From the sequence record SRR20825010_3053: DNA of 34,404 nucleotides; one strand, written 5' to 3'. Positions 1-34,404 of the stretch are shown one piece after another. Numbering within the stretch: the first letter of the stretch is position 1; each line of letters starts with the position of its first letter. The translations under genes and the position numbers were made by a program. The notes under the pieces were generated by a model. The model saw only the letters and a list, made by a program, of their open reading frames with translations, ran no database searches and was not told the DNA's origin.

Positions 1-30
1 ATGTGGTTTCAGCCACTCACCCATCTCTCC
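1..30 (-). tRNA. tRNA-Ser, 5' part only (truncated by the window edge; anticodon not visible)
   Basis: The reverse complement reads GGAGAGATGGGTGAGTGGCTGAAACCACAT, an acceptor-stem 5' strand plus D-arm (GGT GAGTGGCTGAA ACC) typical of bacterial tRNA-Ser. A Bacteroidota promoter lies upstream. Confidence 0.85.
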
Positions 31-72
31 GTGTAACTAAGCTGATATATTGCCCTCGTTTAAGAGGAGTGC

Positions 73-103
73 AAATATAGGTGATTAGATCAGACTTCAC
101 CAA
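73..103 (-). promoter_or_regulatory. Bacteroidota housekeeping promoter for the tRNA
   Basis: Minus strand: TTG (101-103), 20-nt spacer, TATATTTG (73-80). This matches the -33 TTG / -7 TAnnTTTG consensus. Confidence 0.65.
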
Positions 104-172
104 GCGTATTTTAGAAAAAATACCATCAATGTAAAACCATTTTTATAACTCATTAAAATTGAGTCCATTCAT

Positions 173-200
173 TAAACGATTGCCCTAAATGGCCGTCTAA
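173..200 (+). promoter_or_regulatory. Candidate ECF-sigma promoter
   Basis: TAAAC-N16-CGTCTAA ends 25 nt before the ATG at 226. It has the generic ECF AAC/CGTC layout and resembles 6561-6588. Confidence 0.4.
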
Positions 201-225
201 AATCGAAAATCAACAAAACTAAACT

Positions 226-3200
226 ATGTATCAACCAAAATGTATGAATGTCGCGAGTTTCCGAACTGGAATGCTCGTGCTTTGCGCGTTACTGATCAGC
301 TCTTTGTCTTTTGGGCAGAAGATTGACTTCAGTAAAATGGAAGCAATGAAACCTCGTAGTATAGGCCCTGCCAACATGAGTGGAAGGGTAACCTCTATAG
401 ACGCGGTAAGAAGTAATCCCGAAATAATTTACGCTGGTTCTGCCTCAGGCGGACTTTGGAAATCTGAAAGTGGCGGAATTGCTTGGGAGCCTATTTTTGA
501 TAACGAATTGGCCTTGTCAATTGGAGCTGTAGCTGTTTCTCAAAAAAATCCGAATGTGGTTTGGGTAGGAACAGGAGAAGGTAACCCACGAAACAGTTTA
601 ACGGGTGGTTATGGTGTTTACCGCAGCTTAGATGCTGGAAAAACGTGGAAGCTGATGGGACTTGAGAAAACCCGAAACGTCCACCGTATCATCATTGATC
701 CGAATGATCCTAATACCGTGTATATCGGTGCTATTGGTTCTCCTTGGGGCGATCACAAAGAAAGAGGTGTCTATAAAACCACAAATGGTGGTGAAACGTG
801 GGATCATATTCTTTATGTAGATGAAATGACTGGAGTGGGCGACATGGTAATGGACCCTTCCAACCCAAATAAAATTTTGGTCAACATGTGGCAACACAGA
901 AGAGAACCTTGGTTCTTTACTTCTGGTGGGCCAAGCTCTGGTTTATACATGACCGTAGATGGTGGTAAAAACTGGACAAAGCAATCAGCCAAAGACAACG
1001 GAATTCCAGCAGGCGACTTAGGTCGTATGGGCTTAGCTTTTGCTACGAATAATCCAAATAGAGTCTATGCGCTTATCGAAGCCAAAGAAAATGCATTGTA
1101 CCGTTCAGATGATGGTGGGTTTAAATGGGAGATGATTAATAATGGAAACGACATTGGTAATCGACCTTTCTACTACTACGATATTTATGTGGACCCTAAA
1201 AATGAAAACAGGGTATATAGCATTTTCACTAATGTTCACAGAAGTGAGGATGGCGGTAAGTCATTCGAGAATATCATTCCTAGAAACCTTATTCACGTAG
1301 ATAACCACGCTTTATACATTAACCCTGACGATCCTAAATATATGATCTTGGGTAATGACGGAGGTATGGCGATTACGCGTGATATGGGCAAGAAATGGCA
1401 GTTCGTTGAGAATTTACCATTGGGTCAATTCTACCATATCAATGTAGATAACGAAATGCCTTACAATGTTTATGGAGGTTTGCAAGATAACGGAACCTAT
1501 ACGGGCCCGGCTTACACTTGGATGAGCGATGGAATCAGAAATGATTACTTCTTCACCATTGGTGGGGGTGATGGTTTTGATGTAATGGCCGACCCTGACG
1601 ATTCACGTTATGGCTATTCTCAATCACAACAAGGAAACGTGAGTAGATACGATAAACTTACTGGAAGCAGCAAGAGAATTAAACCTACTAGCGATGACCC
1701 TAAAGTGAAATTGCGTTTCAACTGGAACTCTGCTATGGCACAAGATCCGTTTGATAACAGTACAATTTATTTCGGTAGCCAGTTTGTACACAAGAGTACA
1801 AACAAAGGTGATAGCTGGACGATAATTTCTACAGACTTAACCACCAATGACACTACTAAACAAAATCAAGACAAGAGTGGTGGATTAACAATTGATGCGA
1901 CAGGTGCAGAAAACCATACTACACTTTTGGTGATTGAGCCAAGTGCCGTAGAAAAAGGTGTGCTTTGGGCGGGATCTGATGATGGTTTGATTCATGTTAC
2001 TAGAGATGGTGGTGCTACTTGGACCAACGTGTCAAATAACATTAAGGGTGTTCCTGCTGGATCTTGGGTAAACCAGATCAAAGCTTCTAGATATAACAAA
2101 GGAGAAGCAGTAGCAGTAATCAACAACTATAGAAGGTTCGATTTCAAACCTTACTTGATGAGAACTAAGGATTATGGAAAAACTTGGACAGCGATTGCTT
2201 CTGAAAATGATGTTTTCGGTTACGCATTGTCTTTCATTCAAGACCCAGTAGAGCCTAAGTTGATGTTCTTCGGAACAGAGCATGGTTTATACATCAGTAT
2301 TGATGAAGCTAAAACATGGACGAAGTTCGAGAACGGTTATCCAAGTGTTTCTACAATGGATTTAGTGATTCAAGAGCGCGAGAGTGACTTGGTTATCGGT
2401 ACTTTTGGTAGAGCAATTTACGTACTGGATGATATTAATCCGTTACGTGTTTTAGCTGCTAAAGGACAAAAATCTATTACAGAGTCTGCTGTTACAGCCA
2501 TTGACGCGGTTACTTCTTACATGGTAAGCACAAGAGCTTCTAATGGCCCTGCTAACCCTGGTAACTCTACTTTTGAAGGAGAAAACAGACAGTCTGGTGC
2601 TGCTACGATTAAATTCTTCGCTAAAAAACCTGAAACTCCTGCTGGAGGCAGAGGTGCAGGTGCTCCTCAAGGCCAAGTTAGACCAGCTGGTGGTGGCGGT
2701 CAAGGTGGTGGAGGTGGAGGCCGTGGAGGCCGAGGTGGTGCTGGAGGAGGTAATGCTCCATCGGGACCTCAAGCTAAAATCGAAATCTTTGATATGAGTG
2801 GGAATTTAGTGAGGACATTAAGCTCCTCCTATACCGAAGGTTTAAATAGTGCTTCATGGAGATATGATGAAGATCCTCCAGAAGACACTGTTCAGCCAGA
2901 AGTGCCTGCAGGCGTTCCTGCTCAGTTTGCTAGTTTCTTTAGAAGAGGTGGTGCTCCTGCGTTGCCTGGTAAGTATACTTTCAAAGTAACAATAGGCAAT
3001 AGCTCGGATGAGGGTACTATTGAGTTTCAAATGGATCCTAGAGATACATATGATATCAACAACTTAATTGCTAGAAGAGATTTACTGAGAGAAGTAAATG
3101 TGCTTACGACTGACGTATCTAATTTAGCTTCTAAAATCACGACTGACATGGCGTCTGTTGATAAAGTATTGGAAGCGCTAAAAACTAAACGTGGACCAGA

Positions 3201-3522
3201 AGCGAACGCACTTAAAGCCAAGAGTGAAGCAGTGAAAAAAGAGATGAAAGAACTTTCTGACGCTGTTGGTAGCGGAGGTGGTTTCCGTTTCGGAGGAGGA
3301 GGTAATTCTGATGTTACTCCTTTAAACTCTAAAGTTTCTACTCTGTCGCGTAGTATCACAAGTTCATTTGAAGCGCCAGGTGCTGCTGACCGCAAGGACC
3401 TAAATGATTTCAATGCTGAGTATGAAGCATTAAAATCTAAAGTAGATGCATGGTTCGCTGCCAACTGGAGTGCTTATTTAGCCGCAGTTAAAACAGTAGA
3501 TTTCTCTCCAATTGGGGGGTAA
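226..3522 (+). CDS. Secreted VPS10/sortilin-like BNR (Asp-box) repeat beta-propeller protein (glycosyl-hydrolase-like)
   Basis: Signal peptide; many SxDxGxTW-type Asp boxes (SLDAGKTW, TTNGGETW, SDDGGFKW, TRDGGATW, TKDYGKTW); RSIGPANMSGR and GGLQDNG motifs; Ig-like segment IEIFDMSGNLVRTL; helical C-terminus. Confidence 0.85.
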   Translation: MYQPKCMNVASFRTGMLVLCALLISSLSFGQKIDFSKMEAMKPRSIGPANMSGRVTSIDAVRSNPEIIYAGSASGGLWKSESGGIAWEPIFDNELALSIGAVAVSQKNPNVVWVGTGEGNPRNSLTGGYGVYRSLDAGKTWKLMGLEKTRNVHRIIIDPNDPNTVYIGAIGSPWGDHKERGVYKTTNGGETWDHILYVDEMTGVGDMVMDPSNPNKILVNMWQHRREPWFFTSGGPSSGLYMTVDGGKNWTKQSAKDNGIPAGDLGRMGLAFATNNPNRVYALIEAKENALYRSDDGGFKWEMINNGNDIGNRPFYYYDIYVDPKNENRVYSIFTNVHRSEDGGKSFENIIPRNLIHVDNHALYINPDDPKYMILGNDGGMAITRDMGKKWQFVENLPLGQFYHINVDNEMPYNVYGGLQDNGTYTGPAYTWMSDGIRNDYFFTIGGGDGFDVMADPDDSRYGYSQSQQGNVSRYDKLTGSSKRIKPTSDDPKVKLRFNWNSAMAQDPFDNSTIYFGSQFVHKSTNKGDSWTIISTDLTTNDTTKQNQDKSGGLTIDATGAENHTTLLVIEPSAVEKGVLWAGSDDGLIHVTRDGGATWTNVSNNIKGVPAGSWVNQIKASRYNKGEAVAVINNYRRFDFKPYLMRTKDYGKTWTAIASENDVFGYALSFIQDPVEPKLMFFGTEHGLYISIDEAKTWTKFENGYPSVSTMDLVIQERESDLVIGTFGRAIYVLDDINPLRVLAAKGQKSITESAVTAIDAVTSYMVSTRASNGPANPGNSTFEGENRQSGAATIKFFAKKPETPAGGRGAGAPQGQVRPAGGGGQGGGGGGRGGRGGAGGGNAPSGPQAKIEIFDMSGNLVRTLSSSYTEGLNSASWRYDEDPPEDTVQPEVPAGVPAQFASFFRRGGAPALPGKYTFKVTIGNSSDEGTIEFQMDPRDTYDINNLIARRDLLREVNVLTTDVSNLASKITTDMASVDKVLEALKTKRGPEANALKAKSEAVKKEMKELSDAVGSGGGFRFGGGGNSDVTPLNSKVSTLSRSITSSFEAPGAADRKDLNDFNAEYEALKSKVDAWFAANWSAYLAAVKTVDFSPIGG

Positions 3523-3575
3523 TTAATAAGTCATCTACATAAATAGGGCCGACCTGTTTATGTAAAAATGTAATC

Positions 3576-3613
3576 AAATAGCACCGAGAGAAATCTCGGT
3601 GCTATTTCTTTTA
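3576..3613 (+). terminator. Intrinsic terminator
   Basis: Perfect 14-bp stem AAATAGCACCGAGA-GAAA-TCTCGGTGCTATTT followed by CTTTT, downstream of the VPS10 gene. Confidence 0.85.
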
Positions 3614-3638
3614 TGGCCTATCGACTGAATTTTGTAAT

Positions 3639-3725
3639 CTCACCAAAAAGGACATTGAGATCGATGGATTTGAAATTCCGATAGGAGAGTTTTATAAGGA
3701 GTCTGTATTGCAGAAGATTGGTTAA
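3639..3725 (+). pseudogene. 3' remnant of a LytTR-family response regulator gene
   Basis: The frame reads LTKKDIEIDGFEIPIGEFYKESVLQKIG*, resembling the C-terminal 'IEI..EIPIG..YK..' end of Bacteroidota LytTR domains. It has no start codon or N-terminal part. Confidence 0.6.
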
Positions 3726-3748
3726 GCTTCGGTTTTGGAGTAAAAGCA

Positions 3749-3778
3749 AAAAGACAACCCCATTCGAGGTTGCCTTTT
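3749..3778 (-). terminator. Intrinsic terminator for the minus-strand ABC permease (possibly bidirectional)
   Basis: Minus strand: AAAAGGCAACC-8 nt loop-GGTTGTCTTTT with one G-U pair, continuing into a T-run. Confidence 0.6.
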
Positions 3779-3844
3779 ATTGGTCACAAAAAGGAGTTAA
3801 AACTATTCACTTTAGTGGAATTCGCTTTAGCTTCTAAAAACATT

Positions 3845-3906
3845 CACGAGATAATAGACAAATGACTTCTGTCTAAATTCTATAATCTTCTGTCTATTAT
3901 CTTGAT
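3845..3906. repeat. 7-nt periodic inverted-repeat element
   Basis: CACGAGA TAATAGA caaatg ACTTCTG TCTAAAT TCTATAA TCTTCTG TCTATTA TCTTGAT; includes a perfect 12-bp inverted repeat (3849-3860 / 3891-3902). Confidence 0.65.
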
Positions 3907-3909
3907 ATT

Positions 3910-6372
3910 CTATTCGTAGCGAAGAGCTTTCACTGGATTTTGATTTGCAGCTTTTAGCGAATGGAAACTAACGGTTAAGAAGGAAATGGCTAAAGCAAGC
4001 ACTCCAGAGATTCCTGCTGCAAGCAATATAACTTCCTGCAAATTCATTCTATAAGCAAACATATCTAACCAATCGTTGATTAGCCAATAGGCAGCAGGGG
4101 CTGCCAATATAAAGCCAATAAGTACTAGCACCATAATGTCTTTAAAGATCATAAATACCAATTGCGGAACTGTGGCCCCCAATACTTTTCTCACACCAAT
4201 TTCTTTTATTCTGGTGGCAGTAGTGAAAGAAGATAAGCCCAATAGGCCCAAACAAGAGATTAAAATACAGATGTATGAAAGTATACCCGTTAACTTGCTT
4301 TGTCTTTGATCTCCGCGATAAAGCTCTTCCGCTTGTTGGTCTAGGAACTCATATTCAAAAGGATGATTTGGATCTAATTCAGTAAATTTATTTTCAAGAA
4401 AATTCATGGTTGACCCAATTACGCCATCACTCACATGCACCATTAAAGTAGGGAGTCCTTGCGCTCCAGCAGTTTGCCGCTGATACCTGTATATGGCAGT
4501 AGGTTCTACTTTAACATGGAGAGAAAACGCATTAAAATCCTTAACGACACCAATTACTTTTGTTGGTTCTGGTAAACCAATTGGAGAGACTGTTTGGCCT
4601 ATAGGGTCATCCCAACCCATTAAGTCCACCACTGCTTGATTTACAATTACCCCTTGTGTTATATCCGTGGTTATATTTTCATCAAAATCTCTACCTTGGA
4701 CGATTTCAATGTCCATTGTTTTAAAATAGTCCTTCCCAACAGTAAGTACATTGTAGGTGTCTTGTGTTATGTTATTCTCGTTGTCACTAACACTTAATAA
4801 TCGTCTGCCAGCTCCAAGGAGGCTATTTCCAACATTACCTCCTCCACGACCTACGCCAAAAGCATCGGTAACATTCAAGATATTTGGGTTCTGCATCAAT
4901 TCTGCTTTGATAAACTCCATTCTATTCCGAACGGTGGTGTCCTGCAAGGGAATTAGTATCACATTGTCTTTATTGAAACCCAAGTCTTTGTTTCTTAAAA
5001 AATCAATTTGACTATTCATTAATAAGGTCGTAATCACTACAGCAATAGAGATGAAGAACTGAAATGCTACCAAAACCTTTCTAAGGAAAACACTTTTTGG
5101 GCCTGTTTTAACGCTGCCTTTCATAGCCACCAATACCGAAATGGCTGATAAGTAAAACGCAGGGTAAACTCCCGAAAAAAGCCCAATCACTACGGCAACG
5201 CTCAACGAACCAAATAGAAGTAGAGGATTGTCAAAGAAATTGAGTTGAAGGTCTTTTCCTAAGAGTGCATTTAAGTTTGTGCCATGAATTAAAATATTAA
5301 CGATTAGAATGGCTAGCATAAGTGAAAGGAAGGTGATAATCACTGATTCACTTAAGAATTGACCACGTAATTTGCCTCTACTTGATCCTAATACTTTTCT
5401 TACCCCCACCTCTTTAGACCTGTTTGTAGCCCTGGCTGTAGCCAAGTTCATATAGTTGATACTGGCTAAAAGTAGGATGAAAATACCTATGGCAGTAAAA
5501 GCTCTAGTATAGGTTAGGTTGCCAGTAGGTAAATCATACTGCACTTTTGAATTAAAGTGAATTTCTGCCAAAGGCATTAATCGAGGGCTAAAACCAGCGT
5601 CTCCTAAGCCTGCTTGCAGTACCAAAGGCTTCATGTACTTTTCGAAAAAGTCAGGAAACTTGTTGTAGATATTATTTACATCGTAATTCTTAGGAAGCAT
5701 TATATAGGAATACAGAGAGATATTCCAGAGTTGATTTGCTTTTTGCTGGCCAGTAGGTATTGGTTGACCAGAAGTAACTGTAGATAGCGAAATAAGACCT
5801 TCAAATGTTAAATGTATATTGTCGGGTAGGTCTTTTATGATACCTGTTACCTTGAGGTTGTTGGTATCCGTTTCCAGTAACTGATCTATAGGCTCAGTAT
5901 TACCAAAAATTCGTTTTGCGGCACTTTCAGTCAGTACAATACTGTTAGGTTCAACCAATGCAGTTTTCGGGTTTCCTTCAATAAACTCATGCGTAAACAT
6001 GCTGAATGTTGAAGAGTCAGCAAAATAGAGGTTGTCTTGGTAAATGTTTTTATCACCAACCCTGAATAATTGCCTTCCAGCACTCATAAACCTTGTGAAA
6101 TTCTGAATTTCAGGAAACTCTTCCTTCATCATTTCGGCAAGCACAAATGAACTTAGAGCGAACTCATCATCTTTAGGTGGGATTCTAAATTTAGATTCAA
6201 CCCTATAAATCTGATCATACTTTTCATGGTGCTTGTCAAAGCTCATGTCACTTTGCACATAGAGAAGGATGATAATAGCCACGGCTAAGCCAATTGCCAA
6301 GCCGAAGATATTTAAGAATGAATAGAATTTGTTACGGAGTAAAACTCTGAAGGCGTAGGAAAAATTCTGCAT
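3910..6372 (-). CDS. ABC transporter permease, MacB/FtsX family (duplicated periplasmic and FtsX domains)
   Basis: YSFLNIFGLAIGLA, INYMNLATARATNRSKEVGVRKVLG, KEIGVRKVLGA and C-terminal NPVKALRYE, the standard ~800-aa Bacteroidota permease signature. Confidence 0.92.
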   Translation of the reverse strand: MQNFSYAFRVLLRNKFYSFLNIFGLAIGLAVAIIILLYVQSDMSFDKHHEKYDQIYRVESKFRIPPKDDEFALSSFVLAEMMKEEFPEIQNFTRFMSAGRQLFRVGDKNIYQDNLYFADSSTFSMFTHEFIEGNPKTALVEPNSIVLTESAAKRIFGNTEPIDQLLETDTNNLKVTGIIKDLPDNIHLTFEGLISLSTVTSGQPIPTGQQKANQLWNISLYSYIMLPKNYDVNNIYNKFPDFFEKYMKPLVLQAGLGDAGFSPRLMPLAEIHFNSKVQYDLPTGNLTYTRAFTAIGIFILLLASINYMNLATARATNRSKEVGVRKVLGSSRGKLRGQFLSESVIITFLSLMLAILIVNILIHGTNLNALLGKDLQLNFFDNPLLLFGSLSVAVVIGLFSGVYPAFYLSAISVLVAMKGSVKTGPKSVFLRKVLVAFQFFISIAVVITTLLMNSQIDFLRNKDLGFNKDNVILIPLQDTTVRNRMEFIKAELMQNPNILNVTDAFGVGRGGGNVGNSLLGAGRRLLSVSDNENNITQDTYNVLTVGKDYFKTMDIEIVQGRDFDENITTDITQGVIVNQAVVDLMGWDDPIGQTVSPIGLPEPTKVIGVVKDFNAFSLHVKVEPTAIYRYQRQTAGAQGLPTLMVHVSDGVIGSTMNFLENKFTELDPNHPFEYEFLDQQAEELYRGDQRQSKLTGILSYICILISCLGLLGLSSFTTATRIKEIGVRKVLGATVPQLVFMIFKDIMVLVLIGFILAAPAAYWLINDWLDMFAYRMNLQEVILLAAGISGVLALAISFLTVSFHSLKAANQNPVKALRYE

Positions 6373-6408
6373 AGGGTTGGTTTAGAGCTGATTCACAATA
6401 GGTTTCTA

Positions 6409-6535
6409 CCACTAAAGATGCCAAAGGCTTAGTGTGTTTATAAGGGTTTGTTAATCAGTGGTTTGTGGGGTTGGTGAATGGTGAGATAGGTCTTTGATGT
6501 TCGTAAACGCACTTATTTGTGAACGTATCCGTACA
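6409..6535 (-). promoter_or_regulatory. Candidate sigma-54 promoter with two upstream activator boxes
   Basis: Minus strand TGGCAT-CTTTA-GTGG (within 6409-6425; weak -12). Pseudo-palindromes TGTTCG-N4-CGCACT (6498-6513) and TGAACG-N4-CGTACA (6520-6535) start 22 bp apart. Confidence 0.5.
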
Positions 6536-6560
6536 ATTTCACATCATTTCTAACTACCAT

Positions 6561-6588
6561 GTAACGATTTCGTTTTATGTAAGTCTTA
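6561..6588 (+). promoter_or_regulatory. Candidate ECF-sigma promoter
   Basis: GTAAC-N16-AGTCTTA ends 20 nt before the ATG at 6609 and shares AACGATT with the site at 173-200. Confidence 0.4.
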
Positions 6589-6608
6589 CTTCTTAAACGG
6601 TCGTAATC

Positions 6609-9074
6609 ATGCTCAAAAACTACATCAAAATTACGCTTAGGTCGCTTATGAAAAATAAGGCCTATTCCTTCATTAACATCTCTGGTCTCGCCATTGGTTT
6701 GGCAGGTGCACTACTGATTCTTCACTACGTCACTTTTGAGCGTAGCTATGATAATTTTCAAAAGGATTCTGAGAATATATACCGGGTAAGCCTTGATATT
6801 TTCCAGAACAACGAAGAAGTATTCAATAGTGCCGAAAATTACCCAGGAGTAGGACCAGCTATGGTGCAAGAATTCCCTGAAGTGATTGAGTGGGCACATT
6901 TATATAATATGGGCGCCAAGAATAATGTGGTAATTACTTATGAAGAGGGGCTAGGTCAGCCTATTAAATTTAAGCAGAGGAGGTTTCTATATGCCAGTCC
7001 AAATTTCCTTTCCCTTTTTTCTAGTCAAATGATTTACGGTGATGCAAAAACTGCACTCGTAGAACCCTTTTCTATTGTAATTTCTGAAAGTACGGCAAAA
7101 AAGTACTTTGGAAATGAAGACCCAATGGGTAAACATTTAAGGCTTAAAGATGATGATTATAATGATGAGAACTGCATTGTAACAGGTGTATATAAGGATT
7201 TACCATCGAATACACACTTGAAATATGATGTCTTAATTTCCACGGCTACCCTTTACGGACGTTTTGAAGGCGCCATGACTAGGTATAAAACCGGCTGGGG
7301 AAGGAAGGACTTTTATACTTACATTAAAGTAGTGGGGGGAACCAATATAAGTGCTTTGGAAGCTAAATTTCCTCAAATGATAGATAAGTATAAACCTGAA
7401 CTAAAGGAAAACGGAGGGGCAAATACCTTTGCTTTACAGCCACTGCAAAGAATACATTTAGATTCACATTTAGGAGATGAAGCAGAACTGAATGGAAGCG
7501 GAGAACCCATTGTTTATCTTTCCATTATCGCCATTTTCATCGTTTTAATCGCTTGGGTAAATTATATAAATTTGGCTACCTCCAGATCATTGGACAGGGC
7601 CAAAGAAGTAGGGATTAGAAAAGTACTGGGCTCTCTTCGAAGTCAATTGATTCGCCAATTTATGTTCGAATCCTTTGTGATTAACCTTCTGGCTGTAGTC
7701 CTTGCTATTGCCATTATTGCCATGGCTTTACCGAGTTTCCATAGCTTAAGTGGTATTCCAGAAGAAGTGAAAATTTGGCAAAATGGGATGATTCTTTGGT
7801 CGCTATTGGCAGCCTTTCTTATTGGCTCATTTGCATCGGGTATTTACCCCGCCTTAGTATTGTCTTCCTTCAAACCTGTGAGTACTTTAACTGGGAAGTT
7901 CAGGAACTCTGGAACTGGAGTTGTGCTCAGAAAGGCCTTGGTGATTTTTCAGTTTGCTGCTTCAACAGCTTTGATCATAGGTACTTTCACGGTGTACAGA
8001 CAAATGCAGTTTGTGAAAAATGCGGAATTGGGTTTTGAAATGGATCAGATTGTTGTGGTGGAACGCCCCGCAATTTCAAATGCTGACCCAGAGTTGAGAA
8101 ACCAACAAGTTGCTGCTTTTAGCAACGAATTAAGGTCAAATTCAAACATTAAGGAGATCACCACTAGCGGGATTGTCCCTGGAAAGAAAATTCGATTTAA
8201 GGCAGATGTCCGGGCCTATAATCAACCTGCTGGGCAGACTTTCCCACTTAATTATGTAGGAGCGGATTATGAGTTTATCCAAACGATGGGGATGGAAGTA
8301 ATTGCTGGCAGGGACTTTTCTAGAGACTTTCCGAATGATATAGATACAGCAGCTTTGGTTTCGAGATCTGCTTTAAGGCAACTCGGTTATGTAAACCCGG
8401 AAGATATTATTGGACAGGCCATCGTGGCAGAGAATTTTGGCGCAACAGCCGTTGTTATTGGAGTGGTGGAAGATTATAACCACGAATCGCTACGAGAGAA
8501 AGCAATACCTTCAGTATTTATTCTAAATCCTTTTTGGGCTGAATATTTTTTAATCAAAGTTCAAGAGCAAAACGTTTCGCCTGCTTTAGCCGCTATCAAA
8601 AGCCAATGGGGAAGTACTTTTCCTGGAAACCCGTTTGAATATTTCTTCCTAGATGAATTCTTCAACCAACAATATAAATCAGAAGATCAGTTTCAATCAC
8701 TCTTTTCCGTCTTTGCAGTTTTGGCCATTTTTATCGGTTGCATGGGGCTTTTCGGTCTTTCTGCTTTTACTGCAATGAAAAGAACCAAAGAGATAGGCGT
8801 GAGAAAAGTACTTGGAGCAACAGTGCCAGGCTTGTTCTTCCTTTTATCTAAAGAGTTTGTCGTGCTTATTCTGATTTCAAGTGTAATCGCTTGGCCGTTA
8901 ATCTATTTAGCGATGGACAGTTGGCTTCAAGGTTTTGAATATCACACCAATATAAATTTGTTGGTTTTTGTGTTCGCTACGGTGCTCATTATAGGGATCG
9001 CACTGATTACGGTAAGCTTTCAAACCATAAAATCAGCACGACTTAATCCAGTAGATTCGTTGAGGTATGAATGA
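6609..9074 (+). CDS. ABC transporter permease, MacB/FtsX family
   Basis: MLKNYIKITLRSL start, YSFINISGLAIG, NYINLATSRSLDRAKEVGIRKVLG, KEIGVRKVLGA, NPVDSLRYE. Confidence 0.92.
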   Translation: MLKNYIKITLRSLMKNKAYSFINISGLAIGLAGALLILHYVTFERSYDNFQKDSENIYRVSLDIFQNNEEVFNSAENYPGVGPAMVQEFPEVIEWAHLYNMGAKNNVVITYEEGLGQPIKFKQRRFLYASPNFLSLFSSQMIYGDAKTALVEPFSIVISESTAKKYFGNEDPMGKHLRLKDDDYNDENCIVTGVYKDLPSNTHLKYDVLISTATLYGRFEGAMTRYKTGWGRKDFYTYIKVVGGTNISALEAKFPQMIDKYKPELKENGGANTFALQPLQRIHLDSHLGDEAELNGSGEPIVYLSIIAIFIVLIAWVNYINLATSRSLDRAKEVGIRKVLGSLRSQLIRQFMFESFVINLLAVVLAIAIIAMALPSFHSLSGIPEEVKIWQNGMILWSLLAAFLIGSFASGIYPALVLSSFKPVSTLTGKFRNSGTGVVLRKALVIFQFAASTALIIGTFTVYRQMQFVKNAELGFEMDQIVVVERPAISNADPELRNQQVAAFSNELRSNSNIKEITTSGIVPGKKIRFKADVRAYNQPAGQTFPLNYVGADYEFIQTMGMEVIAGRDFSRDFPNDIDTAALVSRSALRQLGYVNPEDIIGQAIVAENFGATAVVIGVVEDYNHESLREKAIPSVFILNPFWAEYFLIKVQEQNVSPALAAIKSQWGSTFPGNPFEYFFLDEFFNQQYKSEDQFQSLFSVFAVLAIFIGCMGLFGLSAFTAMKRTKEIGVRKVLGATVPGLFFLLSKEFVVLILISSVIAWPLIYLAMDSWLQGFEYHTNINLLVFVFATVLIIGIALITVSFQTIKSARLNPVDSLRYE

Positions 9075-9097
9075 TTAAATTGAAAGGAGGTTTTGTA

Positions 9098-10312
9098 CTA
9101 CCTCCTTTTAAATCCTTTTTTATTTCCGAATTGGCGTTTTCCTTTACCCTTATTTTTGATAGGATCATAAACAGGTGCTTCTCCTAAAAATTCTGGCAAA
9201 GCTATTTTACGTACTGGGCTACCTAAGAGCTCTTCAATTTTAGAGAATTTGAATTGGTCTTCCTCGTTGATGAAAGTTACGGCCTCGCCTTCTGAAGAAG
9301 CCCTAGCAGTACGGCCAATACGGTGGATGTAATCTTCTGCATCATTCGGTACGTCATAGTTAATCACCATGTCGATATTGTCGATGTCAATTCCTCTCGA
9401 GATCACATCTGTGGCCACTAAAATCTGAAGTTTACGGCTTTTAAATTCACGAAGAATATCCTCTCTGTCTTTTTGCTCTAAGTCTGATGAGATGGGTTTG
9501 GCATTCATCTTTTCACGCTGTAACTCTCTAGTGAGCTCCTTCACCTTGATTTTTGTAGAAGCAAAAATCACTAAGCTTGGAATGTCATTGAATCGAAGCA
9601 AATGCTTAACGAGGCTAATCTTTTGGTTGTTGTATGTATTAAAAGCCACCTGAACCACCTTTTCGGCTGGCTTAGAAATAGCAATACTGATTTCATGAGG
9701 GTCTTGCAGAATGTCCTTGGCCAACTTCCGAATTTTTGGAGGCATAGTGGCCGAAAACATAAGGTTTTGTCTGTTTTTGGGCAAGAAACCAATGATACGC
9801 ATCAAGTCTTCATAAAAGCCCATGTCTAACATGCGGTCGGCTTCATCGAGAATGAGGTGTTCTAAATGGTCAATTTTGGCATAACCCAAATTAAGGTGAG
9901 AAATAAGTTTTCCTGGTGTCCCAACGATAATATGAGCTCCAGTAGTCAACGCTTTCTTTTCTCTTGAAAACCCATCACCATCACCACCACCATAAATGGG
10001 CAATGAAGTGGCAGGGGTGAAGTATCCAAGGCCTTCCAACTGCTGGTCAATTTGAACAGCAAGTTCTCTTGTAGGGCAAATAATCAAAGTATTGATTTGG
10101 CCATCAGGAATTTCGTTCGAACAAATTTTGTGTAGGATTGGAAGCAAGAAAGCCGCTGTTTTTCCGGTACCTGTTTGGGCAACAGCAATTAAATCTTTGT
10201 TTTCAATAATTACTGGGATAGCTTGCTCTTGGATGGGGGTTGGGTTCTCAAAACCCATAGCATCCAAACCTTCCAATACACTTTCGTGGAGATTAAGTTC
10301 TTTAAATGTCAA
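9098..10312 (-). CDS. DEAD-box ATP-dependent RNA helicase (RhlE-like)
   Basis: Q motif GFENPTPIQ, AQTGTGKT, PTRELA, DEAD, SAT, SRGID, HRIGRTAR; TTG start; short basic tail. Confidence 0.95.
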   Translation of the reverse strand: MTFKELNLHESVLEGLDAMGFENPTPIQEQAIPVIIENKDLIAVAQTGTGKTAAFLLPILHKICSNEIPDGQINTLIICPTRELAVQIDQQLEGLGYFTPATSLPIYGGGDGDGFSREKKALTTGAHIIVGTPGKLISHLNLGYAKIDHLEHLILDEADRMLDMGFYEDLMRIIGFLPKNRQNLMFSATMPPKIRKLAKDILQDPHEISIAISKPAEKVVQVAFNTYNNQKISLVKHLLRFNDIPSLVIFASTKIKVKELTRELQREKMNAKPISSDLEQKDREDILREFKSRKLQILVATDVISRGIDIDNIDMVINYDVPNDAEDYIHRIGRTARASSEGEAVTFINEEDQFKFSKIEELLGSPVRKIALPEFLGEAPVYDPIKNKGKGKRQFGNKKGFKRR

Positions 10313-10378
10313 GTGTGATTTATCTTTATGAGGCTTAAGGAATTGCCTAAGCCTGTTACAATTTAGAGTGAAAATTAA

Positions 10379-10612
10379 ATGAAAAAAGCCGTATATAAAA
10401 CCAATATTAATTGTGGGATGTGTCTTTCTACGGTTACTCCCTTTTTAAATGCCCTAAACGAGGTGTCCGAATGGTCGGTGGACCTGAGTAGTAAAGACAG
10501 GCTACTGACAGTAGAGGCCGAAAACATCGATTCTAACCTAGTTATCCATGCCGTACAACAGGCTGGTTTTAAGGCTGAAAAAAAGAAATCTGTTCTAGGT
10601 AAGTTATTTTAA
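10379..10612 (+). CDS. Heavy-metal-associated (HMA/CopZ-like) protein
   Basis: 77 aa with KTNINCGMC (CxxC), WSVDL and AVQQAGFKAE, typical of HMA domains. Confidence 0.8.
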   Translation: MKKAVYKTNINCGMCLSTVTPFLNALNEVSEWSVDLSSKDRLLTVEAENIDSNLVIHAVQQAGFKAEKKKSVLGKLF

Positions 10613-12066
10613 TTTTTCTTCCAGAAATAAGGAGAAAGCAGCATAAGCACAGTGAATAACTCTAATCTGCCCAAAAGCATTAGGAAGGAAAGTAGCCATT
10701 TTCCAGGGGCGGGTATGTTATAGAAGTTGTCTAATGGCCCTACTTTTCCAATTCCAGGCCCAACATTGCCCAGGGTAGTGGCTACGGCTCCAAAGGCGGT
10801 ATCAAAATCTACATTCATAGTTGATAATACGATTACTCCTACAATCATGACTAGGATATAAATCATAATAAAGGCCAGTACATTGGATACGACTCCTTGG
10901 TCAATGGCTTTCCCGCTTATTCTAACAGGTATTACGGCAGAGGGGTGGAGTTGCCTTTTTAGTTCAAGAAAAGAATTCTTGAACAACACGACATGACGGA
11001 TGACCTTAACGCCTCCCGCAGTTGAACCTGCCGAACCTCCTACCAATAATAGAATAAAGAATAATGTAGTAAGAAAAGGAGCCCAAGCCGTGTAGTCAGC
11101 CGACACAAACCCAGTGGTCGTTATGATTGAAACGACTTGGAAGAGTGAATCTCTGAATGATTTTTCAAGGCCGCTATCTGTAACGATGAACACGGTAATG
11201 GTAACGATAAGAGAGATTACAATTGTGAAGATACTGTAAACGATAAACTCTTCGTTTTTAAATACCTTTTTGAAATTCCTTTTTAACGCATAATAGGTCA
11301 GCGTAAAGCTTGTTCCCGCTAAAAACATGAAGACGATGAGCACATATTGAATAAATGGAGAGTCGTAGTGAGCAGCACTAGCGTTTTTCGTAGAGAATCC
11401 GCCTGTAGCCATGGTAGTCAGTGAATGATTGACGGCATCATAAATCGTCATTCCACCAAAATAGAGAAGAATGGCTTCTGCGATGGTTAACCCTACATAT
11501 ATAAGCCAAAGACGTTTGGCTGTATCTTGAATTCTAGGTTGAAGTTTATCTGGAGTAATTCCTGGTGCTTCTGCCACGAAAAGCTGCATACCACCAATAC
11601 CCAAAAAAGGAAGGATGGCAACGGCCAATACAATAATTCCCATTCCCCCAATCCACTGGGTAAGGCTTCGCCAAAACAAAATGCCTTTTGGTACTGATTC
11701 TATATCATTAAGAATAGAGGCTCCTGTGGTGGTGTACCCAGACATGGTCTCAAAAAAGGCATTGGTGAAATCTGGAATGCTATTGCTCAATACAAATGGC
11801 AAGGCGCCAAAAATGGACATGAAAATCCATCCAGCGGTGACCACAACATATCCATCACGCTTTTTAAGCTCTTTATCAGGGAGTTTTCGGGTAAAGAACT
11901 TCATTGAAAACCCAGCCAAGGCTGTAATGGCTGCAGAGGCAACTATTGCAATAAGGTCATGCTCACCATAATAGATGGATACAGGCAAGCATAGCGCCAT
12001 GAAACCAGCATTCATCAAGAGAAGAGTGCCGAGGACTTTTGAAATGACTTTAATGTTGAACCTCAT
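10609..12066 (-). CDS. trkH: Trk potassium uptake membrane protein
   Basis: FFETMSGYTTTG, TMATGGFS, ITTTGF, GSAGSTAGG and LGNVGPG pore motifs; directly downstream of trkA. Confidence 0.95.
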   Translation of the reverse strand: MRFNIKVISKVLGTLLLMNAGFMALCLPVSIYYGEHDLIAIVASAAITALAGFSMKFFTRKLPDKELKKRDGYVVVTAGWIFMSIFGALPFVLSNSIPDFTNAFFETMSGYTTTGASILNDIESVPKGILFWRSLTQWIGGMGIIVLAVAILPFLGIGGMQLFVAEAPGITPDKLQPRIQDTAKRLWLIYVGLTIAEAILLYFGGMTIYDAVNHSLTTMATGGFSTKNASAAHYDSPFIQYVLIVFMFLAGTSFTLTYYALKRNFKKVFKNEEFIVYSIFTIVISLIVTITVFIVTDSGLEKSFRDSLFQVVSIITTTGFVSADYTAWAPFLTTLFFILLLVGGSAGSTAGGVKVIRHVVLFKNSFLELKRQLHPSAVIPVRISGKAIDQGVVSNVLAFIMIYILVMIVGVIVLSTMNVDFDTAFGAVATTLGNVGPGIGKVGPLDNFYNIPAPGKWLLSFLMLLGRLELFTVLMLLSPYFWKKN

Positions 12067-12081
12067 CTGTCTTTAAAGATA

Positions 12082-13422
12082 TCAAATAAAGTAGGATTCC
12101 ACTTTGCTGATACTTTCTGGTTTTGAGAGGACTACTACCCTGTCTTTTGGTCTGAACATGAAATCACCAGGAGTTGTGAAGCCTTTTCCATCTCGAATTA
12201 CGCCTCCAATGATAGCGGTTTTAGGAAATTGAAGGTTTCTAAGCTGATTTTTGGTGATTTTAGAGCCTTCCTTTACTTCAAATTCAAGAATTTCAGCATC
12301 TACACCGTGGATACTGGTAATGGAAACAATATCTCCTTGCCTAATATGACGGAAAATAAAGTTGGCCGCAATCAGCTTTTTGTTGATCATTGTATCCACT
12401 CCAATGCTTTGAGAAAGGTGGATGTAATCCATGTTTTCTACCATAGCAATGGTTTTCTTTACGCCATTGTTTTTGGCTACTAGACACGAAATAATATTGG
12501 TTTCGGAATTACCAGTGACCGCTATAAAGGCATCAATGTCGCTAATCCCTTCTTCATGAAGCAAGTCTACATTTCTTCCATCACCATTAATTACCATGGC
12601 ATCAGGAAGTTGATCTGCCAACTCGAAGCATTTTTGGGGATCACGCTCAATGATTTTTACATTGTAACGATTACTCAAGATTTTGGCCGCATGAAACCCA
12701 ACTCTGGACCCTCCTAAAATCATTACACTTTTAACAGGTTCTTTTTTCTTGGCGGCTAAAAATAGAAGCTTTTCTATACCATCAGGTTGCGCCACAAAGT
12801 AGGCATGATCATTTACTTGGAATTGAGTGTTCCCATAAGGGATTAAGGTCTCATCATGGCGTAAAATGGCCACAGTCATAAATTTCTGATCTGGATTTAG
12901 TTTGGCTACCTCCATCATGGTTTTACCATTCAGAGGACTATTTTCTTCAATGTTAACGCCAATTAAAGAAAGGAGGCCTTTCTCAAATTCAAAGCTATCC
13001 GTCAAGGCTACTTCTTTCAGTAACCTTTTAATTTCTTTGGCCGCAAGCGATTCAGGAGAAATAATGTCGTCAATCCCTAAATGCTTAAGGTTCAGTTTGT
13101 CTTTTTGATAGATGAACTCAGTATTCGAGATTCTTGCAATCGTTCTTTTGGCGCCAAGGTGTTTCGCAATGATGGCAGTTGCAATATTGGCGTCTTCTGA
13201 AGAAGTTACTGCAATCAGCAGGTCTGCTTCCGAAACTCCTGCTTCTTCCAAAACGCTATACGAAGTTGAGTTCCCTTTAATAGTGGATGCATCGACAGAA
13301 TTTGACGCTGCTTTCAGCTTATCCGCTACTTGGTCAATTAAAACAATATTCTGACCCTCAGCGCATAAAAGTTTAGCCAAATGAAACCCTACATTCCCAA
13401 CACCTGCGATTATTACTCTCAT
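12082..13422 (-). CDS. trkA: Trk potassium uptake NAD-binding RCK subunit
   Basis: Two RCK modules (GVGNVG and GGSRVG Rossmann motifs), 446 aa, adjacent to trkH. Confidence 0.95.
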   Translation of the reverse strand: MRVIIAGVGNVGFHLAKLLCAEGQNIVLIDQVADKLKAASNSVDASTIKGNSTSYSVLEEAGVSEADLLIAVTSSEDANIATAIIAKHLGAKRTIARISNTEFIYQKDKLNLKHLGIDDIISPESLAAKEIKRLLKEVALTDSFEFEKGLLSLIGVNIEENSPLNGKTMMEVAKLNPDQKFMTVAILRHDETLIPYGNTQFQVNDHAYFVAQPDGIEKLLFLAAKKKEPVKSVMILGGSRVGFHAAKILSNRYNVKIIERDPQKCFELADQLPDAMVINGDGRNVDLLHEEGISDIDAFIAVTGNSETNIISCLVAKNNGVKKTIAMVENMDYIHLSQSIGVDTMINKKLIAANFIFRHIRQGDIVSITSIHGVDAEILEFEVKEGSKITKNQLRNLQFPKTAIIGGVIRDGKGFTTPGDFMFRPKDRVVVLSKPESISKVESYFI

Positions 13423-13441
13423 CGTCTCAATTAAAAACCTT

Positions 13442-13470
13442 CAAAGTTAGTCATAATACTAGCTACGCAA
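13442..13470 (-). promoter_or_regulatory. Housekeeping promoter for trkAH
   Basis: Minus strand: TTG (13468-13470), 18-nt spacer, TAACTTTG (13442-13449), about 20 nt upstream of the trkA ATG. Confidence 0.55.
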
Positions 13471-13507
13471 GTAAATGCATTTTATAATATGCCAAAAAGG
13501 ATTTCTA

Positions 13508-14662
13508 TCATTTCTGAGGAACCATACTTCCTGACTTTATATGGATGTCCCTTTGAGGAAAAGGGATTTCTATTCCATGCTGGCCAAACTTCTCAAAAAT
13601 CAGGAAATAGAGTTGACTTTTCAGGACTACTGGTCTGGTAATAAATGTACTGGTCCAAATCATTAAATCGAAATTGATCGAATTGTCTGCGTATTCGAGA
13701 AACAAAACTTCTGGACTTGGGGTTTTTAAGACATCGGGATGTTGATTGGCTACCTCTAATAGAATAGACTTGATCTTTGCAGGGTCTTCGTTATAGGAGA
13801 CACCCACAGGGACGTGGAATCTAATGTTTCTGTCATTGTGACTCCAATTGATCACTTTCTGACTTATAAATTCTGAATTTGGAATGATGATCGAAATGTT
13901 ATCATTGGTACTGACGGTTGTGGCCCTGGCAGCTACTTTTACCACATCTCCTGAGATGCTACCCACTTCAATTCGATCACCTACTTTGATTGGTCGCTCA
14001 AAGAGAATAATGAGCCCCGAAATAAAGTTATTGGCAATATTCTGCAGACCAAAACCAATACCTACGCCCAAAGCACCAGCCAATACATTGAGTGACCCTA
14101 GGTTGATTGTGCTTTGAACAATGATTAAGCCTCCTACCAATACTGCTACATATTGGATAATGGTACCTATAGATTCACTTACGCCAACATCATCGGAGTA
14201 TCGACTCAAGATTTGTTTAACGAACACTCCTTTGAGTTTACTGGTAAGAAAAACGAGTAAACTCAAAAAGAATATCACCCTGAACAAGGCAAACAAGGTT
14301 AATGGATGTTCTGACGTTGGATTAAGTTTGACATTTAAACTCGAGTCCTTGTTTATTCCAATTGCAGTTAACACAATCAACAAACCGAAAAAAAGAATAA
14401 CGTATTTTGTGGTATTGCCAATGGAAAGAACCGTTTTTCGATCTTCAACATAACGGTTTAGAATTTTGTTAATCAAAATTGATCTAACAAGGTTACTTAT
14501 TAAGTTGATGAGTATCAAAAAAGCTACAGGTAGAACCAACTCACTGATAGTAAACTCTAGGCCCAAAAAATTAATGGGGTCACTGATCAATGGGATACTC
14601 TCATTGATAGAAGTAATTAGTCGATTGTAGCCAGACAGTACCTCTTCTGTGTTATTTTGCAT
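13508..14662 (-). CDS. Small-conductance mechanosensitive channel (MscS family) with an extra N-terminal TM hairpin
   Basis: GALGVGIGFGLQNIANNFISGLIILFERPIKVGD, IIIPNS, INWS, GIEIPFPQRD. Confidence 0.92.
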   Translation of the reverse strand: MQNNTEEVLSGYNRLITSINESIPLISDPINFLGLEFTISELVLPVAFLILINLISNLVRSILINKILNRYVEDRKTVLSIGNTTKYVILFFGLLIVLTAIGINKDSSLNVKLNPTSEHPLTLFALFRVIFFLSLLVFLTSKLKGVFVKQILSRYSDDVGVSESIGTIIQYVAVLVGGLIIVQSTINLGSLNVLAGALGVGIGFGLQNIANNFISGLIILFERPIKVGDRIEVGSISGDVVKVAARATTVSTNDNISIIIPNSEFISQKVINWSHNDRNIRFHVPVGVSYNEDPAKIKSILLEVANQHPDVLKTPSPEVLFLEYADNSINFDLMIWTSTFITRPVVLKSQLYFLIFEKFGQHGIEIPFPQRDIHIKSGSMVPQK

Positions 14663-14689
14663 AAGTGGTTACCAATATAACATATTTCT

Positions 14690-15901
14690 TTACTTAGGCA
14701 GTAAGAAGGATGAGTCACCATAGCTCAAAAAGCGATAGCCATTGATGTCGGCTGCTTGATATATTTTGCGCCAATCTTCACCTATAAATGCTGCTACTAG
14801 TAATATTAGAGTACTTCCAGGCTGATGGAAATTTGTAATTAAACCGTCACAAACCCTGAATTGGTAGCCAGGGAAAATGAAAATCTCCGTTGTGCCAATT
14901 ACTTGACTCAATTCGTTTTTATCCATCCATGCTAGAATTGCACAAAAAGCCTCAGAACGTGTCGCTTTTTGTGTGCTTTGGTAAGGCTCTAACTTATCAA
15001 TAGCGAAATTTTCATTTCCCTTCATTAACCGAACACCAAACCAATAAAGGCTTTCCAATGTCCGCATGGAGGTTGTCCCGATGGCAATGATACTATTTTG
15101 AGTATCTACTACGCTCTGAATACTCAGTCTATCCACCACCATTTGTTCCGAATGCATGGGGTGCTCTAGAATGTTTTCTGTTTTAATGGGCTGAAAAGTA
15201 CCTGCACTTACATGGAGCGTAAGGAAACTTTCATTGATTCCACGGTCGGCCAATGATTTCAGAATTTCTGGAGTAAAGTGCAGACCAGCTGTGGGAGCGG
15301 CCACAGCGCCATCATGTTGTGAATAAATCGTTTGGTAGCGTGGTTTGTCTTCTGCCTCTGGCTGTCGGTTTAAGTAGGGGGGGAGCGGCACTTTACCAGA
15401 TGCTTCTACTATTTCTGAAAAGGAAACGGATTCATCATTCCAGGTCAATTGAATTCGTCTTTTTTCTCGATCGTTAATACTGGCCTCTAGTGTGATAATT
15501 TTATCACTTATGGTTAATTCTCTCACCAAGGGAATGTCTTCCTTCCATTTTTTGACATTCCCAATCATACATTCCCAAGTCACTGTTTCCCGCTCTTCCA
15601 TCACCATACTCAAGATTGGTGAAGGTGAAATTGGTTTGAGTAGAAAGATCTCGATTTGAGCACCAGTGGATTTGTGAAAAATCAACCTTGCCGGAATTAC
15701 CTTAGTATTGTTGAAAAACAAGGTGGATTGATCAGGAATCAATTCTTCAATGTCATTGAAATTCTTGTGTTCAATTGAACCACTATTATAATACAGTAGC
15801 TTAGATAGGTCTCTTTTGGCCAGCGGATATTTGGCAATTCGTTCATCGGGTAGCGAATAAGTGTAGTCGCTCAGGTTGATCTCTTTCTTTATATTCATCA
15901 T
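14690..15901 (-). CDS. queA: S-adenosylmethionine:tRNA ribosyltransferase-isomerase
   Basis: NNTKVIPARL, PLPPY, YQTIYS, GAVAAPTAGLHF, LHVSAGTF, GTTSMRTLES, TNFHQP, YRFLSYGD. Confidence 0.95.
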   Translation of the reverse strand: MMNIKKEINLSDYTYSLPDERIAKYPLAKRDLSKLLYYNSGSIEHKNFNDIEELIPDQSTLFFNNTKVIPARLIFHKSTGAQIEIFLLKPISPSPILSMVMEERETVTWECMIGNVKKWKEDIPLVRELTISDKIITLEASINDREKRRIQLTWNDESVSFSEIVEASGKVPLPPYLNRQPEAEDKPRYQTIYSQHDGAVAAPTAGLHFTPEILKSLADRGINESFLTLHVSAGTFQPIKTENILEHPMHSEQMVVDRLSIQSVVDTQNSIIAIGTTSMRTLESLYWFGVRLMKGNENFAIDKLEPYQSTQKATRSEAFCAILAWMDKNELSQVIGTTEIFIFPGYQFRVCDGLITNFHQPGSTLILLVAAFIGEDWRKIYQAADINGYRFLSYGDSSFLLPK

Positions 15902-16004
15902 TTGCGCTGCAATTTATTAATGCACAGTGTTAAAATGGTTTACTATCGAATCTTTTTTCCACCTTGGGAGTAGACTTAAATAAGAAGTCTTAATAATCAA
16001 TATT

Positions 16005-16121
16005 ATGGGAAAAGGAGATATCAAGAGCAAGAAGGGTAAAATCGCCAATGGAAGTTTTGGGGTTAACCGTCCGCGGAAGTATGGTAAAGCTGTAAGTCCA
16101 AAGCCAAAGGCGAAGGACTGA
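16005..16121 (+). CDS. thx: 30S ribosomal protein THX (bTHX); not in the ORF track
   Basis: Translates to MGKGDIKSKKGKIANGSFGVNRPRKYGKAVSPKPKAKD* (38 aa), matching the THX pattern GKGD.(K/R)..(K/R)GKI..G..G..RPR. It is followed by a terminator. Confidence 0.9.
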   Translation: MGKGDIKSKKGKIANGSFGVNRPRKYGKAVSPKPKAKD

Positions 16122-16153
16122 TTTGTAAGCTAAAGAATAGAACAATTTTAAAG

Positions 16154-16186
16154 GAGGCCAGCAGAAATGCTGGCCTCACTGTTTTT
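16154..16186 (+). terminator. Intrinsic terminator after THX
   Basis: GAGGCCAGCA-GAAA-TGCTGGCCTC (10-bp stem) then ACTGTTTTT. Confidence 0.75.
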
Positions 16187-16189
16187 GGG

Positions 16190-16306
16190 TATTCGAAAGT
16201 GTTCACCTGATCGGTCATTTTCGTACACTTTTTAACAGGTGATCTATCATAGTATTTTTTAAGTATCTGATTTATAACTGATTGATTGTTTTGGCATGCC
16301 GATTGG
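16190..16306 (+). promoter_or_regulatory. Candidate sigma-54 promoter with two upstream activator boxes
   Basis: TGGCAT-GCCGA-TTGG at 16292-16306. Boxes TATTCG-N4-TGTTCA (16190-16205) and CGGTCA-N4-CGTACA (16212-16227) start 22 bp apart, with an AT-rich segment between boxes and promoter. Confidence 0.55.
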
Positions 16307-16391
16307 AAAGAAGTTGGCAAGGTTAAAAACAATAAGGTTAAAATTAGCTGCCTTTGGTCAGGCGGTAACTCAAAATATCAACAGCAACAAC

Positions 16392-16733
16392 ATGAAAAAT
16401 CTAGGTCAAAAAAACATCTCCGCGTTAATCGCACTTTTTTTAGCAGTTACAATCGTTACATCGGTTGATGCTAAATCTGAAGACTCCAACACCCCAATTT
16501 TCGAAGAAGACTTATCCTATTTAGAGGATGTTCAAGCGTATGTTGATGCATACATGGAACCAAGTCCAATGGTGTTCGAAGAAGCTCCTCAAACCGTCAA
16601 AGTATTTGATGCGGAAGGCAACTTGGTTTTACAAGGTATGGTTTCCGAATTAAGCGAAGAAGGTTTGAAAATTTACAGACAGGCAGATTATTTGTCGTCA
16701 TTGTATAACACGAAATACTATCGATTGAAATAA
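16392..16733 (+). CDS. Small secreted hypothetical protein
   Basis: The track start at 16296 overlaps the promoter. The ATG at 16392 has an A-rich context and gives a signal peptide (MKNLGQKNISALIALFLAVTIVTSVDA) and an acidic mature part. Confidence 0.7.
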   Translation: MKNLGQKNISALIALFLAVTIVTSVDAKSEDSNTPIFEEDLSYLEDVQAYVDAYMEPSPMVFEEAPQTVKVFDAEGNLVLQGMVSELSEEGLKIYRQADYLSSLYNTKYYRLK

Positions 16734-16765
16734 TAGTATAGCTAGTAGTTTAGTTTAAGGTTGAT

Positions 16766-16794
16766 TAAGGCGATTTCATACGGAAATCGCCTTA
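16766..16794. terminator. Hairpin/terminator between convergent genes
   Basis: TAAGGCGATTTC-ATACG-GAAATCGCCTTA, a perfect 12-bp stem. Confidence 0.75.
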
Positions 16795-16810
16795 TCTATT
16801 TTAAAGTGAG

Positions 16811-17929
16811 CTATTTGTGGTAATCGAATACGTTAATAACCATAAGATCTTCATTGTCCTTATCCACAGAGATTTGATTCAATCCTTCCTTTGTAAAGAA
16901 GAAAAAGTGGCTTCCCTCAAAATCTTTTACTTCACCGAGTGTATTAAAATTTTCATCTTTGACAATGATGTTCTGAATGGGCTTAAATATTCTCTTCTCC
17001 ATCCTAGATTCTGGAATAGGCTCATTGGCAAACCTCAAATAATACTTTCTGAATGGGTCATAGTAAATGGCGCCATATTGAGCATGTCTACCTGATTGTT
17101 TAGCCTGATCTAATGGGTCCAAAGGTATTTCATCCGTTGTTTGAAATTCACTTTGATCAATCTCAGAACTGGAAAAATCAATTTTTTCGAATTTACCCTG
17201 GTGGTCTGTTACTATTACTTCGGGCGACATGGCAAAGCTATACAAGTCTGTTCCAGCTTCTATGTTAGGGACATTGGAAACATTGCAAAGCGAGATTGGC
17301 CAGCCACTGTTTTCTGCATAATATTCTTTAGGGTAGTCTACCTCAAGTGTGAATGTTTTAGATCCCAAGTCATAAACAGCCGCAACTGGTTTTGGGTCAT
17401 TACCTTGACTACTGTTGCAGCCCAGGCTGTTGTTAATGACTAATTTTCCATTTGAGTAGTAAAAAGGAGTGATGTAATTACCTAAAGGAGCTTTTAACGG
17501 ATATGTATCAAGTTTTTCGCCTTCACTATTGAATAAATAAAATTTGCCATGCTGAAAGGCTTGAACAAATATAGAATCTTGATTGTGGTAATAATATGAT
17601 CTCAGCACTTCGCCAACCCCATTAGGGCCGACTGCCTCAAAAGGTGTTTTATTAATCAATTCTCGGCTGTCATAATCATAAAAATAGAGGGTTTTATTTC
17701 TAGCATTCAGAAATGAAAGCGTTCGTTTATTGCCATTTTCGGTCAACTGATAATCGGCATTATACGGTGGGGTTTCGTTATCTAAAGTGAAAATTTTGGT
17801 TTCAATTAAATTCAATTTAAAAGAAGGGTTTTCTTCTCCGATATTGCTATTGGAACAGGAGTAGATAAGAGAGAAAGTAATAAAGAGGAAAAGTGATTTG
17901 ATGAAATGGGTGGTCTTTAGTAAAGTCAT
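16811..17929 (-). CDS. Lipoprotein, DUF4221-like beta-propeller
   Basis: Lipobox-like LIYSC; GPNGVG, YYHNQDSIF and YGAIYYDPFRKYYLR motifs recalled for this Bacteroidota family. Confidence 0.65.
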   Translation of the reverse strand: MTLLKTTHFIKSLFLFITFSLIYSCSNSNIGEENPSFKLNLIETKIFTLDNETPPYNADYQLTENGNKRTLSFLNARNKTLYFYDYDSRELINKTPFEAVGPNGVGEVLRSYYYHNQDSIFVQAFQHGKFYLFNSEGEKLDTYPLKAPLGNYITPFYYSNGKLVINNSLGCNSSQGNDPKPVAAVYDLGSKTFTLEVDYPKEYYAENSGWPISLCNVSNVPNIEAGTDLYSFAMSPEVIVTDHQGKFEKIDFSSSEIDQSEFQTTDEIPLDPLDQAKQSGRHAQYGAIYYDPFRKYYLRFANEPIPESRMEKRIFKPIQNIIVKDENFNTLGEVKDFEGSHFFFFTKEGLNQISVDKDNEDLMVINVFDYHK

Positions 17930-17965
17930 TTTATCCTAATTGAACGTATAATTTAGTTATTCTTT

Positions 17966-18844
17966 TTAGGAAGAAAAACTTATCAACTCAAACCTTACTG
18001 TATCTCCTGGCTTAAATTGAGCCAATCGGTTTAAATCAGTTGAACTTACATTGGCAATTCTTGGATAGCCGCCAATGGTTTGGGCATCGGCCATTAAAAC
18101 GATGGGTTGACCTGAATTAGTGATTTGTATGGTGCCCGGAATCACCCCTGACGAGATCACTTCTTTCTTTTGAGTATAGCCATTTAGCGCTTCTCTTAGT
18201 CTATAGCCCATTCTATTTGAATCTTGACCAATGGTGAAGTAGTCACCGAAAAAACTCTGTTTTTCAACAGCAGAAAACGCTTCAAACTCTGGTCCAGAAT
18301 AAACTTTTATTGGGGTTTCAATTGATAAACTAGGTCTTTCACTTTCAGAAATGGCAAAAATTGATTGCTCCTTGCCACGGATGATCTCTATAATTTGATC
18401 TTTGACGATTATACTGTCAGGTGTAGTTTGGGCTGTATTTGTAGCCGAGGCACTATAACTCCCTAACCAACTTTGAATGTCCCATTTTCCATTAATAGAC
18501 AGGTAAGCCCTACAACCTGTAACTGGTTTGCCAAAACTTAATACATCACCGTGATTGATGTTGATGGTTTTGAATTGCTGAATCGCATTTCCGTTGAGTT
18601 CTGTAGATAAATTGGCGCCAGTAATGGCAATTTGACATGGGCCTTCGAACTGAATTTTCGGCCCTAGTAAAGTAATTTCTAAAACAGGAGAATCGGCCGA
18701 ATTCCCTACCAAGTGATTGGCAAGTTGAGCCGAAGCTTTGTCCATGGCTCCATTAATGGGGATGCCCAAATCTTGCACGCCATGTCTACCCAAATCTTGT
18801 ATGGTCGTTTGTAAACCCGGTTTTAAAAAATGCAGCCTAGCCAT
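17966..18844 (-). CDS. pxpC: 5-oxoprolinase subunit C (KipA / allophanate hydrolase 2 family)
   Basis: GLQTTIQDLGR, GAMD, GCRAYL, SNRMGYRL, PGTIQI, DAQTIGGYP. Confidence 0.9.
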   Translation of the reverse strand: MARLHFLKPGLQTTIQDLGRHGVQDLGIPINGAMDKASAQLANHLVGNSADSPVLEITLLGPKIQFEGPCQIAITGANLSTELNGNAIQQFKTININHGDVLSFGKPVTGCRAYLSINGKWDIQSWLGSYSASATNTAQTTPDSIIVKDQIIEIIRGKEQSIFAISESERPSLSIETPIKVYSGPEFEAFSAVEKQSFFGDYFTIGQDSNRMGYRLREALNGYTQKKEVISSGVIPGTIQITNSGQPIVLMADAQTIGGYPRIANVSSTDLNRLAQFKPGDTVRFELISFSS

Positions 18845-19544
18845 AATATTCTTCTAAGTTGAATGTATTGCTGGATACTTGCTTTTCTATCTCTTCAAAT
18901 TCTGAAGAAGAAATAGATTTGAATTTCACAGCATCACCCGCTTTGAAAAGCGTGGGTTTCTCTGTTTTTGGGTTGAAAGTAGGGATGGGAGTTCGACCTA
19001 TAATTTGCCATCCGCCCGGTGCATTGGCTGGGTAAATTCCAGTTTGCAAACCCGCTAAGCCAACCGAGCCCGCCAAAACCTCTTTCCTAGGTTCGGTTTT
19101 TCTAGGGCAGAATAATTGTTTAGGCAGACTTCCCAAATAAGCGAAGCCCGCAACAAAGCCGAGCATGTATACTTTGTAAGTTTCTTGGCAGTGCGTATCA
19201 ATAACTTCTTGTCGACTTAAGCCTGTTTTTTCCATTACCTCATTCATATCCAGTGCATAAGGTGCCTCATAGCAGACAGGGATTTCAATGAGTCTTTGGT
19301 TTAAATTAAGATCGGCTGGTTGGTTTTTTTTTGTGAGCTCCTCGATTTGTTCAGACAGTGCTTTGAACGAAGTTTGTTCACCAAAACCCACTGTGAGTGA
19401 GCAATAAGCCGGAATAAGGGAAGTGACTTCTTTGATCTCTTGAAGTTGCTTATAAAGCGAAAGCACTTGATTGTTGATGGCTTCATCAATTTTCTGCTCA
19501 AAGTTGACGAGCAAAGCTGAATCACCAAAGGGTACGATTTTCAT
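18837..19544 (-). CDS. pxpB: 5-oxoprolinase subunit B (KipI family)
   Basis: PFGDSALL, IPAYCSL, IPVCY, YMLGFVAGFAYL, APGGWQIIGRT. Confidence 0.92.
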   Translation of the reverse strand: MKIVPFGDSALLVNFEQKIDEAINNQVLSLYKQLQEIKEVTSLIPAYCSLTVGFGEQTSFKALSEQIEELTKKNQPADLNLNQRLIEIPVCYEAPYALDMNEVMEKTGLSRQEVIDTHCQETYKVYMLGFVAGFAYLGSLPKQLFCPRKTEPRKEVLAGSVGLAGLQTGIYPANAPGGWQIIGRTPIPTFNPKTEKPTLFKAGDAVKFKSISSSEFEEIEKQVSSNTFNLEEYYG

Positions 19545-20305
19545 GGTGTTGAAAAGGCTTTTTGCGTTATCCCGTTTTCCTCCAAACCTGATTTAATCGC
19601 TTTTAGAATTTCCACCGCTTGAGGATTATCACCATGAATGCAAAAGCTTTGGGCTTTCAGTTCCACTTTTTCACCATCTAGCGTTTGGGTATAGCCATTC
19701 TTAACCACCGACAATACTTGATTGACAGCATCTTCAGCATTATGAATTACTGAGTTTTCTTTTCCTCTGCTCATTAACTTACCATCAGCTTCATACCTTC
19801 TGTCGGCAAATGCTTCGGCAATAAAAGTCATGCCTTCTGCTTCTACTATTTCCTTCATGTGACTGCCTGTCAAGCCCATGATCATAAGGGTTGGATCAAT
19901 AGATTTAATGGCTTTTACAACAGTAGAAGCTTCTTTTTCATTCTTAGCCATTTCGTTGTAAAGCGCACCATGAGGTTTTACATATTTCAGTTGCCCTCCA
20001 GCACTTTCTACCATTCCTTTTAAAGCGGCTACCTGATATTTAATAGAAGCAGATAATTCTTCCGCAGACATTGGAATTACCCTTCTACCAAAACCCTGTA
20101 AATCAGGATAGGCAGGGTGCGCACCAATTTGGACACCATAGGCAATGGCCATTTCTATGGTTTTCTGAATATGGTAAGGGTCGCCAGCATGCATGCCACA
20201 GGCAATATTGGTGGAGGTGATGTGCGGGAAAATAGCCTTGTCATTGCCAACTATAAAGTTGCCATAGCTTTCTCCCATATCACAATTGATGTCTATTTGC
20301 TTCAT
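19541..20305 (-). CDS. pxpA: 5-oxoprolinase subunit A (LamB/YcsF family)
   Basis: DINCDMGESYG, NIACGMHAGDP, GAHPAYPD, VKPHGALYN, EAFADRRY, CIHGD. Confidence 0.95.
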   Translation of the reverse strand: MKQIDINCDMGESYGNFIVGNDKAIFPHITSTNIACGMHAGDPYHIQKTIEMAIAYGVQIGAHPAYPDLQGFGRRVIPMSAEELSASIKYQVAALKGMVESAGGQLKYVKPHGALYNEMAKNEKEASTVVKAIKSIDPTLMIMGLTGSHMKEIVEAEGMTFIAEAFADRRYEADGKLMSRGKENSVIHNAEDAVNQVLSVVKNGYTQTLDGEKVELKAQSFCIHGDNPQAVEILKAIKSGLEENGITQKAFSTP

Positions 20306-20775
20306 TTTTTCATGTACTTATGAAGGGATGATAAAGCCGTTTTTCGAACTTTATTTTTCATAAAGCCACTCCAGCCTAATAGCATTCCGGGTAAGCCCAG
20401 CGCCATAGAACACCACTTCCACATGTTGAAATGGTCTTTGTGATAAACAATCTTTCCCTCTTCAATGATGAATTCAGCCGTAATCTTGTTATGCACTACT
20501 CGGAGTGTTTTACTGAAAACGTAAATGGCTGTCCATTGTGCTTTGGCTTTACCGTTGGTGACATCGAGTATTTTATGGGTCACCGTTAAATCCTTTCCAC
20601 CTCTTTCTATCAACATCGACCACATGGAAGTGATCTCTGAATCATTCAATCTACCGAAGGCTGGATCTTCAAATACTGCTTGCTTGGCATAACAGGCATT
20701 CATGGCTTCGGCATTCTTTTGGGCAAAGGCCGTATAAAACTGATCGATAAGTAGGCGGTTCTCTTGTATCGACAT
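20302..20775 (-). CDS. NTF2/SnoaL-like domain protein
   Basis: FYTAF, CY, FEDPAFG, MWSML, WTAIY.FS.T.R.VHN and GKIVYHKDHF; 4-nt overlap with pxpA. Confidence 0.8.
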   Translation of the reverse strand: MSIQENRLLIDQFYTAFAQKNAEAMNACYAKQAVFEDPAFGRLNDSEITSMWSMLIERGGKDLTVTHKILDVTNGKAKAQWTAIYVFSKTLRVVHNKITAEFIIEEGKIVYHKDHFNMWKWCSMALGLPGMLLGWSGFMKNKVRKTALSSLHKYMKK

Positions 20776-20794
20776 AAGGCTGTGGAGTTAAATT

Positions 20795-21784
20795 TTACTC
20801 AATATAACCTTCTTTCTTGAACCAATTGTAGGCTCGGCTGATGGCATCTTTTACGGTAAGGTCAGGTTCGTAACCTAATTCCTCTTTGGCCTTACTTCCG
20901 TCCAAATGCTGACCGTAGGCCAAAATGGCTACTGCCGTTGAAGAAAGTGCAGGAGGAGTGCCTCTAAAAAGCGTGTATTTTATTTCTTGTGTTTTGGAGA
21001 TGAACTTAGCCATGTTCAAAGGGATCGTCTTTTTGATCATTGGAACTTGAGCAATGTCACAAGTCATTTTAATGATTTCTTCTATCGAAGTATTCTCACC
21101 CGTGATTAAGTATCGTTCTCCAAAACGGCCTTTTTCTAAGGCCAATAGTAAACCTCTGGCCGCATCGCCTGCATAAACTGCATTTCGAAGCCCATGAACA
21201 TAGGCCGGCATTTCTTCATTCGCAACATCTTGAATTAATCGGCCTGTGGTTGGAGCATAATCATACTCACCAAAGGTCATGCTCGGAATTCCAATTACGA
21301 GCGGAAGACCATGTTCTGCATTCATTTTGGCCATATTGTCCATTAACCATTTCACCCTTAAATAGGCATTGGTGCTTTCAGGTTCTGTTGGGTAATCTAG
21401 GCTTTCGTTACCCAACCCATTGGGATTTTTAGGCAGCACTATGGAGCCTCCCACATAGAGCGCTCGGCTTACTTTTGCTTCGCGAACGCCATCCACAAAG
21501 AACTGCATTTGTAAACGGGCAGTCTTAATTTCTTGTGCCAATGGCTTGGGAACGGTAGGGTAGTAGGCAGCGCAATTGGCTACATAATCCAGTCCTTCCA
21601 TGGCTCGAATCATGCTGCCTCTGTCGTTGAGGTCAGCAATGCGGCTTTCGAACTGAAGGTCTTTAATATGGGATAGGTCAGAGCTTTCGCGATGAATAAT
21701 CACCACTTCGTATTGCCGTAATTGAGCGGCTATGGCCAAATGGTGACCCAACATGCCTGTGCCACCAATAATGCCAATTTTCAT
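20795..21784 (-). CDS. NAD-dependent epimerase/dehydratase (extended SDR, dihydroflavonol-reductase/HpnA-like)
   Basis: GGTGMLG Rossmann motif, YLRVK (YxxxK), GRFGERYLI, SKAKEELGY. Confidence 0.85.
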   Translation of the reverse strand: MKIGIIGGTGMLGHHLAIAAQLRQYEVVIIHRESSDLSHIKDLQFESRIADLNDRGSMIRAMEGLDYVANCAAYYPTVPKPLAQEIKTARLQMQFFVDGVREAKVSRALYVGGSIVLPKNPNGLGNESLDYPTEPESTNAYLRVKWLMDNMAKMNAEHGLPLVIGIPSMTFGEYDYAPTTGRLIQDVANEEMPAYVHGLRNAVYAGDAARGLLLALEKGRFGERYLITGENTSIEEIIKMTCDIAQVPMIKKTIPLNMAKFISKTQEIKYTLFRGTPPALSSTAVAILAYGQHLDGSKAKEELGYEPDLTVKDAISRAYNWFKKEGYIE

Positions 21785-21836
21785 AAGGTATAGAAAGTAG
21801 TGAGTTTGAAATTAGAGTTGAAAAAGAGGGAGGAAA

Positions 21837-22199
21837 TTAATCTTCGTCATCATCTTCACCTTCATCATCTGCTATGTCGAAGTCTGTGCCTTCGTCTTCA
21901 TCTTCAGTGTGTTTTTCTTCGTATTCCTCTTTGATCTCATCTTTGAGGTTACCGTCTGCATCGTAATCATCATCATCTTCGATGATTTGCTGTGCTTCTT
22001 CAACGGTCATTCGAACGAGGTAATATTTCTCCTCAGTTTCAAAAGGAAGGGCAGAAACACGTTTACCCTCTTTGTTGGTAAAGTAAATAAGGTTGTCTTC
22101 AAAGCCTTCAGGGTAAGTAAGCTTAATTTGCTCTTGGATTTCTACATCCAGCTTGTCAAAATCTTTAATTACCCTTGGTTTGGAACTGGGAGCGTTCAT
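21837..22199 (-). CDS. Hypothetical protein with a very acidic C-terminal tail
   Basis: N-terminal domain PRVIKDFDKL...YPEGF...YYLVRM followed by a roughly 50-aa Asp/Glu-rich tail. Confidence 0.8.
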   Translation of the reverse strand: MNAPSSKPRVIKDFDKLDVEIQEQIKLTYPEGFEDNLIYFTNKEGKRVSALPFETEEKYYLVRMTVEEAQQIIEDDDDYDADGNLKDEIKEEYEEKHTEDEDEGTDFDIADDEGEDDDED

Positions 22200-22308
22200 A
22201 GTTTAATTCTGATTCAATTTTAAAGCAATTTCTATTTAAAAGTTAAAAAGTCAAGGGATAGGCGAAATAAAAAGAGAATATCTGTACTGGCCTCTCTTTT
22301 CATTCAAT

Positions 22309-23376
22309 TCATTTCACTTGCCGTGCAACAATTTTTAATTGCTGCTCTCTTTCAAATCTTTCCAAACCAAACTGAATGAGCAGTTCAATCAATTCAGAAT
22401 AGCTCACTCCTGTGGCTTCCCACATTTTAGGGTACATACTAATAGGAGTAAAGCCGGGTAAAGTATTGATTTCGTTAATCATGATGGTGCCATCGGTGCT
22501 GATGAAGAAATCGACACGGGCGAGGCCTTCACAACCTAATGTGGAGTATGCTTTTTTCGCCATTTCTCGAATTTCTTTGGTTTGATCATCAGTGAGTTGG
22601 GCAGGAATATGAATGCTCGAAGCATCTTTGCTTACATATTTGGATTCGAAATCATAAAAACCTGCTGTGTTTACGATTTCTCCGGGTAATGAAGCTTGAG
22701 GTTTTTCATTGCCCATTACCGCTACTTCAATTTCGCGCCCGTTGATATTCTGCTCTATGAGTACCTTGCTATCGTATTTGAGGGCATCTTGTAAAGCAGA
22801 CTCATATTCCGTTTTGGAATTTACTTTATGCACGCCTACAGAAGAACCCAGATTGGCGGGTTTGATGAAAAGCGGAAGACCCAATTCTTGTTCTACCTTG
22901 TCAAAATTGGGCTGATGGGTCCATGTAGCACAAACATAAGGGGCAATCGCAATATTGGCATCCCGCAACAAACGCTTGGTTACATCTTTGTCCATACAAG
23001 TGGCAGAAGCCAAAACTCCGCAGCCTACAAAGGCCACATTGAGCATTTTCAGCAAGCCTTGAATGGTTCCGTCTTCGCCAAAAACGCCATGGAGCACAAG
23101 GAATACGATGTCGATTTCTCTTAAGATTTTTCCAGAACCGTTTTCTAATACCGCAGCTCCTTTATCACCTTGAATTAAGGTGACCGAAGTCCCCATTTTA
23201 TCATGTGTGTTTTCGGTGTCCTGTAAAAACCAATGGCCTCCAATATCAATCCGTAACGGAATGACTTCATACAGCGATCTGTTGATATGCTTAAGAATAC
23301 CTTCTGAAGAAATAAGGGAAATTTCGTGCTCAGTAGATCGCCCACCGAAAACCACCGCAACTTTAATTTTTGACAT
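22309..23376 (-). CDS. ddl: D-alanine--D-alanine ligase
   Basis: FGGRSTEHEIS, LHGVFGEDGTIQG, CMDK, KPANLGSSVG, GREIE, YDFESKY, NEINTLPGFT, SMYP. Confidence 0.96.
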   Translation of the reverse strand: MSKIKVAVVFGGRSTEHEISLISSEGILKHINRSLYEVIPLRIDIGGHWFLQDTENTHDKMGTSVTLIQGDKGAAVLENGSGKILREIDIVFLVLHGVFGEDGTIQGLLKMLNVAFVGCGVLASATCMDKDVTKRLLRDANIAIAPYVCATWTHQPNFDKVEQELGLPLFIKPANLGSSVGVHKVNSKTEYESALQDALKYDSKVLIEQNINGREIEVAVMGNEKPQASLPGEIVNTAGFYDFESKYVSKDASSIHIPAQLTDDQTKEIREMAKKAYSTLGCEGLARVDFFISTDGTIMINEINTLPGFTPISMYPKMWEATGVSYSELIELLIQFGLERFEREQQLKIVARQVK

Positions 23377-23480
23377 CTAAAAAGTAAATGAATTTGTACA
23401 CGTGAATAACGCCAAGAGAACTAAATATTCATATTGGATTAAGAAATTTATTCAAGTGAATTTGACAGGAAGAAAGTTGT

Positions 23481-24146
23481 TTACTGATTTCTATCTGATT
23501 TGAACTGTGTGTAGGTTTTTTCAATTGGCCATGCTAGTGATTGGATAGGGTTTACTTTTTCTGATGCCCTTACTTTTAGGTTATACAGAGTGCCGCTCAA
23601 TCGTTTTCTAATTCTACTAATAATAATGCTGTTAAGGTTAATTACCATTTTTTGATCCTGATAAACACCCAGGTAGTTGACTTTCACATCGTTTCCGTGC
23701 TTTCGTAACTTCCATTGTGCTGAATAGAAGTCCACTAAATCATAATCTTCATTTCGATCATACTCTCTTATTTGGGTGGAACGAGTAAAGAAAGTCTCGT
23801 TTTCATAGCGAACATCAACCTTTACTCTGCCAGTCTTTTTTACAAAGAGCCAAGGAATATCCACAAAGAAATCAAAAGTGAAAGAAGAGTCTTGTTTGTC
23901 TACCAAAAGCATCTTTGATTTGCTTTCACCTTCCACCCAGTCATAGCCATCTACATCTAAAATAAGGTTCATTACCTCAAATATGTTTGTGTTTTCAATA
24001 ATGAAAGAACCTCTTAACGCTTCATATCCATCGCCAAGGGTGTCTAATTGAGTCATGGAAATACCTTTGTGCTCCCATGTTTTTTGAGAAAAGACATGAG
24101 TTGAAGATATGAAGATGAAAAAATAAACTGCTAAAAGTCGTTGCAT
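23481..24146 (-). CDS. Secreted hypothetical protein, possible START/SRPBCC lipid-binding fold
   Basis: Signal peptide; W...K.GI start, ILDVDGY.W and DIPW elements resemble bacterial START proteins (weak). Confidence 0.5.
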   Translation of the reverse strand: MQRLLAVYFFIFISSTHVFSQKTWEHKGISMTQLDTLGDGYEALRGSFIIENTNIFEVMNLILDVDGYDWVEGESKSKMLLVDKQDSSFTFDFFVDIPWLFVKKTGRVKVDVRYENETFFTRSTQIREYDRNEDYDLVDFYSAQWKLRKHGNDVKVNYLGVYQDQKMVINLNSIIISRIRKRLSGTLYNLKVRASEKVNPIQSLAWPIEKTYTQFKSDRNQ

Positions 24147-24239
24147 AGTCTTATCGAAGTTCTAATATAATGGAATTTAAGGATTTAGGCCATTTGTTCG
24201 CTAAACTGGTTTTTTGGTTTTACTTTTTAACTTGCTGGA

Positions 24240-25523
24240 ATGAAATCAAAACTGTGGAGCTTACTTTTTTGGATGGTTATTGCTGCGGCCTTTATAGGCC
24301 CCGGTACCGTAACGACAGCAGCAGCTGCTGGCGCTGGTTATGGTTATAGCTTACTTTGGGCATTGGTTTTTTCTATTTTTGCCTGTATCATATTACAAGA
24401 GTCGGCAGCAAGAATTACTATTGCTTCTGAACTTACCTTGGGCGAAGCGATTAAAGATAGGTTCAAGTCGCAGCGTATAGCACTGAGTATTGGGATAGCT
24501 ATATTTTTGGGCTGTGCGGCTTATGAAGCGGGTAACATTTTGGGTGCTATTTCCGGGGTTTCACTGATTTTTACAGGTGTTGAGCCTTCCATTTTCACTT
24601 TGATTATAGTAAGCGTAAGTGTGCTTGTTTTATGGAGTGGGAAAACGAAAACAGTAGCCAATATTATGGGTATGGTGGTGGCCTTAATGGGAGTGGCTTT
24701 TTTAATTGCAGGCCTGAGTATGCCGGTGGATTGGCCTCTGTTTATGAAAGGTGCTTTTGTGCCTTCTTTTCCAGAAGGGTCCATTTTGATCACTTTAGGC
24801 CTAGTGGGAACCACTATTGTTCCTTACAACATCTTTATGGGTTCGGGCTTGGCCAAAGGCCAAAGCTTGTCATTTATGCGTTTTGGATTGGTTGTAGCGA
24901 TTCTAATTGGTGGGCTGATCTCTACTGCTATTTTATTGGCCGGTGCTTCGGTAGAAGGTGGCTTTAGTTTCGAAAAATTAGCTACTACTTTGACTAAAAA
25001 TAACGGTGAGTGGATGTCCTATACTTTTGCAATAGGCCTTTTTGCGGCAGGTTTTACTTCCAGCATTACAGCGCCACTGGCGGCAGCCATTACTTTAAAA
25101 AGTGTAGCGAAAAGCGAAAAAGGCTGGGAGGCCAATGGCTTAAAATATAGACTTGCTTGGGGAAGCGTAATGCTCACAGGCCTGGTTTTCGGGATGACAG
25201 GCGTGAAGCCCATTCCTGTAATAATTTTGGCACAAGCTGCCAATGGATTGATCCTTCCCGTGATCGCTATATTCCTATGGTTAATTTGTAATAATGTAAC
25301 GTATCTCAAAGTACATATGAATGGTTTAGCCATGAATTTAGCTATGTTAATCACCGTATTTGTGGCCAGCGTTTTGGGCTTCATCAATGTTTTTAAAGCT
25401 GGTTATGCTACTTTTGGCAATAGTTTTGCTTTTGAAGGGCTAAATCAAACCATTATACTTGGGCTATCAGCTTTAGTTACTATGATGGCTGGCTGGAAAG
25501 TATTCAAAGAACGGTCGCTTTAG
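24240..25523 (+). CDS. NRAMP-family transporter, YcsG-like
   Basis: AAFIGPGTVTT, GYSLLW, LQESAARI, YEAGNILG, LVGTTIVPYNIF; about 11 hydrophobic segments; lacks the DPGN motif of MntH. Confidence 0.85.
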   Translation: MKSKLWSLLFWMVIAAAFIGPGTVTTAAAAGAGYGYSLLWALVFSIFACIILQESAARITIASELTLGEAIKDRFKSQRIALSIGIAIFLGCAAYEAGNILGAISGVSLIFTGVEPSIFTLIIVSVSVLVLWSGKTKTVANIMGMVVALMGVAFLIAGLSMPVDWPLFMKGAFVPSFPEGSILITLGLVGTTIVPYNIFMGSGLAKGQSLSFMRFGLVVAILIGGLISTAILLAGASVEGGFSFEKLATTLTKNNGEWMSYTFAIGLFAAGFTSSITAPLAAAITLKSVAKSEKGWEANGLKYRLAWGSVMLTGLVFGMTGVKPIPVIILAQAANGLILPVIAIFLWLICNNVTYLKVHMNGLAMNLAMLITVFVASVLGFINVFKAGYATFGNSFAFEGLNQTIILGLSALVTMMAGWKVFKERSL

Positions 25524-25552
25524 ATTGATAGCATTATCAAAAACTCCTAAAA

Positions 25553-26062
25553 ATGACTTCTAAAATTGGTGCTATTGGTGTTTTTTTATTGATGATTTTC
25601 ACTTCGTTTTTAAGCACCCAAGACTCAAACGAACATCACTTAAAGCATACACCTGATTTGGGCATTACAGAACTTGATTTTGGGAGGGAAGTGATTACTT
25701 TTTGCATGTTTGAAGGAGTAAAAATCAAATTCAAATTGACTATGGATGACTTCAAAACAGAGGATGTAAGAGTGAAGATATCTAAGGGAGAGGTAGATTT
25801 GGATATTTGGGATAAAACCGAAAATACTTATTTGATCAACCCCAAAGTGGATACTTTTCAGGTGGATATTTGGGTGAAATTAATAGCAGTGAAAAACATT
25901 CAAGTCCCAGTAGTGAATGGTAAAATTGCTGACCATGACGAAACTGGACTTTATAAAACAGCCAATGCGAACTGGAAACCAATAGGTGAAGTCTATCCTG
26001 TAGAAGGGGGGTATGTAAAGGTGATTTCTAACTGGCAATTATACGGCAGACCTTGTGAATAA
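25553..26062 (+). CDS. Hypothetical protein with an N-terminal signal/TM segment
   Basis: 169-aa ORF with an A-rich start context, 29 nt after the transporter; no recognisable motif. Confidence 0.6.
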   Translation: MTSKIGAIGVFLLMIFTSFLSTQDSNEHHLKHTPDLGITELDFGREVITFCMFEGVKIKFKLTMDDFKTEDVRVKISKGEVDLDIWDKTENTYLINPKVDTFQVDIWVKLIAVKNIQVPVVNGKIADHDETGLYKTANANWKPIGEVYPVEGGYVKVISNWQLYGRPCE

Positions 26063-26189
26063 CGAGTTAACTTTAAGCCAATAGCTCAGTTTTACATGTC
26101 AAAGGTAATGTTAGCATAACACGATTTGGTTAAGGTTTTATGTGCAATACCTGAATTATCTATTAATTTTGCACAAAAAAGAAAGCGAG

Positions 26190-27080
26190 ATGAAGTTGTG
26201 GAGATTAATGGTAGTAGTGTGCTTTTTAACAACGGCTTGTGGAGGAGGGGATGCCCCAACGCCAAATCCAGTGGTAGAAACCTCCATTTATGAGGCCTGT
26301 TTACCCGAAGTAGGAGAGAATACATTGGAAGTGGTGACTTGGAATATTGAGAATTTCCCGATGCACGCCAACACTGCTGATGCAGTCAAAGAAATTATAG
26401 AAGACACCGATGTGGATGTGATTGCACTTCAAGAGATTACTTCAAAGTCAGAATTCAATGCCCTTGTCGATGGTTTAGATGGCTGGTCTGGACATGTAGA
26501 AGATTATGCTGGCTCGCAATGGGTGGGTTATATGTATAAGACTTCTGAAATCACTGTGTTGACACAACCTGAGAATTTATTCGCAGTAAGCAGCAATGAT
26601 GATTATAATTTTGCTTTCACTTCGGCAAGAAGACCTCTGTATATGAAGTTTCAACACACCAATGGATTGGTAGTTAATATTATCAATGTTCATATGAAGT
26701 GTTGCAGTGGCTCAGAGAACAGGAGAAGAAGTGGAGCCGTATTACTTAAGGATTATATCGATAGTAATTTGCCAAATGAGAATGTGATTTTACTCGGTGA
26801 TTTTAATGATGAAATTGTAGATCAGGCAGATAACGTTTATCAGAACTTTATTGATGACAATGCAAACTACAAGTTCACTACTATGTCCATAGCGGAAGGA
26901 ACGTCAAGCGGTTGGTCTTATCCTTCATGGCCAAGCCAAATTGATCAAATTTTAATAACCAATGAGTTGTTCACTAAGGCAATTGAGACCCTAGTGTTGA
27001 AACTGGATAATTGCCAAACCACATTTGGTTCTCAGGTTTCCGACCATAGGCCTGTAATGATTCGATTGAATAATAATTAG
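26190..27080 (+). CDS. Endonuclease/exonuclease/phosphatase (DNase I-like) lipoprotein
   Basis: TWNIENF, ALQEI, NVHMK, LGDFND, IDQILI, SDHRPV; lipobox LTTAC. TAATTTTG at 26164-26171 supports the ATG at 26190 over the track start at 26142. Confidence 0.88.
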   Translation: MKLWRLMVVVCFLTTACGGGDAPTPNPVVETSIYEACLPEVGENTLEVVTWNIENFPMHANTADAVKEIIEDTDVDVIALQEITSKSEFNALVDGLDGWSGHVEDYAGSQWVGYMYKTSEITVLTQPENLFAVSSNDDYNFAFTSARRPLYMKFQHTNGLVVNIINVHMKCCSGSENRRRSGAVLLKDYIDSNLPNENVILLGDFNDEIVDQADNVYQNFIDDNANYKFTTMSIAEGTSSGWSYPSWPSQIDQILITNELFTKAIETLVLKLDNCQTTFGSQVSDHRPVMIRLNNN

Positions 27081-27097
27081 AACCAATAGCTTTAAAG

Positions 27098-27140
27098 AAA
27101 TCGCCCTTCCAAGAAATTCTTGGAAGGGCGATTTTGTTTT
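27098..27140. terminator. Bidirectional terminator
   Basis: Long perfect inverted repeat AAATCGCCCTTCCAAGA...TCTTGGAAGGGCGATTT with T-tracts, between convergent genes. Confidence 0.85.
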
Positions 27141-27180
27141 GTGGCCTTTGTAAGATGCTTTAATCTACAGCTTGATTCAT

Positions 27181-27762
27181 TTAACCATGAATAGATTCAG
27201 ACTTACCGTAGCGTTGTATAATCTCGCCTTCGATTTCAATCAGATCTTTCCAGAGCTTGTCAACATCTAAACCTTCTCCATACTTTCTGGCAAAACCTAG
27301 AAATGTAGTGTAATGCCCAGCCTCACTAACCATAAGTTGGTAATAGAATTTTGATAACTCTTCATCTTTGATATTTTCAGAAAGCACTTTAAAACGCTCA
27401 CAACTTCTGGCCTCAATCATGGCAGAAAATAGTAGTCGGTCTACTAAGCTTTGTTGACGATTTCCACCTTTGATTCGCGCTTTGAACAGTTCATTCACAT
27501 AACTGTCTTTTCGCTCTCGGCCTAAAGTATAGCCACGTTTTTTGATGATGTCATGCACCATTCTAAAGTGGTCTAGCTCTTCCTGAGCCAATACCAGTAA
27601 TTCCGTTACTAGCTCAGTATGTTCAGGATTTCCAGCTATAATGGTAATGGCGTTTGTAGCTGCCTTTTGTTCGCACCAAGCATGGTCTGTTAGAATTTCT
27701 TCAATATTAGTTTCTGCTAAATGTGCCCAACGTGGATCGGTGGCGAGTTTTAAACCGAGCAT
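27181..27762 (-). CDS. miaE: tRNA-(ms2io6A37) hydroxylase
   Basis: DHAWCEQKAA, EELDHF, IEARSCERF and SEAGHY di-iron motifs. The start MLGLKL at 27762 is supported by a minus-strand TATTTTTG at 27787-27794 (track start 27789). Confidence 0.93.
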   Translation of the reverse strand: MLGLKLATDPRWAHLAETNIEEILTDHAWCEQKAATNAITIIAGNPEHTELVTELLVLAQEELDHFRMVHDIIKKRGYTLGRERKDSYVNELFKARIKGGNRQQSLVDRLLFSAMIEARSCERFKVLSENIKDEELSKFYYQLMVSEAGHYTTFLGFARKYGEGLDVDKLWKDLIEIEGEIIQRYGKSESIHG

Positions 27763-27837
27763 ATCAATTTGATTTTTTAAGAAATGCAAAAATAGGGGTA
27801 TGCCTCATGGAATAATAATTATGCAGCGGTTTTATGT

Positions 27838-27863
27838 TTCTCACCCCTAACAAGGGGTGAGAA
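27838..27863. terminator. Hairpin after the upstream minus-strand gene
   Basis: TTCTCACCCCT-AACA-AGGGGTGAGAA, an 11-bp stem with no clear U-tract. Confidence 0.5.
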
Positions 27864-27878
27864 GTGTATCGCATCAGT

Positions 27879-28610
27879 CTACTTGATCTTGTTGGCATAG
27901 TAGTAAACGGCACCTTTCAAATCGTTGTATGCGAAAATATGTGCTGCAAAATTCTTGAACTTAGGCTTTTTGTCTACCTCATTCATTAACTCTAGTTCGT
28001 CAGAAAACAGCTCCGTAAAACTTTTGTCGTAAGAAACTTTGCGGATAATTTGTGCCTTTTGTCCGTTTTTGACGACTAGTAGCGTACGGTCTTCTCCTCC
28101 AATAATTCGGATTCCAGCTAGCTTTACAGGCATTGATTTTGATCCAAATGGATGATGATAAACTTTAATGTATTGGTCGAAGCCCGGGTTAAGCAATTGG
28201 AGCATTCCATATTTCTTCTTTTTTCTCGGCAACTGTTGAGTTTCGTATATCAGCCATTCCCGTTGAATGATTCCATGATAATCTGTTTTTGTCATTTGCC
28301 TCACGCTGAAGGAGTTATCCGAAATCGCATCCATTTTGGCGAAATCATCGGGTTTTATGGCGAAACGTCTCAATTCCTCCGCCTCCAATTTGTGAACCTG
28401 TTTGCTTTCATCGAGTAGTACAACACGTTTTATAATGCCATTGTCTTGGCTTACACTCCTCAATGTTCCAGCAATGCTGTCGCCAGATTGTGTAATAACA
28501 TAACTGGTGTTGTTACCAATAAAGCTCGAGTAAGGTGCTAAAAAATCTTGGGCCAATGCACTAGCACCGAAGCCCAGAAAAATAATGATCGTTAATTTGA
28601 GTTTTTGCAT
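27879..28610 (-). CDS. Secreted hypothetical protein
   Basis: Signal peptide MQKLKLTIIIFLGFGASALA-Q from the ATG at 28610; the track start at 28643 overlaps the candidate promoter. Confidence 0.7.
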   Translation of the reverse strand: MQKLKLTIIIFLGFGASALAQDFLAPYSSFIGNNTSYVITQSGDSIAGTLRSVSQDNGIIKRVVLLDESKQVHKLEAEELRRFAIKPDDFAKMDAISDNSFSVRQMTKTDYHGIIQREWLIYETQQLPRKKKKYGMLQLLNPGFDQYIKVYHHPFGSKSMPVKLAGIRIIGGEDRTLLVVKNGQKAQIIRKVSYDKSFTELFSDELELMNEVDKKPKFKNFAAHIFAYNDLKGAVYYYANKIK

Positions 28611-28634
28611 GGTTGAAAAATTTCTGACACCGTG

Positions 28635-28650
28635 ACAATTCAAGTGCCAG
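28635..28650 (-). promoter_or_regulatory. Candidate sigma-54 promoter
   Basis: Minus strand CTGGCAC-TTGAA-TTGT, ending 24 nt before the ATG at 28610. Confidence 0.5.
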
Positions 28651-28683
28651 AATTCACCAATTCCGGAAAACTGAAAAAATATT

Positions 28684-29541
28684 TTACTTCAACAACTCCT
28701 CAAAAACCTTCTGAACATACACCGTAATCGTACCTAAGTATTCAAAATTGATGGTTTCAAAAGTATCAGTTGATTTGTGGTAATGCGGAGTAGTGTCTTT
28801 GTTTACGTATTCTTCGGTCAATCCAATGGCATTAAAGCCCACATTCCTGAAAGAGCGGTGATCGGTAGAAGTGACAGTAGACATGTGGATAGGGAACTCA
28901 TACCCATAGTCCTTGGCCACTTTTAGGTAATGCCCTTTTAGTGCTTCTGTAGGCATTTCCAACTCAAAACCACGATCACCATCATTATCCCAACCCATTT
29001 GGTCAATGGTGTGTACTGAGACAATATTAAAGTTCTCATCCTTTAGCTTTTTCGCATAGGCTTTACTACCTATTAGGCCGCGCTCTTCTTCATCAAAGAA
29101 AACAATCTTCACATTGTACTTACGCAAACTCAAACCTGCAATATGCTTGGCTACTGAATAGACCAAAGCAGTGCCAGAAGCATTGTCATTCGCCCCAGGG
29201 CAATCTTTTACAGAATCATAATGAGCACCTAACACCACCCACTCGTTAGTTTTAGTTGTCGCCATTATTGTCCCCACTACATTATTCCCCGTAGCACTGT
29301 AGCTTTCTATTTCAACTTGATCGATGAATTTTGAGAGTTCTGTTTTTAGGAAAGCTGCCACCATTTCACGCGATTCTTGCGCGTGACGGTCTTTTAGTTT
29401 TGTATTGCCTTTGATTTCTGTGTGGCCAGTAAGCTTAGAGGTTAAGTCTACTTGTTCTTGAAGTTTTCGCCCCTGGAAGGCCAACGAGTTGAAAGAAAAA
29501 AGAAGAATTGCAGCAACTAAAAAATTCAATTTACGGGTCAT
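28684..29541 (-). CDS. Secreted M28-family Zn metallopeptidase
   Basis: GAHYDS, PGANDNASG, FDEEERGLIGS, DQMG, TDHRSF, HYHKSTD; signal peptide. Confidence 0.9.
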   Translation of the reverse strand: MTRKLNFLVAAILLFSFNSLAFQGRKLQEQVDLTSKLTGHTEIKGNTKLKDRHAQESREMVAAFLKTELSKFIDQVEIESYSATGNNVVGTIMATTKTNEWVVLGAHYDSVKDCPGANDNASGTALVYSVAKHIAGLSLRKYNVKIVFFDEEERGLIGSKAYAKKLKDENFNIVSVHTIDQMGWDNDGDRGFELEMPTEALKGHYLKVAKDYGYEFPIHMSTVTSTDHRSFRNVGFNAIGLTEEYVNKDTTPHYHKSTDTFETINFEYLGTITVYVQKVFEELLK

Positions 29542-29673
29542 GTCTTAAGAGTTTTTTGAATTCACAATTTAGAATATTCCTCAATGATAAAAATAGGAAT
29601 GTCGGTTGAATGGCATTTCATTTCAACTTATGAACGAAAGAAATGTCCCCTGATGTAAATTTCCAATTTTCTG

Positions 29674-29704
29674 TTTGCTTTAAAAAAATCCTTTCCTAGA
29701 TTTG
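29674..29704 (+). promoter_or_regulatory. trp operon promoter
   Basis: TTTG (29674-29677), 19-nt spacer, TAGATTTG (29697-29704): an exact Bacteroidota -33/-7 consensus. Confidence 0.75.
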
Positions 29705-29711
29705 GGGCATA

Positions 29712-29768
29712 ATGAGAAACACAAATTTACATAGCGCATGGTGGTGGCATTTAACTGAACTCAGTTGA
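29712..29768 (+). CDS. trpL: trp operon leader peptide
   Basis: MRNTNLHSAWWWHLTELS*, with three consecutive TGG codons, lies between the promoter and a terminator upstream of trpE. Confidence 0.88.
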   Translation: MRNTNLHSAWWWHLTELS

Positions 29769-29803
29769 TGTGAACTCATGCTATACGTAATCTAACGATA
29801 TTC

Positions 29804-29832
29804 AAAAGCCTGCTTCACGCAGGCTTTTTTTT
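29804..29832 (+). terminator. trp attenuator terminator
   Basis: AAAAGCCTGC-TTCAC-GCAGGCTTTTTTTT. The loop TTCAC is complementary to GTGAA at 29770-29774 (candidate antiterminator pairing). Confidence 0.88.
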
Positions 29833-29858
29833 GTTTTAGGCCATTGAAGAACCATAAA

Positions 29859-31268
29859 ATGAACAAGATTAAATTAAATACTACCTCGCAAAAACTACTG
29901 GCAGATACAGTTACCCCAGTGAGTATCTACTTGAAGTTGCGCGACAAATACGAGAACCCAATTTTGTTGGAAAGCTCTGATTATCATGGAAATGACAACA
30001 GCTTTTCTTACATCTGTTGCGAACCGCTGGCCAGTTTTAAGTTGAAGGATGGTCAATTGACAAAGCAGCTGCCAGGCCAAGCGGAAACGCAATACCAAGT
30101 GGAAAACAGTAAGGTTGGCGATGAACTGAGCGCTTTTTCTAAAAGCTTCGAATCCGATGATAACCCTTATAAATTCATCAATAATGGCCTTTTCGGTTAC
30201 ATTGGCTACGATGCAGTCAAGTATTTCGAGAACATTCCGGTAAATGAGAAGAAGGAAGATCAATATGGGATTCCCGATGTGCTTTACCATGTGTACCGCT
30301 ATGTCATCGCCATCGACCATTTCAAAAACGAACTCTATGTTTTTGAGCATTCACCAGAAGGGACCGAACCCAAAGGCTTGGAGCCAATTATCAATTTGGT
30401 GAACAATAAGAATTACCCTTCTTATGAATTCAAAACGGTAGCCGAGGAAAGTTCCAACTATACAGATGATGAGTTTTTGAACATCATTCAAAAAGGAATT
30501 GACCATTGCCACAGAGGAGATGTCTTCCAGATTGTGCTTTCAAGAAGATTCCAGAAAGGCTTTAAGGGAGATGAATTCAACGTATATCGTGCTCTAAGAT
30601 CGGTAAATCCTTCGCCTTACCTTTTCTATTTTGATTATGGAAGCTTCAAAATATTCGGTTCTTCACCCGAAGCACAATTGGTCATTAAAGATGGTGAGGC
30701 TACTATTCACCCCATTGCAGGTACATTTAAACGTACTGGAAACGATGAGGCAGATGCAGAGTTGGCCAAAGCACTACACAATGACCCAAAGGAAAATTCG
30801 GAACACGTTATGTTGGTAGATTTGGCTCGTAATGACCTAAGCCGCGCTGGATCGAATGTGAAAGTGGATACCTACAAAGAAATTCAATACTACTCACATG
30901 TCATTCATTTGGTATCGAAGGTAACGGGAACGTTGAATCCCGATGTGCTTTCAACCGATATGGTAACGGGTACTTTCCCGGCAGGAACACTTTCTGGAGC
31001 TCCGAAAGTACGTGCCATGCAATTAATCAACGAATACGAAAAAACTAGACGAGGCTATTACGGTGGTGCTATCGGCTTCATGGGCTTTGATGGCAATTTC
31101 AACCATGCCATTATGATCCGTTCTTTTCTGAGCAAAAACAGCAATCTACATTTCCAAGCAGGCGCTGGCGTAGTCGCTAAATCAGACAAGGCTTCTGAGT
31201 TGCAAGAAGTAAATAATAAACTCGGGGCGTTGAGAAAGGCCATTGAAATGGCGGAGAATATTAGATAG
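29859..31268 (+). CDS. trpE: Anthranilate synthase component I
   Basis: LADTVTPV, LLESSD, GDVFQIVLS, NPSPY, SSPE, PIAGT, EHVMLVDLARND, FPAGTLSGAPK, QAGAG. The ATG at 29859 is preferred to the TTG at 29844. Confidence 0.96.
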   Translation: MNKIKLNTTSQKLLADTVTPVSIYLKLRDKYENPILLESSDYHGNDNSFSYICCEPLASFKLKDGQLTKQLPGQAETQYQVENSKVGDELSAFSKSFESDDNPYKFINNGLFGYIGYDAVKYFENIPVNEKKEDQYGIPDVLYHVYRYVIAIDHFKNELYVFEHSPEGTEPKGLEPIINLVNNKNYPSYEFKTVAEESSNYTDDEFLNIIQKGIDHCHRGDVFQIVLSRRFQKGFKGDEFNVYRALRSVNPSPYLFYFDYGSFKIFGSSPEAQLVIKDGEATIHPIAGTFKRTGNDEADAELAKALHNDPKENSEHVMLVDLARNDLSRAGSNVKVDTYKEIQYYSHVIHLVSKVTGTLNPDVLSTDMVTGTFPAGTLSGAPKVRAMQLINEYEKTRRGYYGGAIGFMGFDGNFNHAIMIRSFLSKNSNLHFQAGAGVVAKSDKASELQEVNNKLGALRKAIEMAENIR

Positions 31269-31293
31269 TGGTTAAAAGTTAAGAGAAATGAGT
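31259..31293 (+). repeat. Heptamer array, left (AG) arm of the four-helix-bundle cassette
   Basis: TATTAGA TAGTGGT TAAAAGT TAAGAGA AATGAGT; contains the trpE stop and the next ATG. Confidence 0.6.
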
Positions 31294-31692
31294 ATTCACA
31301 GTTTTACGGATTTGGAGGTTTGGAAGAAGGCAAGGGTGCTGAGAAAGAGTATTTCAACTTTAACTCAAAAATTTCCTGCTGATGAAACGTTCAAATTAAC
31401 CGACCAGATCAAACGTTCGAGTAGGTCGATCACGGCAAATATTGCTGAAGGTTGCGGTCGATTTCACTACCAAGAGAATATTCAGTTCTGTAGAATAGCA
31501 AGAGGCTCCTTGACCGAGACTTTAGACCATTTAATTGTTGCCTCCGATGAAGGGTATATCGATGAACAAACTTTAAAGAATTATGAATCTCAATTGACCG
31601 AGGTTAAGAAAATATTGAATGGGTATATCAAATATCTCGCAAAGGCGAAACAATTGCCATTAGATACCGATGAAACTCTCCCTAATAACTAA
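31288..31692 (+). CDS. Four-helix-bundle protein (23S rRNA intervening-sequence protein / Avd-like family)
   Basis: SFTDLEVWKKA, FPADETFKLTDQIKRSSRSITANIAEG, F..IARGSLTE, GYI, ILNGYIKYL. Confidence 0.92.
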   Translation: MSIHSFTDLEVWKKARVLRKSISTLTQKFPADETFKLTDQIKRSSRSITANIAEGCGRFHYQENIQFCRIARGSLTETLDHLIVASDEGYIDEQTLKNYESQLTEVKKILNGYIKYLAKAKQLPLDTDETLPNN

Positions 31693-31715
31693 TTTCTAAT
31701 TACTCATAACTAAAA
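31681..31715 (+). repeat. Heptamer array, right (CT) arm of the four-helix-bundle cassette
   Basis: CCTAATA ACTAATT TCTAATT ACTCATA ACTAAAA; contains the gene's stop codon. Confidence 0.7.
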
Positions 31716-31731
31716 GTGAGCAAAGCGAACG

Positions 31732-32313
31732 ATGATGATACTAATACTAGATAACTACGATTCTTTCACCTACAACTTGGTGCATTACCTTCGCGAGTTG
31801 GCTGAAAATGCAGAAATGACAGTAGTACGAAATGATCAAATTACACTGGACGAAGTGGAGGCATATGATAAAATTCTACTTTCTCCTGGGCCAGGTATTC
31901 CTGAAGAAGCGGGGATTATGCCTGAATTGATCAAGCGTTTTGGCGCAACCAAAAGCATTTTGGGCGTTTGCTTGGGGCATCAGGCTATTGCCGAAGCCTA
32001 TGGAGCGTCACTTTATAATATGACTGAAGTGCTGCATGGCGTTTCAAGCAAAATTAAAGTGGTGAAGACGGATGACAGACTATTCAATGGAATTCCAAGC
32101 GAATATGAAATCTGTCACTATCATAGCTGGAATGTGAATAAAGCGGATTTAGGAAATGAACTTGAAGTAACGGCCTATGACGAGCTCGGTGAAATTATGG
32201 CCATCAGTCATAAAACATATGATGTGAAAGGAGTTCAATTTCACCCAGAGTCGATCATGACAGAGCATGGGCATAAGCTACTTGAGAATTGGCTCAATGC
32301 CGAGGCTCAGTAA
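31732..32313 (+). CDS. trpG: Anthranilate synthase component II (glutamine amidotransferase)
   Basis: DNYDSFTYNL, SPGPG, GVCLGHQ, YHSW, QFHPES. Confidence 0.95.
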   Translation: MMILILDNYDSFTYNLVHYLRELAENAEMTVVRNDQITLDEVEAYDKILLSPGPGIPEEAGIMPELIKRFGATKSILGVCLGHQAIAEAYGASLYNMTEVLHGVSSKIKVVKTDDRLFNGIPSEYEICHYHSWNVNKADLGNELEVTAYDELGEIMAISHKTYDVKGVQFHPESIMTEHGHKLLENWLNAEAQ

Positions 32314-32319
32314 AGAGAA

Positions 32320-32394
32320 AAGGAGTTATGGGTTATGAGTTCTCACCTGATAGCAAGTACTCATAACTAATTCCTCAATAACTAATAACTAGTT
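32320..32394 (+). repeat. Heptamer inverted-repeat element between trpG and trpD
   Basis: AAGGAGT TATGGGT TATGAGT, 18-nt spacer, ACTCATA ACTAATT CCTCAATA ACTAATA ACTAGTT; GTTATGAGT/ACTCATAAC form a perfect 9-bp pair. Confidence 0.8.
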
Positions 32395-32401
32395 AAACAA
32401 G

Positions 32402-33388
32402 ATGAAAGACATACTAAATCAACTTATCGAATACAAATCGTTGGATAAAACCACAGCAAAGGAGATTTTGATGAACCTCACGCTGGGGAAATACAACCAA
32501 AGTCAGGTGGCTGCATTTCTTACTGTTTACCTGATGCGTAGTATTACGGTAGAAGAACTCGAAGGCTTTCGCGATGCCATGTTGGAACTTTGCGTACCGG
32601 TAGATATCCCAGAATACGATGCCATTGACCTTTGCGGAACGGGCGGAGACGGAAAGAATACCTTTAACATTTCCACGCTAAGCTCATTTATTGTGGCTGG
32701 TGCAGGGCAAAACGTAGCCAAGCACGGAAATAATGGCGTGTCGTCTGTTTCTGGTTCTTCTAACCTTATGGCACATTTCGGTTACGAATTTACCAACGAC
32801 ATTGGCAAACTGAAAAAGAGTTTGGACGAAAGTGGAATTGCCTTTTTGCATGCACCACTTTTTCACCCAGCCATGAAAAACGTAGCACCCATTCGAAGAG
32901 ACTTGGGCGTAAAAACCTTCTTTAATATGTTGGGACCGATGGTAAACCCTTCATTCCCAAAGAAACAATTAGTAGGTGTGTTTAGTCTAGAGTTGGCCAG
33001 ACTTTACGGCTACCTTTACCAAAAAACTGATAAGCAGTTTGTGATTTTGCATGCGCTCGATGGTTATGATGAAATTTCATTGACAGGAGGTTTTAAGAAA
33101 ATTACTCATTTGCAGGAAGAAATTGTTCAACCCGAAGATTTAGGATTAACTAGAATTCAACCCGAAGCCATTTTTGGTGGTGAAACGGTGGAAGAATCGG
33201 CTAAGATTTTCGAGAAGATATTAAAAGGCGAAGGCACAAAAGCCCAAAACGAAGTGGTGATTGCCAATTCGGCTATGGCCTTGCAATGTGGTAAAGGCTA
33301 TAGCACCGATAATGCAGTGGGTTACGCACGGGAGTCACTCGAATCGGGGAAGGCATTGAAGACGTTTAAAAAGATACTTGACTTGTAG
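32402..33388 (+). CDS. trpD: Anthranilate phosphoribosyltransferase
   Basis: DLCGTGGDG, FNIST, KHGN, FHPAMK, FNMLGP, GYDEIS. Confidence 0.96.
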   Translation: MKDILNQLIEYKSLDKTTAKEILMNLTLGKYNQSQVAAFLTVYLMRSITVEELEGFRDAMLELCVPVDIPEYDAIDLCGTGGDGKNTFNISTLSSFIVAGAGQNVAKHGNNGVSSVSGSSNLMAHFGYEFTNDIGKLKKSLDESGIAFLHAPLFHPAMKNVAPIRRDLGVKTFFNMLGPMVNPSFPKKQLVGVFSLELARLYGYLYQKTDKQFVILHALDGYDEISLTGGFKKITHLQEEIVQPEDLGLTRIQPEAIFGGETVEESAKIFEKILKGEGTKAQNEVVIANSAMALQCGKGYSTDNAVGYARESLESGKALKTFKKILDL

Positions 33389-33513
33389 TTATTAGTGTAT
33401 GAGAAATGAGTTATGAGGAAAAGGGAATCCTACTTTTTGATTTCTGGTTCAGCAGAAAAGATTGAATTACCTCAGTTACTTAATAACCAATAACTAATAA
33501 CCAATAACTAACA
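33383..33513 (+). repeat. Heptamer inverted-repeat element between trpD and trpC
   Basis: TTGTAGT TATTAGT g TATGAGA AATGAGT TATGAGG, about 50-nt spacer, then ACTTAATA ACCAATA ACTAATA ACCAATA ACTAACA. Confidence 0.8.
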
Positions 33514-33517
33514 CAGA

Positions 33518-34318
33518 ATGGATATTTTACAAAAAATCATAACATACAAAGAGAAAGAAGTAGCCGAACGAAAAGGGCTTTTCCCTCCTAAGTTATTAGA
33601 GCAGAGCATTTACTTCGAGAGCAAGACCGTTTCGCTGAAAAAGTATTTGCTGCGCGAAGATAAATCGGGAATTATAGCAGAATTCAAGCGTAAATCGCCT
33701 TCAAAAGGAGTAATCAATGCGCATGCGAAGGTAGAACGCACTACTATCGGTTACATGCAGGCAGGCGCTTCGGCACTTTCTGTACTGACGGATTCTGAGT
33801 TTTTCGGAGGAAAGAATGAAGACCTTTCTACGGCCAGAAAATTTAACTTTTGCCCTGTATTAAGAAAGGACTTTATCATTGATGAATACCAAATTATTGA
33901 AGCCAAGTCGATTGGGGCCGATGCTATTTTGCTGATTGCGGCTTGCTTGACGCCAGAGCGATTGAAAGAATTGGCGGCATTTGCCAAAACGCTTCAGTTA
34001 GAAGTGCTGATGGAAATTCACAATGAAGAAGAGTTACATCCGTACCTCTCTCCAGATTTGGACGCGGTAGGAGTAAACAACCGCAACCTTAAGACTTTCG
34101 AAACCAGTATTGAAACTTCAAAAATGTTGGTGGACAAAATTCCGAATGAATTTGTGAAGATTTCAGAAAGCGGTATTAGCGACCCTGCTACGATTGTCGA
34201 GTTGAAAAAGGTAGGCTTCCAAGGCTTTCTAATTGGAGAAACCTTTATGAAAACGGGTCGGCCAGAGCGCGCAGCTGCTGAGTTTATTGAGCAAGTCAGG
34301 AAACAGTTGATCGGTTGA
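33518..34318 (+). CDS. trpC: Indole-3-glycerol phosphate synthase
   Basis: IAEFKRKSPSKG, SVLTD, LRKDF, GADAILLI, GVNNRNL, SESGI, LIGE. Confidence 0.96.
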   Translation: MDILQKIITYKEKEVAERKGLFPPKLLEQSIYFESKTVSLKKYLLREDKSGIIAEFKRKSPSKGVINAHAKVERTTIGYMQAGASALSVLTDSEFFGGKNEDLSTARKFNFCPVLRKDFIIDEYQIIEAKSIGADAILLIAACLTPERLKELAAFAKTLQLEVLMEIHNEEELHPYLSPDLDAVGVNNRNLKTFETSIETSKMLVDKIPNEFVKISESGISDPATIVELKKVGFQGFLIGETFMKTGRPERAAAEFIEQVRKQLIG

Positions 34319-34404
34319 TCAGGGAATCAGAAAACAGGAAATCGGGGAACCCATATTCTTATTGAAAGTTCTCTCTAACTACTAACTACTAACTACTAAC
34401 TACT
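34294..34404 (+). repeat. Heptamer element after trpC (truncated by the window edge)
   Basis: Purine-rich units AGTCAGG AAACAGT GATCGGT GATCAGG AATCAGA AAACAGG at 7-8 nt spacing, then TCTAACT (ACTAACT)x3 ACT from 34374. Confidence 0.7.

Follow-up and report, generated by a model that had tools for sequence, protein, structure and literature searches.

A four-helix-bundle gene between two heptamer arrays in the Roseivirga trp operon: a probable intervening-sequence-type cassette at the trpE-trpG junction

Why does a gene foreign to tryptophan synthesis lie within a trp operon? The window, that is, the whole stretch of DNA analysed here (34 kb; 34,404 nt), carries a Roseivirga trp operon in which a four-helix-bundle (4HB) gene of the PF05635/TIGR02436 family is wedged at the trpE-trpG junction, all features lying on the plus strand. 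As context, the sequence reads as a trp leader peptide ORF at 29713-29769 (MRNTNLHSAWWWHLTELS, then a stop), which falls in an Rfam Trp_leader-like match at 29733-29832 whose 35.6 bits fall short of the gathering score of 41, followed by an attenuator terminator with a 10-bp stem and a T-run (29804-29838). Then come trpE, for anthranilate synthase component I (29844-31268, stop codon 31266-31268), the 4HB gene (31288-31692, ATG 31288-31290, 134 aa), trpG (31732-32313), trpD (32402-33388) and trpC (33518-34318). A sequence-only reading had already singled out the gene between trpE and trpG as unrelated to Trp synthesis; it is a PF05635 gene. Together with an array on each side, the gene makes up a cassette that occupies the entire trpE-trpG spacer in the same orientation as the operon. 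The scan, which was without Bacteroidota-type promoters, gave no sigma-70-type promoter-like site in the 19-nt gap 5' of the gene. No terminator-like site was found by scanning the spacers, Rfam returned nothing from them, and no rRNA match was found in 29000-34404.

Both arrays are built on a 7-nt period. The left array (31259-31293, five units) overlaps the trpE stop codon and the 4HB ATG, and the right array (31676-31719), of the complementary class with NCTNNNN units, overlaps the 4HB stop codon. Lag-7 self-match was 17/28 on the left and 20/28 on the right, values within the top 0.19% and 0.06%, respectively, of all 35-nt windows in the stretch, while lags 5, 6, 8 and 9 showed no excess at either array. 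At a lag-7 self-match of at least 18/28, the 34 kb held six merged stretches, all at trp junctions (31258-31292, 31676-31719, 32309-32343, 32359-32393, 33472-33524 and 34362-34404). TRF also listed three further short period-7 rows elsewhere in the window, of 2.1-2.8 copies. The unit formulas first proposed for the arrays hold with two corrections: AG stands at positions 5-6 in four of the five left units, with the TAGTGGT unit failing, and CT stands at positions 2-3 in all five right units, the first of which begins with C rather than W. The AG/CT class alone is not unique to the cassette; at least four of five phased AG occurred at four sites in the window, and phased CT likewise at four. 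The words said to be shared between the junctions are exact, with GAGAAATGAGT present twice (0.04 expected), TACTCATAACTAA twice (0.00) and AATAACTAAT three times (0.18), and the right array has TACTCATAACTAA and AATAACTAAT in common with the following spacers. The pairing between the arms in this copy had been described as degenerate, and so it is: the arm score of 8.5 was matched by 102 of 500 shuffles, and the RNA fold of the whole cassette was no better than shuffles (z -0.12). The trpE-4HB spacer is 19 nt in the window and 26 nt in the orthologues of loci L001, L002 and L004, a difference of 7 nt.

What does the gene encode? PF05635 was the only Pfam match of the protein (127.8 bits against a cut-off of 33.8), and TIGR02436 scored 122 bits against 24. 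PF05635/TIGR02436 is a large family: 52 of the 61 Bacteroidota genomes that we sampled had at least one match, and a single genome had as many as 19. The predicted structure (pLDDT 91.7) has four helices, at residues 10-26, 31-56, 61-87 and 93-120, and the solved structures nearest to this model were 2gsc (XCC0516; TM-score 0.81/0.93) and 2rld (BT_0352; 0.70-0.73). Each of these PDB entries lists chains A-E, and XCC0516 is cited as a pentamer in PMC4990558. Seven residues (Q40, S47, N51, E54, G55, S74 and E77) were invariant across 21 sequences. The dN/dS of the 4HB gene was 0.05-0.14 versus 0.04-0.06 for trpG; as judged from these substitution rates, the protein is kept by purifying selection. 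Selection of the same strength as on trpG is no less compatible with a useful gene than with a selfish one. A PADLOC search with the protein was negative.

The suggested kinship to the Avd protein of diversity-generating retroelements (DGR) held at the level of the fold, with TM-scores of 0.72 to 4dwl and 0.74 to the DGR ribonucleoprotein 8ub7. By sequence, in contrast, the protein is not an Avd equivalog: identity was 9%, and the Avd model NF033474 scored 21.4 bits, below its cut-off of 80. We also weighed the explanation that the protein is an Avd that partners a reverse transcriptase, in a DGR or in another retroelement, which could draw on the Avd-like fold and the weak match to the Avd model, and consider it the most improbable of all. 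Besides the low equivalog score, the 15 ORFs scanned in the window included no reverse transcriptase, and the neighbours of the gene are trp genes. Moreover, among the three draft Roseivirga genomes used for genome-wide work (G001-G003), RVT_1 had no match in G001 and G003 and two in G002, and the two RVT_1-negative genomes hold 6 and 11 4HB copies.

Do the arrays belong to the gene or to the place where it lies? Own-arm complementarity was compared with percentiles of mismatched arm pairs in 46 full-length Bacteroidota 4HB copies, counted after seven fragmentary or stop-containing PF05635 matches (L070, L072 and L076-L080) had been left out; 910 genes taken without 4HB genes and the 306 genes of an unselected 400-kb contig served as controls. 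The 95th percentile was exceeded in 34 of the 46 copies, versus 24 of 910 other genes and 1 of 306 on the contig, and the 99th in 20 of 46, versus 3 of 910 and 0 of 306. Strict arrays adjoined 27 of the 46 4HB genes versus 7 of the 306 contig genes. Arrays and arms are thus far commoner beside 4HB genes than beside control genes, one of the outcomes on which the sequence-only reading had staked its proposal. Twelve of the 46 copies were without significant arms, and a few (L090, L153) had direct, not inverted, arrays. Of 37 arms, 23 had units of 7 nt and 10-12 had units of 8 nt. A G-rich 5' arm was seen in 33 of 37 copies (p = 2e-7), and the upstream neighbour was co-oriented in 43 of 46 copies, at a median gap of 62 nt. 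Complementarity joined an arm to the partner in its own copy and did not extend to the arms of other copies. Eight of 10 copies on cyanobacterial plasmids had the same two-arm design (z > 2), and so, on inspection, did an Azospirillum copy inside a 23S rRNA gene, with G-rich heptamers on its left side and the complementary heptamers on its right. The arms are proper to the 4HB gene and move along with it.

These counts bear on the explanation that intergenic DNA carries heptamer arrays of the TAACTGA type as a general feature of translation leaders, and that the 4HB gene is merely located among them. In its favour, arrays exist without the gene, some of them with non-complementary arms, and (TAACTGA)n itself precedes trpF as the right arm in L001 and L043. 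Right arrays also end just 5' of start codons, at a distance from the ATG of 6 nt for trpC and about 10-17 nt for trpD and trpG, as is reported for TAACTGA repeats in PMC4679880. However, the excess of arms and strict arrays at 4HB genes and the relocation of arms with the gene to another junction speak against it, so that this explanation, already disfavoured, is in our view very improbable.

The relocation was seen when trp loci were compared. Among 56 loci, the gene lies at trpE-trpG in 11, at trpG-trpD in 3 (2 of these also carry it at trpC-trpF) and is absent from 42. Alignment of the trpE-trpG junction found both filled and empty alleles among Roseivirga relatives, next to replaced and relocated ones and a relic in L011, which supports the earlier idea of a loaded cassette with empty relatives. 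Some relatives hold a replacement allele that is 62-66% identical and has different arms; in 100-nt bins, the window and L005 or L043 share about 90% identity in the genes and 51-73% between trpE and trpG. Removal of 324 bp from the L012 cassette gives the L011 trpE-trpG spacer, with flank identities of 69/79 and 51/56; the spacer retains the ATG and 13 codons, and the deletion falls between short direct repeats. By this alignment, the gene-less spacer of L011 is demonstrably a full cassette reduced by internal deletion to a gene-less hairpin. In the tree, 16 trp-operon copies formed one clade (99/99), and the L011 copy at trpG-trpD was sister to the L012 copy at trpE-trpG (100/98). Five Larkinella loci with a 700-bp trpG-trpD insert were considered as cassette carriers and rejected, the insert being an unrelated ORF. 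Taken together, the comparisons show, at the level of sequence, that among congeners the cassette has come and gone, has been exchanged for another allele, has settled at other trp junctions and has decayed to a gene-less hairpin. Roseivirga thus provides a natural allelic series within one operon of named isolates that are not known to be pathogens: R. ehrenbergii KMM 6017 is filled with degenerate arms, R. echinicomitans KMM 6058 and R. seohaensis SW-152 are filled with good arms, and in R. thermotolerans CGMCC 1.15111 the cassette has moved and left a relic behind. With this series, what the arms and the protein do can be tested directly.

What, then, are the gene-less spacers of the window? 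The two-arm design had been claimed for all three junctions after trpG, but these junctions differ from one another. The trpG-trpD spacer holds a hairpin at 32321-32375 with GTTATGAG-type arms, after which a further right-type array runs to 32393 (TRF rows 32323-32341 and 32359-32391); its RNA fold of -21.1 kcal/mol (z -3.1) was reached by 0 of 200 shuffles. The trpD-trpC spacer holds a two-arm element at 33388-33511, with GAGAAATGAGT in its left arm and (AATAACY)n as its right array (TRF rows 33387-33417 and 33481-33511), which folds at -26.5 kcal/mol (z -2.1) and is orthologous in L002 and L005 at 95% identity. The two arrays after trpC (34318-34404, cut by the window end), in contrast, do not pair (z +0.3): the left is ATCAG-like and the right is (CTAACTA)4.3, an example of gene-less spacers with arms of two non-complementary classes. 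In blastn-short searches, the three spacers gave orthologous spacers and arm-type matches, with no 4HB coding remnant, so relic status is shown for L011 only. What links the window's three gene-less spacers to the cassette is the shared arm words alone.

Is there a known element of this build? The 4HB family was said to occur in 23S rRNA intervening sequences (IVSs) excised by RNase III, and this checks out in PMC4990558. There, the IVS of Coxiella burnetii, in helix 45 of 23S rRNA, is described with a 28-bp terminal stem within which RNase III cuts, with tandem GACAGAT heptamers of variable number 5' of the ATG, and with an ORF that is decaying and probably untranslated; ORF-bearing IVSs of Leptospira and Brucella are cited as well. 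Like such an IVS, the cassette has an ORF of the same family (S23p/PF05635) between arms, tandem heptamers before the ATG in variable copy number (the 19-nt window spacer versus 26 nt), and an arm of the complementary class after the stop codon. A further point of likeness is that such an element is regarded as selfish. Unlike a 23S rRNA IVS, the window cassette lies at an mRNA operon junction and not in an rRNA helix, and its arms no longer pair into an enclosing stem, a feature present in 34 of the 46 family copies; RNase III cutting of the cassette would be by analogy. Unlike the Coxiella ORF, as described in the same source, the window ORF is under purifying selection. We consider it probable that the 4HB gene and its two arrays are one unit, an IVS-type cassette riding in operon junctions. 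The cassette seems, on balance, to be built like the ORF-bearing 23S rRNA intervening sequences and to sit here between the trpE stop and the trpG start.

How would such an IVS-type cassette live in an operon? It would be transcribed by read-through from the attenuator-controlled trp promoter. Where arms pair well, unlike in the window copy, they could form a stem with some 26 paired positions, and RNase III may cut it. As in rRNA IVSs, such a cut would set the cassette RNA free from the RNA on either side. The arrays, which face outward and are poor in G and rich in stops, may let the adjacent genes terminate and restart, and the insertion would be tolerated for this reason. The complementarity of the arms would be made or maintained at the DNA level, and spread to new junctions may proceed via the arrays as portable homology or via a trans factor. 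For the window copy, the stem and RNase III step is unlikely now, because its arms pair at chance level and the cassette folds no better than shuffles. Moreover, among the mismatches of 37 arm pairs, G.U on the sense strand (51) was not in excess over A.C (59; p = 0.50), and there is therefore no sign of selection on an RNA stem.

The missing wobble bias would also fit an element acting at the DNA level. In such an element, a host enzyme would work on the inverted arrays as substrates of recombination or replication (cruciform or single-strand hairpin), with the gene carried as cargo and the RNA stem a by-product. Complementarity confined to each arm's own partner fits concerted copying, 7-nt indels separate orthologues, the relic deletion in L011 is bounded by short direct repeats, and spacer classes turn over fast at one junction among species of about 90% nucleotide identity. 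Against this, the co-orientation of 43 of 46 copies with the upstream gene points to dependence on transcription rather than to a DNA element that is symmetric. The window is also free of recombinase genes, and target duplications were not seen. We regard a purely DNA-level hairpin as quite unlikely.

Alternatively, the protein might be a domesticated regulator, the 4HB oligomer binding the arrays of the cassette and of the gene-less spacers, as RNA or DNA, and thereby tuning processing, stability or translation of the trp genes. The strong selection on the protein, its invariant polar motif, the fold match to Avd as a component of the DGR ribonucleoprotein, the median arm length of 4.4 units, and the exact words that the window's gene-less spacers have in common with the cassette arms all agree with this, as does the trpG-trpD spacer of L005 and L043, whose arms are of the same class as their own cassette. 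However, classes are mixed within operons, with a GTTA-type cassette alongside ATCAG-type spacers in L004, and arm sequences vary widely between copies whereas the conserved protein motif does not. In addition, the 42 loci without the cassette include congeners, so the trp operon does not need it. Such a regulator thus seems unlikely to us.

The IVS-type cassette can also be set beside other repeats that populate operon junctions. REP/REPIN elements with their RAYT genes resemble it in that inverted repeats flank a gene and related gene-less hairpins are more numerous between operon genes, but RAYT is a Y1 (IS200-like) transposase and the repeats have one genome-wide consensus, whereas the cassettes encode a four-helix bundle and their arms vary per copy. 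Closer at hand are the intergenic tandem 7-mers known as TAACTGA repeats (MacGregor 2015, PMC4679880) and GGGAATC/GGGGAYT repeats (Rehm 2015, PMC4692102). According to these papers, they often stand directly before start codons or within operons and vary by 7-nt indels, and Xanthomonas has 70-75 convergent pairs of intergenic heptamer repeats. Like TAACTGA repeats, the window's tandem 7-mers lie in forward orientation a few nucleotides from a start codon; unlike them, its units are AATAACY, ACTNATA and CTAACTA, and none is TAACTGA. A further difference from both repeat types is that the arrays here form two arms around a gene, or were left behind by one. The texts of the two papers, whose supplementary repeat-locus tables might list 4HB neighbours, make no mention of the 4HB family (S23, intervening and helix bundle, 0 occurrences each), and literature searches found no paper linking PF05635 with heptamer arms outside rRNA.

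Tentatively, and with considerable doubt, we suggest that PF05635 cassettes may be the autonomous representatives of an element family with a very wide distribution. Its non-autonomous or decayed members would be the heptamer hairpins without a gene and the heptamer arrays close to start codons that are seen in Bacteroidota, Cyanobacteria, Xanthomonas and Beggiatoaceae. The ring-shaped 4HB protein would bind the periodic arms and thereby create, maintain or mobilise them, or govern how they are processed. If so, a single protein family would account for the intervening sequences of 23S rRNA as well as for the long-noted surplus of 7-nt repeats in bacterial genomes. Each of the two has been a puzzle for decades; the present locus unites them and the PF05635/TIGR02436 family as one object. 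For annotators, it is a caution that many short operon spacers may be the remains of such cassettes.

As to the route of spread, we saw neither a transposase nor target duplications nor identical copies of recent origin. Outside Roseivirga, the proposal that cassettes in a cluster arose by local duplication did not hold: in other Bacteroidota, identity within a cluster exceeded identity to the same genome's other copies in just 2 of 9 genomes, and local duplication is therefore not the general route. Pairs of 4HB genes less than 6 kb apart were enriched, with 12 observed versus 1.12 expected, among the 150 of 324 matches listed.

The trp operon fills the last 5 kb of the window. A trp leader-peptide ORF read from the sequence (29713-29769, + strand) contains three Trp codons in a row, and a terminator with a 10-bp stem and a T-run lies just 5′ of trpE (29804-29838, + strand); an Rfam Trp_leader-like match overlaps both, at a score below the gathering score. 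This arrangement before trpE predicts attenuation of the classical type, here in a Cytophagales genome. The genes that follow the terminator are trpE, a 134-aa ORF, trpG, trpD and trpC, all five confirmed by Pfam, and the TrpE protein shares 98-99% identity with its counterparts in Roseivirga ehrenbergii, R. echinicomitans and R. seohaensis. The 134-aa ORF (31288-31692, + strand) matches PF05635 (127.8 bits) and TIGR02436 (122 bits), and is hereafter the four-helix-bundle (4HB) gene. Of the other ORFs in the window, ten were scanned; they were ordinary chromosomal genes or had no Pfam match, and no recombinase or reverse transcriptase was among them. A relation of the 4HB protein to Avd, the DGR accessory protein, had been proposed and is borne out by the fold of the predicted structure (TM-score 0.72), yet the score against the Avd model is below the cut-off. 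RVT_1 was not found in 2 of the 3 Roseivirga genomes.

The sequence-only reading placed inverted heptamer arrays on both sides of the 4HB gene, and we found the same units except for one misfit on each side. Lag-7 self-similarity was 17/28 in the left array (31259-31293; top 0.19% of all 35-nt windows) and 20/28 in the right array (31676-31719; top 0.06%), with no excess at lags 5, 6, 8 or 9 in either. Six stretches of the 34.4-kb window reach 18/28 at this lag, every one at a trp junction, and the three words said to be shared among junctions are exact and not expected by chance. The two-arm design, which was claimed to recur at the next three junctions, does so as hairpins in the trpG-trpD and trpD-trpC spacers (RNA fold z of -3.1 and -2.1, respectively), but the arrays after trpC are unpaired. 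Around the 4HB gene itself pairing is degenerate, as had been noted, and no better than expected by chance, with an arm score of 8.5 equalled or exceeded by 102 of 500 shuffles and a fold z of -0.12; a 7-bp match joins the start-codon unit ATGAGTA to TACTCAT 3′ of the stop codon.

PF05635 matches numbered 6, 7 and 11 in three Roseivirga genomes, and at least one was present in 52 of 61 genomes sampled across the Bacteroidota. The sequence-only reading had called for the flanks of such genes to be compared with those of control genes. Complementarity between the upstream flank and its own downstream flank was scored against percentiles of mismatched flank pairs in 46 copies, namely the 17 full-length copies from Roseivirga plus one copy, the best, from each of 29 other genomes, seven fragments having been excluded before counting. 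The 95th percentile was exceeded by 34/46 copies and the 99th by 20/46, compared with 24/910 and 3/910 control genes, which came from the loci of the 46 copies, from the trp loci, from the window and from a 400-kb contig taken without selection; this contig by itself gave 1/306 and 0/306. The unit sequence of the arms differs from copy to copy, with units repeating every 7 nt in 23 of 37 arms and every 8 nt in 10-12; the median arm length is 4.4 units, and the 5′ arm is G-rich in 33/37 copies. Stops in all three frames occur in 16/37 left and 11/37 right arms, where shuffles predict 6.3 and 2.7. The upstream gene is co-oriented in 43 of the 46 copies (median gap 62 nt) and the downstream gene in 35 (median gap 47 nt).

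Filled and empty alleles exist at trpE-trpG among relatives, as anticipated. A tblastn search with the window protein located the gene at this junction in 11/56 trp loci and at trpG-trpD in 3/56, two of these three also having it at trpC-trpF, while 42/56 lacked it. Some gene-free junctions are tight (an overlap or 7 nt); at others there are two-arm spacers that lack the gene, with units of several classes. In R. thermotolerans (locus L011) the trpE-trpG spacer is a deletion relic, corresponding to the cassette (gene plus both arrays) of locus L012 minus 324 bp; its flanks retain 69/79 and 51/56 identities, the ATG and 13 codons remain, and short direct repeats bound the deletion. Nucleotide divergence between Roseivirga species is about 10% in genes; identity of the window to loci L005 and L043 drops to 51-73% in the 100-nt bins lying between trpE and trpG, and their 4HB gene there is an allele of 62-66% identity whose arms are ATCAG-type instead of GTTA-type. 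A maximum-likelihood tree groups the 16 trp-operon proteins in a single clade (99/99), separate from 13 other Roseivirga copies. An ATCAG-armed subclade (100/99) includes copies from two different junctions, and the trpG-trpD copy of L011 is sister to the trpE-trpG copy of L012 (100/98), indicating that sequence has moved between junctions, arms included. The dN/dS of the 4HB gene is 0.05-0.14, about equal to that of trpG.

Other arrangements also occur at trp junctions. In L005 (8468-8571) and L043 (8475-8578), trpG is extended through the left array of a gene-less spacer by about 20 C-terminal residues, and the right array lies 3′ of the new stop codon. In five Larkinella loci (L023, L024, L025, L031 and L033, about 2400-3170) trpG and trpD are separated by an insertion of about 700 bp that contains an unrelated ORF, versus a 38-nt gap in four others, L026-L029. 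Heptamers are absent from the trpE-trpG spacers of the relatives L013 (2616-2719) and L016 (7398-7497), which contain a different repeat, palindromic and GC-rich, of the cccctc...ggggag type. In L006, a relative of 89% identity, unrelated DNA with its own palindrome follows the cassette in place of trpG (7847-8048), and its trp operon may be interrupted there.

Several observations complicate a simple account. Among arm mismatches, G.U is not in excess of A.C (51 vs 59), so complementarity may arise at the DNA level. PF05635 genes are clustered, with 12 pairs within 6 kb among the matches listed (1.12 expected), but copies of a cluster are one another's nearest relatives in just 2/9 other genomes. 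Across 400 kb of R. ehrenbergii sequence, arrays with a 7-nt period are scarce (15 loose calls versus 4.8 in shuffles) and gather mainly in the trp operon. Two operon spacers of this species (G001:C49, about 151,500-151,680 and 92,510-92,670; L117 and L114) have non-complementary arms from unrelated classes, ATCAG-type on the left and GACTATT-type on the right, and look like chimeric two-arm elements.

The 4HB ORF of the Azospirillum lipoferum plasmid AZO_p2 (L158) lies inside a 23S rRNA gene (Rfam; 13989-15124). Its arm score is low with the automatically assigned start; by eye, G-rich heptamers precede the ORF and their complements follow it, indicating that a true rRNA intervening sequence (IVS) has the build of the cassette. 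Neither the 4HB ORF nor the IVS that bears it is listed in the record's gene table. According to PMC4990558, the Coxiella IVS shares this build: RNase III cuts inside a 28-bp terminal stem, and tandem GACAGAT units, variable in number, precede the ATG. The 4HB gene with its arms is best regarded as an IVS-type cassette resident in operon junctions, and the rRNA IVS as one special insertion site for the same kind of element. The cassette comes and goes, decays to a hairpin and depends on host orientation. We infer that it would be expressed by read-through, that RNase III may cut where the arms pair and that stop-rich, G-poor outward arrays would make insertion tolerable; spread to new junctions may draw on the arrays as shared homology or on a trans-acting factor. 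A full-text literature search returned no description of this design outside rRNA, and the accessible portions of two heptamer-repeat papers (PMC4679880, PMC4692102) do not mention the protein family.

A tblastn search returned 28 plasmid records, mostly cyanobacterial, and the arms are complementary in 8/10 of the plasmid copies examined (z 2.1 to 16.0), the other two being the Azospirillum copy and one from Pseudanabaena. Exceptions to the inverted-arm rule are L090 and this Pseudanabaena plasmid copy (L153), whose long arrays are direct, with AAAAGCT repeated about 16 times ahead of the gene and AAAAGCC about 12 times behind it. On three cyanobacterial plasmids (L151, L153 and L155) the cassette sits inside CRISPR-cas operons, once between cmr2 and cmr3 and, in two genera, between cas6 and cas4.
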